A stretch of DNA of 59,532 nucleotides from Thermoplasmata archaeon (GCA_021818675.1 JAKATR010000099.1:1-59532); one strand, 5' to 3'; positions 1 to 59,532 are shown, counted from the first letter of the stretch. The notes: generated from the sequence alone by a model not told the origin. Numbers and translations: made by a program.

Positions 1-19
1 TCAGAAGTCATTACCATTA

Positions 20-1240
20 ATGAAGAGCGAAGTTAAGGCATTGATCTTCACTTCAATAGGACACTTTGCCAATGATGGTACATTCCTTCTTTTCTCCGCG
101 CTCATAGTTTTTTATTCTAATATAGGGATTCCTGTATATTTCACAGGTTCATTGGCCATAGTTTACACACTTCTCAGTGGTATTTTTGCCCTTTATGTTG
201 GAAAACTTTCTGATAAATTTAACAAGGACCCTGAATTAATGTCAATTGGTATTCTAATAATGGGAATAGCAGTAGCACTTCTAGCACTTCCCTTCTATTC
301 ATCATATGGAGAATATTATACTGTTACCTTGGGGTCACTTATTCTGGGAATAGGTCAGGCATTCTATCATCCCATCGGGGCAAATATAATCAGATTTTCA
401 AAGCCCGGTAGAGATATGTCAGATTTTCTTGGAATTAATGGATCCTTTGGAAGCCTTGGGAGAAGTCTCCTAATATTAGTATTTGGAGCATTTGTTCTTT
501 CAACCGGTGATTTCACAGGTACCTTGCTTTATGCCTTTATATTCATAGTACTTTCTGGAATAATTTATTCCGGAACATATAAGATAAGAAAACCGGAAAG
601 AAAATCGAATAAACAAAATCAATCCATGAAGCACGAATTAACCAATAATACAGGGGTATGGGGATTCATAGCTGTTCTGACAGCTTCATTCTTCCTGCGT
701 TCAATGTTTCTCGGGAGTGTTTCAGTATACATCTTCTCGTATCTGGATCAGATCGATGCAAACAGCAGTGCTTTGTCATTTATATTTCTGGGAGTTAGTC
801 TTATGACACCTGTGTTAGGACAACCATTTTTTGGATATCTCACGCGTAAGAAAGGAGGTTTTCTAACAGTAATTTTGACCGGGATAATTTCTTTTGTAAT
901 GTTCGCCGGCTTTTTAGCCACAAATATGTATTACATTGATCTTATATTTTATTCAATTTATGCCTTTGCAGCCTACACTGGTTTCCCTACTTTGCTCGGG
1001 TTTATAGGCCAGAAGGTACCTGTTTCTGTGTCTGCCCGTGCAAATACTATTGCGTGGGGGCTTGGAAACACTATTGGAAGCAGCGCCGGTCTTGGTATTT
1101 TTCTGCTCTTCTACAAAGTACTGAATCAGAGCCTCCACACAGTATTTATTGAAATTTCACTATTCCTCCTTGCATCCATAATAGTTGCATTGTTCATACC
1201 TGTGTATTCTAAAAAAATCATTCACGAAACAGAAACTTGA
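20..1240 (+). CDS. MFS-type membrane transporter (substrate unknown)
   Basis: 406-aa ORF that is almost entirely hydrophobic. It has roughly 6+6 helices separated by a basic central loop (KIRKPERKSNKQNQSMKHE), the major-facilitator layout. Confidence 0.65.
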   Translation: MKSEVKALIFTSIGHFANDGTFLLFSALIVFYSNIGIPVYFTGSLAIVYTLLSGIFALYVGKLSDKFNKDPELMSIGILIMGIAVALLALPFYSSYGEYYTVTLGSLILGIGQAFYHPIGANIIRFSKPGRDMSDFLGINGSFGSLGRSLLILVFGAFVLSTGDFTGTLLYAFIFIVLSGIIYSGTYKIRKPERKSNKQNQSMKHELTNNTGVWGFIAVLTASFFLRSMFLGSVSVYIFSYLDQIDANSSALSFIFLGVSLMTPVLGQPFFGYLTRKKGGFLTVILTGIISFVMFAGFLATNMYYIDLIFYSIYAFAAYTGFPTLLGFIGQKVPVSVSARANTIAWGLGNTIGSSAGLGIFLLFYKVLNQSLHTVFIEISLFLLASIIVALFIPVYSKKIIHETET

Positions 1241-1288
1241 AATCTATTTAACTATGTTAATTGAGTATATTGAAAGGAGGCAAAGATA

Positions 1289-2113
1289 TTGACTGAATTC
1301 AGAGATGCTCTGGGTAATATAACGCAGATTAATGATAAACTGGAAAGAATTGTTTCACTTTCACCATCAGTAACAGAAACTCTATTTGAATATGGTCTTG
1401 GAAACAAAATTGTAGGGGTTAGTGCATTTTGCAAGAGACCTGCAGAAACCGATAATATAAGGAAAGTGGGAAGTTATGGAACTGCAAGGATAGAAGTTCT
1501 TGATGAAATTAAGCCTGATATAGTTATGATGATGAGTGGTTATGCGGAACCTCTCTACAAAAAAATCAGGGAACGTTATAACACTTTTTTGTTCAAACTC
1601 CCAACAACGGTCTTTGGCATATTTGAGTTGATAAAAGAAGTAGGTATTGTAACCTCAAGTCAGGATAAAGCTAAGGAGCTTGAATATGACATGTTAAAAG
1701 GACTGAATAAGATTAAAAGGTATACCCTGAAGGGTTATCTGGAAATTGATCTTGGAGGACCGGTGACCTTTGGTTCTCAAAGCTATATCACCGATTCTCT
1801 CACTCTGTTTGGCCTGCGTTTACCATATGAAATGAGGCAACGCGAGTGGATGGTCCCCAATGACCAGGAAATTGTGGAATTTGATCCAGATATCCTCATC
1901 TATGAAGGCAAAATGTATCGTGGATCCAATAAAGAAGAGGCGGGGAAACTCTTTACGGATAGAGGGTATGGCAATTCAAGCTTCATGAGAAACAACAACA
2001 TTTTCATCACCCCGGGAAAACTTGATTTCTTTGCTCATCACGGTCCGAGCTTTTTCAGAGAAGTTATTCCATGGTTACGAGATACCCTTGATAGTGTATC
2101 CTTACTTAGATGA
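1289..2113 (+). CDS. Periplasmic-binding-protein (BtuF/FecB, class III SBP) domain protein without an obvious signal peptide
   Basis: The N-terminal block ERIVSLSPSVTETLFEYGLGNKIVGVSAFC is the typical cobalamin/siderophore SBP signature. TTG start at 1289 is preceded by GGAGG at 1276-1280. No hydrophobic leader is present. Confidence 0.6.
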   Translation: MTEFRDALGNITQINDKLERIVSLSPSVTETLFEYGLGNKIVGVSAFCKRPAETDNIRKVGSYGTARIEVLDEIKPDIVMMMSGYAEPLYKKIRERYNTFLFKLPTTVFGIFELIKEVGIVTSSQDKAKELEYDMLKGLNKIKRYTLKGYLEIDLGGPVTFGSQSYITDSLTLFGLRLPYEMRQREWMVPNDQEIVEFDPDILIYEGKMYRGSNKEEAGKLFTDRGYGNSSFMRNNNIFITPGKLDFFAHHGPSFFREVIPWLRDTLDSVSLLR

Positions 2114-2182
2114 GACATAAAGTTAATTGCAGGAATAATCACGAAACAATTTAATTGAAAGAATTTTGCAATCAGATAAGCA

Positions 2183-2190
2183 TTTATATA
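2183..2190 (+). promoter_or_regulatory. TATA-like box (TTTATATA) upstream of the SSB gene
   Basis: TTTATATA lies about 50 nt upstream of the ATG at 2237 in an otherwise ORF-free gap. Confidence 0.3.
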
Positions 2191-2236
2191 ACCACGACAT
2201 ATCTGAATTGTCTTTTTAGACAGGAAAAGTAACCAA

Positions 2237-2737
2237 ATGGAAGGAACAACCAAGATTAAGGACCTTAATCCTTATTCCAGAAGGGTAAACGTTTTGGGTA
2301 AGGTAGTAGAAGTTGGACAGCCAAAAGAAATAACAACCAGATTCGGAGAAGGAAAATCTGTAACTGAAGTCGTCATCGGCGACGAAACAGGAAAGATCAC
2401 ACTTTCTCTTTGGGGAGATCAGGTAAGCAAAGTCGAGAGTGGAAAGATCCTTTATATTGATAATGGATATATTTCTCTCGTCAGAGGCCATATGAGACTA
2501 AATGTCGGAAAATATGGAAATCTCAACGACTCTGAGGAAGCTATCGAAGAACTCAACACTGAGTTGGACATGAGCGAAAAGGTTCACGAGAGCAATTACA
2601 GAAGAAGTGGACCAGGTAGTGGAAGCAGCGGAGGCTTCAGAAGAGGCGGAAGCGGTGGCGGAAGCTACAGAAGAGGCGGCTTCAACCAGAACTCTGGAAA
2701 CAGAGACAATGGCGATAATGAAGATAGAGAATTCTAA
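2237..2737 (+). CDS. ssb: Single-OB-fold ssDNA-binding protein with glycine/arginine-rich (RGG) and acidic C-terminal tail
   Basis: The N-terminal ~110 aa look like an OB fold (VNVLGKVVEV...TEVVIGDETGKITLSLWGDQ...GHMRLNVGKYG). The tail is GPGSGSSGGFRRGGSGGGSYRRGGFNQNSGNRDNGDNEDREF. Confidence 0.75.
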   Translation: MEGTTKIKDLNPYSRRVNVLGKVVEVGQPKEITTRFGEGKSVTEVVIGDETGKITLSLWGDQVSKVESGKILYIDNGYISLVRGHMRLNVGKYGNLNDSEEAIEELNTELDMSEKVHESNYRRSGPGSGSSGGFRRGGSGGGSYRRGGFNQNSGNRDNGDNEDREF

Positions 2738-2749
2738 ATTTAACCAAAT

Positions 2750-4582
2750 TCACAAACTCTTTTTTTGATTTTTATAAATTTCTAAGATTTCTATATTATT
2801 TGTTGCGTTTTCAGGTTTTTTATCATCTCTCCATCTCCCGGTAAATCTGGGAAAACGAAGTGCCAATCCTTTTCCAATAGCATCTTTATTGCAGGTATGA
2901 ATTGGGCTGACTGTTATTTCTGCACCTTTAACCTCCATAACCTTATCAGGATAAATCCACACATCGGGAATTAATAGAGAATCAACATTGTTAGGTCTTT
3001 CCGGGACAACTGACTCAGAGAAAATTCTTGGCAAATTGAAGAGAACGTCATCTGTAAAACCTGTACCCAATTTACAGAATGTTTCAAATATCCCCTTTTC
3101 CTGATTAAATGTAGCCAGAAGAAGTGCACCATAGGTTTTCGCTCTCCTGCCATGTCCCCAGAAGGCACCCACCACTGCAAGGTCGAAAGTATCATTGATC
3201 ATGGACTGATAATCCCTCTTGTATTTGATCCAGTTCCATCCGCGAGCTCCAGCCCTGTAGATCGATTTTTCATCAAGGCTCTTGGCAACTATACCCTCGC
3301 AGCCGTCCTCGATTGATAATTCAAAAAACGCTTCTAATTCAGCAGGATCGGATGATTCAATTCTCTGGGCAAGCTTTATCTTATCATTTTCCTTTATTGT
3401 TTTCTGTAAAATTTTCCTCCTTTGGGAATATCCTTTTCGGGAAAGGTCCTGTCCATTCAGGTATACTATATCAAAAAGAAACAGAGTGATGGGTATCTCA
3501 TCCTCAATGGTTTTATCATCAACTATTTGGATTTCATTTCCTTCCTCAGAAATTACCTCAAACTTCATGATATTGAGGTTTCTGGAAGAAGTGGAAAGGT
3601 CATTCTTGCGCCCCCGTCTTCTTGATATCTCCTGAAAGGGAAAAATTTCCCCTGTAACTGGATTGTATGGAACCATTTCACCATCAAGAATACCATCCTT
3701 TATGTTGCCCTGACTCTTAACGGCTTCCACAACATCTGGAAATTGACCTGTAGTTTCTTCATTGCCCCTTGAAAATATTTTTACCATTCCATCCATGATA
3801 TGAACCTGTGCACGCAAACCATCGTATTTGTATTCAAATGCTACTTTACCTCCCATTTTCTCCAGGATCGAAGGTATACTCTGCAGTCTTTCTGCCAGCA
3901 TTACTTTGAATGGAATCATGGGTCTTGGCCCAAAATTTTTGATCTCTTCCCGATCGTTTTTCAAAAGGAGTTCAGAAATGCCTGCCAGGTCTGGATTGAA
4001 ATTATAATAACTTTCCACCTCCTGAGAAATATCTTCAAAATGAAAGGCGTCTATGAGACCCATGAGTATTGTGGAATCTGCAACTCCTAACCTCAGCTTC
4101 CCTAATGCAATTCTCACAATGTACTTTGCCTCAACTGCAGACCCGGATAAAATCAAATTTTTCATCAGATCTCGTTTCATTTTTGTACTGTCCTGACCGC
4201 TCTTTTCACTCATCAACTTAAGGGTATTAAAGACCTTTTCCACCGTAAGATCGTCTTTGAATAGCAGTACCTGTTTATTGGAATTCATAAGCTCCTGCGT
4301 TAATGATCCAATATCACCAACCTTCCCCAGTCTCCTTAGAATTCCATCAGGATCGCTCCCTGAGATATCAGATAAAATCTCGATTATTGTCTTGTCTGCT
4401 ATGCCTGTTTCTTTTCCCTCATAATCTGGTGCAATTTTACCCTGAATAAGATAAATTACTCTCTTTAAGTCAGTTCCAGATTCAATAAATAACGACGATA
4501 ATATTTGCTTTAGTTCCAGCCTTTTGGAGGTATCGGTCATCCGAGTCAAATAATCTGAAAATCTTGAAAATAACAATGCCAT
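2750..4582 (-). CDS. lig: ATP-dependent DNA ligase
   Basis: 610 aa. Adenylation motif I is EYKYDGLRAQVH (KxDG), motif III is ILDGEMV and motif IV is LFLFDIVYLNG. The C-terminal OB region carries LRFPRFTGRWRDDK, typical of archaeal/eukaryal ligases. Confidence 0.95.
   Translation of the reverse strand: MALLFSRFSDYLTRMTDTSKRLELKQILSSLFIESGTDLKRVIYLIQGKIAPDYEGKETGIADKTIIEILSDISGSDPDGILRRLGKVGDIGSLTQELMNSNKQVLLFKDDLTVEKVFNTLKLMSEKSGQDSTKMKRDLMKNLILSGSAVEAKYIVRIALGKLRLGVADSTILMGLIDAFHFEDISQEVESYYNFNPDLAGISELLLKNDREEIKNFGPRPMIPFKVMLAERLQSIPSILEKMGGKVAFEYKYDGLRAQVHIMDGMVKIFSRGNEETTGQFPDVVEAVKSQGNIKDGILDGEMVPYNPVTGEIFPFQEISRRRGRKNDLSTSSRNLNIMKFEVISEEGNEIQIVDDKTIEDEIPITLFLFDIVYLNGQDLSRKGYSQRRKILQKTIKENDKIKLAQRIESSDPAELEAFFELSIEDGCEGIVAKSLDEKSIYRAGARGWNWIKYKRDYQSMINDTFDLAVVGAFWGHGRRAKTYGALLLATFNQEKGIFETFCKLGTGFTDDVLFNLPRIFSESVVPERPNNVDSLLIPDVWIYPDKVMEVKGAEITVSPIHTCNKDAIGKGLALRFPRFTGRWRDDKKPENATNNIEILEIYKNQKKSL
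2760..2774 (+). terminator. T-rich tract downstream of ssb (possible archaeal oligo-T terminator)
   Basis: TTTTTTTGATTTTTA begins 23 nt after the ssb stop. It overlaps the last codons of the convergent ligase gene. Confidence 0.3.
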
Positions 4583-4614
4583 GCTATTATATTAAATGCT
4601 TTAAATTTTCTTTT

Positions 4615-4800
4615 TTATTCTTCTTCTGAATTATTTAACTCTCCTTCCTCAGGCATATTTTCTAAAATCCACCTGCGATGGTTCTTTATCCATTTCGGAT
4701 GCTCCTTTAGCCAAATGAAAATTGAAAAGCCTTTGGCACTCATGATCCTTTTAGGAGGCTCCTCAAAATCATATCCATCATCATCCAGTTCATAGGTCAT
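4615..4800 (-). CDS. Small acidic hypothetical protein (about 61 aa)
   Basis: The ORF track starts at 4833, but the internal ATG at 4800 has GAGGAG 9 nt upstream and an ATATATATTA box further up. No recognisable domain. Confidence 0.4.
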   Translation of the reverse strand: MTYELDDDGYDFEEPPKRIMSAKGFSIFIWLKEHPKWIKNHRRWILENMPEEGELNNSEEE

Positions 4801-4870
4801 AAATTTGTCTCCTCTCTTAATATATATGAACAAGGAACTTTAAGACCTTTACTTTTTTTTGACATTTAAT

Positions 4871-5803
4871 TCATATGGAATATTTTCCAGGAACCTTTGG
4901 AAATGGAGTAACCATTTCTATCTTTGGAAAACCGCATAAGTATCTGACAAGTCTTTCAATACCTATTCCAAAACCGGCAGATGGGAGCAAACCTCTCGAA
5001 GCCGCTTCAATGAACCACTTAAACTGGTCAGGGCTTTGACCCTTTAAGGAAACTCTCTGAAGAATCTTATTTATCTCAAATTCTCTTTCTCCACCTGAAA
5101 TTGCTTCACCGAAACCCTCCGGATAAATAAGATCCATATCAAGAAGATAACCTGCATTGTTTGGATCTTCTCTATCATAAAATTCTCTTTCATTGATTGG
5201 TATGTCTATTATCCAGAATGGATCACTCATTTTGGCTGATAACACGTTTTCAAAGTTTTTACCATATTTGCCCAAGGCATCTTTATACTTTATCCTCAAA
5301 AATGGCTTTCTGGGAATGTTTAATGTTCGTTTCAATGAAAGGAGCTCGTGGTAATTTTTTTCTTCAACTTCTGCTACGATCCCTGAAATCATATCTTCGG
5401 CAAGAGAAATCATATCATCTCTTGTGGCCCTCAAACATTCAATATCTATCTGCGTAAATTCTGAAAGGTGCCTTCCGGTGGATGCTTTATCTGCGGTTTC
5501 CAGCCTCACATTCGGCGAGAATGTAAAAATTTTATCCAGATGCTGTACTGCAATCTGCTTGTGAAAAATCATACTCTTTGTAATGGAATATTTTCTGCCA
5601 TAATATTCGAAGGTTGTATCAAATACCGGATGATTCAGTGGATCTGTTGCCGTTGAATAAATTACAGGTGGAATTTCCAGATATCCAATGCTTCGCAAAA
5701 ACGTTGAAAAATAGCTTCTGACCGTTCCATTTATCTTTAATGCCGCGCGTAGAGTCTCTTTACCTAATGGTTCAATTGTCTCTTTAATAATTAATTCCTC
5801 CAT
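4871..5803 (-). CDS. AsnRS-like class II aaRS catalytic core without anticodon-binding domain (archaeal asparagine synthetase A type)
   Basis: 310 aa. Motif-2-like RLETADKASTGRHLSEFTQIDIE and motif 3 GFGIGIERLVRYL are present. The N-terminal OB domain seen in the full AsnRS at 16209 is absent. Confidence 0.7.
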   Translation of the reverse strand: MEELIIKETIEPLGKETLRAALKINGTVRSYFSTFLRSIGYLEIPPVIYSTATDPLNHPVFDTTFEYYGRKYSITKSMIFHKQIAVQHLDKIFTFSPNVRLETADKASTGRHLSEFTQIDIECLRATRDDMISLAEDMISGIVAEVEEKNYHELLSLKRTLNIPRKPFLRIKYKDALGKYGKNFENVLSAKMSDPFWIIDIPINEREFYDREDPNNAGYLLDMDLIYPEGFGEAISGGEREFEINKILQRVSLKGQSPDQFKWFIEAASRGLLPSAGFGIGIERLVRYLCGFPKIEMVTPFPKVPGKYSI

Positions 5804-5819
5804 GAACTTTGAATAAGCT

Positions 5820-5837
5820 ATTAATATTAATATTAAT
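5820..5837 (-). promoter_or_regulatory. AT-rich (ATTAAT)x3 tract, probable TATA region of the AsnRS-like gene
   Basis: Three tandem ATTAAT units lie 17-34 nt upstream of the start at 5803. Confidence 0.35.
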
Positions 5838-5966
5838 TTGAATAATATCCGACATTCTGCTTTTATTCACAAACCAAATAGAATAATAATGTTGCTCATT
5901 TTAACTATATATGAACAAATTGTGCATTTAGGATCAATTTACTCTTTAATGAGTAGGTTTGAAGCG

Positions 5967-6455
5967 TTACATTTTCAGGCAGTCTTCATATGAAATTATC
6001 TTTTCTTTACCTGTTCTCTCTAGTATCTTATAGTGCATGCTCAGTCCTCGTGCCAGTTCTCCATCTATATCGTCTCGATCACCAACGAATATGCTCCCAA
6101 TAAGATCAACATCATTGTCTGCCATTGCCTTTTTTATCATTCCATCCTTTGGCTTTCTGCAGTTACAATTGTCCTCAGGCCTATGCGGACAGAAATAGAA
6201 TTTATCAACCTCTGCGTTAAACTTCTTTAAACATGCATTTAAAGAATCATTAAACTTTATAACATCTTCTTCAACGAATAATTTTCTCCCAATTCCTGAT
6301 TGATTACTGATGACTATAATTAAAAAACCAAATTTTTTATAATTTCTAATCAAATCGATGGCGTCTTTGTATATTCTAATCTGTTCAGGTTTACTGCAAT
6401 ATGGACAATCAACATTTATCGTTCCATCCCTGTCAATGAATAGGGCCTTGTTCAT
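5967..6455 (-). CDS. HAD-IIIA phosphatase, GmhB (heptose bisphosphate phosphatase)/histidinol-phosphatase-like
   Basis: N-terminal FIDRDGTIN (DxDGT nucleophile motif). A Zn-finger-like CPYC...CPHRPEDNCNCRKP arrangement and a GDRDDID motif are typical of GmhB-type HAD enzymes. Confidence 0.75.
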   Translation of the reverse strand: MNKALFIDRDGTINVDCPYCSKPEQIRIYKDAIDLIRNYKKFGFLIIVISNQSGIGRKLFVEEDVIKFNDSLNACLKKFNAEVDKFYFCPHRPEDNCNCRKPKDGMIKKAMADNDVDLIGSIFVGDRDDIDGELARGLSMHYKILERTGKEKIISYEDCLKM

Positions 6456-6581
6456 TGAATATGATTTCCTGAGTATATTTAATGATGTTTAACAGTTAGA
6501 AATTACTCATTATTGATAAATACCTTTAAATTCAATTAAATATATCAATAAATATTTATACTATAAAAATAATGACTGAAG

Positions 6582-7172
6582 ATGGAGTTTTTCAAACGTG
6601 ATATTAGAATTGTTGCGTACCTGTTATTCATTGCAGTTGCTCAGTTTATAGTTTTTTTGAATATAGCCGGGTTTCTTGCGCCAAACTATTCAATTCATTC
6701 AAACACTATAAGCCATCTTGGAGTTCCCGCTTATACACCTTACTGGTGGATGTTCTCGGCAACCATAATCATTCTGGGTTTATTACTCATATTGTCAGGA
6801 TTAATGCTGAAAGAATATTCTTTTCCATTAATGATTTTTCTAATACTTTCCGGGATTGGGTCTGCAGGTGTGGGTATTGTTAATGAGAATTATATAGGAA
6901 CCTTGCATCTCATTTTTGCGTTATTTGCATTCCTATTTTCATCTCTTGCATCATATGCGATCCTCTATAGAAATAAGAATCTGATATCAGCATTCTGGGC
7001 CTTTCTGGGAACCATTGGGCTGATTGCCTTAATTCTGTTCATAGGCAAGATACATCTGGGTCTAGGAGAAGGGGGTATGGAAAGGCTTATTGTTATTCCT
7101 AATCTAATTTGGGCTTTAGGCTTCTCAATGTATCTCCTTGGATCAGCTCATAATGGCAAAAATTCAAATTAG
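6582..7172 (+). CDS. Multi-pass membrane protein (DUF998-like)
   Basis: 196 aa with about six hydrophobic helices. The family assignment is from overall look only. Confidence 0.45.
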   Translation: MEFFKRDIRIVAYLLFIAVAQFIVFLNIAGFLAPNYSIHSNTISHLGVPAYTPYWWMFSATIIILGLLLILSGLMLKEYSFPLMIFLILSGIGSAGVGIVNENYIGTLHLIFALFAFLFSSLASYAILYRNKNLISAFWAFLGTIGLIALILFIGKIHLGLGEGGMERLIVIPNLIWALGFSMYLLGSAHNGKNSN

Positions 7173-7187
7173 ATATAAATATTGGAA

Positions 7188-8522
7188 TCAGAATAGTTTT
7201 AATTCTGGTCCATATTCAAATTCATTAACATTTTTCCAAATATTATTTGAAAAAGTTGAGCCAATTTGACCCTCAACCAAAAACCCATTTTGTTGAAGTG
7301 ATTTCATCACCAGGTATGAAAAATATGGGGCTCCAGTGGCACCAGGGGAATTATAGTTCAATATGTGGATTGATGTGTCTGTTTTTGCTACTATCGTTTC
7401 GGGAATAAATCCGTTTTTATCAATGAGAGAACCACGTATTCCAGAGAATCCCCTTGTTCTGGCTCTTCTATAATCCATTCCTGGAATGAATGAGTTGATC
7501 CGCTGAATCATTTTTCTCTGGCTTATAGATGATTCCCATTCGGTCATTGCAAGATTCAGGAATTGAGAATTAAAGAAAAGGCTGACCTTGGGTAAAAGAG
7601 GTCTTTTGAACAATGGTGAGATCTCGAAATTCCGTAATGTTCCCTCGCGATAAGAATATGGCCCGCCAACAGGTACTGCATTTGGACCTATTTCCAGCGA
7701 CCCGTCGGGCCTGAGAATTAAATGCGGGTCCAGAAAAGGAAATTCGGGGTTGTCTGCAACAGAATATATATTGTGCTCCACAAATCCTTTTAGATCGTCA
7801 TCGAGCTTCCAGTATTCTCCCCTGAAATACAGAATGGATAAATCCTTATGAATTCCAACCTGATGAGCTAAATCTATGGATCTGTTGCCTGCAGCATTAA
7901 TGATAAGATCATAATTTATCTTGTCGGGTTGTTTAGAACCATTTACTGAATATTCAATAAACTGTTTTTGATCATAAATGTGTTCAACTCGTGTGTTAAA
8001 CAGATAAGTAACGCCATTCTTTCTGTTTATCTCACATATTTTTCCGGAAATGGCACCATAATCTGTAGAAGTATCGGTCTTTGACAGGATGCCCCCCGGG
8101 GCAGAAACCTTTCTTTCAAGTTTCTTGACTTCCTCCCTGTTAAGGAGGGCCATATCCTTTTCATCTATTCCATTTTGAATTGCCCATTTCGAATACTTCT
8201 CCAATGTTTTTACCTGCAGTTCAGTTTTAGCCACTTCCAGAGTACCGACTTCATTCCATGGCATGTTGAAATTGTGGGCAAACGATTTCCATAAATGATA
8301 GGATATGGATGCTGATTTTGCCAGAACGGCTTTTTTTTCAGGGTTCATATAAAAGGGCCTGTGAATCATGCCCGTGTTTCTTGAAGTAGTGTGAAGAGAA
8401 GTGTCTGCCTCCTTCTCAATAACAGTAACATTGATTTTTGGAATTCCGGAAAGCCAGTATGCAAGCGTGTTTCCTAATATGCCACTCCCTACGATCAAAA
8501 CTCTTTTTTTATTATCCACCAA
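7188..8522 (-). CDS. FAD-dependent oxidoreductase (L-2-hydroxyglutarate oxidase/dehydrogenase-like)
   Basis: N-terminal Rossmann motif VLIVGSGILGNTLAYWL is followed by VIEKE...HTTSRNTGMIH, as in LhgO/DAO-family flavoproteins. Confidence 0.65.
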   Translation of the reverse strand: MVDNKKRVLIVGSGILGNTLAYWLSGIPKINVTVIEKEADTSLHTTSRNTGMIHRPFYMNPEKKAVLAKSASISYHLWKSFAHNFNMPWNEVGTLEVAKTELQVKTLEKYSKWAIQNGIDEKDMALLNREEVKKLERKVSAPGGILSKTDTSTDYGAISGKICEINRKNGVTYLFNTRVEHIYDQKQFIEYSVNGSKQPDKINYDLIINAAGNRSIDLAHQVGIHKDLSILYFRGEYWKLDDDLKGFVEHNIYSVADNPEFPFLDPHLILRPDGSLEIGPNAVPVGGPYSYREGTLRNFEISPLFKRPLLPKVSLFFNSQFLNLAMTEWESSISQRKMIQRINSFIPGMDYRRARTRGFSGIRGSLIDKNGFIPETIVAKTDTSIHILNYNSPGATGAPYFSYLVMKSLQQNGFLVEGQIGSTFSNNIWKNVNEFEYGPELKLF

Positions 8523-8572
8523 ATTTCACCAGAAATCATTTAATTTATGGATAAAATGAATGAATATTAAAT

Positions 8573-11500
8573 TCATTGCTTATTTTCTCCAATCTTAGAT
8601 GGCCACCAGTTATATTTTTTCAGCATAAGCATCACTGCAGGAACAAAGAAAGGCCACGTGATGAAAGTATCTACAAGAACCCCAATAGCGAGACTCATTC
8701 CGATTTCCTGAATAATTCCCAGTGTACTGATATAGAGAGAACCAAAGGTTACTGCCAGTACTGCTCCAAGAGTAACAATCACTCCTCCGTTTTCCTTAAC
8801 AGAAATGATTATTGCTTCCTTCTCGGTCTTACCTTTGATTACCTCCTCCTTTACCCTTGAAATCATGAAGATATCATAATCCAAACCAACCGCTAACAGT
8901 GTTATGAAAGCAAACATCGGCATGAATATAACCAATGGAAGATGCTGAACATAATGGAACAGAATAAATGAGATGGATAAAGACATTAAAACTGAAGCTA
9001 TGACCATTATAATTAGCCTGATTGGCGTAAGAACTGAACTTAACTGGATTAATAAAATTATGAATATGGCTATGGCAAGAATGGGTATCATTTCAGAGAA
9101 TGATGAAGCGGTAATAGTATATGCATTGGAAAATCCTTCTGTGAGCCCCCCTATGTTGTAAGTGTAACCCAGATTGCTGGTATTTGCAGAAAGAGCATTG
9201 TTCAAATTATTGACAGTCACTGAGGCAGGAGTGGTCCATGCAAGAGACGATGTTTCAAAGACGATCTCTGCATATCTGGAGTTTGCACCGATAAATGAAC
9301 GGCTCTGATTCAAATACATCTGAGCAGTGCTTGTTGGATAAGATTGCATGCTCGATAAGGATATAAAGTTCCCATAGGGGTAAGTTGGCCCAAATATGCC
9401 CTGAATTCCTGACATATGGGCAGTTGTATTTTCTATTGTGGATAGTTTCTGCATTTCAGCAAGATTGAATGAACCATTTGCATACACCAGAGGCTGAGCA
9501 AAGTGTACCACGATAAATGACCGGTCAAAGAAATCTCCTCCAAATGAGGCGTTAACTGCCTCTATGGATTGAATTCCGGAACTTTGAGGTATGAGCTTAA
9601 ATATATCTATATTTGTGGGAGTTATAAAATAGAACGTAAGAGCGGATATTGATACTATTATGAATATGACAATAAGTGTGTTCTTCTTTTCCGTTGAAAA
9701 TTGACCTACTTTTGTCATCAGCTTCTGGGCAGGTGTTCCCTTATATTCCTTACCATCTTTTATATTTAGAATCTTTCTTCCATATCTGTGAAGAATTGCA
9801 AGCAAGAGCGTGTTAGCAAGTATAATTGAAGTTGTTACCCCTATTGCGTTTGTAAGACCTGAGTCGCTGAAAATAGGTACATGTGAAAGCCACAATACTA
9901 TATATGAAATTACCACAGTTATCCCGGAAGTAAATACCGCATGACCAGCCCATCTTGAAGAAACTATTGTGGGGTGTTCCTGACCTTCTGCAAGTTCTTT
10001 CCTGTATCTTGCCATTATATAGACAACATAATCGCTTGTAAGACCTAATAAAAGAAGGAGCAGAAGAGTTGGTGTTATGAATGAAAGCTGAGCGTGAAGT
10101 ACGTATTTGTAAAGGAACCCGTTTAAACCCAATGAAATCAGTGCGGAAAAGATAAAAATAAGAAGCGGCATGAAAGCAGCCTTTATTGATCTAAAATATA
10201 AACCTACAATCAATATTGATAGAAATATTCCAATGCCTAGAGCTTCAACAAGACCGGTTGTAACTTCATTGTTTATCTGTCCATTTAAGGTTTCACTGCC
10301 GGTTACTATTACAGAGGAATTTGAAACGTTTTTCTGAATATCGTTAGATATACTTGTAATTTCATTGCAGTTTGAGTTATTGTATGACTGGTTTATGTTT
10401 ATTACAATCAATGTTGTTGAATACCCTATGCCCACAAGCTGCGACATTGCGTAAGAACTTGGCATCACGGGCTGTTGAAAAATAGTATAATTGTAAATGT
10501 AAGCATTATACGCTTCCAGTGATGAAACGTTGGTAAGGTACTGAATAAAACCTGTTATTGTGTTCTTATTTATTGTAATGATGGGGTTTCCATAAAACTC
10601 TCTTGAAGCAGCGTTCACAACTAATGGAGTCGTTATACCCTGAATCTGCTGAGATATTGCAGGCTGGCTTATGTTGAAAGATAACCCTACCAGGTAGTGT
10701 ATGCTTACTCCAAGAACATCTGTGATAAAATAGACTTCCGCATTATTTGTTGCAAATTGTTCAGATATTGAATTTATTGTATAATTTAGAATTGAACTCT
10801 TTTGATTGTAAATATAAGGATCTAAAGTAATGTTTTGATCGATTGACTTCATTAGATAATATGTTTGCCCAAGTTGTTTTGTTGAGCTCACAAATTGAAC
10901 GAAAGTAGAGTTGCCAAGAGTTTCGTATATTGCTGAATTCATAGTCTTAATAAAATCAGTTGAAGATCCAACACTGGTATTCCAATACCCAGTGAAAATA
11001 TTCACATATGTAGTGGACAGGATACTGAATGAGGAATTTTCAGCAACATTTATTGTTTTTTCATAAGATATGCTTTTATTACCAGTTTTTGAAAATACCC
11101 CCAGATAGTATGCAGGGAGGCCAAGTGTTAATTGAGCCGTAGAATTGTAAATTGTTGAAGCATTATTGAGGTTTGTCATAAGCAAGGTTGCATTGTTGAT
11201 CAATGGCTTCATGCCTTTTGAAAATGCCTTAAGAATGGATTCCTGCGTTGAAATAATACTGCTCATTGATGAGAACCCTTTGATTGTTGAAGAATAAGAC
11301 GATAATTTGTTATTTACAGAATACAATTCCTGATACGTTTTAAGGGTTTGAAGAGGCGTATTATTTGTAACGATGACAAATGATGAAGCGTTTGAGTTTG
11401 TAGCTCCAAAATTAGAAGTGTTCTGACCAAAATATTCTGATAGTTCCTGAGAAGCCTTATATGACATAGATGATGTAGTGTTTAAACTGTTTCCTATATC

Positions 11501-11632
11501 AAAGGAGGTATTGCTGAAAACCAGCTGTGCCCCTGGAAGCATTAACACCATGAATATAATCCAGAATATGATTATCTTACCACTGTTTCGTGAAGAAAAT
11601 TTCCCTATTTTTTCGAAGAAGGATTCAAACAT
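8573..11632 (-). CDS. MMPL/RND-superfamily membrane protein
   Basis: 1019 aa. A two-fold repeat of a large soluble loop followed by a cluster of about 5-6 helices. The second helical bundle ends in the typical ...LAVGLDYDIFMISRVKEE... motif. Confidence 0.8.
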   Translation of the reverse strand: MFESFFEKIGKFSSRNSGKIIIFWIIFMVLMLPGAQLVFSNTSFDIGNSLNTTSSMSYKASQELSEYFGQNTSNFGATNSNASSFVIVTNNTPLQTLKTYQELYSVNNKLSSYSSTIKGFSSMSSIISTQESILKAFSKGMKPLINNATLLMTNLNNASTIYNSTAQLTLGLPAYYLGVFSKTGNKSISYEKTINVAENSSFSILSTTYVNIFTGYWNTSVGSSTDFIKTMNSAIYETLGNSTFVQFVSSTKQLGQTYYLMKSIDQNITLDPYIYNQKSSILNYTINSISEQFATNNAEVYFITDVLGVSIHYLVGLSFNISQPAISQQIQGITTPLVVNAASREFYGNPIITINKNTITGFIQYLTNVSSLEAYNAYIYNYTIFQQPVMPSSYAMSQLVGIGYSTTLIVININQSYNNSNCNEITSISNDIQKNVSNSSVIVTGSETLNGQINNEVTTGLVEALGIGIFLSILIVGLYFRSIKAAFMPLLIFIFSALISLGLNGFLYKYVLHAQLSFITPTLLLLLLLGLTSDYVVYIMARYRKELAEGQEHPTIVSSRWAGHAVFTSGITVVISYIVLWLSHVPIFSDSGLTNAIGVTTSIILANTLLLAILHRYGRKILNIKDGKEYKGTPAQKLMTKVGQFSTEKKNTLIVIFIIVSISALTFYFITPTNIDIFKLIPQSSGIQSIEAVNASFGGDFFDRSFIVVHFAQPLVYANGSFNLAEMQKLSTIENTTAHMSGIQGIFGPTYPYGNFISLSSMQSYPTSTAQMYLNQSRSFIGANSRYAEIVFETSSLAWTTPASVTVNNLNNALSANTSNLGYTYNIGGLTEGFSNAYTITASSFSEMIPILAIAIFIILLIQLSSVLTPIRLIIMVIASVLMSLSISFILFHYVQHLPLVIFMPMFAFITLLAVGLDYDIFMISRVKEEVIKGKTEKEAIIISVKENGGVIVTLGAVLAVTFGSLYISTLGIIQEIGMSLAIGVLVDTFITWPFFVPAVMLMLKKYNWWPSKIGENKQ

Positions 11633-11743
11633 TATTTTTCAAAACGGTATCGCTTATCGATATTTGAAATTTAGTTTTGATTGCGTTGTGGTGATTTTTT
11701 TTAAAAATTTGTTAGAATCAAAAAGCCTTATATTCAGAATTCA

Positions 11744-12685
11744 ATGATAAGTTGTATGCTTGATTCCGAACTGGAAGATGTTAACCTTTATGATTACGTT
11801 TATAAATTGTTACAGCAGATACCAAGAGGTTATGTATCAACATATGGAGCTATAGCCGACGCCCTGGGCGATATAAAAGCCTCCAGGGCAGTGGGCACTA
11901 TCTTATCTCAAAATGAAAATAGTGATGTTTATCCCTGCTACAAGATAGTTTATTCAACCGGTGAGGTTGGAAATTTTACACATCCGCTTGGTACGAAAGA
12001 GAAAATAAGTAGATTAAAAAGAGACGGGATAAAAATAACTAAAAATCGAATCGATAGATTTGAAGATGTTCTTTTTACAGATTTCAAATGTGACTCTCCA
12101 CTAAGAAAATTATCGGCTATCCAGGAAAAAATGAAGCCACAGATTAAAGTAGATGACGATTTCAAAAACAGCTATTTTGGAGCCATTGATGTATCATATT
12201 CTGGAAGGATGGGCTATGGAGCATTCCTCTGGTATAATGGCGAGAAGATTGAAAAGAAAGAAGTAGTTCTCAGGTCAGATTTTCCATATATCCCCGGGTA
12301 TTTAGCTTTCAAGGAAATGAAATTTATACGCAATTTATGCAGTGAATTTGAAGGCATTTTGCTTGTAGATGCTAACGGTTTGCTTCATCCAAGGATGATG
12401 GGCCTGGCGACTTACGCAGGATTAAAATTAGATATACCTACAATAGGTGTTGCCAAATCATTACAACTAGGAAAAGTGAGTGGAAATTCCGTATACCTGT
12501 ATGATAAGAAAACGGCAATATTACTATCAAAACGATGTATAGTGAGCCCTGGTAACAAAGTCTCACTGGAGACGGCAATTAAATTACTGAAACCAGAACT
12601 GAGCAGGAGTTATCCTAAAATCTTAAAATTAGTACACGATTGTACAGTTACTCTTAGAAATCACTATGGAATAAATGAAAACTAG
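11744..12685 (+). CDS. nfi: Fusion of an O6-alkylguanine-DNA-alkyltransferase-like DNA-binding domain with endonuclease V
   Basis: The N-terminal part, IPRGYVSTYGAIADALGDIKASRAVGTILSQNENSDVYPCYKIV, is an MGMT C-domain fold. The C-terminal part carries EndoV motifs: GAIDVSY, PYIPGYLAFKE and VDANGLLHPRMMGLATYAGLKLDIPTIGVAKS. A TATA-like CTTATATT at 11727-11734 favours the second ATG (11756) as a leaderless start. Confidence 0.9.
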   Translation: MISCMLDSELEDVNLYDYVYKLLQQIPRGYVSTYGAIADALGDIKASRAVGTILSQNENSDVYPCYKIVYSTGEVGNFTHPLGTKEKISRLKRDGIKITKNRIDRFEDVLFTDFKCDSPLRKLSAIQEKMKPQIKVDDDFKNSYFGAIDVSYSGRMGYGAFLWYNGEKIEKKEVVLRSDFPYIPGYLAFKEMKFIRNLCSEFEGILLVDANGLLHPRMMGLATYAGLKLDIPTIGVAKSLQLGKVSGNSVYLYDKKTAILLSKRCIVSPGNKVSLETAIKLLKPELSRSYPKILKLVHDCTVTLRNHYGINEN

Positions 12686-12804
12686 GTCATATCCAACATT
12701 ATTATGTCTTAGAAAAAAGATTTATGTAATCGAATTTATGTTAAAGCTACAAAGATAGTTTTTGATTTGGTTATATCCATGATTTGAGAAAAAAATTAGT
12801 ACCT

Positions 12805-12814
12805 TTCATATATT
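12805..12814 (+). promoter_or_regulatory. TATA-like box for tRNA-Leu
   Basis: TTCATATATT is centred about 28 nt upstream of tRNA position 1. Confidence 0.45.
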
Positions 12815-12837
12815 CCAGTTTAATCCCTTATAACTAC

Positions 12838-12922
12838 GCGGAGGTTGTCGAGCTAGGTTAAAGGCGATGGATTCAGGGTCCATTCCCGCAGGGGTCCGCC
12901 GGTTCAAATCCGGCCCTCCGCA
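12838..12922 (+). tRNA. tRNA-Leu (anticodon CAG)
   Basis: Hand-folded cloverleaf. The 7-bp acceptor is GCGGAGG/CCTCCGC with discriminator A. There is a 3-bp D stem with GG in the loop. The anticodon stem ATGGA/TCCAT has loop TTCAGGG. A long variable arm is present (class II tRNA). The T arm is GCCGG-TTCAAAT-CCGGC. No CCA is encoded and there is no intron. Confidence 0.95.
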
Positions 12923-12927
12923 TTTAC

Positions 12928-12933
12928 TTTTTT
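12928..12933 (+). terminator. Oligo-T tract immediately after tRNA-Leu
   Basis: A TTTTTT run begins 6 nt after the discriminator base. Confidence 0.4.
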
Positions 12934-13370
12934 AATTAGACATTAGCGATTTGTGAAAAACCAAGGCTCATTTCTAAACGAATGGTTTATTATTAGGGTG
13001 CTTACCTTGATTTTTTTTACATTTAAACAGATCGAATGCTTTCATTACAATATTTCTCGACTTTAGAGCTTAATTTCATAGAAATTGATTTTCACTGCCA
13101 TTTTAAGATCATTCAAGATTCACTTTTCTGTTGAAATTCCTAAAAGGTCTTTTTCAATGTACAATATTAATGCTTTCACCAAACTATGGTAAAATAAGGA
13201 TTTCCTTTAGGTCAGGAAGTATTGATTTCTAAGATCTTCGGTAAATTTGTTATGTCGTTTTGTACTACCTCATAACTTATGAAATACAGAGATATAGGCC
13301 TATTTTAGTTTTAAGTGCGATATAAAATTTATTCAACTAAATTTAATTGTCTATGTTGGAAAAACAGAAT

Positions 13371-13940
13371 TTATTTCTTGTTTCCCAGATTATTAATGTC
13401 GCCGTTTCCATATAAGACATCATCTAATTCATTCTTTGAGCCACTTTTCGGTTTCAAAATGGCACCGACTATGGATAGGATAATTCCGATTACAACCAAT
13501 GCCCCGCCAACTATAAAAAGGAGACCTAAAACTAAGACTGTGTTCAGATTGTTTGTGATTTGAAATTGATAATGCTGGCTTGTCGCATTAAAATATAATA
13601 CATAAAAGCTGCCTGGACCCACTGTATATGTGCTAACAACATATCCAGTTCCTATTGATTCATTAATATTTGGTTTTAAACCTATTTGATAAGCGTTTGA
13701 TTGGTTAACCTGAGGGAGAAAATTCGCATTGATTACATACATTGAGTTTCCTGTTGTGATCAGCTGGGATTGAGAAGATAAATTAATTTCAGAGGATAGC
13801 CATTCGTTTGAAGAATTTCCAATTTTTGAAAAATTATTATAAGTTTTAATGCTTTCGGCGGTAATTAAAAATGAGGCTACAATTAGGATAATCCCAATCA
13901 ATAGAATTATGCCGCCTGTATAAAGCATTTTTTTCCTCAT
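13371..13940 (-). CDS. Hypothetical membrane protein (N- and C-terminal helices flanking an Asn/Ser-rich external domain)
   Basis: 189 aa. Hydrophobic helices at residues ~7-27 and ~135-160. Several N-x-S/T sequons lie between them. No known domain recognised. Confidence 0.5.
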   Translation of the reverse strand: MRKKMLYTGGIILLIGIILIVASFLITAESIKTYNNFSKIGNSSNEWLSSEINLSSQSQLITTGNSMYVINANFLPQVNQSNAYQIGLKPNINESIGTGYVVSTYTVGPGSFYVLYFNATSQHYQFQITNNLNTVLVLGLLFIVGGALVVIGIILSIVGAILKPKSGSKNELDDVLYGNGDINNLGNKK

Positions 13941-13985
13941 AATACCTAGCTATGGTAAATAGCTATTTTTGTTTTTGCAACATTG

Positions 13986-14942
13986 TCACTTTGGCTTAAT
14001 TGCCATCCATTCCCGTCCCACATTGATTATTTCATTTCTTCTCTTATCCATATACTCATTGAGATTATTCATTCCGAATTCTTCCTTGAAACGATAACTA
14101 TTTTCATGTTTTGCAATATATCCAGAAGCCATTCCTTCTTCTATTTCTTCTAAAGTAAGGAAGTTTTCCTGAATTATTCCGGTTTTCTTCATTTTCAGCT
14201 TATTACAGAAATTTTTCAATGCTCTGAACCTTGAATACTCTTCAAAACTCCTTGTAGATTTGAAATCCGCAAATGATTTTTTAATTATATCAAGTATATG
14301 CTCCTCTGATTCCTCAACTTTAAGGCTAGATAAGGATGGATAGACCGCAAACGGTATGTATACTGCTGCCTCCCGGATTGGTGAGAAGAAATAAAAAGCC
14401 CTGACGTTTTTAATGAAGGATGATGAAAGAAGCAATTTTCCGTTAAATACCTCGGGCCTTTCACCAAGTGTGATAAATTTACTAGGCATAAAATCATCAG
14501 GTAAACCCAGTGAATTTTTTACATGAAAAATGGTGCTGAACAGATCCGATGGCTCAGAAATTTGTTTAGAAATGTTTTTGAATATTACAATATCTATGAG
14601 CTCTTCATTTGTCAACCCCTTGAGCTCCATTAAGAATGGTTCCTTTTCTTCCTCGGTAATACCTGAAAGAAATAAGTCATATGACAGAAGATCAATCTTA
14701 TCATCCATTTCCCCCCCTCTGTTCATTCTCACATCCAATTGGGAAAGTACTTCCATTATGCTCCCTAACTTGAAACCAGAATTTAGGGAAATTTGGTTTA
14801 TGTTTAACGGTGAGAAATAATAATCAAATTTTAATCCATTATAACCGGGATACTTCTCATCAATGGATATTTTTTTCTCGTAATTTTTTATGGGCTCAAT
14901 ATCGGCCATGTATCTTAATATGAAATCTTTGATGTCACTCAA
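13986..14942 (-). CDS. Hypothetical protein
   Basis: 318-aa ORF with ordinary composition and no motif I recognise. It is divergently arranged with the ORF at 15028. Confidence 0.5.
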   Translation of the reverse strand: MSDIKDFILRYMADIEPIKNYEKKISIDEKYPGYNGLKFDYYFSPLNINQISLNSGFKLGSIMEVLSQLDVRMNRGGEMDDKIDLLSYDLFLSGITEEEKEPFLMELKGLTNEELIDIVIFKNISKQISEPSDLFSTIFHVKNSLGLPDDFMPSKFITLGERPEVFNGKLLLSSSFIKNVRAFYFFSPIREAAVYIPFAVYPSLSSLKVEESEEHILDIIKKSFADFKSTRSFEEYSRFRALKNFCNKLKMKKTGIIQENFLTLEEIEEGMASGYIAKHENSYRFKEEFGMNNLNEYMDKRRNEIINVGREWMAIKPK

Positions 14943-15027
14943 TGCTTATACCCCAAACGAATTTTTCTGTTATATACATCCATTAATTATAAATAATAAT
15001 ATTCCTTATTATGATTAAGGGATTTCT

Positions 15028-15630
15028 ATGACTGGGGACAGATTCAACTATTACCTTAAAACTATAATGAATGCTTCACTCCCTGATTATTCAGTCATTT
15101 CCGAGCTTCTGGAAAACGATATGCAGCTATCGGTTGAAGAGGCTTCTGAGCTTGAACGCCTCATTGGCATATATCTCAGTATTCATAACAAGAGTACTAT
15201 AAGGGTTGTAAATAATATCACAGGAAAGGAGGAAATTCCACCAAGTACCAAAGAGGATGATTTTGGAGGAACGAGCATTTACGATGGAGAAGTTTTTGTT
15301 TATGGCCTGAAATGGAAGGTCTATAGACCAACCAACGGATTTGACAAATCACCTGTTCAAAAATGGTACTATAATGAAAAGGTATCATCTATTCTTGATG
15401 ATGTTTTATCATCTGTTGTTCCAGGCAGACTGAAAAATTATTTTGAGTTACCCCCATGGGTTCTTGGCACGATTTATGCGCCCAATAGTTATTACCTTCC
15501 AATAGCAGATATCATTAATCTCGCCATTGCCAGACGGCTTATTACTGGATGGGATTATCTCATAGAAAGTGGAATACCAAGAAATTATATTGAGACAATA
15601 AGATCAAAAGATCTTGGTAATATTAGCTGA
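15028..15630 (+). CDS. Hypothetical protein
   Basis: 200-aa ORF with an ATG start and no recognisable motif. Confidence 0.5.
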   Translation: MTGDRFNYYLKTIMNASLPDYSVISELLENDMQLSVEEASELERLIGIYLSIHNKSTIRVVNNITGKEEIPPSTKEDDFGGTSIYDGEVFVYGLKWKVYRPTNGFDKSPVQKWYYNEKVSSILDDVLSSVVPGRLKNYFELPPWVLGTIYAPNSYYLPIADIINLAIARRLITGWDYLIESGIPRNYIETIRSKDLGNIS

Positions 15631-15641
15631 GATGTGGACTA

Positions 15642-16190
15642 TTGACCCGGACATTAATAGGAATAAATAATTCTAGCGAATGCGCCAATTTTAGAAATAT
15701 AAAGGGCGTGATTTTAAGATATACTACATATGGATGCGAACTGGATGTTTTTGACAATTCAACCCTCAATGATGTTCTAAAAAATTTAAAAGAGTCTTCA
15801 ATTGTATTTTCTTCCTCAGATGAACAGCTTGACCGAATTAAGAGAAATTTTGACGATAGATCATTGATAAATTATGCATTTTCTCTGTTTAATCAGGAAA
15901 GATACTGGGAATATCACGAGATACTTGAAAAAATTTGGAGAAAATGTGATGGAAATACAAAGGAATATATTCAATGCCTCATCCACATAGGTGTTTCCAT
16001 GGTGAAGCTTCAACTAGAACAGACGGAGACTGCCAGTATAGTATATAATAGAACAATGGAAAAAATGAAATCGCTCTTTTCAAACGACGAATTTCAAATA
16101 TTTCCCCAGCAATTCCATTATCCAATAAGGCTTGATGAAACTCAAGTAGAAATTATTATGAAAAGCAAAATTATGAAAAATATTATATGA
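15642..16190 (+). CDS. DUF309-domain protein
   Basis: The central FNQERYWEYHEILEKIW matches the conserved YWE-x-HE-x-LE-x2-W core of DUF309. The start codon is uncertain (TTG in the track). Confidence 0.55.
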   Translation: MTRTLIGINNSSECANFRNIKGVILRYTTYGCELDVFDNSTLNDVLKNLKESSIVFSSSDEQLDRIKRNFDDRSLINYAFSLFNQERYWEYHEILEKIWRKCDGNTKEYIQCLIHIGVSMVKLQLEQTETASIVYNRTMEKMKSLFSNDEFQIFPQQFHYPIRLDETQVEIIMKSKIMKNII

Positions 16191-16208
16191 ATTAGTAATG
16201 AAAGGCAG

Positions 16209-17498
16209 ATGGAAACAATAATCCAAATTTTGAATGACAATTATATAGGAAAAGAAGTTAAAATACATGGTTGGGTGTACCGGGTAAGATCAAGTTCGAA
16301 ACTTTGTTTTATAGTAATGAGGGATCATAGTGGTGTCATTCAAACAGTTGGTCGAATGGAAGATTTCAATGGTGATGATTTCAAAAATCTGGCCAATCTT
16401 ACAATAGAAAGCAGCCTAGAAATTTCCGGCACTTTAAACAAAGATGAAAGGGCAATTACCGGTTACGAACTGAGAATCAAATCTTTCAAAATATTTCAGA
16501 GAAATGAAAATTTCCCAATTACCAAAGATCAGGGTGAGGAGTTTCTTCTCGATAACAGGCATCTTTGGATCAGGAGTAGAGAATTCAATGCAATATTAAA
16601 GATAAGGTCAACTATTTTCAAGGCATTCTCAGAATTTTTCTTTAAAAAAGGATACTACGAGGTTCATCCCCCCATGATGGTTTCCACGGCAACAGAGGGT
16701 GGATCTACTCTGTTCAAAGTTCCATTCTTTGGAGAAACTGCGTTTCTTACACAAAGTTCCCAGTTCTATCTTGAGACATTTATCTTCTCACTGGAAAAGG
16801 TATTTACGGTTTCCCCAAGCTTCAGAGCAGAAAAATCCCGAACATGGAGACATCTAACAGAATACTGGCATGCCGAGGGTGAAGTTGCATGGATTGGTAA
16901 CGAAGAGATGATGGATATTGAAGAGGCAATGATCAAATATATAATAAAAGAGGTACTAGAACAAAACAAAGAGGAGCTTACCTTACTCAACAGAGATATT
17001 TCCGCATTGGAGAAATCCCTGGAACCTTTTCATAGAATGACCTATACGGAACTCATTAAGAAAGCACAGGAATTTGGTCTGGATTTAAAATTTGGAGATG
17101 ATTTGGGAGCAGATGAGGAGAGGGCCATAATGGTTCATTTTGACAAACCTATTTTCGTAACGCATTTTCCTGAGGAATTGAAAACGTTCTATCATAGACC
17201 TGATCCCCAGAATCCGGGATACATACTCTGTCACGACCTTCTGGCACCTGAGGGATACGGTGAGATAATCGGGGGCGGCGAAAGGATATGGTCACTGGAC
17301 GAGCTGAGATCACGTATTCAAAAGGCTGGATTGAAAGAAGAGGACTATTACTGGTATCTGGATCTGAGAAGATATGGCAGTATTCCTCACTCAGGTTTTG
17401 GCCTTGGTCTCGACCGGTTGTGCCTGTGGATAATGAAACAGTCAAATATTAAGGATATAATTGCGTTTCCAAGAACGATCAGAAGATTGAGACCTTAG
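16209..17498 (+). CDS. asnS: Asparaginyl-tRNA synthetase
   Basis: 429 aa. N-terminal OB domain ([23 protein letters not shown]). Motif 2 is [21 protein letters not shown] (AsnRS type). Motif 3 is [13 protein letters not shown]. Confidence 0.95.
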
Positions 17499-17508
17499 GG
17501 GTTTTCTA

Positions 17509-18501
17509 TTGACCAACAGTTTCAGAGAAGTTTTGAAAAACGGAAGCGCCGAGACTATTCCAGTGTGGTTTATGCGACAGGCTGGAAGGTATATGCCATC
17601 CTACAGAGAAATAAGAAAAAGATATTCAATGCTTGAATTGTGCAAAACCTATGAAACAGCAGCGGAGGTCAGTTACTTACCAGTTAAAGAACTGGGGGTT
17701 GACGCAGCCATTGCCTTCTCTGATATTCTCCTGATTCTTGAAAACCTGGGTTTTTCCATAGACTACCCCGGAAATGGCAGTCCGGTTGTCACCAGAAGCC
17801 AATCATTATCAAATGAAAAATTTGTGTCACATGGTGCGGAAACCATAATAAAATTTCGTGAAAAACACGGTGATTTTCCCATAATTGGCTTTACGGGTGC
17901 ACCACTTACAATTCTCTCATATGCAATGAATGGCAGATCAGACCCTGATCTTATGGCAACAAGGAGGGCAATAGCAGTTGGGAAATCTTCATTGATTGAC
18001 CTTATGAACGAACTTAAAGAAGTGCTTATCCATGATATTCACGATCAAATAAGGGCAGGTGCGGAAGCAATCCAAATTTTTGACAGTTGGCTGGGCCATC
18101 TGCCATTTTCATTTATAAAAAACCATTATCTCAAGATTCTTCAGGAAATATCTGCTGAGGTCCATTCATTAAATTCACACTTAATTTTCTTTTCTACTGG
18201 AACAGCACATATCTGGGAGATGTTAAAGGAAATTGATCCTGATGTTATAAGCATAGATTGGAGAATGGATATTTTTCAAGCACAGAATATCTTCGGCAGT
18301 GAAACTACCGTTCAGGGAAATCTTGATCCTGTTATTGCGGCCACAGATTCAGAGACCAGCAAGAGGGAGACAAAAAGAATACTCGGAAGCCTCCTGTGGA
18401 AAGATCATTACATATTTAATCTGGGTCACGGGGTGTTGCCTGAGACTGACCAAAAAACATTGAGAAGTATTGTTGAAGAGGTGCATAATTGGGAAATTTA
18501 A
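17509..18501 (+). CDS. hemE: Uroporphyrinogen decarboxylase
   Basis: N-terminal PVWFMRQAGRYMPSYREIR is the HemE signature. The protein is 330 aa with a TTG start. Confidence 0.93.
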   Translation: MTNSFREVLKNGSAETIPVWFMRQAGRYMPSYREIRKRYSMLELCKTYETAAEVSYLPVKELGVDAAIAFSDILLILENLGFSIDYPGNGSPVVTRSQSLSNEKFVSHGAETIIKFREKHGDFPIIGFTGAPLTILSYAMNGRSDPDLMATRRAIAVGKSSLIDLMNELKEVLIHDIHDQIRAGAEAIQIFDSWLGHLPFSFIKNHYLKILQEISAEVHSLNSHLIFFSTGTAHIWEMLKEIDPDVISIDWRMDIFQAQNIFGSETTVQGNLDPVIAATDSETSKRETKRILGSLLWKDHYIFNLGHGVLPETDQKTLRSIVEEVHNWEI

Positions 18502-19403
18502 AGAATAATGCGATAATTTTAGCTTCTTATGGGAGTCCTGAGAGCCGTGATGATTTACTTGAATACTTAAGAGAGGTGTTCAACGGCAGGGACCCTCCTG
18601 AGTTTGCGGTAAATGATACTCAAAAGAAATATGCCATAGTAAATTATATTTCTCCGTCCGGCCAGATCATAAGAAACCTGAGAAACGAGATCGAAAAGCT
18701 TATGATGGCAAATAAAGAACTTCAGGGCGTTCCAATTGTAAATGCCTTTAAACACTGGAAACCATCCCTTATTGAAACTACCAGAAGCTTTGCAGAAAAA
18801 AAAATAGAGAATATCAAAATTTTTCCTCTGTTTCCCCTGAGGGGAAGAAGTATTTATGAGAGCTACATGCAACCAGTAGAAGAATATATTTCAAAAAACA
18901 ATCTGAGTATGACTATTGAACTCATTTCAGGAATATGTTTACAAAAATCTTTTAAGAACATCTGGAGCACAAATATTTCTCGTGTACTCAAAGATGGAGA
19001 TTTTCTGCTGTTTACTGCCCATAGTTTGCCAAGACTCAACAGCGAAGAGGATTTGTACATTAAAGATCTGGAAGAGAATAGCAGAAATATAGCGGAAGAA
19101 TTGGAATTTGAACATTATGGCACAGGCTTCCAGAGCAGAGGACCATATGGTAAAAATTGGCTTGAGCCAAGTATCTATGAGATTCTGGATAAGGTTAAAA
19201 ATGCAGGCTATAAAAGAATTGTATCAGCTCCTATAGGATTTATGTATGATCATCTTGAAATTTTATATGATCTGGATATTCTTTTTGCGGAAAAAGTCAG
19301 GAGCTATGGAATGGAATATGCAAGAGCTGAATCCCCAAATAACAGTGAACAGATGGCTAAACTGCTCTTCTCCATCATCAGGGGATCCTTAGGGCTTTCC
19401 TGA
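18489..19403 (+). CDS. hemH: Ferrochelatase (proto- or coproporphyrin type not distinguishable here)
   Basis: 304 aa. The N-terminal AIILASYGSPES..LLEYL and the C-terminal PIGFMYDHLEILYDLD blocks are typical of ferrochelatases. The gene overlaps the hemE stop by 13 nt. Confidence 0.85.
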   Translation: MGNLKNNAIILASYGSPESRDDLLEYLREVFNGRDPPEFAVNDTQKKYAIVNYISPSGQIIRNLRNEIEKLMMANKELQGVPIVNAFKHWKPSLIETTRSFAEKKIENIKIFPLFPLRGRSIYESYMQPVEEYISKNNLSMTIELISGICLQKSFKNIWSTNISRVLKDGDFLLFTAHSLPRLNSEEDLYIKDLEENSRNIAEELEFEHYGTGFQSRGPYGKNWLEPSIYEILDKVKNAGYKRIVSAPIGFMYDHLEILYDLDILFAEKVRSYGMEYARAESPNNSEQMAKLLFSIIRGSLGLS

Positions 19404-19469
19404 CCCATTGATTGGTATGGCAAAAACAGTAATTGCTTAATTTAATGTATTTGATTAATATGTGAAACC

Positions 19470-20381
19470 ATGGTTAATTCCATTAACATTTTTGCCTTTG
19501 GAATCGATGAATACCTTAGAAAAATATTTAAAAAAGGAACAGAAAGTGACATAACGATATACAACAGAAAGGAGGGTGATAATTTCATAACAGTTCTCAC
19601 GCCTCTCAGGTTTCCAGACAAACTTTCTGCACTCACTGATTCAATGTTTCCTGCAGATATAGTCGTTTTTAATGGAGACACCATAAACAAGGATCTCGGT
19701 GAAGCCATAATATGTGCCGAACTGATGAATAAAAGGAAGGGTTACTTCATCTGCTCCCCTGAAACTGACACAGCCAGAATCAGGAAGCTGTTCAGCGGAA
19801 CAATGGCTGCAAATTATGAGATATATACTGACCAACCAATGAATTTCCTATCTGAAATCTGCAAATTTAAAAGGGAAGAAAAGAGCAATGAGAATACCTC
19901 GGTTATCATAGACCATTTTTTTAAAGTTAAAAGCGTGGGAACAGTAATATTGGGATTCGTGACAAATGGTAAACTTTCAAGGCATCAGGATCTCATTGTG
20001 AGCTATTCAGAATCTAAGGTTCAGGTAAGATCAATTCAAATGAATGATATTGATTTCGATGAAGCCGGAACAGGTTCAAGAGTTGGAATAGCCCTTAAGG
20101 GGGGAGATACTGACGATATGGAGAGAGGTTCCACGCTTACGCCAGATAAGCCGCAATACCTTAAAACATTCAGCGCCAAAATTAATATCCATCCCATGGC
20201 AAAGGGAAAATTCAATGAAAATGGTGAAATATTCCTTGCAAATAATATGAGATACCAGAGAGCCCGTATTTCGGGGAATGAAATCGAGATGGATTCAAAA
20301 ATACAGAAACTACCATATTATCTAATACTTTCACCGAACACTTCACCAAGGATAATTGGAACCGCTGAACCTCTCGAATGA
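19470..20381 (+). CDS. EF-Tu/EF-1alpha/SelB-like protein with degenerate G domain
   Basis: An EF-Tu domain II beta-barrel is clear (VIIDHFFKVKSVGTVILGFVTNGKLSRHQDLIV...VRSIQMNDIDFDEAGTGSRVGIALKG...RGSTL). The N-terminal ~150 aa aligns by eye with a G domain but lacks GxxxxGK(S/T), DxxG and NKxD. Confidence 0.6.
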   Translation: MVNSINIFAFGIDEYLRKIFKKGTESDITIYNRKEGDNFITVLTPLRFPDKLSALTDSMFPADIVVFNGDTINKDLGEAIICAELMNKRKGYFICSPETDTARIRKLFSGTMAANYEIYTDQPMNFLSEICKFKREEKSNENTSVIIDHFFKVKSVGTVILGFVTNGKLSRHQDLIVSYSESKVQVRSIQMNDIDFDEAGTGSRVGIALKGGDTDDMERGSTLTPDKPQYLKTFSAKINIHPMAKGKFNENGEIFLANNMRYQRARISGNEIEMDSKIQKLPYYLILSPNTSPRIIGTAEPLE

Positions 20382-20382
20382 C

Positions 20383-21687
20383 CTATGCTTTAAACATTTC
20401 CTGTTTTCTTTTCATAAGTTCAGGTGAACCGATATCGTGTCTTATATGATATTCTCCTTTTATACGCCAAAGGTTTGATTCAACTGATGCAGAGGCCTGT
20501 TCAATTGTGCTTGCCCTTGAAATTAATGCAATTGCCCTGGACTTTGTCATTTCAAATTCTGTCAGCGATCCATTTACGGTTGAGTAATATATTGTCAAAT
20601 CTTCAGGCATATTGGAAAGATCCAATTTTAGTTTGCCGGGCACAGGATTTTCCCCGTATCCCTTAGGCACTATATATTTCAAAACCGAGGCCTGGTTAAT
20701 AAAATCGACGTCATTATTCGACGCAAGTTTTCCTTCTGCAATACTGAACAGCATGTCGCTGATATTACCTCTGAATAAAGTTAGTACATTCATGCCTTCC
20801 GGATCTGCAAACCTTCCATTCATTTCTATGAGGTAAAGATCTTTAGATGTTTGCATAAATTGTCCATACATAATACCTCTGAATAAGTTTCCATCACTGG
20901 ACATTGAATCGAGGATTTTCTTCATTATTTTCAAAGCCTTTGCCTGAGAATCCTCCCGCAAAAATGGAAGTGAATGATCTGCGCCCGTTATTGAGCCCAT
21001 TCCACCTGTATTTGGTCCAAGATCTCCTTCATATGCTCTCTTATAATCCTGAGCTATTGGCATGGAACTTATTCTTATTCCATCTGTAAATGCCTGCAAT
21101 GAGAATTCGTGACCAATAATTTTCTCCTCAAGGAGCACCTTTTTGTCCTTTCTTAAAATGCTCTTTGCATAACTAATGGCGCTCTTCCTGTCAGGTAACT
21201 GATCACCCATCACCTTGACACCTTTCCCACCGGTTAACCCTACCGGTTTTATTGCATATTCCTTCTCAGTATCATTAATAATCTTTTCCACTTCATATGC
21301 TTCATCAAGCAGGTAAAAAGGGACAATACCTGGAATGGAATATCGTTTCATTAAGGTTCTCATATAGTCTTTTGAGGATTCAATCCGGAAAGCTGCTCTT
21401 GTGGGTGAAGCAACCTTAATGCCATTTGAAGAGAGTTTATCGGCAAGATCAGTATCAAGCATTCCATCGGGACCAATGTATACCAGATCAGGCTTGGTTT
21501 CCAGTATATCTGGTATGCAATCAAGTGGTTTTGATTCCGTTAGTTTGATTGTTTTTGATGAAATAGATGAAAGGGAAGGATTTTGATTGGCCATAACTGT
21601 GATTAACTCGGCGCCGGTGCGAACAATAATTCTGCCTAAGGCATCTTCTCTCCCACCCCCGCCCACAAGCACTATCTTTATTGTCAC
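20383..21687 (-). CDS. purD: Phosphoribosylamine-glycine ligase
   Basis: N-terminal IKIVLVGGGGREDALG, followed by ATP-grasp core motifs. GTG start overlaps the scpB stop (GTGA). Confidence 0.93.
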   Translation of the reverse strand: MTIKIVLVGGGGREDALGRIIVRTGAELITVMANQNPSLSSISSKTIKLTESKPLDCIPDILETKPDLVYIGPDGMLDTDLADKLSSNGIKVASPTRAAFRIESSKDYMRTLMKRYSIPGIVPFYLLDEAYEVEKIINDTEKEYAIKPVGLTGGKGVKVMGDQLPDRKSAISYAKSILRKDKKVLLEEKIIGHEFSLQAFTDGIRISSMPIAQDYKRAYEGDLGPNTGGMGSITGADHSLPFLREDSQAKALKIMKKILDSMSSDGNLFRGIMYGQFMQTSKDLYLIEMNGRFADPEGMNVLTLFRGNISDMLFSIAEGKLASNNDVDFINQASVLKYIVPKGYGENPVPGKLKLDLSNMPEDLTIYYSTVNGSLTEFEMTKSRAIALISRASTIEQASASVESNLWRIKGEYHIRHDIGSPELMKRKQEMFKA

Positions 21688-22178
21688 TGGACTTCACCGT
21701 TATTCCCGCCGATTTGCTTTAGAAATTCCTCTTTCTTTACGTTGAAATATTTGTAAAACTTTGGTGTTACACTGAATGTTTCTGTGTTTCTCTCCTTCTT
21801 TCCTGTAATTAGCCCCTTTTCTTTAAGTGTTTTTATAGATGGGATATACCTGTCACCAAGGCTTCGTCTCAGATCTCCCTTGATGGTTCTTTCTCTCGTG
21901 GCAATAATTCCGGCAACCTTCAGGTCAGTTCTATTGAGCTCTGAGGCGGATACTGGTCCAACAATGTCCTGATATTCCTTTTTTACAGTCAATTTGTATC
22001 TGTTCCCTATTTTTGCAATGTATAATCCAGAAGTTTCTTCGCTCATTTTTTTGATTAGCTTCTGCAGTTCTTTTCTGACAATATTATGTTCTTCGTTTAA
22101 TATGGATGCCATTTCAACAACGCTCAATGGATTTTCTGAAGCATATAAGAGAGCCTCTATTCTAGCAGAGATTGTCAT
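21684..22178 (-). CDS. scpB: Segregation and condensation protein B
   Basis: 164 aa. N-terminal IEALLYASENPLSVVEMASIL is the ScpB signature. Architecture is two winged-helix domains. Confidence 0.85.
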   Translation of the reverse strand: MTISARIEALLYASENPLSVVEMASILNEEHNIVRKELQKLIKKMSEETSGLYIAKIGNRYKLTVKKEYQDIVGPVSASELNRTDLKVAGIIATRERTIKGDLRRSLGDRYIPSIKTLKEKGLITGKKERNTETFSVTPKFYKYFNVKKEEFLKQIGGNNGEVQ

Positions 22179-22316
22179 TGGACAGTAAATCTTTATGGAT
22201 ATAATCTATTTTCTATTTACGGTTATTTTCTTCGCTACTCATAAGGTATTTAAATTACTGTCTGAATCTAAAATGATTAAATACTGAACTGAATTTTCCG
22301 TTAAAAGAGTGAACAC

Positions 22317-23717
22317 ATGTTCGGAAATTTGAAAGCAAATATAGAAAAATTCGATGTTCAGGAGATAAGTGAAAGTGCAAGACATCAAAAACCCAGATCA
22401 CTATTTTACCTCTGGTTTGGTTCTAATCTCACCGTTGCAGATTTTATAATAGGTTCCGCGTACCTTATGAATAATCTTAGCAACTTCTATATGATCATAG
22501 CTCTTGTGATTGCAAATGCAGGTGGAGCTGCATTACTTGCCTTTATGAGTATTCTTGGGCCATTGAAAGGAAGGTCCCAGATGGCTCTTTCCGAAGGCGC
22601 TTATGGAATCATAGGAGGAAAAGCAATGTCTCTTCTTCAGTTTATCAACACTGGAGGATGGCTAACGGTGAACCTGATAATTGCCTCCCAGGCATTATTG
22701 TTTTTAATGTCCAGCGGTGCAACTCAGGGATTCGGCTCAAATCTACTTTTTGATCTGTTTGCCATTGGTTCAATTATTATCGTATCTTTGGTAGTTTTTT
22801 TACTCGCTTTCTTTGGTCATTCAATTATAAAGATGTTTGAAACAGTTATGTCAGTTGTTCTTGGTCTTATGTTCGCATATATAATATTAAACGTTTTAAT
22901 TTTCCATATGAGTGATGTTATATCTCAAAGCAATTCTGTCACAACATTCTCATGGATTTCTTTTGGTGCTGTCATAATGTTGTCTTTCTCATATATCATG
23001 TCATGGGGGCCATACGCCTCTGATTATTCAAGATACATTCCAAGAAGCGAAAAACTCTGGAAATCATTCCTCTACACCTTTTTTGGAGGTTTTCTGGCAT
23101 CCATAGGTGCCGAATTTGCGGGTTTACTTGCGGCATACGTTCTGGGAACAGGCTCGAGCTCGGATTCCATTTTTTTCCCGGTTTTGGGAACGCTCTGGTT
23201 CATTGGGCCCATTGCCCTTCTTCTTGGAGGAATTGCCGCAAATTCATTGAATTTATATTCCAATTTCCTTTCCCTAAAAACAATAGTAACCAGAGCTTCT
23301 AAATTACCGATTATACTTATCGTGTCCCTGGCATCAATTGTTATGGCAGTTCTATTTTATGGAGATTTCTCTGGTTTCTATGAAACATTTCTCTATATAC
23401 TTGATTACTGGATTACCCCATGGATCGGGGTGATGATTGCAGAATTTTTGATAATGAAGGCTGGTGATCATGAAGGGAAAAGCATTAACTGGTCTATTCT
23501 CATATCCTATCTGCTCTCTATAGCAGTATCTTACCCTTTCATGAACACAATTGAATACTATTTAGGGGTACCTATTCCATTCTATACTTTACTTGGCGGA
23601 GTTGATATAAGTTATATAGTTTCATTTTTCTCAGCCATCGTGCTTACAATACTTGTTGAGAGATTTGTATTCAAAAGAACGAACATATTGAGATGGCAAA
23701 GAGGTGTTGATGCCTAA
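22317..23717 (+). CDS. NCS1-family (purine/cytosine/uracil/thiamine/allantoin) permease
   Basis: 466 aa with about 12 helices. The motif GPYASDYSRYIPR resembles the CodB/NCS1 signature. Confidence 0.75.
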   Translation: MFGNLKANIEKFDVQEISESARHQKPRSLFYLWFGSNLTVADFIIGSAYLMNNLSNFYMIIALVIANAGGAALLAFMSILGPLKGRSQMALSEGAYGIIGGKAMSLLQFINTGGWLTVNLIIASQALLFLMSSGATQGFGSNLLFDLFAIGSIIIVSLVVFLLAFFGHSIIKMFETVMSVVLGLMFAYIILNVLIFHMSDVISQSNSVTTFSWISFGAVIMLSFSYIMSWGPYASDYSRYIPRSEKLWKSFLYTFFGGFLASIGAEFAGLLAAYVLGTGSSSDSIFFPVLGTLWFIGPIALLLGGIAANSLNLYSNFLSLKTIVTRASKLPIILIVSLASIVMAVLFYGDFSGFYETFLYILDYWITPWIGVMIAEFLIMKAGDHEGKSINWSILISYLLSIAVSYPFMNTIEYYLGVPIPFYTLLGGVDISYIVSFFSAIVLTILVERFVFKRTNILRWQRGVDA

Positions 23718-23838
23718 GAATTTCCTGTAGTTTCGCTCTACAAATTCTTAATTCGTATGACAGATAAATTATGGTAAACACTCCCCATAAATTAACTGAT
23801 GAAAGTGAATACCTCAAAACTTTTATTATAAAATAGAT

Positions 23839-24327
23839 TTGGTTAAAATGGCAATTCTTGGTGACAGAGATATAACGGAAATGATTTCGAAGGGTTTTCT
23901 TATTTCTGAAAATTTCAGTGAAAAGAGTGTAACACCAAACGGCTATGATTTTAGAGCCCATCAGGTGAGAATTGATGGCTCTGATTTCGATAAAGTTGAT
24001 CTGAACCCCGGGAAATTTGCCCTTGTCTCTTCACTTGAATACTTTAACATGCCAAAGAATGTTATTGGAAATATATGGCTAAGATCGAGCTTCGCAAGAA
24101 AGGGCCTGATTGGAACATTTGGGGTCATTGATGCAGGATACCAGGGTAACATCACCGTTGGATTATACAATGCAGGGTCATCTTCCGTAACATTGAAAAC
24201 TGAGGAAAGAATTGCTCAAATTGTTTTTTCAATGTTAATTACTGAAGCTGAGCATGATTATGGAATAAGGTCAGGGAATTATCAGGGAAAACGCGGGTTA
24301 GTAGAAGCCCATGATACTAAAAAATAA
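23839..24327 (+). CDS. dcd: dCTP deaminase / dUTPase family protein
   Basis: N-terminal AILGDRDITEMISKGFL, the NGYDFRA block, GVIDAGYQGNITVGLYN and RIAQIVF are typical Dcd-family blocks. Deaminase versus dUTPase activity is not resolvable by eye. Confidence 0.8.
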   Translation: MVKMAILGDRDITEMISKGFLISENFSEKSVTPNGYDFRAHQVRIDGSDFDKVDLNPGKFALVSSLEYFNMPKNVIGNIWLRSSFARKGLIGTFGVIDAGYQGNITVGLYNAGSSSVTLKTEERIAQIVFSMLITEAEHDYGIRSGNYQGKRGLVEAHDTKK

Positions 24328-24418
24328 CAACTTATTAGAAATAAAATACAAAATTCAATATCATATCACAGAAATAAGCAGTAGTATTTTAAACAATTTG
24401 ACCTGAAAAGTACTTTAA

Positions 24419-25339
24419 TTATTCCGCCTTTTCAGGTTTTACCTCAATTTCAAGACCTTCATAACTGAGTTCTGAATTCTCAAATATTCTTCTGGCCTCA
24501 TTCAGGAGAACGTTCTTATCGTCTATTCTTGGACTATAGTGAAATAAATAGAGTTTCTTTACATTTCCATCCCTGGAAATTTCAGCTGCCTGCCTTGAAG
24601 ATGTGTGCCCAAATTCATTCACTTTTGGTTCATATGACGAATCAGTTGTTGTTTCATGAATAAGGATATCTGCATTTTTAGCGAAAAGCTTCATTTCCTC
24701 CATGGGCCTTGTATCGCCCGTATAAACAATGATTCTCCCTTTTCTTATTCCCGCGGAAACTTCCTCAATTGTTATAAGTTTGCCTTCGTAATTCAGGATT
24801 CCAGATTTTCTCAGTTGTTCGAGCATCTTTGAGGGGATGCCGCTTTCCCTTGCTTTTTCTCCATCAATTTTGATTAAATCCGGCTCGCTAATTTTATATG
24901 CCATTGCCGGAACCGGGTGATCAGTCTTCATGGTTGAAATCTTGAATTTCTCAAAATTTACAGTGTCGCCGAATGGAATTTCTACGAGTTCAACTGGAAA
25001 AGTCAGTTTGTAATACCCTATGCCCAGAGCTTTTGACATAATTGGTACCGTACCCGGTGGACCATAAATGTTAAGAGGTTCAGTTCTACCGTTGAATGAC
25101 ATGCTCTGAACCATTCCAATGAGCCCAAGAAAGTGATCTCCATGAAAATGCGTTATGAAAACGTTCCTGATCTTCATGAATGAAAAGGAACTCTTCATGA
25201 TCTGCTTCTGTGTGCCCTCCCCACAGTCAAAAAGATTTAAAATATCATCTATTTGAACTGCCACTGAAGGAAGAGATTGGCCTGGTTTAGGCCATGAGCC
25301 TCCTGTTCCTAGAAATGCTATTTTAATATTTGATGCCAA
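24419..25339 (-). CDS. rnz: Ribonuclease Z (tRNA 3' endonuclease)
   Basis: 306 aa. Starts FLGTGGSWP, with the metallo-beta-lactamase motif ITHFHGDHFLGL and C-terminal LFHYSPR. Confidence 0.9.
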   Translation of the reverse strand: MASNIKIAFLGTGGSWPKPGQSLPSVAVQIDDILNLFDCGEGTQKQIMKSSFSFMKIRNVFITHFHGDHFLGLIGMVQSMSFNGRTEPLNIYGPPGTVPIMSKALGIGYYKLTFPVELVEIPFGDTVNFEKFKISTMKTDHPVPAMAYKISEPDLIKIDGEKARESGIPSKMLEQLRKSGILNYEGKLITIEEVSAGIRKGRIIVYTGDTRPMEEMKLFAKNADILIHETTTDSSYEPKVNEFGHTSSRQAAEISRDGNVKKLYLFHYSPRIDDKNVLLNEARRIFENSELSYEGLEIEVKPEKAE

Positions 25340-25424
25340 TGATGGTTCAGTGTGTTTTAGTATTTTTATTTGTTATATAGACACTTAAGCACAAAATTAT
25401 CTATATGAAAACCATTCTCTATTC

Positions 25425-26954
25425 GTGAGCAGTGCAAGTGAGGGTCATTACCTTGGAGTGGATGCGGTATTCCAGTATTCAGGGGTAGGCGCACAGCTTG
25501 TTTCAGGCTCAATCTTCTATCTCATTGCGGTCAGGATGTTTTCACCTACTGCAGTTGGCGCAATTGTTATGTTTGTGGCCATCGTAGGTCTCTTCAACAC
25601 AATATTCTCATTTGGGCTTGGCTCTGCGGCTCAACACTTCACATCTTACAGTATAGGAACGGGAGATTATGCATCGGTGAAGAGGACAGTATATTCAATA
25701 ATAAGCTACGGGTTTGCCTTATCCATAAGCGGATTCGTTGTCCTCTATATATTAAGCCCTGACATTTCCTTAATCTTTCTTCATACTTCATCTTATACTA
25801 CGCTTATAATACTACTGGGATTTGTTATCCTTGGAAATGTTTTATTTGGAGTGATGAATGGAGCTCTCCTCGGATCGCAGAGTTTCAGACTTTCAGCAGT
25901 TATTTCAATAATCATATGGGCCATTTACTATATTGGTGCAATTGGTATGGCCATAATCTTCAGATCTTTATCCACTGTCATTGTTGGTTGGGCTGTAGGC
26001 ATATTTGCAGGAGTTGCCATAGAACTTATTGCTATCATTCAGATTATGCGCAAATATGAATCTGGAAAGTATAAAAAGAATGCAAACATGGTTTTTGCAT
26101 ATTCTCTGCCAGTTCTATTTTCGAGCCTTATATCATACGGCGCTGGTTATGCAGACAGATTCGTAGTAACTGGTTTGACAAGCCTTCAAAATCTTGGGGT
26201 CTACAATTTTGCCCTCTTAATTGCCTCATCCATAGGTTTCATTGCCTCCCCGTTCAATAACATACTTATGCCAAAATTTTCTGAACTCTTTGGAAGAAAT
26301 CGGAGAGATGAAATCGCAGAAAATGTAAAGGCATCCTCTCTTCTTCTCACTTCATTGTATGTTCCCGCTGCACTGGGAATTGCAGCTCTCGCACCTTCCA
26401 TTTTGCTCCTTCTAGGGGGCAGTTCACCATATGATGAGGGATCAGGAGCGTTGATTATAATCATGTTCTTCTCGGCAATTTTCGTGAGTCAGAATATTCT
26501 TTCACAGGCAATTGCATCTATCAGGAGAACGAAATTATTTTTATATACCAGTGCAGGTGCACTCACTGCCAATGTATTCTTGTCTATTCTGCTCATTCCG
26601 CCTTTTGGCCTTGAGGGTGCGGCTTTTGGATTTTCTTCTGTATATGCCGTATCTTTCATAACGCTATATTATTTTGCCAGAAAAGAGAATGTCGTTAAAT
26701 TTGATTCTGCTGGAACCTTGAAAATATGGTTCTCGTCCATAGTGATGCTCATGGTCATACTTGGTCTTCAATTCTATATAGGGCTGAGTCTATTTCTCAT
26801 CCCCGTATACATTGCCATAGGGTTTATAGTTTATATAACGCTTTCAAAAGTCGTTGGAATTTTCAAGAATGAGAATAAGGATATGGTTCTGGCACTATTT
26901 CCACCAAATTTAAGGAGAATAAGAAAACTCATATCCTTTTTTATTCTCCATTAA
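25425..26954 (+). CDS. Oligosaccharide/polysaccharide flippase (MOP superfamily, Wzx-like)
   Basis: 509 aa with about 14 helices, the typical MOP-flippase length and topology. GTG start. Confidence 0.7.
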   Translation: MSSASEGHYLGVDAVFQYSGVGAQLVSGSIFYLIAVRMFSPTAVGAIVMFVAIVGLFNTIFSFGLGSAAQHFTSYSIGTGDYASVKRTVYSIISYGFALSISGFVVLYILSPDISLIFLHTSSYTTLIILLGFVILGNVLFGVMNGALLGSQSFRLSAVISIIIWAIYYIGAIGMAIIFRSLSTVIVGWAVGIFAGVAIELIAIIQIMRKYESGKYKKNANMVFAYSLPVLFSSLISYGAGYADRFVVTGLTSLQNLGVYNFALLIASSIGFIASPFNNILMPKFSELFGRNRRDEIAENVKASSLLLTSLYVPAALGIAALAPSILLLLGGSSPYDEGSGALIIIMFFSAIFVSQNILSQAIASIRRTKLFLYTSAGALTANVFLSILLIPPFGLEGAAFGFSSVYAVSFITLYYFARKENVVKFDSAGTLKIWFSSIVMLMVILGLQFYIGLSLFLIPVYIAIGFIVYITLSKVVGIFKNENKDMVLALFPPNLRRIRKLISFFILH

Positions 26955-26980
26955 CCGCTTACAGGAAAATCCTAAAGTAA

Positions 26981-27012
26981 AAATTTATATATAATATAAT
27001 ATTATTTAAATG
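26981..27012 (+). promoter_or_regulatory. AT-rich promoter region with TATA candidate (TTATTTAAA) for the smc operon
   Basis: TTATTTAAA at 27003-27011 is centred about 29 nt upstream of the smc ATG (27036). A second candidate, TTTATATATAA, lies just upstream. Confidence 0.4.
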
Positions 27013-27035
27013 ACAATTGTCGGACGTAATCATTC

Positions 27036-30000
27036 ATGTATGTTGAATCTTTGGAAATTGATAATTTTAAATCGTTTGGAGTGAAGACAAGAATTTTGTT
27101 CGACCAGGGTTTCACGGTCATCAGTGGACCAAACGGCAGCGGTAAGAGTAACATTGGAGACGCGTTTTTGTTTGTACTTGGCACCAGGTCTTCAAAGACT
27201 GTGAGAGCTGACAGATTGGGTGACCTTATTCATAATGGAAAAAGCAAAAGAAATTCATGCTCTGTTTCAATAAAATTCAGCCCTTCTGAAAAGGATCAGA
27301 TAAGGGAAAAGGTAGAGATTACAAGGATTATAGAGAATGTCAATGGAGATGTAAAGAGCACATATTTTTTGAATGGAAATCGTGTCAGACATACCGATAT
27401 TGAAGAATTTCTGCAGAGTATAGGTTTGCTTCTTGATTCTTATGGCTTTGTTTTGCAGGGCGATATTAACAGAATTATAGAAATGAGCGGAATTGAGCGG
27501 AGAAAATTACTTGAATCAATAGCTGGTATTGAAGGGTACAACATTCAAATTGAAAAGGCAAAGTCAGACATTGACAAGATAAATCAGGATATATCAACCC
27601 TTGGAACGCTGAGAACTGAAATAGAAACTAATATGGAAAAGCTGGCTGTGGAAGTTGACAGGCTCAGAAAATTTAAAGAAAAGGAAAAGAGATTAAAGTC
27701 ACTAAAAACCACGTACGTGGAACTCGAAATTATGGAATGTAAAACGGAAATTTCCAAAATTGATGGGCAGATTACTGTAGCCGAACAGCAGCTTGAAAAA
27801 TTCAATGAAGAAAGGAAAAGTGTCCAGAACAAAATTTCTGAATTAAATGAAAGAAAAGCAAAGGCAGAGAATGGAGTTGGTCAGGAAACACAAGCCCAGC
27901 TTAGATCTATAAAGGAAAAGCTGGATTCATTTCTCCTGCAAAAAGCTCAGCTCGATGTAAATATGGATAATCTTACCAATTCTCTTTCGGATCTTCGTCT
28001 CAGACTTGAAGAAAAGGAAGAGAGAATAGGAGAAATCGAGAAGGAGATGGGCAAAATCGGAAGCAAGATCTCCCTTAATGATCAGGAATTGTCAAAAAAA
28101 TCGGAGGAACTGGAAAGCATTAACGAGAAGATCAGCAGTATAATGCATTCATCTTCCATGAAACTCTCCCGAACCAATGAGCTTACTCTAAAAATCAAGG
28201 ATATTGAATCAAAAAAGACCAAACTGGAGCAGGAACTTCATAATATGGAGAAAGAAGCTGAGAGACTTAGAGTTCAGGTTGAATCCAGAAAGGTGGAACT
28301 GGGTAAGAAGGAAGAACTTCTTACAAATGCAAAATACAGAATGGCAGAATCAAAATGGAAACTACAGGAGATTCAGAAAGGGACTTCTGGTAAAAAAACA
28401 ACTCTGGATAAACTCAATAAATCATACTATGAACTAAGAAACCTGATAAAAGATTTAGAGAATGAGCGAACTGCAATCAGCACTAAGATTCAGACTCTGG
28501 TGAGGGATGTGGAAAGACTTTCGGCGACATCATCCCAGGTTTATGGAATGCAAAAATCTGTTAAGGCTATAATGGATGCAAGAAACCGTGGTGAAATACA
28601 GGGCATTCACAAGACTCTCGGTGAATTGATTGCCTATGATGATTCGTTAACGCTTGCTGTTGAATCGGCGGCTGGATCAAAATTGAACTCGGTTGTTGTT
28701 GAAAATGAGGATGTCGCGCAACAGTGCATTACATTGCTGAAGGAAAACAAACTTCAGCGGGCAACCTTCCTCCCAATATCAAAAATGCAATCAGGACGCC
28801 CAAGAGGAAAGGCAATCATGGTAAAACAGTCCGGAGAAACAATGGGTCTATTATCTGAAAATATAAAATATTCCACAGAATATGAAAATATAATCTGGTA
28901 TGCTTTTCAGGATACAATTCTTGTAAAGAACATTGAGATTGCAAAGAAACACATGACTGGTGTAAGAATAGTAACACTTGAGGGAGATATCTTTGAATCA
29001 AGCGGAGCCATCAGTGGAGGATTTCTGGAACGAAGGCAAAGAAACAGGGGTGCCGATGAACTTCGCCAGAAGGAGCAGGAATTGCAATCGCTGAGAAACA
29101 GAGAGCAGGAATTGAAAACTGAGCTTTCAGATAATAAGGGAAAATACGAGGAGGTATCGTCCGAGTTACTCTCCATTTCAAGCAGTGGAGGAGAAGAGAA
29201 AGGAAAGGCTGATTCCATAACCGCAGATATTGAATCTGCGAGAAAAACCATTGAATCGCTTGAGCTTGAAATATCCGGGATTAAAAACATTTTTTCCGAT
29301 GCTGAGGCTGAATATGCAAAATCCATTGCACTTCTGGATGAGGTGAAGAAGCAGTCTGCTCTTCTTGACAATGAGAGAAATCAAATAATACAGGAAATGG
29401 GAACAGAAGAGGACCCCAGTTCTAGAAAGTTGTCTGAATTGCAGCAGAGGAAGGATCAGATTGATCTGGAGATATCTACAACTAAATCAATTTCATCAGA
29501 AAACAGAGGAAGAATGAATGAACTTTCTCTTAGAAAGGAAGAGCTGATGAAAGAAATTGGTAATATTAAGAGTCAGATGAATTCCGGATCTGTTAAAAAG
29601 AAGGAATTCAATGATGTTAAAAGGGAGACTGAGATCAACATAGAGAAATATCGTCTGTTAGAACAGGAGCTCGATATTGCATCCAAAAAACTTATGGATG
29701 AATTAAGAGAAATTAACACTGGTATTCAGGAGGCTTTCACAGAAGACAATAAGATCAGAGATCGGGTTTCATCAACAGAAAATGTCATAATAACGGCAAA
29801 GGTAAGGAAGGATTCCCTCAATGAGCGAATTTTAAATTACGAGGAGGAATCAAAAAATATTGGCGGGACTGTTGAATCCTTCGGAATGTCAATGGCACAG
29901 ATGAAATTCGAGATTTCTATGGCTGAAAATGAAATAGAAAACTGGGGACCGGTCAATGGTCTGGCAGAAGAAGAATATACGAGGATCAAGGAAAGGATAG

Positions 30001-30551
30001 CAGAAATTCAAAATGATACACAGAAGCTGCAGGAAGAGAATGAGAGTTTAAAGAATCTCATGCTTGAGCTTGAAGACAGGAAGAAGAATGATCTCCTGTC
30101 ACTATTCAGAAAGATCAGGGAGAATATGAAGATCATATATAGAGGGTTGTCAGGAGGAGGCGAAGTTGAACTTTTGATGTCCGACGAATCTGATCCTTTA
30201 AACACAGAGATACATATTAGAGCAAGTCCCAAGGGGCGCGCATTTACCAAGCTTTCTGCTCTAAGTGGTGGAGAAAAAAGTATTACTGCAATGGCATTCA
30301 TCATGGCAGTTCAGAACATCAAACCTTCACCATTCTATTACCTTGATGAAGTAGATATGTTCCTTGATGGATCAAATGCAGAACGCATCGGAAGCATGCT
30401 TAAAGCAAATTCTTCCTACGCTCAGGTTATGATGATTTCACTGAAGAAAGCTCTTCTCAAATATGCAGACTCTTTGATTGGAGTTACAATGGCTGATGGG
30501 GAAAATACACAGGTCTTCCAGAAAAAGGTTGGGGAGGCTGATCCGTTTTGA
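27036..30551 (+). CDS. smc: Chromosome partition protein SMC
   Basis: 1171 aa. Walker A is GPNGSGKSN. Long heptad-rich coiled coils flank a hinge (GIHKTLGELIAYD...). The ABC signature is LSGGEKS and Walker B is YYLDEVDMFLD. Confidence 0.97.
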   Translation: MYVESLEIDNFKSFGVKTRILFDQGFTVISGPNGSGKSNIGDAFLFVLGTRSSKTVRADRLGDLIHNGKSKRNSCSVSIKFSPSEKDQIREKVEITRIIENVNGDVKSTYFLNGNRVRHTDIEEFLQSIGLLLDSYGFVLQGDINRIIEMSGIERRKLLESIAGIEGYNIQIEKAKSDIDKINQDISTLGTLRTEIETNMEKLAVEVDRLRKFKEKEKRLKSLKTTYVELEIMECKTEISKIDGQITVAEQQLEKFNEERKSVQNKISELNERKAKAENGVGQETQAQLRSIKEKLDSFLLQKAQLDVNMDNLTNSLSDLRLRLEEKEERIGEIEKEMGKIGSKISLNDQELSKKSEELESINEKISSIMHSSSMKLSRTNELTLKIKDIESKKTKLEQELHNMEKEAERLRVQVESRKVELGKKEELLTNAKYRMAESKWKLQEIQKGTSGKKTTLDKLNKSYYELRNLIKDLENERTAISTKIQTLVRDVERLSATSSQVYGMQKSVKAIMDARNRGEIQGIHKTLGELIAYDDSLTLAVESAAGSKLNSVVVENEDVAQQCITLLKENKLQRATFLPISKMQSGRPRGKAIMVKQSGETMGLLSENIKYSTEYENIIWYAFQDTILVKNIEIAKKHMTGVRIVTLEGDIFESSGAISGGFLERRQRNRGADELRQKEQELQSLRNREQELKTELSDNKGKYEEVSSELLSISSSGGEEKGKADSITADIESARKTIESLELEISGIKNIFSDAEAEYAKSIALLDEVKKQSALLDNERNQIIQEMGTEEDPSSRKLSELQQRKDQIDLEISTTKSISSENRGRMNELSLRKEELMKEIGNIKSQMNSGSVKKKEFNDVKRETEINIEKYRLLEQELDIASKKLMDELREINTGIQEAFTEDNKIRDRVSSTENVIITAKVRKDSLNERILNYEEESKNIGGTVESFGMSMAQMKFEISMAENEIENWGPVNGLAEEEYTRIKERIAEIQNDTQKLQEENESLKNLMLELEDRKKNDLLSLFRKIRENMKIIYRGLSGGGEVELLMSDESDPLNTEIHIRASPKGRAFTKLSALSGGEKSITAMAFIMAVQNIKPSPFYYLDEVDMFLDGSNAERIGSMLKANSSYAQVMMISLKKALLKYADSLIGVTMADGENTQVFQKKVGEADPF

Positions 30552-31339
30552 ATGGTAACGATGTGCTTGCAAGCATAATAACGCAATCCACGATTCTGGA
30601 GATCGACCATAAGAAATACATTGAACTCAGTGAGAATCATAATCGGGATACCCCAGTTTCAAAAATTTTGTCAAAGACCATGGATTTGTGCAAAGAGGGA
30701 AAGATAGACCCATGGGATGTTGATCTTGCCTCTTTCAGCAGGATAATTTATGATCTTGTTTCAGATGGCACGTTAAACCTGCCTGATGCCGGGGTATTAA
30801 TATCTGCAGCTTGGAGGGTACTGTCCATGAAAGGGGATAGTATCTTAGGGAAGTTCAGCGGAAGAGAATTTGAAGAAGAATTTAATACAGAGAATTTTGA
30901 ACCCTTTGAAGATGAAACCCTACTCAATGCTGAAGATGAGAATTACAGAAGCAGAAGTTCAATTACACTTATGCCTGCCCCTGTTTTCCATAAGGAGAGA
31001 AGGAAGGTTATGCTTGTTGAACTTATGGAAGCAATAAGCACCATTGATCTTTCAAATCACCCCATAGAGAAGAAAACCTTAACACCCATATTGTCAATGG
31101 ATGAAATTGCCAACAGATTGAATTCTGAGGAACCGGAGGAAGAGATTCAGAAAGTATGGAACAGGATAGTTGAAATGAAAGAACAAGAATTCTTTATGGA
31201 GGATCTCTGGGGAAAGACTGTGGAAGAAAAATCAATGTTTTTTGTCTATTGCATGTTTCTGAACAGGAATGGAAAAATAACCTTAAATCAGGATGAACCA
31301 TTTGGATCCATTAGGATAAAGAGAATAGAAAATGCCTGA
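30548..31339 (+). CDS. scpA: Segregation and condensation protein A (kleisin)
   Basis: The KIDPWDVDLASFSRIIYDL...DAGVLISAAWRVLSMKG block is typical of the ScpA N-terminus. The TTG start overlaps the smc stop (TTGA), and the true start could be further downstream. Confidence 0.85.
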   Translation: MNGNDVLASIITQSTILEIDHKKYIELSENHNRDTPVSKILSKTMDLCKEGKIDPWDVDLASFSRIIYDLVSDGTLNLPDAGVLISAAWRVLSMKGDSILGKFSGREFEEEFNTENFEPFEDETLLNAEDENYRSRSSITLMPAPVFHKERRKVMLVELMEAISTIDLSNHPIEKKTLTPILSMDEIANRLNSEEPEEEIQKVWNRIVEMKEQEFFMEDLWGKTVEEKSMFFVYCMFLNRNGKITLNQDEPFGSIRIKRIENA

Positions 31340-31589
31340 AGACGACGGTATGATTAGCGCCTCTGAGATGTCAGAATTTGAATTTTGCAGTGTCTCATGG
31401 TATCTGGATAAGGAAGGTTACCCAAGATCCGGGTTTTCTTCGCAGAGAATGCAGAGAGGTATAGAGATGCATCGGAGAGTTCATACAGGCTATTCCAGAG
31501 CGGGAGGAGCCATGAAATTGCTTCTTGTTATTTTTGTGGTCATTCTTGTTTTCGTCATTTATATCTATTTGGGGGGGACTTTACCCTGA
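31332..31589 (+). CDS. Cas4/RecB-like PD-(D/E)XK nuclease, N-terminal fragment ending in a transmembrane helix
   Basis: ISASEMSEFEFCSVSWYL (first Fe-S cysteine) and GIEMHRRVH match the Cas4/DUF83 N-terminus. These are followed by MKLLLVIFVVILVFVIYIYLGG. The ORF terminates 10 nt after a G7 run. Confidence 0.7.
   Translation: MPEDDGMISASEMSEFEFCSVSWYLDKEGYPRSGFSSQRMQRGIEMHRRVHTGYSRAGGAMKLLLVIFVVILVFVIYIYLGGTLP
31571..31577 (+). other. G7 homopolymer forming an in-phase X XXY YYZ (G GGG GGG) heptamer between the two Cas4-like ORFs
   Basis: Read directly: TAT TTG GGG GGG ACT in the upstream frame. A -1 shift here reads GAC TTT ACC CTG AAC GCT TCT CTG GAA TAT GTG GGA ATT, which is the downstream ORF frame with no stop. 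Confidence 0.9.
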
Positions 31590-31606
31590 ACGCTTCTCTG
31601 GAATAT

Positions 31607-32098
31607 GTGGGAATTCTATTTCTTTTAGTAATAATAATTTTAATATTTCTGTTAAGGAAGAAGAGGCAGGTTTATTCAATACCTGCTGGACGAGCCGTAT
31701 ATGGTGATTTGCAGTCAGAGGGTAAAACACTTGTCTCCAGAAGGTATGGCCTGAGCGGGAAACCTGATCGTGTCATTCGGAAGGGTGAGGAGCTTATTCC
31801 TTATGAATTTAAGAGCACTGAGGCTGATTCACCACGAACAGGTCATCTTCTTCAGATGGGGGTCTATTTTTTAATTCTTGAGGACAACTATGCAGGTGCC
31901 GTAATCAAAAAAGGAGTGCTGAAATACAGAACAAGAGCGTTTGAGGTTCGCAATACGCCTGAACTGAGGGAAAGAGTTCTGAGAACTGCCCAGTTGATGA
32001 GATCAATGAGGGGTGTGCCCAGAAGAAACCATGATAATCCAGGTAAATGCTTCAAATGTTCATTCAAGGAAGTATGTTCCCAAAGATTAATAAAATAA
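31607..32098 (+). CDS. Cas4/RecB-like PD-(D/E)XK nuclease, catalytic C-terminal part beginning with a transmembrane helix
   Basis: GILFLLVIIILIFLL is followed by LSGKPDRV...LIPYEFKS (D...ExK), LLQMGVYFLIL (QxxxY) and the terminal CFKCSFKEVC (C-x2-C-x5-C). Confidence 0.75.
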   Translation: MGILFLLVIIILIFLLRKKRQVYSIPAGRAVYGDLQSEGKTLVSRRYGLSGKPDRVIRKGEELIPYEFKSTEADSPRTGHLLQMGVYFLILEDNYAGAVIKKGVLKYRTRAFEVRNTPELRERVLRTAQLMRSMRGVPRRNHDNPGKCFKCSFKEVCSQRLIK

Positions 32099-33109
32099 GT
32101 GAATTTCAAGGTGAGTATGGGAAAAATTGACCTCTCACTTTTTCAGGAGGTAATAACGCAGGAAGAGCTGGACTCCATGGATTTATCAAAATCAACTGCG
32201 TATATAGGTTTTGAGCCATCGGGCACGGCACATATCGGAACTGGTCTCATGTGGACTGACAGGATTAACAACCTCGTTGATGCGGGTGTGACAGTGAAGG
32301 TTTTGATGGCTGACTGGCACGCCATGATAAATGATAAACTGGGAGGAGATCTTGAAAGAATAAGGGAGAGTGGAAGACTGATGGTAAAAACCTTCAACGC
32401 CCTTGGAATGAATCAAAAGGTTCAGATCATATGGGCTTCTGATATGGTCAACTCACCAGATTACTGGATGGAAATGCTGAAAGTGGCTAAAAGCTCCAGT
32501 CTTTCCAGACTGAGAAGAGCATTGCCCATTATGGGAAGATCAGAAGATGATGCAGATAAGGATTTTGGAAAGTATATTTATCCTTTGATGCAGGTCACTG
32601 ATATATTCAGACTTGATGTTGATATCTGCATGGGAGGGATGGATCAGAGGCACGCTCACATGCTTGCCAGAGATATTGCGGATAAAATAGGGGCAAAGAA
32701 AGCAATATCACTCCACGGTCCTTTAATAGGCAGCTTGAAGGGATCAGGAAGAATGGATTCAGAGAATTTCAAAAAAATGTCAAAAAGCGATCCGGATTCA
32801 GGAATTCTTGTAAGCGATACTCCAGAAGAAATTAAGAGAAAGATAAATCAGGCTTTTTGCCCCATTGCAGAGACCAAAGGAAATCCTGTCATAGAGATTG
32901 CAAAATTCGCAATATTACCCAGAACAAAAAATCTTGAGATCAAAAGACCAGAGAAGAAAGGTGGGCCCATGTTGATAAACAGTCCGGAAGAACTTGAATC
33001 TCTTTATTCTCAGGGAAATATCCATCCCATGGACTTAAAGGGCTCAGTATCTGAATACCTCATAAAAATCCTTGAACCTGCCAGATGGATATACAGCAAA
33101 AATGAGTAG
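32099..33109 (+). CDS. tyrS: Tyrosyl-tRNA synthetase (short archaeal type)
   Basis: GFEPSGTAHIGTGL is the HIGH region and KKMSKSD is the KMSKS loop. Length of about 330 aa. The likely start is the ATG at 32117 rather than the GTG at 32099. Confidence 0.88.
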   Translation: MNFKVSMGKIDLSLFQEVITQEELDSMDLSKSTAYIGFEPSGTAHIGTGLMWTDRINNLVDAGVTVKVLMADWHAMINDKLGGDLERIRESGRLMVKTFNALGMNQKVQIIWASDMVNSPDYWMEMLKVAKSSSLSRLRRALPIMGRSEDDADKDFGKYIYPLMQVTDIFRLDVDICMGGMDQRHAHMLARDIADKIGAKKAISLHGPLIGSLKGSGRMDSENFKKMSKSDPDSGILVSDTPEEIKRKINQAFCPIAETKGNPVIEIAKFAILPRTKNLEIKRPEKKGGPMLINSPEELESLYSQGNIHPMDLKGSVSEYLIKILEPARWIYSKNE

Positions 33110-33271
33110 TTCAATAAAGAGATACACTTTCAAAATTTTCCGCATATCTACATAAACTCATGGGAATTCTATAATAGATTCAAAACAAAGGATTGAGTGT
33201 TCAGAACCTTATGCACGGATCACTGCTACCTTTGAACTTTACTTTAACAATATTATAAAAATAAAAGAAGA

Positions 33272-34021
33272 TTAAATATTTTTGATCTTCTGAGCCAGTT
33301 CCATGGCCCGGTTAACATCCTCACTCTCAAGAGCCATGTCCACTGCCAGATCGTATACATATGAAATTATTTCTTTAAATTCTGCTTTCTCCTTTTTGGT
33401 TTTCATTGATCCAATGATCTTATCTGCAGTATCCATGCCATTTTTTACTTCTTCTTCAGCCTTAATGGCGTCCCCTTTTTCACGGTATACCTTGATGAGG
33501 CCAGCCTCAGCTTCAAAGTATGTGTCCCAATCACTGATTTTTTTCGATCTTTCAAGAACCTCTTTAAATATTTCAATGGCTTCGTTCATTGTTCGCTTTT
33601 TACCAGATAGAATGTCCGCCTTGGATGATAGTATTGCAAGTTCAAGCTGATCATCTTCAATCTTTCTGGCAAGTGTGATGCCTTTTTCAATATTTTCGAT
33701 GGCCTTCGCAGAATCTCCACTTTCATCAAGAAGATAGGCATAATTCATATAGTCCAGAGCAAGACCTGCAATATCCCCTATTTTTTCTCTCAGGATCAGA
33801 CATTTTTCCATGTAACTTATGGAATTATTTGTCCTGAATTTTTCAAGACCATAATATGCCTGTGACATCTTGCTGTAGATTTCACATAACTCTTCATCCT
33901 TACCCTCATTCTTCTGTGCAAGCACATTGAGAATTCTCAGGGAATCCATGAATTTTCCCTTTTCCATTAGCTTATCAGCCTGATTCATGTCAGGTTCTTT
34001 TTCTATTTTTTCATCTGTCAT
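33272..34021 (-). CDS. TPR-repeat protein
   Basis: 249 aa of repeated ~34-aa helical units with A/Y/L periodicity (e.g. AYYGLEKF, YAYLLDESGDSAKAIENIEKGI). The start overlaps the stop of the upstream HMG-CoA reductase gene (ATGA). Confidence 0.7.
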   Translation of the reverse strand: MTDEKIEKEPDMNQADKLMEKGKFMDSLRILNVLAQKNEGKDEELCEIYSKMSQAYYGLEKFRTNNSISYMEKCLILREKIGDIAGLALDYMNYAYLLDESGDSAKAIENIEKGITLARKIEDDQLELAILSSKADILSGKKRTMNEAIEIFKEVLERSKKISDWDTYFEAEAGLIKVYREKGDAIKAEEEVKNGMDTADKIIGSMKTKKEKAEFKEIISYVYDLAVDMALESEDVNRAMELAQKIKNI

Positions 34022-35295
34022 TTATGTTCACCCGGATTCTCTCTTATCTCCTTTAATACTTCTCCAGCTCTTGTCATTGATATTTTTCCCTCTTTCTTAA
34101 GGATTTCAGATACCCGATCAATTTCTTCTCCCTTTGCACCTGCTGCAATAGCAAGGTTTCTGGAATGTAGCCCCATATGCCCTTTCTGAATTCCCTCATC
34201 GCTTAATGCCCTTACTGCTGCGAAATTCTGAGCAAGACCGACCGCTGCAACCACAGACTGAAATTCCTCTGTTGTTGTAACCCCAAGTATCTTTCTTGCC
34301 ATGACTGCTTTAGGTATATTTGAGGTTGTACCACCTATGGTGCCTATTGCAAGTGGGATATTTATCTTCCCAACAATGTCTCCGTTTTGATCCTGAGAAA
34401 AACTTGAAAGAGAAGTATATGAACCATTCATGGAGGCATAGGCGTGGGCGTTAGCTTCTGCCTGGCGCCAGTCGTTCATTGTTGCAATGAGAACTGCATC
34501 CACTCCATTCATTATTCCTTTGTTATGTGTAACAGCTCTGAATATATCATGTTGTGCCATTTCAGATGCTTTTACAATCCTTTTTACGACTCTGGAACCA
34601 CCAATATCATCTGCTTTGAAAACTGCCTCAGCCTTTGAAATCCTTCCAGGCGTCAGGTTACTCAGTATTCGTAAAACAACCTCCCCTCCTGTAAGTTCTT
34701 CCAGATATGGAGCTGTTATTTCGCACATGGAATTTATGACATTAGCCCCCATTGCCGAGCCAACATCAACTATGAGATGAACGATAATGGTTCCTTCCAG
34801 TACAGGAAGTATTCTTATTTCAAGATCAACCGCACCCTTCTTCATTTCACGCAATGTTTTACTCACCGTATTGGCAAGAGTGAGTATCTGCGATTTCTGC
34901 TCCTCAATGATCCTTATTGATTTCGGTATATCGTAAACCTCAGTTATTTGAATCTGCCCAATCATCATGGAATTTGATGAGATAGCCCTAAAACCTCCCG
35001 ACTTCCTTGCGATCTTAGCTGCGTTTGAACAGGCAGCGATAACCGATGGTTCTTCCACTGCCATGGGTATAAGATAATCTTTTCCATTTATGAGGAAGTT
35101 TGTAGCAATGCCGAAGGGTATCTCCATTGCCGTGATAAAGTTCTCAATGAGCTTATCGCCAATTTCCGGATTTAGAGTACCGGTATTTTTAAGCAAATTC
35201 ATCTGATCCTGATTCAGACCTGAGAAAGCAGATATAATATCTATCCGCTCATTGATTGTTTTCTTATAAAATTCCCTGAGTTCTGAAGAATGCAT
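34018..35295 (-). CDS. mvaA: HMG-CoA reductase, class II (bacterial-type)
   Basis: 425 aa. LIENFITAMEIPFGIATNFLINGKDYLIPMAVEEPSVIAACSNAAK closely resembles the class II (Pseudomonas mevalonii-type) N-terminal block. The protein is soluble, with no membrane anchor. Confidence 0.88.
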   Translation of the reverse strand: MHSSELREFYKKTINERIDIISAFSGLNQDQMNLLKNTGTLNPEIGDKLIENFITAMEIPFGIATNFLINGKDYLIPMAVEEPSVIAACSNAAKIARKSGGFRAISSNSMMIGQIQITEVYDIPKSIRIIEEQKSQILTLANTVSKTLREMKKGAVDLEIRILPVLEGTIIVHLIVDVGSAMGANVINSMCEITAPYLEELTGGEVVLRILSNLTPGRISKAEAVFKADDIGGSRVVKRIVKASEMAQHDIFRAVTHNKGIMNGVDAVLIATMNDWRQAEANAHAYASMNGSYTSLSSFSQDQNGDIVGKINIPLAIGTIGGTTSNIPKAVMARKILGVTTTEEFQSVVAAVGLAQNFAAVRALSDEGIQKGHMGLHSRNLAIAAGAKGEEIDRVSEILKKEGKISMTRAGEVLKEIRENPGEHK

Positions 35296-35412
35296 TAAAA
35301 GGTTATAGGTACGATCTTAAACAATTTTTCTAATGCTTTATTGACTTAAATTTAAAACATTCTCTTTCCAGAACTATGTTAAGGATTTTCCTGACAACAT
35401 TTACCTATTAAT

Positions 35413-35955
35413 ATGTTTAATTTATGTACTGCTGTGAAAAGAGCATATAACATAGGTGTCCTTGGTGGAGCTTCTCCGCTGGAAAAATATTTGAAGATTG
35501 CAGAGCGGGTCGGAGAACTCATTGCCAAAAGCGGGAATATTCTAATAAATGGAGGCTTAAGTGGCGTTATGGAATATGCGGCAAAAGGAGCTTACGAAGC
35601 AGGCGGTGTTGTTGTTGGAATACTTCCTGGATATGATCACCGGGAAGCAAACAGCTATACAACTATTCGAATACCCACAGGTATTGGTTTTGCAAGGAAT
35701 TTTCTTATAATAAGAGCATGTCATTCTCTCATTGCCATAGACGGCTCCAATGGGACCATTTCAGAATCATCGTTTGCCATATCGGAGGGGAAATCAGTTA
35801 TCTCCCTGGATTCCATTGAATTGAAACCGAAGAGAGAAAGGGAAGGTAGCTTCATAGTTGCACATGAACCAGAAGATGCCGTGGAAAAAGCTATCAGAGA
35901 GGCAGAAAAGATATCACAAAAAGAAGTTGATAAGAATGACTCTTTCAAGGAATAA
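35413..35955 (+). CDS. LOG/TIGR00725-family Rossmann-fold protein (lysine-decarboxylase-like)
   Basis: IGVLGGAS...LINGGLSGVMEYAAKGAYEAGGVVVGILP...GFARNFLIIRA is the typical LOG/SLOG pattern. Confidence 0.7.
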   Translation: MFNLCTAVKRAYNIGVLGGASPLEKYLKIAERVGELIAKSGNILINGGLSGVMEYAAKGAYEAGGVVVGILPGYDHREANSYTTIRIPTGIGFARNFLIIRACHSLIAIDGSNGTISESSFAISEGKSVISLDSIELKPKREREGSFIVAHEPEDAVEKAIREAEKISQKEVDKNDSFKE

Positions 35956-37396
35956 TCTTCTTTGATTCCTCAATCTTTCTTAATTTTTCGGCTGAATAAA
36001 ATTTTGATTTTATCCCGTGATCTCTTGCAAGGGAGGCAAGATATGCGCTCTGTAATCCCATACTGCAATAGAATACGATCTCATTGGGATGATCTTTAGA
36101 CTTAATCAGATCTATTGCCCTTGGCAAAGGCAAGTTCAGTGAATTCTCATAATGCCAGTTTTTATATTCAACAGGATTTCTCAGATCGATTACGAGTTCA
36201 GACCCAGAAACGCCATACTCCTCATTACTAGTTTCATCCAGAATTCTGATGGCTCTGGCAGTCTTCTTTGTCTGTATAGATGAAACTGCTCTTCCAATAA
36301 AATTAACATTTTGCATATCTGAATTGAGTTCTTCTTTTTTTATCCTTGTGATTGGTGTTTCAGCGAATAATGAACAGAATTCGCCCATTGGTGAAGATGG
36401 GAATGTGCCAATTTTTCTGGCAAGATCGGATATTTCATCCTTGTCGAATCCTATTAAAGGCCTCAATACTGGGATTGTCATCCCGCTGCTCAATTCCCTG
36501 ATATTCTCCGGTGTCTGAGATGATACCTGACCCGATGATTCCCCGGTTATTATTCCATTATAATTGTGCTCTATGGCAATTGCTTCGGCAATGGAATACA
36601 TTATCTTCTTGAAAGTCACATTGGGATATTTGATAGATTTTCTGTTCATCATTTCCGGCAGATATGGTCTGAAATCACAAATAAAGGTGTTTGAACTGTA
36701 TCCGTATGACCAGTCTTTGTGCAGTACTGAAATGGCCCGGTAAAACTCCATGGTATCAATAGGATCCGCCATAGAGATAAAGAGAAAGTCCACAGGAGAA
36801 CCTCTTTTCATCATCATCCATGCTGCAACGGGTGAATCTATTCCTCCTGAAACAAGGGCGAGATATCTCCCTTCAGTTGCCAAAGGCAATCCTCCCGGGC
36901 CTTTCATTTTTTCTGTAAAATAATACACCTGATTATCTCTTATCTCTATGTAAACCTCAACCTCTGGATTATCAAGGTCTACCCCTGATGATTTTTCGTA
37001 AAGCCTGTCAGCAATTGCCTTAGATGCATCCATTGACTTAAATTTGTGATCACCAATCCTTCTCGTTCTTACCGAAAAGGTTTTTCCCATTACCTGATCG
37101 GCAAAGAGTTCGTATGCAGTAGCTACTATATCTTCAAATTCTGTTAATTTGAATCTTTTAGCTTTAGAATAAGACTTTATCCCAAAAATTCTTGATAGAA
37201 TATTGCCAATGGTTTCTTCATCTGATTCTACATATATCCTTCCGAACACACATTTAACTTCTGCGCTAATTCCATTTGTGTTTAATGCATATTTTATATT
37301 ACTGACTAACCTAGATTCCATTTGTCTTCTGGAACTTTTTCCCTTGAGTCCAATTTCTGAATATCGTATAATATACATTCCTTCTTCCTTACTCAA
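35945..37396 (-). CDS. thiI: tRNA 4-thiouridine synthase ThiI with C-terminal rhodanese domain
   Basis: THUMP-like N-terminus (YSEIGLKGKSSRRQME). The PP-loop is ALVSGGIDSPVAAW. The C-terminal rhodanese-like domain has the active-site loop FYCSMGLQSA. Confidence 0.9.
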   Translation of the reverse strand: MSKEEGMYIIRYSEIGLKGKSSRRQMESRLVSNIKYALNTNGISAEVKCVFGRIYVESDEETIGNILSRIFGIKSYSKAKRFKLTEFEDIVATAYELFADQVMGKTFSVRTRRIGDHKFKSMDASKAIADRLYEKSSGVDLDNPEVEVYIEIRDNQVYYFTEKMKGPGGLPLATEGRYLALVSGGIDSPVAAWMMMKRGSPVDFLFISMADPIDTMEFYRAISVLHKDWSYGYSSNTFICDFRPYLPEMMNRKSIKYPNVTFKKIMYSIAEAIAIEHNYNGIITGESSGQVSSQTPENIRELSSGMTIPVLRPLIGFDKDEISDLARKIGTFPSSPMGEFCSLFAETPITRIKKEELNSDMQNVNFIGRAVSSIQTKKTARAIRILDETSNEEYGVSGSELVIDLRNPVEYKNWHYENSLNLPLPRAIDLIKSKDHPNEIVFYCSMGLQSAYLASLARDHGIKSKFYSAEKLRKIEESKKIIP

Positions 37397-38093
37397 TACT
37401 CACTCCAACTAATATTGGCTCCTCCTTGGTGATCCATTTTCTTGCCTTTACCTCACGCAAGGATTCTGCTACCTTCATCCATCGGTACAGGGAATCTACT
37501 TCGTATAAAACGGCAAATTCCTGATCTGCAATGCTGAAAGAATATGTGGTATAAGACTGGATGCCCTGGTTCATGGGATGTGTCATTGCAGTTTTTATAT
37601 GCTCGTCCATTATCTTCTTTCTCGTCTCATAATCAATAAGATACCACTCAGGGTCCTTACTCATGGGATATCCTACGAAATATTTCAGACCTTTTTTCTT
37701 CAGATCCTCCTCAATGTGCGTTGCATTTTTTAGATATGGCGATTTTACATAAATGGAAAGCATGCTAAATGTAGATTTACCTAAATGCCCTGATTTTAAA
37801 TAAATAATATCCATTGCATTTCTTATAATTGATGGGTTTCTTGATGATAACCAGATTATGAAATCTGAATCGTATCTAAGAGATCTGTAAATCTTGGTGT
37901 GAATTAATCCATTTATTTCATCTGGCAAGTTAGTGAATTGTTTAAAAGATGTCATAACCTCTTCCCTGTTTTTCCATTGGTTCTCATTAATTTTAATGCA
38001 GAGAACCTGCATATAGATTACATCTTTATCTTCATTGATTTCAGGATTTGATTTTCTTTCATTTATAACAGATTCACCCATATTTGGAATCAC
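37389..38093 (-). CDS. Chlorite dismutase family protein (HemQ/ChdC coproheme decarboxylase-like)
   Basis: YPMSKDPEWYLIDYETRKKIMDEHIKTAMTHP is the characteristic Cld-family block and includes the proximal His. The likely start is the ATG at 38081. The stop overlaps the thiI start by 8 nt. Confidence 0.78.
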   Translation of the reverse strand: MIPNMGESVINERKSNPEINEDKDVIYMQVLCIKINENQWKNREEVMTSFKQFTNLPDEINGLIHTKIYRSLRYDSDFIIWLSSRNPSIIRNAMDIIYLKSGHLGKSTFSMLSIYVKSPYLKNATHIEEDLKKKGLKYFVGYPMSKDPEWYLIDYETRKKIMDEHIKTAMTHPMNQGIQSYTTYSFSIADQEFAVLYEVDSLYRWMKVAESLREVKARKWITKEEPILVGVSIE

Positions 38094-38229
38094 ATTCCAG
38101 ATAATAAAAGGTATGAGCCCAAATGGTATAGTGGGAAAGGCCTGATGCCCCTTTCAGTGCAAAAGGGCAAAAATAATCAATGCTTCAGTTCTCTAGTATC
38201 ATTTAACAATCTACAATAGCAAAAATCTA

Positions 38230-38508
38230 TCATTTTCTCACTTTTTGCTTTACTCTCTGTAATCTCTTTCTTTCTCTCATCTTCTTATCCTTTCCTTTAG
38301 AAGAAAGAGAGAATAATGAGGTGAAAAGCGGTAAGATAACTACCGTATCAAAATCGGAGACAACATTAGTAAATGTATAATATATGAAATAAAGTCCTAC
38401 TACCCACATAAAAATATTAATCAACACGATAAAGTAGTATTTTTTCTTTTTGAGTTCAGATTTTAATTTTCTGCTTTTATTTCGGAGATTTAGGGTTTCT
38501 TTATTCAC
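38230..38508 (-). CDS. Small two-helix membrane protein with highly basic termini
   Basis: 92 aa. Lys/Arg-rich ends flank two hydrophobic helices. It lies 3 nt downstream of the preceding ORF. Confidence 0.45.
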   Translation of the reverse strand: MNKETLNLRNKSRKLKSELKKKKYYFIVLINIFMWVVGLYFIYYTFTNVVSDFDTVVILPLFTSLFSLSSKGKDKKMRERKRLQRVKQKVRK

Positions 38509-38511
38509 AAA

Positions 38512-39333
38512 TCATACACCCCCGCTTCCAAATTTAGAAAAACCATGAGCTGGATTTGCATTTAATAAAAGCTTAGACAAATCAAAAGAACCCACTATAG
38601 TTTTAATTTTGTAGATCTGCAAGCCCACATATATTCCGTGATTACCGCCTGCAGTGTTAAGAAGTACTAAAAAGAGCCCGATTAAGTATACAAATTGAAA
38701 AATCACCTGTGTGGCATGCCTTATACCAAAAGCATTTCGGGTCAATAAAATTATATCTGCATCCAAATCCTTAGAAAGAGATTGCGTGGAGAAATAGCCA
38801 AGACCTCCAATTACTAAAAAAAGTATAGTCAACCTTGCTGAACTGTTCTCAGCGAACGAGATTATAAATCCGTTGCCTGAATCTTTTTCAAATGACCATT
38901 TTATAACGTTTTTATCAGTGGAATTATAAAAACTTTGATTTTCAATAAATGACTTAGATTCTAAACCTGAAACAAATTTATGAATGAGAATCTGGTTATT
39001 ATTTGCACTAATTCGTTCTCCTACTGAACATGCTTTATATTCATTCCCACTTTTGAATACCTCAAAACTCAAACTAGTATTGTTTAAACTATTCAATTGA
39101 AAACTATAATTCAAACTTAATTTAGAATGTGTAACCTCTCTTAACTCTGAAGGCATATCATATGTATTGAATGAAATATCGCTCTCAGTTATTTGATGTG
39201 TTTGTTCACATAGAGCATTAAATCCTAATATTAACATTAATACTCCGAATATAGGAATGAGCACCTTCAGGAGGTTTTTTTTATCTATCAGAAAAGGTAA
39301 TAAATTTGGAATGATATAAAAATTCCGTGACAA
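38512..39333 (-). CDS. Hypothetical membrane protein
   Basis: 273 aa. An N-terminal helix and a ~140-aa external domain are followed by about 3 helices. No known motif. Confidence 0.5.
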   Translation of the reverse strand: MSRNFYIIPNLLPFLIDKKNLLKVLIPIFGVLMLILGFNALCEQTHQITESDISFNTYDMPSELREVTHSKLSLNYSFQLNSLNNTSLSFEVFKSGNEYKACSVGERISANNNQILIHKFVSGLESKSFIENQSFYNSTDKNVIKWSFEKDSGNGFIISFAENSSARLTILFLVIGGLGYFSTQSLSKDLDADIILLTRNAFGIRHATQVIFQFVYLIGLFLVLLNTAGGNHGIYVGLQIYKIKTIVGSFDLSKLLLNANPAHGFSKFGSGGV

Positions 39334-39531
39334 TTTAGATCATGCTTTGACTAATTTTCCCATAAGGGCATCAACCAAAATGTTTTTTGTGCCACTTGAA
39401 ATATGTTATTTTTTACCCATATAATTATTCATATATATTACTATTATTATAATGTGTACTCATGTATTTTCATAGCGAGACACTCTGTAGCACGGTATAG
39501 AGCTAATTTTTAGATAAACTTATTATAGTTC

Positions 39532-40635
39532 ATGGGATTTTATTCTATGGCATCGGATAAGATTTTAGACTCTGTAGACGCGCTTGAATTCTACGTTGGA
39601 TCGGCTAAAGAGTGGAGTTATTTTCATCAGTATGGGTTGGGATTTAAGCTCGTAGGTTATTCTGGACCAGAAACCGGGGTAAGAGACAGGGTATCTTATC
39701 TTTTAAAGCAGGGTGATATAAAATTCATTTTCACCAATACATTATTTCCAACATCTCCGATTATAGAACATACAAGAATTCATGGGGACGGTGTAAGGGA
39801 TATCTCTATGAAAGTTCCCGATATAAACGAGACCGTTGCTGAAATTGACAGAAGGGGTGTCGTTAAGCATGGCCCCATTAAAAAGATCAAAACAGATAAT
39901 GGGACTCTTTACAGTTCAATTTCAAATTCATTTGGGGAAACACTTCATTCTCTCAATGACTATGGTGAATATGAAGACGAGCTTCCTCCAGGATTTAAGG
40001 AAATAGAATCACCAGATATCAAACCTACCGGCATAAAGAAAATAGATCATATCGTTGGAAATGTGGAAGATAAGAAGATGGATCAGTGGGTTGAATATTA
40101 TACCAAGGGGTTTGGATTCGATCAGCTAATAAGCTTCGATGATAAGGATATAAGCACTGAATATTCAGCCCTCAGGTCAAAGGTTGTTCATTACAATAAT
40201 AGAAAAATAATCTTTCCAATAAATGAACCTGCACTTGGTCTTAAGAAGTCTCAGATCCAGGAATATATTGACTACTACAATTCGCCTGGTGTGCAGCACA
40301 TTGCAATGGAGACAGATGATATAATAAAAACCGTTGCAGATATGAAATCCAGGGGTATCGAATTCCTCTCAACCCCAAGCATATATTACGAAACGCTAGA
40401 AGACAGGGTAGGAAAAATAAAGGAGGATGTCGACAAACTTCAGGAACTTGACATTCTTGTGGATAGAGACGATGATGGTTATCTCTTACAGATATTTACA
40501 AAGCCTGTAGGGGATCGGCCCACAGTATTTTACGAGGTAATACAGAGAAGAGGTGCAACATCCTTTGGAAAAGGAAATTTCAAATCGCTTTTCCAGTCTA
40601 TTGAAGTAGAACAGGCTAAGAGAGGAAACCTTTAA
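39532..40635 (+). CDS. hppD: 4-hydroxyphenylpyruvate dioxygenase
   Basis: Two VOC domains. The conserved C-terminal region is GVQHIAM...ILVDRDDDGYLLQIFTKPVGDRPTVFYEVIQRRGATSFGKGNFKSLFQSIEVEQAKRG. Confidence 0.93.
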   Translation: MGFYSMASDKILDSVDALEFYVGSAKEWSYFHQYGLGFKLVGYSGPETGVRDRVSYLLKQGDIKFIFTNTLFPTSPIIEHTRIHGDGVRDISMKVPDINETVAEIDRRGVVKHGPIKKIKTDNGTLYSSISNSFGETLHSLNDYGEYEDELPPGFKEIESPDIKPTGIKKIDHIVGNVEDKKMDQWVEYYTKGFGFDQLISFDDKDISTEYSALRSKVVHYNNRKIIFPINEPALGLKKSQIQEYIDYYNSPGVQHIAMETDDIIKTVADMKSRGIEFLSTPSIYYETLEDRVGKIKEDVDKLQELDILVDRDDDGYLLQIFTKPVGDRPTVFYEVIQRRGATSFGKGNFKSLFQSIEVEQAKRGNL

Positions 40636-40646
40636 GCTGATACTAT

Positions 40647-41540
40647 ATGAGAATAGGAAGAATAGTTTCCAATGACCGAATAGTAACAGTTATTTTCAAA
40701 GAAAACAAAGCATATGACGCTACAATGATCTTTGATATATCTGAAGAACACCTTGAAAGGGATTTCTTTAAGGCATTTACAGAAAATGAACCAGCTGATT
40801 CCTCATTTAAGGATTCGTACGTAATCAAGAAAATTGATTCTTTTCTTTCCCCGATAAAATATCCGGGTCAGATCAGAGATTTTTATGCCTTTGAAGATCA
40901 CGTGAAAAATTCAAGAAGGAGGAGAGGTCTGGATATGGAACCGGAATGGTATAAAATTCCAGCTTACTATTACACGTCCAACAACGGTTTGATTCCACAT
41001 GGAGGAGTTCTAAAATATCCGGGATTCACTGAAGAACTTGATTTTGAAATGGAGATAGGAATTATAATTGGGAAGAGTGGAATTGATATTTCTGAGGAGG
41101 AAGCCCTAAATCATATTTTTGGCATGGTGTTAATGAATGATTGGAGTGCCAGAGACCTTCAACGAAGAGAGATGAAGATAGGTCTTGGACCATCAAAATC
41201 AAAGGATTTTGCCACCGGCATAGGTGATTGCATTGTAACCCTTAAAGATCTGAAACAGCTCATAAAAAATGGTAAATTTGACATACCTGTAGAGACACAA
41301 ATAAATGGTCACCTCTTTGGAGAATCGAATCTTAAGAGAATCTACTGGCCAATTGAGAAGTTGATAAGTTATGCGTCCATGTCTTCACAGTTAAAAGCTG
41401 GTGATATAATAATGACAGGTACAATGCCTGGCGGATGTATCACAGAAATGCCTCAGGAAAAGCCAAGATGGATTCAGAGAAACGATGAAGTTTTAATGCA
41501 ATCCTCAATTCTTGGTAATCTGTTGAATAAGGTGATCTAA
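40647..41540 (+). CDS. Fumarylacetoacetate hydrolase family protein
   Basis: The FAH C-terminal domain blocks are LDFEMEIGIIIGK, MNDWSARDLQ and LKAGDIIMTGTMPGG. Confidence 0.85.
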   Translation: MRIGRIVSNDRIVTVIFKENKAYDATMIFDISEEHLERDFFKAFTENEPADSSFKDSYVIKKIDSFLSPIKYPGQIRDFYAFEDHVKNSRRRRGLDMEPEWYKIPAYYYTSNNGLIPHGGVLKYPGFTEELDFEMEIGIIIGKSGIDISEEEALNHIFGMVLMNDWSARDLQRREMKIGLGPSKSKDFATGIGDCIVTLKDLKQLIKNGKFDIPVETQINGHLFGESNLKRIYWPIEKLISYASMSSQLKAGDIIMTGTMPGGCITEMPQEKPRWIQRNDEVLMQSSILGNLLNKVI

Positions 41541-42682
41541 TGGTATTTTATGTAAAACAGGGGAAATTGACGGAGAGCAGACACACATATGACCGCAAAG
41601 GGGAAATATTGAAAGAAGAACTATTCGGAGAAGATAGCTTCGATGGAGCATATTCACTGCTTTATCACCTGAATGAGCCCACAAGGGTTAAATCCGTAAC
41701 CAAAAAGGAAAAACGCGAGGAAGAATTTCCCGAAGAAGTTACAAAACATCTGCATATTAAAGCTGGTAAAATAAAAACTGATGGGAACTTCATTGATTCA
41801 AGGAAATTTATTCTCTCAAATTCAAAACTAAGACTGGGCATTGCCAATGTCACAATGAATTCTGATGATTTCTATAGAAATTCTTATGCTGATATCCTCC
41901 TGTTTGTTCAGAAAGGAAATGGAACCCTCGTATCGCCGCAGGGGGAATTGAGTTATAAAGAGGGCGACTATGTTTTTGTGCCAAGGGGCACCACATTTCG
42001 TCTTGTTACAGGCGACTCCTACTTTTTCATAATCGAGTCAAGGGAGCACATGGATATACCCTCAAGATACCTCAATAAATATGGTCAGTTAAAAGAAGGT
42101 ACACCATATTATAGCAGAGATATACGCGTTCCGGAGCTTAGAGACCCATCAAACAAGAACCAGAATTTCAAGGTTTACATAGAATACGATGACTACTACA
42201 TGATTGAAGAGAGAGACAAATCTATTCTGGATGTGGTAGGATGGGATGGTTATCTTTACCCCTTTGCCATTAGCGTCCATAATATGGCACCCATTGTAGG
42301 AAAACTGCATATGCCGCCGCCAATACATGAATCTTTTTCAGGAAAAGGGTTCATGGTTGGGACTTTCCTTCCCAGAAAATTCGATTTTCATCCAAGGAGT
42401 ATACCCATTTCCTATTATCATAACAACATAGATGTGGATGAAGTTCTCTTTTATTCATCGGGAAATTTCATGAGCAGAAAAGACATAGAAGAGGGATCAG
42501 TTACTGTACACGTTAGAGGCATTATACATGGGCCACAGCCTGGAACAGTAGAGGCAGCAATCGGTAAAGAGGGCACTGACGAGGTAGCGGTTATGGTGGA
42601 ATCTTATGAACCATTGGTTCTTACAAAGACAGGGAAAGAAGTGGAAGACCCCCATTATATGGATTCATGGTTTCAAAAATGA
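41540..42682 (+). CDS. hmgA: Homogentisate 1,2-dioxygenase (short form)
   Basis: Cupin-type core. The Fe-ligand region is YYHNNIDVDEVLFY ... VHVRGIIHGPQPG (His/Glu/His). The start overlaps the FAH stop (TAATG). Confidence 0.88.
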   Translation: MVFYVKQGKLTESRHTYDRKGEILKEELFGEDSFDGAYSLLYHLNEPTRVKSVTKKEKREEEFPEEVTKHLHIKAGKIKTDGNFIDSRKFILSNSKLRLGIANVTMNSDDFYRNSYADILLFVQKGNGTLVSPQGELSYKEGDYVFVPRGTTFRLVTGDSYFFIIESREHMDIPSRYLNKYGQLKEGTPYYSRDIRVPELRDPSNKNQNFKVYIEYDDYYMIEERDKSILDVVGWDGYLYPFAISVHNMAPIVGKLHMPPPIHESFSGKGFMVGTFLPRKFDFHPRSIPISYYHNNIDVDEVLFYSSGNFMSRKDIEEGSVTVHVRGIIHGPQPGTVEAAIGKEGTDEVAVMVESYEPLVLTKTGKEVEDPHYMDSWFQK

Positions 42683-43701
42683 ATGAATTCAATTATTTGC
42701 CCATTGACAGAGTCATATACGGAAAGAATTCCATATCGTCAATAAACAGCCAAATTGAGAGACTGAAAAGAAAAAAAGCTCTTATCGTGACCGGAAGTTC
42801 CGTATCAAAATCAAAATTTTTTGCCTCTATTGTCAACACCCTTGGCATTGACCATGTTGTATTCTCCGATATTACACAGCATTCTCCCATAGAGGAAATT
42901 GAGCATTCTATTGAGGCCTATAGAAACAACAATTGCGATGTGTTAATATCAGTGGGAGGTGGCAGTGTAATAGATTCATCAAAGATGTTGAGGCATTATT
43001 ATGATGTAAGCATACCTCATCTGGTAATACCAACCACACTCTCTGCTTCGGAATTCTCCCACATTGCTGGTTACACCTTTGATTCGGTTAAGAATGGTGT
43101 CAGAGACAAAGCAATAACACCATCAATAATCTTCATTGACCCCGATGCTGCAAGGGAAACTCCAGATAAACTCTGGAGATCAACAGGTATAAGATCACTT
43201 GATCATGCAATCGAGACTATGTTCTCCAACAGGGAGAGTGAGATTGCAGGGATTATGGCAGTTAAGGCCATAGAAAAACTGTTCAATAACCTGCAGGGAA
43301 AGGATGATGAAAATCGCCTTGAATGTTTTAAGGCAGCCTGGTATTCATACTTTGACGTATTCGATTCAAAAATGGGGATTAGCCATAATGTGGGTAAGGT
43401 TATTGGAGCCAAATGGGAAATACCTCATGGCGTAACGTCCTGTATGACACTCCCTTTGGCCTTGAAATATTATTCCCGTTATTATAAGAAAGAAGTTAAG
43501 GAAATTGAATCTGCCATTTCAAATACTAAATATGCCAACATGGAACCCTGGGCTGCGGTTGAACAATTCATTGTAGATCTACATCTGGAGGCAAAACCTT
43601 CTCAATACGGGTTAAGTCTTGATGATAAACCGTATATTTTTGAAAACCTCAAAGATAAACCGGAATGGGCTGATGATTTCCTTACAGAATTTCTGTCTTA
43701 G
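42667..43701 (+). CDS. Iron-containing (group III) alcohol dehydrogenase family protein, maleylacetate reductase-like
   Basis: ALIVTG...ISVGGGSVIDSSK (GGGS NAD motif), with His-rich metal-site segments (LDHAIETMFS, ISHNVGKVIGAKWEIPHG). About 344 aa. It overlaps the hmgA stop by 16 nt. Confidence 0.78.
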   Translation: MVSKMNEFNYLPIDRVIYGKNSISSINSQIERLKRKKALIVTGSSVSKSKFFASIVNTLGIDHVVFSDITQHSPIEEIEHSIEAYRNNNCDVLISVGGGSVIDSSKMLRHYYDVSIPHLVIPTTLSASEFSHIAGYTFDSVKNGVRDKAITPSIIFIDPDAARETPDKLWRSTGIRSLDHAIETMFSNRESEIAGIMAVKAIEKLFNNLQGKDDENRLECFKAAWYSYFDVFDSKMGISHNVGKVIGAKWEIPHGVTSCMTLPLALKYYSRYYKKEVKEIESAISNTKYANMEPWAAVEQFIVDLHLEAKPSQYGLSLDDKPYIFENLKDKPEWADDFLTEFLS

Positions 43702-44114
43702 GGAAAATCGAGCTCCATTAACCCGCTTTTTTCATTCTTCTTTCTCATAATTCTTGCTTTGCTTAGTACCTTAATTGATATTTCCATCATTGGCGAACCA
43801 GTACCAGAAAAGAAATGACCTCCTGAAATATTATGATGAATATCGGCAAATGAACCGTGTATATGGAGAATTGGATCGTTTTCTGCTATGGAGCCTGAAA
43901 ATGAAACCACTTCCCTCGGTTCATCAAATGTCATTTCAACATACTTATCACCATTCAAGTAGCCGATTCTTGCTTTACATATCATTCCAATACCAGAAAG
44001 GATTAGACCTGAGGAAATTTTTTCCGCCTCAATCATGCTCCTGATTGCATCTATAACAGAATCTCCTGTCTCTACCTTCAGAACAATATAATCATTCTCT
44101 CTTGAATATTTCAA
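43698..44114 (-). CDS. PPC (DUF296) domain protein
   Basis: 138 aa. The pattern IVLKVETGDSVIDAI...LSGIGMI...VVSFSGSI......HIHGSF.....ISGGHF is typical of DUF296/PPC. Confidence 0.72.
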   Translation of the reverse strand: MKYSRENDYIVLKVETGDSVIDAIRSMIEAEKISSGLILSGIGMICKARIGYLNGDKYVEMTFDEPREVVSFSGSIAENDPILHIHGSFADIHHNISGGHFFSGTGSPMMEISIKVLSKARIMRKKNEKSGLMELDFP

Positions 44115-44708
44115 CTATACTACCTCTTCGAGTAGAGCATGAGAATCTTCCATTATTACTTTTTTAATTCCACAGTTCTTGAACATCATTTCTTTGAATG
44201 GATTGCCAGTTAGATTACTTGCTATTATGGAAAGTGAGCCTCCGTGTCCAATGATTAGACATTTACTGAATTGATTGTTCATCATGTGCTCAATGAATTC
44301 AGTCACTCTTGATATAAGTTGAGATAATGGTTCAATTCCTTCAAGGATATCGTCGCTAACATATTTTGAAATTGTAAGATCAACGCCTTTAATTTTGGAT
44401 ATTTCAGAAAGGGTGAGTCCGGAATATTTGCCTGCATCTCTTTCCCTTAATCTTTGATCATAATGAATTGGAATTTCTCTATGTGCATTTATGATCCGGG
44501 CAGTTTCAGCAGCCCTCTCAAGATCGCTTGAATAGATTAAATCGAAATTAATTGCTTTTAGTCTATCATATGCCTCTTGAGCTTGAATTTTGCCCTTATT
44601 ATTTAAGGAGATATTAATATGTCCTTGAAACCTCCCCTCATTATTCCAGTCTGTCTCACCATGACGAACGAGGTAAATCTCTCTTCTGTCTTTCCTGGGA
44701 TCTATCAA
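44115..44708 (-). CDS. Histidine phosphatase (phosphoglycerate mutase-like) family protein
   Basis: IYLVRHGETDWN is the RHG catalytic motif and LIIGHGGSL carries the second His. TTG start. It abuts the DUF296 gene with no gap. Confidence 0.85.
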   Translation of the reverse strand: MIDPRKDRREIYLVRHGETDWNNEGRFQGHINISLNNKGKIQAQEAYDRLKAINFDLIYSSDLERAAETARIINAHREIPIHYDQRLRERDAGKYSGLTLSEISKIKGVDLTISKYVSDDILEGIEPLSQLISRVTEFIEHMMNNQFSKCLIIGHGGSLSIIASNLTGNPFKEMMFKNCGIKKVIMEDSHALLEEVV

Positions 44709-44843
44709 AATATTATCCCGTCACCATAGTTTAGCAAACTATATACAAATTTGTTCCTGAGGCAGATGTGTGTAAATTCAAAAATAATTTTCTTAAGCTC
44801 GGTAATAACAGCTCATTATTTTGTAAAAATGATTAAAGGAAGA

Positions 44844-45545
44844 TTAATTCCTTCTGTCCGATAGACCAAGCCAGAACTTTTCTTCCAGATCCAGAATACC
44901 TTTTGCCCCTTTAAAGAAATTTTCTCTGGCCCTTTCTTCACTTTTATGTGTTCCCAGAACATCTTCCATTGCAGCCTCGTGCTGATCCTCCAATGCCCTG
45001 TGGAATGTAAAATATTCAATATCAGCCTTGGAATATTTTGGGTGTTGTTTTAGCCAGATATTGAATCCCGATAGTATCTTGTCCCACATAGGTATGGCCA
45101 TATTCTCGAGCCCGAATTCGGCACCCAGTGCCTCGAAGTATTCTCCTGAAAAGTAATTTCTCATTCCATCAAGCCATGCTTTGGTGGTTGGAAGCTGTTT
45201 TCTCTTTACAAGTGTTTCGGGTTCGATCCCTATGCTTCTAAGATATTTTCTGTAAAGGAGCTCATGCCTCTTTGTTGGGTCCATGTCTCCAAGTTCAGAA
45301 ACAAGGATCGTTGTCAAATTTGCGGCGTCATCTTCATTAGGTGTGTTTACTAAAAGTGTGGAAAGGATTGCTACCCACTCTCTGGTGAAATGGTAAAACT
45401 CTATGGAGAAATTCTTAAACTCCTCCTCAGTAATATCCCCTTTGGCAAATCTGTCAATAAAGGCATTGTTTGTTGCATTGTGCTTTTTAACAAATTCGTA
45501 TGTCTTCGCATAAAAGTTTTCTTCATTTACTTCGTTTACTATCAT
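44844..45545 (-). CDS. Haem-oxygenase-like fold, putative di-iron protein (CADD/PqqC/TenA-related, Haem_oxygenas_2-like)
   Basis: 233 aa and all-helical. Candidate metal ligands are SELGDMDPTKRHELL (E...H), FGLENMA (E) and FHRALEDQHEAAMED (H-x3-E-x2-H). Confidence 0.6.
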   Translation of the reverse strand: MIVNEVNEENFYAKTYEFVKKHNATNNAFIDRFAKGDITEEEFKNFSIEFYHFTREWVAILSTLLVNTPNEDDAANLTTILVSELGDMDPTKRHELLYRKYLRSIGIEPETLVKRKQLPTTKAWLDGMRNYFSGEYFEALGAEFGLENMAIPMWDKILSGFNIWLKQHPKYSKADIEYFTFHRALEDQHEAAMEDVLGTHKSEERARENFFKGAKGILDLEEKFWLGLSDRRN

Positions 45546-45591
45546 ACATTATACGATCAATTACAGGGTATAAAAATGTTGTTGATAGAAA

Positions 45592-47529
45592 TTAAGCATA
45601 AATACTAGTTTCGAAAACAAACTCACTATCATCTGCTAACGTTTTGAGAAAATCATCATTCAACAATCCTGAGGATTTGATTTGCTCTATGGGAAGACAG
45701 AATTTTTTCTGTCTTCTTAACAATGACAGACAGAGTTCTTTCCTTGCAACTGTAGCAATATCTCCAGTGACGACAAAAGTTCCATCCTGTTTGATCATAT
45801 CAATGGTAAATCGTTTGAGTTTGCCTTTCTGATTTAAATAAAAAATATTATTTCTTGCCTCAATTATAAATATCCTGTCAAGACCGAGATATGGCATCAT
45901 TAAAACTTCATTTATATTCCTTTTTTCCATGCCATTATCCAGCCTTTTCTGTCTGCCCATAATATACTCATATATGGAAGAGGATACATCCCTCTCACAG
46001 AGAAATATCAATTTGTTTCCCGGAAAGTGATTGATTTTCTCCATTATTCTCTGAGGTTTAGAGATATCTGAAATTTCTGATTCAACAATAATGCCTTCAC
46101 CCTCGTTCAAAAAAAATCCATCTGCCCTGTAACCATTTATCATTACTTCTTTCTGTAATGAAATTTTTCTTCCATCCAGATATTGAGAAAACAGTTCTGT
46201 TATGAATTCGTGACTATTTTTCTTTTCTTCAACTGGTTTAACTGGTGAGCTTTCATCTGATCCGTATCTTGAAATGCTTTCTTTTTTAATGAATTCTATA
46301 TCTGCCTGATTTTCCATATTCCATTTAACTGGCTTAAAACTTAACGGAGGCTCTGATATACCTGAAAAATTATTCCACATTGTTACATAATTTCTTGGAG
46401 AAGATAAAATAGATTTCAATGTGTTATTTCTCAATGATTCCGGTCTTAAGGATGATGACAGTAAACTTGCGTCTGACTCTGAACATCTGAATGCGAAGAA
46501 AGAACCGGTGTTACCAATAATTGAACTTAGATTGTGCCGGTCATACTGGTCCAGATACTGAGATGAAAGTGTAAGAAATACCCCATATTTTCTCCCTTCG
46601 CTGAGTATTTCCGCGATTATTTTTGCCGGGAAATTCTGAGCCTCATCCAGAAGCAGAAATGTCTTATTTCTCTTTGATGCTCTCAACGAACTGTTCCATA
46701 TTTTGAATAGAATTAAGGTTCCAATAAGCGAAGTCATATCTCCCGACATCTGCGTTTTAGAGACCTCCACAACGATAAGTTTGTTACCCTCTTCAAGCAG
46801 GGATCCAAGGTCTACACTGTCTGCTCTCGATGAAATCAATCTCCTTAACTCAGGTCTTGATAATATGGGAACCAGTTTGTTAATGGTACTTGCAATAAAA
46901 TCGTTCCAGCGGTTTCTATCAGTTATAACTGTTTTTAATGCGTTCCATACATCCTCCGGGATTTTTCCCTCCATTTCTCTTAGTGAATCTCTTCTGGATA
47001 TGAGAGATAAAAAATCTGAAAGATTTGCTTCTGGATCAAGTGTGATCATGAATCTGAGAATTGTTGTGAATACAAGCTCAAGCCTCGGGCCCCACGTCCC
47101 CTTTGAGAAGAGTGATTCACCGCTAAAGAGATCCTTGATTGTATCGGTTATTACACCTATGTTACCTGAGGTCTTCCCATTTCTGGATAAAACATTGAAT
47201 CCAATCCTTTTGCCATTAACAGAGTATTTTTCCTGGGTTGAAATGTAAACAACTTCCATGTTTTTATTTTCAGCAATAATCTGATCAGATAACTGACCAT
47301 GAGGATCGAAAATTACTATGTTGGCATCTGCAATGCCCGAGTATATCTTCAAGAGAGATGCTAACAGATTGCTCTTCCCTGTCCCGGTTCTCCCGACAAT
47401 AAGATTATGATTAATTATGTGACTTATGGGAATGCTTATTTCAGAAAGCCCGGTAAACCCTAAAGTTACGTGTTCCTGTTGATTATCATTTTTCCTTGAT
47501 CTGCCAGGCGATATTTCATAATCAAACAT
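45592..47529 (-). CDS. FtsK/HerA-superfamily (DUF87 / VirB4-VirD4-like) P-loop ATPase with ~230-aa C-terminal extension
   Basis: Walker A is LIVGRTGTGKSNLL at residues ~43-56, so there is no HAS-barrel N-domain. IVIFDPHGQ follows. Walker B is TFLLLDEAQNF. Next comes GRKYGVFLTLSSQ. The C-terminal ~230 aa are unassigned and contain a GYRADGFF...GIIVESE segment. Confidence 0.8.
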   Translation of the reverse strand: MFDYEISPGRSRKNDNQQEHVTLGFTGLSEISIPISHIINHNLIVGRTGTGKSNLLASLLKIYSGIADANIVIFDPHGQLSDQIIAENKNMEVVYISTQEKYSVNGKRIGFNVLSRNGKTSGNIGVITDTIKDLFSGESLFSKGTWGPRLELVFTTILRFMITLDPEANLSDFLSLISRRDSLREMEGKIPEDVWNALKTVITDRNRWNDFIASTINKLVPILSRPELRRLISSRADSVDLGSLLEEGNKLIVVEVSKTQMSGDMTSLIGTLILFKIWNSSLRASKRNKTFLLLDEAQNFPAKIIAEILSEGRKYGVFLTLSSQYLDQYDRHNLSSIIGNTGSFFAFRCSESDASLLSSSLRPESLRNNTLKSILSSPRNYVTMWNNFSGISEPPLSFKPVKWNMENQADIEFIKKESISRYGSDESSPVKPVEEKKNSHEFITELFSQYLDGRKISLQKEVMINGYRADGFFLNEGEGIIVESEISDISKPQRIMEKINHFPGNKLIFLCERDVSSSIYEYIMGRQKRLDNGMEKRNINEVLMMPYLGLDRIFIIEARNNIFYLNQKGKLKRFTIDMIKQDGTFVVTGDIATVARKELCLSLLRRQKKFCLPIEQIKSSGLLNDDFLKTLADDSEFVFETSIYA

Positions 47530-47535
47530 TGTATT

Positions 47536-48462
47536 TCACAGAGTAATAACCTGATCCCTATTTATTTCAATGTCTTCGATTAGACTTACTATATCATCTA
47601 TTTGAATACCGGATGATGCTCCCACGGTTGCAATAATATCCGGATAAACCTTTCTCAATAACCATGGTCCAAAATTTGAAACAGAAAATATCCTGAACTG
47701 ATCTTTCCCATGATGTTCCTGAAGAATTCCCATATTATCTTCATCGAAATGGTAAAAACCATTTTTCAGCGAAGCCACGATCTTGAAGAGATCAATCCAG
47801 ATTTCTCCACGCATATCTTCGCTTGTAAATACCTTAATTTTATGAATTCCATTGAATGTGCCTGAGCTAATACAATTAAATTTTTTAAAAAAATTGCCAC
47901 AAAGGGAATTTTCAGAACTTCCCCATGACATCCTGCCGATCCTCTCTTCTTCAAACCAGGAGTATTTCCTTTTCTTCCCGGCATAGTAGGATCTTGAGAT
48001 GAAATCCTTTCTTTCAGGGAATTTTCCTATCTGTAATTGTGACAATATATTCATTGTCATATCAATGAAATTTTGCCCGGAATCTGGCATGCTCCTTATT
48101 TCCAAGGTTGTACCAGATATCCACGTGCTGGCTGCAATTGCTCCTGAATAATCCATCCCAAAAAAGACAGGATAAGTTATTCCATTTACCGTTATTGATC
48201 TTATACTTAGTGGTTCATATGGTAAGGAGAAAGTCTTTAGAAGACTCTTGGGGAATGAAGGGTAAAACCAGTCCATAAAGAACTCCTTGATTCTTATCCT
48301 CTGATTATTTGCTTCAACTTCAAATCTCAGTGTGTCCCATTTTTCAGAATCTGTTCTTAGGGAAATATTACTTAATACAAGATCAGGAAGGATTGTCGCA
48401 AATGGCAACGGAATGTTATTTAAATCGTCCCTGTCGTTTATCTTTTTAAACATCTGCTGCAT
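47536..48462 (-). CDS. Hypothetical protein, translationally coupled partner of the ATPase
   Basis: 308-aa ORF with no motif I recognise. Its start overlaps the FAH-family stop (TGATG), and its stop lies 6 nt before the ATPase start. Confidence 0.55.
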   Translation of the reverse strand: MQQMFKKINDRDDLNNIPLPFATILPDLVLSNISLRTDSEKWDTLRFEVEANNQRIRIKEFFMDWFYPSFPKSLLKTFSLPYEPLSIRSITVNGITYPVFFGMDYSGAIAASTWISGTTLEIRSMPDSGQNFIDMTMNILSQLQIGKFPERKDFISRSYYAGKKRKYSWFEEERIGRMSWGSSENSLCGNFFKKFNCISSGTFNGIHKIKVFTSEDMRGEIWIDLFKIVASLKNGFYHFDEDNMGILQEHHGKDQFRIFSVSNFGPWLLRKVYPDIIATVGASSGIQIDDIVSLIEDIEINRDQVITL

Positions 48463-49295
48463 CAGTTTGCACTTACTATTTTGTTTGTAAGACGCCCTAT
48501 TCCCTCTGCCTCTACAGATACGGTATCTCCATTTTCAAGAAATCTTCCAGACCCACCCATAGCAACTCCCGAAGGGGTTCCGCTTGTGATGATGTCCCCG
48601 GGTTCGAGCGTTATGAACTGGGACACCTCCGCAATTAGTTCCGGAAAAGAAAATATCATATCACGAATATGGCCTTCCTGCCTCCTTTCTGAATTAACAT
48701 ACGTATTGATCCGAAAATCGGGTATTTCTTTGTCAAGAATGTAAATTTTCGGCCCTATTGGGAGGAAAGTATCGGATGCTTTACCAAGGAGCCAATTTTT
48801 TCCAAGCCTTTCCTGATAATCATTCTGATAGTCACGGGCACTGATATCATTGCAAACGGTAAAACCAAAAATGGATTCTGTTGCATTTTCAACTGTTGCC
48901 TCCTTTGTTTTGGCACCAATAATTGCCGCAATCTCCCCCTCATAATCAAGATACTGAACCTTCTTTGGTTTCAGTACAATTCCATTATTTCCCACCAGGG
49001 CGTTACTGAACTTGGTGAAAAAGTATGGTTTCTTAGGGCTTGGTACCCGGTTCTCTTCCGAGTGACTTCTGAAATTTATTGCTGGGAGAAAAATTTTTTT
49101 TGGGCTCACGGGAATATCTTCTACTAAATCCCCGGTATAATCGTCCAACTTTTCAGGGATCCCTTTGTGCAGTTCAGCTATGGCATTGTTGATATTTGCG
49201 GGCTCTTTCAAATCTGAATATAAATAATGTTTTCCATTATCTGATAAGATTATGCTTCTTTTCCCATCGTCTAATTTGTTTACAATGAAATCCAT
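48462..49295 (-). CDS. Fumarylacetoacetate hydrolase family protein (second copy)
   Basis: The blocks are LDYEGEIAAIIGAK, CNDISARDYQ and LEPGDIITSGTPSGV. Confidence 0.85.
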   Translation of the reverse strand: MDFIVNKLDDGKRSIILSDNGKHYLYSDLKEPANINNAIAELHKGIPEKLDDYTGDLVEDIPVSPKKIFLPAINFRSHSEENRVPSPKKPYFFTKFSNALVGNNGIVLKPKKVQYLDYEGEIAAIIGAKTKEATVENATESIFGFTVCNDISARDYQNDYQERLGKNWLLGKASDTFLPIGPKIYILDKEIPDFRINTYVNSERRQEGHIRDMIFSFPELIAEVSQFITLEPGDIITSGTPSGVAMGGSGRFLENGDTVSVEAEGIGRLTNKIVSAN

Positions 49296-49314
49296 AGAAG
49301 TGTATTTTAATTAC

Positions 49315-49328
49315 ATTATATAAATATT
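49315..49328 (-). promoter_or_regulatory. TATA box (minus-strand AATATTTATATAAT) for the FAH/unknown/ATPase unit
   Basis: Centred about 26 nt upstream of the ATG at 49295, consistent with a leaderless transcript. Confidence 0.45.
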
Positions 49329-49330
49329 GC

Positions 49331-49347
49331 AAAAAAGACACTTTTTT
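49331..49347 (-). terminator. Perfect 7-bp hairpin (AAAAAAG-aca-CTTTTTT) followed by a T-run on the minus strand
   Basis: The stem is 49331-49337 paired with 49341-49347. It overlaps the stop codon of the 496-aa membrane protein gene. On the minus strand it reads TAAAAAAGTGTCTTTTTTGC. Confidence 0.5.
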
Positions 49348-50836
49348 ATGAGGAATTAAGTCCGGCTGAAAAATCATATATGGCATAATTGGTGAAAAAC
49401 CACATCAGCGGAAGCGATATTGCAAGAAAAATAATTGAAAAATACAATTGCTGTGTTACCCCAAAAACGGGCCAGATATCGAAGGATGAAACAGCGGTAA
49501 AATACAAAATAATTATGGATATAACCGGCAACATCCCACCCACATATTCAAAGGCGACTATCCTGGTATCTCTTCCGCTTATTGCCAGTGAATATCCTGC
49601 CAATAGACCTGCACTTGTAGATACTATTGCCATAACTGAATAGCTGATACCATTTCCCAGACTATAGTTTACCAGAACTGGAAAATACCACATTACCATG
49701 AGAATAATGGAACTTATTGCTGAGACCAGTGTTATTAAACTGGATCGACTTTCTGAAAAGATCTTAAAAATAGAATTTATAAGGAATATAATTATTACAC
49801 CTGTAATAAACATCAATGCGTTGATAGATGCATAAAAGAGAAGATTATCCCTTAACCCAAGGAAAATACCTGCGATTAAGATCACAGGTTCCATCACCAC
49901 AAATAATACACCTGCAAATATGAATTTTAACCGGTTTAGATCAATCTTTTTAATTTTAGCAAAGAATTTTATGGGGATTCCCTTCATCGACAGCTTAAGA
50001 ACTACAAATGTTAAAATGGTTAGAAACAAAGATTCCGTTACGAGGGGCAAAGAGACTATACCAAGAATTTCCGATCCAATAGCCGGCAAAAGAGATGTCG
50101 TCGCTTCGCACTGACATGAAAGCCCGGCGAAAGCATAAGATACCCCGGAAAATCTGTTGATATTCCTTCCCCTCCTTACCTTTATTCTTGCCTGCTCAAA
50201 GATCATCCTGAAATTCTCAATAAGGAATGCACCTATTATTCCAAAGATGATGGTTAATTGTATTGAAAATGTTATAGTATATTGCATGGAAAATATTGTC
50301 ATAGCATTGGAAAACAGATAAGGTACACCTGCTGGGGATTCGTCATCGTATATTGAACCTACAAGAATCTGAGGATTATTGGCAAATGAGGAATAAATGA
50401 AAAGTCCTCCTATGAAAAGCATTATGTAAAGATATATTAAAAAAACGAAACCCTTTACAAGCGATTTTTTCTCATAGGTATACATAAATCTTAAAATTAT
50501 CATAAGTGCCAGCATTAAATATACGAATCCAAAAGCTGCTGAAACGTTTAATCCCGAACCTGATGTTGCAGAAATAAAGTGAAATGTAAAAATGAGCGAT
50601 AATGAAAGTAAAAATAGATAAAATGACGGAATATATACAGAGAATGATTGCCAATATTTTTTCGAAATATAATAAATAAATGGCAAAAGAAGCATGGATA
50701 ATATGGCACCCCAAAAAGCAATTTCAACATAATTTTCTATATATATTGCTCCTATGAAACTGAGGTCAAATATTGAACCTATAAAAATTGCTATAGAAAC
50801 TAAAAGGATCAAACCCTGAATAGAATCTTCTTTCAT
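49346..50836 (-). CDS. Polytopic membrane protein (about 14 helices), unknown family
   Basis: 496 aa and strongly hydrophobic throughout. One central amphipathic/basic loop leads into GLSCQCEATTSLLPAIG. Confidence 0.55.
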   Translation of the reverse strand: MKEDSIQGLILLVSIAIFIGSIFDLSFIGAIYIENYVEIAFWGAILSMLLLPFIYYISKKYWQSFSVYIPSFYLFLLSLSLIFTFHFISATSGSGLNVSAAFGFVYLMLALMIILRFMYTYEKKSLVKGFVFLIYLYIMLFIGGLFIYSSFANNPQILVGSIYDDESPAGVPYLFSNAMTIFSMQYTITFSIQLTIIFGIIGAFLIENFRMIFEQARIKVRRGRNINRFSGVSYAFAGLSCQCEATTSLLPAIGSEILGIVSLPLVTESLFLTILTFVVLKLSMKGIPIKFFAKIKKIDLNRLKFIFAGVLFVVMEPVILIAGIFLGLRDNLLFYASINALMFITGVIIIFLINSIFKIFSESRSSLITLVSAISSIILMVMWYFPVLVNYSLGNGISYSVMAIVSTSAGLLAGYSLAISGRDTRIVAFEYVGGMLPVISIIILYFTAVSSFDIWPVFGVTQQLYFSIIFLAISLPLMWFFTNYAIYDFSAGLNSS

Positions 50837-50890
50837 GTTAAGAGAGAATTGCAGACACGTTATTACAATTTTTTAGGAGAGTATAATTGA

Positions 50891-51412
50891 TCATGGAATA
50901 ATGTTAAGATATATCCCCATAATGCTAACAAGGACTCCCATAAATAGGAGGGCCAGTGCCCAGTTCAATGAACTGCCATTGGCATATTTTCCGACAAATA
51001 TACCCAGGACTGCAAGAGAAAGTAGTGATACAAAAAATGGAAAATAAACATTGGATGTGAATGCAAATGAACTCAACAGAGGTATCATTGAACCGAGGAA
51101 ACCAAACAGAGCAGCAGCTATTGTTCCCAATGCGGTTTCAAGGAGGATAATCCTTTCCATGGAACTTCTTCTTGGTTTATTCTTGTCCGGGTTCAGGTGC
51201 TTTGATACCCTGCTAACTTCATTTCTCATTTTGCTATACTGAGCAACGAAATAGCTGCCCGCCCCTACAATTGATGACGCGGAGGCTATCCTCAGAGTAT
51301 GATTTAAACTCAAATCTACACCGGATACTATCCTACCGGATGTTATCATCAATGTTGTAATAATACCGTCTACCAGACCAATGGTTATAGGAAAAATAGT
51401 TTCTCTGTTCAA
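50891..51412 (-). CDS. VIT1/CCC1-family (DUF125) membrane protein, putative Fe/Mn transporter
   Basis: ITIGLVDGIITTLMITSG resembles the VIT-family first-helix motif. 173 aa with about 5 helices. Confidence 0.65.
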   Translation of the reverse strand: MNRETIFPITIGLVDGIITTLMITSGRIVSGVDLSLNHTLRIASASSIVGAGSYFVAQYSKMRNEVSRVSKHLNPDKNKPRRSSMERIILLETALGTIAAALFGFLGSMIPLLSSFAFTSNVYFPFFVSLLSLAVLGIFVGKYANGSSLNWALALLFMGVLVSIMGIYLNIIP

Positions 51413-51702
51413 ATATCACGCCTAACATTTTCAATTAATCGGCTTCCCGCTGCAATTTCGTCCACTGAATGAACAACAGCCCCGGCATCCTCTATAGTCC
51501 TGACAAGATCATCAAAATTAATGTTTGTACCTTCAACGGTGATATTTGTGCCCATTGTTTCCATGTCTATTTCAGTAACACTTATATTCACTGCATCTAC
51601 ACCCTTTACAGAAATAATTGCTTCTGAAAGATCAACAAGTGTGGGCCGGTTAAGTCCTTTTCCAACATCCAATATTACTCTTCTTATGTTCAAGCTAATC
51701 AC
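51409..51702 (-). CDS. DUF211 (COG1888) family protein
   Basis: 97 aa. IRRVILDVGKGLNRPTLVDLSEAIISVKGVDAVNISVTEIDMETMGTNITVEG is the typical DUF211 pattern. The stop overlaps the VIT gene start by 4 nt. Confidence 0.68.
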   Translation of the reverse strand: MISLNIRRVILDVGKGLNRPTLVDLSEAIISVKGVDAVNISVTEIDMETMGTNITVEGTNINFDDLVRTIEDAGAVVHSVDEIAAGSRLIENVRRDI

Positions 51703-52067
51703 TTTAACTGTTTACACGATTTTAAGGATTATAATGGAATTGAATTTAACCTTTTAATGATTTATAATGATATTTCACCTGTTGATTCATTGCCATAGAT
51801 CATAATGAACCATTTTTGAGTAATTGAAAGGACTGGTTTCTCGAATGTAACTATTCAGAATACCATGGCGCCTTACTTGGAAGAATTTTGTGCAAAGACT
51901 GAATGAGAACTTTCCATTTACCGCCCTCTAAATGCATCGCAATTATCAGTATACCTAAAGAAAAGATTTTCATTTCATAACAGATACCTTGTTCGTGGAA
52001 AATAGAAAAAGGCATATGATATATGTGATAATTGCCATAATATTAGACGCCATTCTGACTTATTACG

Positions 52068-52080
52068 TTTTATATTTAAA
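52068..52080 (+). promoter_or_regulatory. TATA box (TTTTATATTTAAA) for the CinA-like gene
   Basis: Centred about 22-24 nt upstream of the ATG at 52096. Confidence 0.4.
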
Positions 52081-52086
52081 CACTCT

Positions 52087-52890
52087 GTGAACCTCATGAA
52101 AGAAGTTTCAATAATAACAATAGGTAATGAAATTGTAAAAGGCAGAACTGTAAACACCAATGCCTCTGAAATAGCTATGGCTTTCACAAAAATGGGTTTT
52201 TACGTATCCAGACATACTTCTATCCCCGATGATTGCAAGATCATATCTGAAACACTGACCGTTTCCTTGAAAGATTTTCCCATAACGGTGACGACCGGTG
52301 GCCTTGGCCCTACTTTTGACGACATGACAGTTAAATGCCTTGCCCATGGCCTTGGAGCAAGGTTAGAACTGAATCAGGAAGCAATGAACATCATAGAAGA
52401 AAAATATAAAAGATTGAATCTGCCTTTAACAGATGAGAGAAGGAAAATGGCCCTGTTCCCGGAGGGTGCCATGATAATAAAAAACACCGTTGGAACCGCT
52501 CCCGGTTTGATTTTTACCTTGAATTCTCATATGATTTTCTGTCTTCCTGGTGTTCCAAAGGAAATGAGAAGCATGCTACCAGATGTACTCAATCTTTCTG
52601 GTAAAAGCGGGTTAAATTACTTATCAATGGAGTTTAATGTTTCTGGTATCATGGAAAGTTCCATGGCTCCATTTATCAAGATATTGATGAAGGAATATGA
52701 AGACAGCATTTTTATCAAAACACATCCCATATCTGATGAGATCAATGAACCAAAATTAATCGTTGAACTATATTCACTTTCGGATAAAACCGAGGAAACA
52801 AAAATAAAAATGAATGATATCAAAACCAAAATTGAAAATTGGGTCAATAACCAAATCGGCTCAAACTCTTTAACCAAAGATAAAAAATAA
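52087..52890 (+). CDS. CinA-like / MoaB-MogA molybdopterin-binding-fold domain protein
   Basis: SIITIGNEIVKGRTVNTNASEIA...VTTGGLGPTFDDMT is the CinA N-terminal domain signature. The probable start is the ATG at 52096. Confidence 0.8.
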   Translation: MNLMKEVSIITIGNEIVKGRTVNTNASEIAMAFTKMGFYVSRHTSIPDDCKIISETLTVSLKDFPITVTTGGLGPTFDDMTVKCLAHGLGARLELNQEAMNIIEEKYKRLNLPLTDERRKMALFPEGAMIIKNTVGTAPGLIFTLNSHMIFCLPGVPKEMRSMLPDVLNLSGKSGLNYLSMEFNVSGIMESSMAPFIKILMKEYEDSIFIKTHPISDEINEPKLIVELYSLSDKTEETKIKMNDIKTKIENWVNNQIGSNSLTKDKK

Positions 52891-52979
52891 AATCTGTTTG
52901 ACAAGGCTTCCCAAATATAATCAACAAAATATGATGAATATATTTTTATTCGATCTTAAAATATCTTCAAGAGGAGTAA

Positions 52980-53159
52980 ATGGCTGAACTTAGAAATTTG
53001 GAGAAATTTGAGGAGAATGCTATTGCTATGTGCAAAGACCAGACACAGAGAGAGAAATTGACTTTAAAAACGAGGAAAAAGAAGAGCCCTCTTGATGTCT
53101 ATGATCTTAAAAAATTAAAAGATAAGATTGAAAAAATGAACAGGAAACTTTCAAAATAA
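52980..53159 (+). CDS. Small Lys-rich ORF (59 aa), below the ORF-track cutoff
   Basis: The ATG at 52980 is preceded by GAGGAG at 52971-52976. My translation is MAELRNLEKFEENAIAMCKDQTQREKLTLKTRKKKSPLDVYDLKKLKDKIEKMNRKLSK, ending at a TAA at 53157. Confidence 0.35.
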   Translation: MAELRNLEKFEENAIAMCKDQTQREKLTLKTRKKKSPLDVYDLKKLKDKIEKMNRKLSK

Positions 53160-53171
53160 TTTTGTGATAAA

Positions 53172-53537
53172 GTGAAATTTGATGCTGAAATAAAAGCGGA
53201 TTTTTATGACATATTAACCTATTATGTAAACCTTTTTTCGGCAAAGAAAATCAAAGAAATTGATGTTTTTGATTTTACCATATCTTATTCCGGTCACTCC
53301 GTTATTACCTCAGCAGATATGGGTTTAAGTGAATTCTCCAGTGACTTTCCGGATAAAAAAAGAGGGTTAGACAGAGTTCAATTCATTTATTTCCATATCA
53401 AAAAAAAGACTGAACCCGGACTCAATTTTTCATGTGCAATTTCATTTGATCGTATTTTGTATGAAAGTTCAGTCAGGTCAGAGACTATGACTCAACTCAT
53501 GGAGGCTCTGGATAAATCGACTTTTAGATTTTTTTGA
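53172..53537 (+). CDS. Hypothetical protein
   Basis: 121-aa ORF with a GTG start and no recognisable motif. Confidence 0.4.
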   Translation: MKFDAEIKADFYDILTYYVNLFSAKKIKEIDVFDFTISYSGHSVITSADMGLSEFSSDFPDKKRGLDRVQFIYFHIKKKTEPGLNFSCAISFDRILYESSVRSETMTQLMEALDKSTFRFF

Positions 53538-53629
53538 ACTGCCAAACCAGTTTGAAGCTTTGATATACAAAAGCAATAATAATTAAAAAAATCTGTAAAA
53601 AGTTTTTAAGCAAAATAAGATATGCGTGT

Positions 53630-54169
53630 GTGGCACAGATAAAGATAAGAGGCAGAATAGAAACCCTCTTCAAATTGAGAAATCTTGCCTTAATCAGTTT
53701 ATTTGTAGATTTTATATTAACCACTAACTATGGCTCATATTTTTTGCCCAATACCTCCCAGACTGTGACAAACTTGCTTACATTTTTTGCCAACCCTAAT
53801 CTCCTGACATTTTACGGAACAGTAATAGGTCTTCTAATGGCAGCTTACACAGTCATGATCACTATGATTCCCAGTTTTCACCCTGAAAGTTTAAAACAAC
53901 CCATATTTTCTCAGATTAATAGCCTTTTTCTTTTTACTATTTTAACGGGTTTAATGCTGATGATCCTTTCTTTTACCGGTTCTCTTATACCTGATACTAC
54001 TTCAGTCTGGTTTATTAGAATACAAATATTCTTTTTCTTTTCACTGCTCATCGGGTTAATATTTTCAGTGCTTTCCCTATCAGACTTATTTAAAGTTGTC
54101 AGCGGACGTAAAGGAACCAGAGAACCTACAAAACGTGAAACCAAGACCAGAGAGATACAAAAAAAATGA
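53630..54169 (+). CDS. Hypothetical membrane protein with basic C-terminal tail
   Basis: 179 aa with about 4 helices. The tail is GRKGTREPTKRETKTREIQKK. GTG start. Confidence 0.45.
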   Translation: MAQIKIRGRIETLFKLRNLALISLFVDFILTTNYGSYFLPNTSQTVTNLLTFFANPNLLTFYGTVIGLLMAAYTVMITMIPSFHPESLKQPIFSQINSLFLFTILTGLMLMILSFTGSLIPDTTSVWFIRIQIFFFFSLLIGLIFSVLSLSDLFKVVSGRKGTREPTKRETKTREIQKK

Positions 54170-54185
54170 TGTTGGATAGATACAA

Positions 54186-55268
54186 ATGATTCATATTATC
54201 TTTATAGGTTTTATAATCCTCATTTTTTTCCTTACGTTCCTTATCGTTCTAAGAATGATTTTAATGTTTTACTGGAAAATTCATTTTTTCAATGCAAATG
54301 ATGAATACAAATATTCCCCAAGAGTACTGGTTGTGGTTCCCTGCCGTGGCAAGGACCATGAAATGGAGGTAAACTTCAACTCCCTGCTAAACCAGGATTA
54401 TTCAAATTTTAAGATCGTTGCAGTGGTCGACAGCATGGAGGATGCAGCCCTCGAGGTAATAAAAAAATTAGACATAAATTATCTCCTGACTGACCATTAT
54501 TCTAATGCTGCAAGCGGTAAAGTCCGAGCCATAACCACAGCCTTGAGGAAAATGAAAGATTTTGAGATTGTTGTTCTGGCAGATTCTGATACCATAGTAC
54601 CGGAACACTGGCTAAGGGAACTTATATTTCCTCTGCACAAAAAAGAAATTGGAGCAGTAAGTACCTATCCAAGATTCATTCCCAGGGGTGGATTCTGGTC
54701 AAAGGTTAAGGAAATTTGGGGGTACATGGGGATCAACATGATGGAATTCCGCCCAAGTCGTTTTGTCTGGGGAGGTTCTGTTGCATTCAGAACAGAACTA
54801 ATGGATGAGACTTCACTAAATTATTTTTCAACGGCCGTCTCCGATGATGCAGCAATAACAAAAATTTGCAGAGACAAAAAGGTTGGAATTGCCTACAGCC
54901 CTGCTGCAAGCCCAAAAATTGTTGTCAATGATGATAAAAAAACTTTTTTGAAATGGGCAGAAAGGCAAATGGCTGTAAGCATTATTTTTGATAAAAGGGC
55001 ATTGATTGGTGGTATTTTCATTTACGTTGGAATAATATTTTATCTTGTCTTAATAACCGCTATAACTATAATGGTAAACCCTTTTTTTGTTATTGGATAT
55101 ATCCCGTATATCCTGAATCTTATAAACTCAGGAATGAGAGATCCCAGAAATTCAGCATGGCTCATTCCCATCAGCCTTCTCCTTCCGTTTATTTACCTTT
55201 ACAACATATTTAAGGGAGCAAAATCAACCCATATAGATTGGAGAGGTACAAGCTACAGGATAAAGTGA
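54186..55268 (+). CDS. Family 2 (GT-A) membrane glycosyltransferase, ceramide-glucosyltransferase/GT21-like
   Basis: An N-terminal helix is followed by VLVVVPCRGKD, VLADSDT (DxD) and C-terminal helices. Confidence 0.75.
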   Translation: MIHIIFIGFIILIFFLTFLIVLRMILMFYWKIHFFNANDEYKYSPRVLVVVPCRGKDHEMEVNFNSLLNQDYSNFKIVAVVDSMEDAALEVIKKLDINYLLTDHYSNAASGKVRAITTALRKMKDFEIVVLADSDTIVPEHWLRELIFPLHKKEIGAVSTYPRFIPRGGFWSKVKEIWGYMGINMMEFRPSRFVWGGSVAFRTELMDETSLNYFSTAVSDDAAITKICRDKKVGIAYSPAASPKIVVNDDKKTFLKWAERQMAVSIIFDKRALIGGIFIYVGIIFYLVLITAITIMVNPFFVIGYIPYILNLINSGMRDPRNSAWLIPISLLLPFIYLYNIFKGAKSTHIDWRGTSYRIK

Positions 55269-55430
55269 AGGATTGCATTCTTATTCCTTAAATGAATTTC
55301 CGACCTTTATTTCTCAGAGACGTTCCCGCTTCAATGATCCATGATTGAATCTCATGAACTTTGAGCCTAGTATATTGAAAGCCTAAGTTTTGCTTGAAAA
55401 AAAATGCCAATTTAAAAGTAAAAATACAGG

Positions 55431-55458
55431 AACAGGTTAAAATGAACTATGACCTGTT
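55431..55458. repeat. Inverted repeat AACAGGT-(14 nt)-ACCTGTT
   Basis: Read directly: the perfect 7-nt arms are at 55431-55437 and 55452-55458. Confidence 0.8.
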
Positions 55459-55484
55459 TTGCTTACATCTATGTGATAATTTAA

Positions 55485-55497
55485 AACCTGTCAGGTT
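55485..55497. repeat. Palindrome AACCTG-T-CAGGTT with A/T-rich flanks
   Basis: Read directly. It shares the CAGGTTAAA core with the repeat at 55431. Confidence 0.8.
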
Positions 55498-55620
55498 AAA
55501 TTTAAAGCTTTACTCTGAATTGATCCCAGATTAATACATGAGAATTGCCTCTTAAAAATTGTAAAATAGAAATTATAATGTCATTCGTTCTTTAAGAGAA
55601 AGTATTTAATCGAAATCTAT

Positions 55621-55956
55621 ATGACAAGAAACGTGAATAAACTAAAACTTTCATATGAATTTGGACTTGTAGGAGGACTATTCCTTATAATTATTGCTGT
55701 TCTGGAACTGGTTTTGCATTCAATAAGCAGTTACTTAAAAATCTTCGGAACATTTCCTTCAGCTGGGGCTGTTCAATTAATAATATTTGCTCTGATTGCC
55801 CTACTGGGAACTGAATATTCAAGAAGAGATAAGAAAATAGGTTATACATCCATGATAGTTATTGCAATAGCCGGAATGATTACCTTCGTCAATATTGAGA
55901 TTGTAGGATTTATAATAATACTCATAGGCGGTATTCTGGTCATGATGAACAAATAA
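55621..55956 (+). CDS. Small membrane protein (about 3-4 helices)
   Basis: 111-aa hydrophobic ORF. Confidence 0.45.
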   Translation: MTRNVNKLKLSYEFGLVGGLFLIIIAVLELVLHSISSYLKIFGTFPSAGAVQLIIFALIALLGTEYSRRDKKIGYTSMIVIAIAGMITFVNIEIVGFIIILIGGILVMMNK

Positions 55957-56043
55957 ACCATTTTTTCAATCATAAATTAAATTTCAGTATCAAGATAGAC
56001 CCGTACAATGAAAAAAATAATTAGTCATTCATATTAGAGTAAT

Positions 56044-58779
56044 ATGGAAACTACTTCTAATCGCCATAAAATTTTAATAGCAAATCCAGGCGCAGGGAAA
56101 ACGGAAAGACTTTCAGAAGAAGTGGTTAGCTTAATAGGACATGGGATTCGTCCAGAAAAAATACTCTGTGTTACATTTACTGTAAAGGCAAAAGCGGAGA
56201 TGGAGGAAAGAATATCTCGGAAAATGTGGGAAAAGCATTATGCAGGTTCTCTTCCAGAAATAGAAACTTTTCACAGTTACTGTACCGATTTGCTAAGAAA
56301 ATTCGATATGAACCCGGATATAATTTCTGAGAGACTTGCCCGTTACATATTAACAAAGTCTATTGTTTCCAGAGATGTAACGACAGGAACCGAAGAATCA
56401 CTTTTCAGGGAAGTGAACAGCTATATATTGACAACAGGTAAAGTGATTAATGCTATCAAACTGATAAAGAGTTTTGGGATCCTGCCAGACGAAATATCAG
56501 ATTCCGATGCTCAGCGTATTCTTTCTGACCTGTATGAAAATCAAGAGGGATCAGTGAAAATATCATTGGAAGAGGCAAAAGCCCTCCTTGATAAATTTCT
56601 TCTCGTATTTAGAGACTATGAAAATTACAAAAAAAACAAATTGATGGATTACCAGGACATTCTTATATTTGCAATGAAGATTCTTAAAAAAATGAAATCT
56701 CCACCTTATGATTATATTCTTGTGGATGAGGTGCAGGATATCAGTGCTCTTGAAAGCCAGATTATAAAGCTGTCAGGGAAGAATATATTTGCTGTGGGGG
56801 ATTTGAAGCAGGCCATATTCGGATTTCAGGGAGGAAACGTTGAAAGTTTCAATGAGTTTAGAAACCACAAGGACTTTGAAAAGGAGATTATGATGCATAC
56901 TTTCAGGCTCCCAGCCAAAGTGGTGGATTATGTAAGAACTTTCTTCAGCAGATTGAACCTGGAACAGGATATATCTGAGTTACAGGTAATGGAAAGCAAA
57001 AAAGAAGGATTTGAGGGGGAAGTGAGGATAACTTTATCAGACACACCTGAAGAATCCGCAGCATTGACTGTGAAGAACATCCTGAAGGGAATACCTCATG
57101 ATGAAAGTATAGGAGTGATTGTGAGAAGCAATTATCAGGCTGTTAAAGTAAGCGAGCTAATGAAAAGCATGCAGATTGATCATGAATCGGGGTCAATTGT
57201 CACAACACTTGAATCAGAGAAAAGAGCTATTACAACCTTTTTAATGGGAATATTGTCCACAGAAAAGAATGATGTAATAAAGGCGTTATATACAGAATAT
57301 TCAGGAGTATCATTACGTGATGCGATTAAAACTGTTGATACAATTCAATTTAAAAACGAATTTGATGATTACTTACCAGAACCGTTTTTATCAATGAGAA
57401 GAAAATATTCAGAAAATATGGGAATGCTTCTAAAACTATTCACAGAATATATTATACCAAAGTCAATTGAAAAGGGAGAGAATTTTTTCCTTGCTGCAAA
57501 GGAGCTCTCCAATGCAATTCCAGAATTCTTCCAGAAGGTAAACGGCGGGAAACAGGATCTATTATCCTTCTTAAAACAGGAAAACTCCGATGAAAGTACA
57601 GGAGACAAAATTGAAAATAAAATAACAATCAGTACTGTTCATAAATCAAAGGGAAGAGAATTTGATCATGTTGTATATGTTCCGTCAAGAAAATCATGGG
57701 GAGACCCAAGCGGAATGGATCTTATAATGAACAGCATATTGCGAACAAAAGACCAGCATTATGATCCTGATGATCGGAAAGATGAGGAAAACAGAATTGA
57801 TTTTGTGGCTCTTACGAGAACAAAAAAAAGCCTCTGGATAATAATAAAGTCTAAAGAGTCTGACAGGTATAAGATTGATGGAAAATGTATTTCAGTGAAA
57901 ATAGATCCTGAAGTACCGGAATTTGAAACAATAAGCCAGAAACAGAATAGCAAAAGAGGTTCTGTTGTTTCAATGGAAAATTCAGACAGATGGCTACTTG
58001 AATTTATTCAGAAGAAGATTAACCGGCTGAAAAGGCTAAGTTTCTCCATGATAGGTTCGCTCGATGAACTTCCATCTTTTATATCCAGATATATCCTTGG
58101 TATTTCGGACTTTAGCACAGCACTTCAACTTGGTACAAACACACACAAAATAATAGAAGATTTTCTCACAAATAATGATGTTCCGGGTCTTCTGAACAGT
58201 GAACTTGAGACCAAAAGCTGGAATAACTTCTTAAAATACTATTCAGACGTAAACAACCTTCCCGGAGTTAAATGGATTATGTCAGAAGGTACGGTACAGT
58301 GTAATGTGAAAGACCTCTTCCCGGAGATTAACACGGATTTGACGATTATGGGCAAAATCGATGCAGGATATACATTTCTGCAAGATGGAATAGAGAAGAC
58401 GCGAATTGTTGATTTCAAAACAAGCAAAGAGGCAGGTGACCTTGATAAATACTACGAACAGATATCGCTTTATTCGCACCTCTACTCCCTGCAAAACCAT
58501 ATCCCAATTCAAAATATTGAGGGCGAGGTAGTAATGCTGAGTGTCCGGGAAGGGAAAATTTCTACGGGAAAGGTAGATTTGAAAGTCTATCAGGCAAATT
58601 CCCTGATGATAGAAAGATCAATCGACGCAGTTAAAAAGAGAATTCAGTTGTTCGTTAATGCTCAAAATAATCCTGAAATGTTGTACGAAATGATACTGAA
58701 AGCGAAGGAGAAATATACCCCATCAGAGATTTTCAAAGAGGTTCAGCGTGAGATCTCCCTTGAACTTGGGATACCATAA
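56044..58779 (+). CDS. UvrD/PcrA-type SF1 helicase fused to a C-terminal RecB-family PD-(D/E)XK nuclease (AddA-like)
   Basis: Helicase motifs: I ANPGAGKT, Ia ILCVTFTVKAKAEMEERI, II ILVDEVQDIS, III VGDLKQAIFGFQGG, and V/VI TVHKSKGREFDHV and VALTRTKKSLWI. Nuclease motifs: GTNTHKIIEDF, GKIDAGY, IVDFKTSK and YYEQISLYSHLY. Confidence 0.88.
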   Translation: METTSNRHKILIANPGAGKTERLSEEVVSLIGHGIRPEKILCVTFTVKAKAEMEERISRKMWEKHYAGSLPEIETFHSYCTDLLRKFDMNPDIISERLARYILTKSIVSRDVTTGTEESLFREVNSYILTTGKVINAIKLIKSFGILPDEISDSDAQRILSDLYENQEGSVKISLEEAKALLDKFLLVFRDYENYKKNKLMDYQDILIFAMKILKKMKSPPYDYILVDEVQDISALESQIIKLSGKNIFAVGDLKQAIFGFQGGNVESFNEFRNHKDFEKEIMMHTFRLPAKVVDYVRTFFSRLNLEQDISELQVMESKKEGFEGEVRITLSDTPEESAALTVKNILKGIPHDESIGVIVRSNYQAVKVSELMKSMQIDHESGSIVTTLESEKRAITTFLMGILSTEKNDVIKALYTEYSGVSLRDAIKTVDTIQFKNEFDDYLPEPFLSMRRKYSENMGMLLKLFTEYIIPKSIEKGENFFLAAKELSNAIPEFFQKVNGGKQDLLSFLKQENSDESTGDKIENKITISTVHKSKGREFDHVVYVPSRKSWGDPSGMDLIMNSILRTKDQHYDPDDRKDEENRIDFVALTRTKKSLWIIIKSKESDRYKIDGKCISVKIDPEVPEFETISQKQNSKRGSVVSMENSDRWLLEFIQKKINRLKRLSFSMIGSLDELPSFISRYILGISDFSTALQLGTNTHKIIEDFLTNNDVPGLLNSELETKSWNNFLKYYSDVNNLPGVKWIMSEGTVQCNVKDLFPEINTDLTIMGKIDAGYTFLQDGIEKTRIVDFKTSKEAGDLDKYYEQISLYSHLYSLQNHIPIQNIEGEVVMLSVREGKISTGKVDLKVYQANSLMIERSIDAVKKRIQLFVNAQNNPEMLYEMILKAKEKYTPSEIFKEVQREISLELGIP

Positions 58780-59382
58780 CTACTCCTGTTCTGTCTTTTT
58801 AATGGCATTTCTCATCAATATAGCATAGACTGCAAAAAACACAATAATTGCAGGAATAAGACCAATGTTAAAAGCAGGCAGGATAAGAACAGCTATATAC
58901 GAAAGATAACCAAGTGTGAACGCAACCAGTGCAATCAGGAAAATCATCTTTGTAAATCTACCAAGCTCGTTTTCCATATCCTCAATATCGTAACCCCCCA
59001 TCAATGAGCGTTTCCCAATAAATGAGGCAGATTCAAAGTTAGAAAGCATTACTACGGAAAATTCAGCCAGTGGAAATATAAGGGCAATAAAAACAGTATC
59101 GGGAATATTAAAGGCATAAAAAGCAGTTAGATGTGAACCAATGTAGCCCCGTGAGAGCACTATTGGGATGAACGGAAGGAGAATTGCTATGAACTTAAAC
59201 CTGTTTCTTGGCTCCTCGCCGTTTGATTTATGATTGTTAACTAAGAGAATTCCCATAAAAAAAATGAGCATTGAGAAAAGAACAAAAACATATGCTATAA
59301 ATGTGGTTGAGATGAGGATAATCAGCATAGAATAAATCAGGAATAAGACCAAACCAATTGTAAATGACATCTGATATCTCAT
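58780..59382 (-). CDS. Hypothetical membrane protein (about 6 helices)
   Basis: The track ORF runs to a TTG at 59406. The in-frame ATG at 59382 (MRYQMSF...) sits 1 nt after the stop of the upstream partial ORF and is the more likely start. The gene abuts the helicase stop with no intergenic space. Confidence 0.5.
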   Translation of the reverse strand: MRYQMSFTIGLVLFLIYSMLIILISTTFIAYVFVLFSMLIFFMGILLVNNHKSNGEEPRNRFKFIAILLPFIPIVLSRGYIGSHLTAFYAFNIPDTVFIALIFPLAEFSVVMLSNFESASFIGKRSLMGGYDIEDMENELGRFTKMIFLIALVAFTLGYLSYIAVLILPAFNIGLIPAIIVFFAVYAILMRNAIKKTEQE

Positions 59383-59383
59383 C

Positions 59384-59532
59384 TTACCACCCTGCGAGCA
59401 TAGCAAGTCTTGAAGCCGCTATGCCGATACTTTCCTGTGCTGGCTCCCACTGTATTATTGAACACCGTGCCGGGAATGCCTTGTATATTTCACTCTTTGA
59501 ATCCTTTATTATCTTTCTCTGAAACAGGACTG
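59384..59532 (-). CDS. 3' end of an unidentified CDS running off the window
   Basis: My minus-strand translation is open from the window edge: ...KIIKDSKSEIYKAFPARCSIIQWEPAQESIGIAASRLAMLAGW, ending at a TAA at 59384-59386. Confidence 0.3.
   Translation of the reverse strand, partial: VLFQRKIIKDSKSEIYKAFPARCSIIQWEPAQESIGIAASRLAMLAGW

Follow-up and report, generated by a model that had tools for sequence, protein, structure and literature searches.

A Cas4-family nuclease probably encoded as two membrane-anchored subunits by adjacent genes in Thermoplasmatales

Two short open reading frames between scpA and tyrS of an archaeon encode, with a probability that we put at about 0.75, a Cas4-family nuclease that is naturally split into two membrane-anchored subunits; nucleases of this family are PD-(D/E)xK enzymes with an iron-sulfur 'staple'. 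They lie in a stretch of 59,532 nt, here called the window, from a Thermoplasmata archaeon (GCA_021818675.1 JAKATR010000099.1:1-59532), and the features of the locus are given in Table 1. An initial annotation of this DNA had recognized the halves of one nuclease and offered a sequencing or assembly indel, a phase-variable or decaying gene, or programmed slippage to explain the break. Its sequence-level statements, namely the coordinates of the ORFs, the -1 frame, the position of the G7 run and a stop-free join of 255 aa, all hold. It did not consider a conserved two-gene architecture as an option.

Table 1. Positions in the window of the nuclease ORFs, the genes that flank them and the elements at the break
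Feature	Position	Strand	Description
smc	27036..30551	+	1171 aa, first gene of the tight array; Pfam SMC_N 2e-46, SMC_hinge 1e-25
scpA	30548..31339	+	Divergent kleisin, 263 aa; overlaps smc by 4 nt and the N-piece by 8 nt
N-piece (ORF1)	31332..31589	+	85 aa; predicted Cas4 N-terminal module and C-terminal transmembrane helix (TM1)
G7 run	31571..31577	+	Last base of Leu80 (TTG) and the Gly81-Gly82 codons, at the outer end of TM1
CTGA	31586..31589	+	CTG in the ORF2 frame overlapping the TGA stop of ORF1
C-half (ORF2)	31607..32098	+	163 aa from GTG; 170 aa if started at CTG 31586
tyrS	32117..33109	+	Last gene of the array; Pfam tRNA-synt_1b 1.5e-41

The product of the gene directly upstream of ORF1 scores only 15.5 bits against Pfam SMC_ScpA, yet positions 3-230 of 232 are covered, and the family profile matches the ScpA N-domain 6ivh (E 6e-5) and the C-domains 5xns and 4i99 (E 1e-3) in the correct order. 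We assign this 263-aa gene as a divergent ScpA on the strength of these matches. Downstream, ORF2 ends one base ahead of the tyrS reading frame, which opens at GTG 32099, with AAGGTGA preceding the ATG at 32117. The neighbours in relatives are smc, scpA, tyrS, HMG-CoA reductase, FEN1 and RadB. No CRISPR-like repeat array was found in the 59.5-kb window, and there is no Cas family among the 25 PADLOC families listed (of 47 matched) for its 46 other large ORFs. The adjacency to cas1/cas2 and a CRISPR array that defines a CRISPR adaptation module (CAS-Cas4) is thus not seen at the locus. The context described in the initial annotation, an overlap with the scpA stop, an abutting tyrS and no CRISPR array or other cas gene, is correct.

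Profile and motif comparisons identify ORF1 and ORF2 as complementary parts of one Cas4-family Fe-S nuclease with predicted activity. The PADLOC Cas4 model PDLC01447 matches ORF1 at profile positions 3-47 (E 4e-4) and ORF2 at positions 37-160 (E 2e-15), and the joined sequence matches positions 3-160 of 161 in one stretch. ORF2 is above the Pfam cut-offs for both Cas_Cas4 (37.3 bits, cut-off 22.7) and PDDEXK_1 (34.6 bits). Against TIGR00372, for which the cut-off is 65, ORF2 scores 60.6 bits, the joined sequence 67.3 and a fused homologue 100.5. A profile of paired N-pieces and C-halves matches the Cas4 structure 8d3l (E 2e-17) in two stretches, with profile positions 3-66 aligned to residues 4-65 and positions 154-254 to residues 103-202. 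The N-piece is annotated 'hypothetical' and is without a Pfam or NCBIfam model. These profile matches, together with the structural matches given below, uphold the early reading of the two ORFs as halves of a solo Cas4-family nuclease.

In the N-piece the key residues are Glu12, Cys19 (31386-31388), which is predicted to be the first Fe-S ligand, Trp23 and a G43-x3-H47 motif (His47 at 31470-31472), with TM1 following at approximately 31515-31574. Glu12, Cys19, Trp23, Gly43 and His47 are invariant across 18 N-pieces from archaea and bacteria. The C-half begins with its own helix, TM2 (approximately 31610-31654), then RKKR, and its predicted catalytic residues are Asp54 (31766-31768), Glu67 and Lys69 (31805-31813), and Gln83 and Tyr87 (31853-31867). 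His142 is encoded at 32030-32032 and the cluster cysteines Cys148, Cys151 and Cys157 within 32048-32077. All of these C-half residues are invariant across 16 homologues. The RecB-type PD-(D/E)xK motifs are present as GKPD54 and E67-F-K69, which align to the Cas4 motifs in 8d3l and 4r5q, and the QhxxY motif of the family as Gln83 and Tyr87. The four Cas4 cluster cysteines are also present, spread over two polypeptides as Cys19 of ORF1 and Cys148, Cys151 and Cys157 of ORF2. In place of the single soluble polypeptide of approximately 160-220 aa that characterizes the family, however, there are two ORFs with one predicted transmembrane helix each.

The Kyte-Doolittle mean over 19 residues exceeds 3.0 at residues 62-81 or so of ORF1 and over approximately the first 16 residues of ORF2. 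AlphaFold2 was given an artificial single chain of 255 aa and a 52-row alignment of fused, C-half and N-piece homologues. The resulting model of this single-chain fusion (pLDDT 85.7, pTM 0.81) places residues 57-79 and 89-112 in an antiparallel helical hairpin, in agreement with the two hydrophobic helices first noted at the break. In a Foldseek search with the fusion model the best match is Cas4 8d3l, with further matches to Cas4-Cas1, Dna2, AdnAB and SSO0001. A NAS sequon in the loop was dropped as a feature since it is not conserved among relatives; L001 has NSY and L064 has NTV.

Comparison of genomes indicates that the split is an ancient, conserved two-gene architecture, which on this evidence goes back to the ancestor of the order Thermoplasmatales as a whole and is also common in other groups. 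All Thermoplasmatales loci (L001-L021, L064-L067) have the arrangement smc-scpA-[N-piece]-[C-half]-tyrS with the two ORFs separate, and the gene order is kept down to 36% SMC identity. The initial annotation had left it to orthologous loci to decide between a single and a split ORF; every Thermoplasmatales relative examined has the split form between scpA and tyrS. In most of these relatives the G run is missing, the offset is +1 and the stop is TGA, TAG or TAA. In the more distant ones, also with a +1 offset, an ATG lies one base past the stop, as it does in most of the loci of the order, among which frame offsets and stop codons vary. The two-ORF state is common to lineages diverged to 46-58% identity.

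Among 46 species-representative GTDB loci, the C-half directly follows an N-piece ORF in approximately 33, and five have a single fused ORF. The two-gene loci include Methanothrix, Blastocatellia, Anaerolineae, Oscillochloris, Gemmatimonadaceae and Thermoanaerobacter, and the arrangement occurs in Chloroflexota and Acidobacteriota. Stand-alone N-piece homologues are 72-116 aa in length and are present in isolate genomes, for example Thermoanaerobacter kivui (TKV_c18300). Single-gene versions are found in Methanomassiliicoccales and other Thermoplasmata, and the fused forms carry 2, 4 or 8 helices, always an even number. An exhaustive profile search gave 136 clusters (50% identity) at E <= 1e-30; approximately 112 of the best 150 matches are of C-half length and approximately 38 are fused. 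In a neighbour-joining tree of the nuclease domain the Thermoplasmatales split forms make up one clade and the fused forms one clade, with the caveat that the tree is effectively unrooted, so that the order of fission and re-fusion cannot be read from it. The pattern fits a conserved gene fission, with adjacent separate ORFs over divergent lineages, fused orthologues elsewhere and purifying selection on the halves.

Is the break real? Homopolymers are error-prone, and if the true gene had G8 (or G5) it would be a single ORF, one extra G giving a clean reading frame of 255 aa. The exact ORF1 product, though, is found on 23 contigs and the exact ORF2 product on 22, drawn from NCBI, JGI, ENA and Logan. 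The same G7 run appears in six separate ENA assemblies, made from different samples, and in the GenBank acid-mine-drainage contig ACXJ01012612. A search of 5.8 billion protein clusters gave no fused version of the window's gene and nothing longer than 206 aa, and the same two ORFs are present in relatives that have no G run at all. The likelihood of an indel is next to nil.

That the G run serves as an on/off switch, or that the gene is a pseudogene being lost, is extremely improbable. Such explanations could appeal to a G7 tract within coding sequence and to the inconsistent annotation of the C-half start, which gives products of 129-187 aa depending on the annotator. They are at odds with a tract length that shows no polymorphism among at least eight independent assemblies and with strong purifying selection. 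For the window against L001, a comparison in which synonymous sites are saturated, dN/dS comes to 0.014 in the soluble N-piece and 0.025 in the C-half. The invariance of the catalytic and cluster residues across phyla and the persistence of two ORFs over the divergence described above also speak against switching or loss. Neither of these early suggestions is sustained.

How the second reading frame is entered in the window's subclade merits closer attention. ORF2 is in the -1 frame relative to ORF1, and this frame is open from 31412. Read in the ORF1 frame, the G7 run is TTG GGG GGG and forms a perfect X XXY YYZ heptamer. Re-reading one G leads to a stop-free product of 255 aa, ...YLGG-DFTLNASLEYVGILF..., for which the predicted junction peptide is ...YLGGDFTLNASLEY... 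or ...GGTLPLNASLEY... and the predicted trans-frame peptide ...LGGDFTLNASLEY... or ...GGTLPLNASLEY... As a statistical feature the run was rejected, there being two GGGGGGG matches in the window compared with 3.9 +/- 2.2 in sequences shuffled with dinucleotides preserved.

In all four lineages of the subclade the CTG/TGA overlap (CTG at 31586) is preceded at a distance of 8 nt by a G-rich element, and GGAGGT or GGAGGG in relatives has the same place and spacing as the G7 of the window. The scpA gene has GGGGAGG 10 nt ahead of its own TTG start. We infer that the G7 represents Gly-Gly codons which at the same time serve the coupled downstream ORF as a G-rich, ribosome-binding-like element. Relatives have the ATG that starts the C-half at the position homologous to this CTG, and the peptide read from the CTG aligns with the true N-termini of the ATG-started proteins. 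The L001-L006, L064 and L065/66 lineages lack any ATG, GTG or TTG ahead of TM2. In lineages of this kind TM2 is nonetheless hydrophobic and constrained (dN/dS 0.16), and so the C-half in part of the subclade would need a near-cognate start, the conserved CTG, or recoding.

Programmed -1 recoding in the subclade would re-fuse the halves into a hairpin protein of 255 aa, by a slip at G GGG GGG or at the CCC before TGA with an upstream G-rich stimulator. The perfect zero-frame heptamer is present in the window, L001-6 and L062, with the -1 frame open across it, and the constraint on TM2 where L001-6 lack a canonical start would fit such a mechanism. So would the CCCTGA sequence, which is invariant in the four lineages (C CCC TGA in L007). 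Frameshift sites of the dnaX type have a GGAGG-like element upstream, as does the candidate slip site here, and the fused homologues indicate that a one-chain version is viable. However, L007/8 and L064 share the split and have no heptamer, the G run being replaced by CTT GGA GGT AGC in the former, with a TAG in the -1 frame exactly there, and by CTT GGA GGG AGT in the latter. No one slip site is common to all four lineages. No stable RNA structure was found downstream of the G7, the region 31565-31680 folding no better than shuffles (z = +0.54), and a stimulatory structure was rejected on that basis. The window and L007 keep their own GTG start for the C-half, all other lineages have an ordinary stop and then ATG, at +1 or -1 offsets, and a CTG overlapping TGA with a G-rich element 8 nt upstream would account for the same facts without recoding. 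The locus shares with programmed -1 sites (dnaX, IS elements, Sulfolobus fucA1) the zero-frame X XXY YYZ and a downstream ORF in the -1 frame, but differs from them in having an unconserved heptamer, no stimulatory structure and an independent start available. We judge recoding decidedly unlikely, and slippage at the G7, as first proposed, does not explain the split in relatives.

Another possibility to consider is that the C-half is a self-sufficient, single-pass membrane nuclease and ORF1 an unrelated small membrane protein travelling along with it. In five Chloroflexota-type loci no N-piece was detected within 900 nt of the C-half, and cluster-less mutants of the M. mazei solo-Cas4 retain nuclease activity (PMC12501428), both of which would be compatible with independence. 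We nevertheless regard this as very improbable given that ORF1 matches the Cas4 N-terminus specifically, with the cluster cysteine and metal-site histidine invariant, that the N-piece adjoins the C-half across phyla in the proportion of GTDB loci given above, and that hundreds of fused homologues join the two covalently.

In the two-subunit enzyme that we favour, ORF1 would supply an 85-aa tail-anchored piece in which the N-terminal helices of Cas4, with the first cluster cysteine and G-x3-H, are followed by TM1. ORF2 would supply TM2, then the core with catalytic D, ExK and QxxxY and the C-x2-C-x5-C cysteines. Basic residues at the cytoplasmic ends of TM1 and TM2 suggest that the soluble parts of both face the cytoplasm. 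The two helices may pair in the membrane like the one-chain hairpin of the fused homologues. The [4Fe-4S] cluster, with one cysteine from ORF1 and three from ORF2, and the metal site, a histidine with Asp/Glu/Lys, would then be completed across two chains, so that neither piece would be expected to be active alone. With regard to role, we suggest with low confidence a vertically inherited, housekeeping-type nuclease that may act on DNA ends at the inner membrane face. Repair, chromosome handling or destruction of entering DNA are candidate processes, proposed with similarly low confidence. In Thermoplasmatales the nuclease might also be co-expressed with the condensin genes smc-scpA, again a low-confidence proposal.

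All Thermoplasmatales relatives keep smc upstream and tyrS downstream. In the loci outside the order (L022-L061) no homologue of the SMC, ScpA or TyrS of the window was found within approximately 6 kb of the nuclease, and the linkage to smc-scpA appears from gene order to be conserved only within Thermoplasmatales. The tight packing behind smc-scpA that the initial annotation described is correct. An all-against-all clustering of neighbouring ORFs identified only the partner N-piece as shared across phyla, and when 101 neighbours from 18 loci were scanned with Pfam, no family was present in more than two loci. Neighbours outside Thermoplasmatales were rejected as a clue to function because only the N-piece recurs. 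Isolated neighbours are nadK-recN in L028 and endonuclease V in L027. A mobile-element origin was also rejected, tblastn having given five weak plasmid matches and zero phage matches.

A wider proposal is that the Thermoplasmatales condensin operon carries a two-piece, membrane-anchored Fe-S nuclease in the slot of bacterial scpB, which would act with Smc-ScpA at the membrane on chromosomal or incoming DNA, the second piece being produced in the E-plasma subclade from a CTG start or by -1 recoding. We consider this unlikely. If true, it would represent a partnership of SMC and nuclease that could be compared with Wadjet, Lamassu or SbcCD, though a condensin-based one. The order-wide joining of the nuclease pair to the smc-scpA array is a lead, no more, for a condensin-linked nuclease.

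What Cas4 homologues do outside CRISPR loci is acknowledged to be an open question (PMC5704561, PMC12501428). The locus points to a large, apparently undescribed subfamily of at least 136 clusters at 50% identity, in which a membrane hairpin would interrupt the Cas4 fold and the protein is very often the product of two genes. With the fold in two membrane-anchored chains, the Fe-S cluster and the active site would have to assemble from both. A Cas4-type nuclease placed at the inner membrane face is a testable hypothesis and offers a concrete experimental target.

Comparisons with known systems help to place the enzyme. The locus shares its predicted fold with CRISPR-associated Cas4 (DUF83 / COG1468 / TIGR00372; 8D3L, 4IC1 SSO0001, 4R5Q Pcal_0546, 7MI4 Cas4-Cas1), and has in common with it the N-terminal Cys, G-x3-H, D, ExK, QxxxY and C-x2-C-x5-C motifs. 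It differs in that there is no cas1, cas2 or CRISPR array nearby, in that a predicted transmembrane hairpin interrupts the fold between the N-terminal helices and the beta core, and in that the gene is cut in two inside this hairpin. The solo-Cas4 proteins (Hudaiberdiev et al. 2017, PMC5704561; Rentz et al. 2025, PMC12501428) are closer in being stand-alone, chromosomal, vertically inherited and outside CRISPR, with neighbours that are housekeeping-type genes, as at the locus. Those described are soluble single chains, the M. mazei enzyme being a 30.7-kDa soluble oligomer (PMC5704561, PMC12501428), whereas the nuclease here is in two chains, each with a predicted membrane helix. The words transmembrane, split, Thermoplasma and SMC are all missing from the 2017 survey (PMC5704561). 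The literature searched yielded no paper on a Cas4 that is split or membrane-bound, in line with the initial annotation, which knew of no described Cas4-family nuclease with a membrane hairpin co-transcribed with condensin, and the two-gene, membrane-tethered design seems undescribed.

The iron-staple domains of AddB, AdnAB, Dna2 and Exo5 tie an N-terminal cysteine to three C-terminal cysteines around a RecB-type site, as predicted for the locus, and the Foldseek matches to iron-staple nucleases include 5eax, 7sjr, 6ppu and 7lw9. These are domains of large soluble helicase-nucleases, while the staple of the locus would bridge two membrane-anchored polypeptides. Wadjet JetABCD / MksBEFG, Lamassu and SbcCD/Mre11-Rad50 likewise have a nuclease gene in one array with smc and kleisin, and the array here is kept through the entire order Thermoplasmatales. 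Unlike those systems, the SMC of the locus is a housekeeping condensin, the nuclease belongs to a different fold family and is predicted to be membrane-bound, the linkage is absent outside Thermoplasmatales, and any partnership is putative. Naturally split genes are familiar in archaea, and in Nanoarchaeum the reverse gyrase and tRNA synthetase genes are in two pieces. As there, an ancestral enzyme would be present as two polypeptides needing reassembly. The halves described here differ in being adjacent and translationally coupled, and as the break falls inside the membrane hairpin, the membrane helices themselves could supply the association of the halves.

The coordinates and reading frames assigned to the two ORFs in the initial annotation were correct on recheck. 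There is an 8-nt overlap between ORF1, the N-piece of a Cas4-like nuclease, and the stop of the gene upstream. ORF2, the C-half, lies in the -1 frame relative to ORF1, and the tyrS ORF begins one base past its end. Reading one G of the run of seven (G7) twice reproduces the stop-free join of 255 aa that had been described.

Features of the window, with the C-half start region in related loci
Feature	Position	Strand	Remarks
ORF1 (N-piece)	31332-31589	+	85 aa
ORF2 (C-half)	31607-32098	+	163 aa, GTG start
G7 run	31571-31577	+	TTG GGG GGG in ORF1 frame
C-half start region	window 31586-31609; L001 4947-5003; L064 2447-2503; L065 2435-2503		
tyrS	ORF opens GTG 32099; ATG 32117	+	ATG preceded by AAGGTGA; relatives' gene calls use matching ATG (330 aa)
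scpB	21684-22178	-	Pfam SMC_ScpB 6.7e-26; ~5 kb upstream of smc

ORF1 and ORF2 complement each other as pieces of a Cas4-family nuclease. The C-half scores over the Pfam cut-offs for Cas_Cas4 (37.3 bits) and PDDEXK_1 (34.6 bits); Pfam and NCBIfam hold no model for the N-piece. On the PADLOC Cas4 model PDLC01447, ORF1 covers profile positions 3-47 (E 4e-4), ORF2 positions 37-160 and the joined sequence 3-160 of 161 as a single stretch. With NCBIfam TIGR00372 (cas4, cut-off 65 bits) ORF2 alone scores 60.6 bits and the joined sequence 67.3 bits. A family profile of 23 N- and C-piece pairs plus natural fusions matches the type I-C Cas4 of 8D3L (E 2e-17) in two separate stretches, the N-part aligned with residues 4-65 and the C-part with residues 103-202, and also matches 4R5Q, 7MI4 and 4IC1. 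The 255-aa fusion, modelled in AlphaFold2 with a 52-row alignment of database homologues (mean pLDDT 85.7, pTM 0.81), has N-terminal helices packed against the beta core, and the long helices 57-79 and 89-112 are paired as a hairpin. The top Foldseek match is Cas4 (8d3l, E 1e-7, target-normalised TM 0.66); further matches are Cas4-Cas1, Dna2, AdnAB, SSO0001, MGME1 and Exo5.

The split into two ORFs is real, old and widespread. No 255-aa protein was among the matches when 5.8 billion protein clusters were searched with the joined sequence; these were only 152-206 aa, all C-halves with an N-terminal hydrophobic helix. Every contig of close relatives carries smc, scpA, an 82-89-aa ORF, the C-half and tyrS. 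Relatives at 85-95% identity keep the -1 offset, and G7 is retained only in the ~95%-identity relatives among those checked (L001, L003, L005, L062). At the G7 site L007/8 read CTT GGA GGT AGC, with a -1-frame TAG exactly there, and L064 reads CTT GGA GGG AGT. In relatives of 46-58% identity (B_DKE, Cuniculiplasma and others) the offset is +1, the stop TGA, TAG or TAA, an ATG follows one base past it and there is no G run. The exact ORF1 product occurs on 23 contigs and the exact ORF2 product on 22, in several archives, and the cluster includes 'Thermoplasmatales archaeon E-plasma' (EQB67247.1). Six ENA assemblies of separate samples and the GenBank acid-mine-drainage contig ACXJ01012612 carry an unchanged G7, which rules out an indel artefact and offers no hint of phase variation. 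Nor is G7 a statistical anomaly, as the window (37% G+C) contains GGGGGGG twice against 3.9 +/- 2.2 expected from dinucleotide-preserving shuffles. The predicted fold of the RNA 3' of the run is no more stable than that of shuffled sequence (z = +0.54). G7 encodes Gly81-Gly82 at the outer end of TM1, the hydrophobic helix ending ORF1, and LGG is retained across the subclade.

The most economical reading of the G-rich stretch is a ribosome-binding-like element for a translationally coupled downstream ORF, where an ancestral ATGA overlap would have become CTGA. We favour this because of spacing, conservation and alignment. A CTG overlapping the TGA stop (CTGA) lies 8 nt 3' of GGAGGT in L007 and GGAGGG in L064, with G7 matching in position and spacing; CCCTGA is invariant among the four lineages of the subclade; and the peptides read from CTG (NASLEYVGILF.., NSYYEYVGILF.., NTVYIFAILL.., TSLYIYVIAG..) align with the N-termini of ATG-started relatives (MENIYLEAILS.., MLLPVYFIIPF..). 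The window scpA has GGGGAGG 10 nt 5' of its TTG start. Public annotations of the C-half gene give products of 129-187 aa. Loci L001-6 have GTC in place of the window's GTG, in L064 the first canonical start codons occur two-thirds into TM2, the hydrophobic helix opening ORF2, and in L065/66 (B_DKE-like, +1 offset) the sole canonical start is an ATG near the end of TM2. No ATG, GTG or TTG was found upstream of TM2 in these loci, yet the helix is still hydrophobic, stop-free and constrained, so that either a near-cognate start (CTG, or ATC/ATT) or some recoding would be used. For this reason programmed -1 recoding in the window's subclade was kept as a rival route to the C-half, but we judge it unlikely: the four lineages have no slip site in common, and in L007/8 the -1 frame is closed where the window has its G run.

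Five residues (E12, C19, W23, G43 and H47, ORF1 numbering) are invariant in 18 N-pieces from archaea and bacteria, and nine (D54, E67, K69, Q83, Y87, H142, C148, C151 and C157, ORF2 numbering from GTG) in 16 C-halves. Homology to Cas4 structures marks C19 as the predicted fourth Fe-S ligand and H47 as the predicted counterpart of the metal-site histidine, His62 of SSO0001 (cited in PMC13621843). In the comparison of the window with L001, synonymous change has reached saturation (pS 0.6-0.7), and the dN/dS values are 0.014 (soluble N-piece), 0.025 (C-half) and 0.16 (linker plus TM2). The low values in both halves exclude a decaying gene, and both pieces are predicted to be functional.

Kyte-Doolittle means exceed 3.0 for TM1 and TM2 which, with the modelled hairpin, upholds the membrane helices proposed initially. 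Because basic residues precede TM1 (HRRVH...R..K) and come after TM2 (RKKR), with none in the short loop, the soluble parts of both ORFs would face the cytoplasm under the positive-inside rule.

A survey of GTDB species representatives gave 46 loci. The N-piece ORF is directly 5' of the C-half in about 33, frequently with a 4-nt overlap, including Methanothrix, Blastocatellia, Anaerolineae, Oscillochloris, Acidobacteriaceae, Gemmatimonadaceae and Thermoanaerobacter. Five have a single fused ORF (four Methanomassiliicoccaceae, 327-328 aa, and one Thermoplasmata archaeon, 275 aa), one a disrupted fused-type gene, and two are cut by contig ends. In five Chloroflexota-type loci (L031, L035, L036, L042, L043) the C-half has its N-terminal helix and no N-piece was detected in the 900 nt 5' of it; its partner may lie elsewhere, have diverged beyond recognition or have been lost. 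A fused-type gene in a Methanomassiliicoccaceae MAG (L059 5379-6381) is broken into two frames and the N-piece of a Bryobacteraceae MAG (L047 5648-5907) matches in fragments only, possibly assembly errors or real pseudogenes. Homologues of the N-piece are separate proteins of 72-116 aa, some of them from isolate genomes (Thermoanaerobacter kivui TKV_c18300, Caldanaerobacter subterraneus, Thermoanaerobacterium thermosaccharolyticum). When 1.84 billion representatives were searched exhaustively with a profile, 136 clusters reached E <= 1e-30; of the best 150 matches, about 112 are of C-half length and about 38 are fused. Methanomassiliicoccales and other Thermoplasmata are rich in fused forms, with at least 302 clusters at E <= 1e-10. 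The hydrophobic helices of these fused proteins, placed where ORF1 and ORF2 break, number 2, 4 or 8, invariably even, so both soluble parts stay on the same side. Examples with such helices between the Cas4 N- and C-parts are P0086 (275 aa), P0082/P0098 (325-327 aa) and P0133/P0134 (555-559 aa). The motifs ...VLWFSLIA... and ...ALIWLIG... recur, and the helices look like duplications of one hairpin unit.

The 263-aa upstream gene encodes a divergent ScpA, the family profile matching in order the N-domain of 6ivh (E 6e-5) and the C-domain of 5xns and 4i99 (E 1e-3). Spacings along smc, scpA, N-piece, C-half and tyrS (-4, -8, +17 or -4 from CTG, and 0 to +18 nt) point to one transcription unit; the true tyrS start is probably the internal ATG. 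The linkage to smc-scpA noted initially holds in all Thermoplasmatales loci examined, where this gene order persists to 36% SMC and ~30% ScpA identity, and fails in 40 other loci, with no homologue of the window SMC, ScpA or TyrS within ~6 kb of the pair. Such order-wide embedding in a condensin array suggests that the pair may be co-expressed with Smc-ScpA. The pair occupies the slot 3' of scpA, which in bacteria holds scpB. The distant scpB of the window agrees with a survey in which scpA and scpB are adjacent in 1/12 Thermoplasmatales versus 6/6 Methanomassiliicoccales (PMC7055376).

Beyond Thermoplasmatales the pair sits among unrelated housekeeping genes, with no Pfam family recurring in more than 2 of 18 loci. 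In an Anaerolineales MAG (L028 6435-9623) nadK, a small ORF and a RecN-like SMC_N protein follow the pair, and in a Blastocatellia MAG (L027 5562-6284) endonuclease V is downstream; these are isolated DNA-repair cases, with no conserved pattern. A mobile-element search gave five weak plasmid matches and no phage matches. In line with the initial annotation, no CRISPR-like array was found in the 59.5-kb window and no Cas family among the 25 PADLOC families listed, of 47, for 46 other large ORFs. Overall, the context is that of a vertically inherited solo-Cas4 rather than of a defence-island or mobile-element gene. Downstream of tyrS a TPR protein (33272-34021, minus strand) matches the Pfam Csm6 6H domain at 26.5 bits (cut-off 27.6), as faintly as do its orthologues in L001, L002 and L004, probably through helical-repeat similarity only. 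One large ORF of the window encodes a UvrD-type helicase, which has matches to many GajB models of PADLOC and to an RTasHel model (best E 5e-42) and is probably an ordinary UvrD/PcrA-like repair helicase, not a defence gene.

Two conserved, constrained, adjacent ORFs jointly account for one Cas4 fold, with one hydrophobic helix each at the break, and we place the probability of a two-chain, membrane-anchored Cas4-like architecture at roughly 0.75. The N-piece would be tail-anchored and the C-half anchored through its N-terminal helix, TM1 and TM2 pairing within the membrane. The [4Fe-4S] cluster would be completed across chains by C19 with C148, C151 and C157, and the metal site by H47 with D54, E67 and K69; with both sites shared, nuclease activity would need both products. 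From its family the enzyme is predicted to be a metal-dependent DNA nuclease with DNA ends or single strands as substrates. Its place in the membrane suggests that the target may be DNA near the cell envelope, for example incoming DNA, chromosome regions attached to the membrane or intermediates of segregation, although any specific biological role that might be named is doubtful.

Of the original interpretation the nuclease, membrane helices and condensin neighbourhood survive, and frameshift, indel or phase variation as cause of the split does not; the object of interest is a conserved two-gene, membrane-anchored Cas4-like nuclease family rather than G7. Searches of the literature on Cas4 with transmembrane, membrane or Thermoplasmatales gave nothing relevant, though coverage was incomplete and an earlier description is possible. 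The words transmembrane, split, Thermoplasma and SMC are all absent from the main phylogenomic survey of Cas4 (PMC5704561). The ORF1/ORF2 pair belongs with Cas4 by both sequence and fold but lacks the single soluble chain and CRISPR association of that family. The sole biochemically characterised archaeal solo-Cas4 is a soluble oligomer (PMC12501428), whereas the pair described here carries membrane helices.
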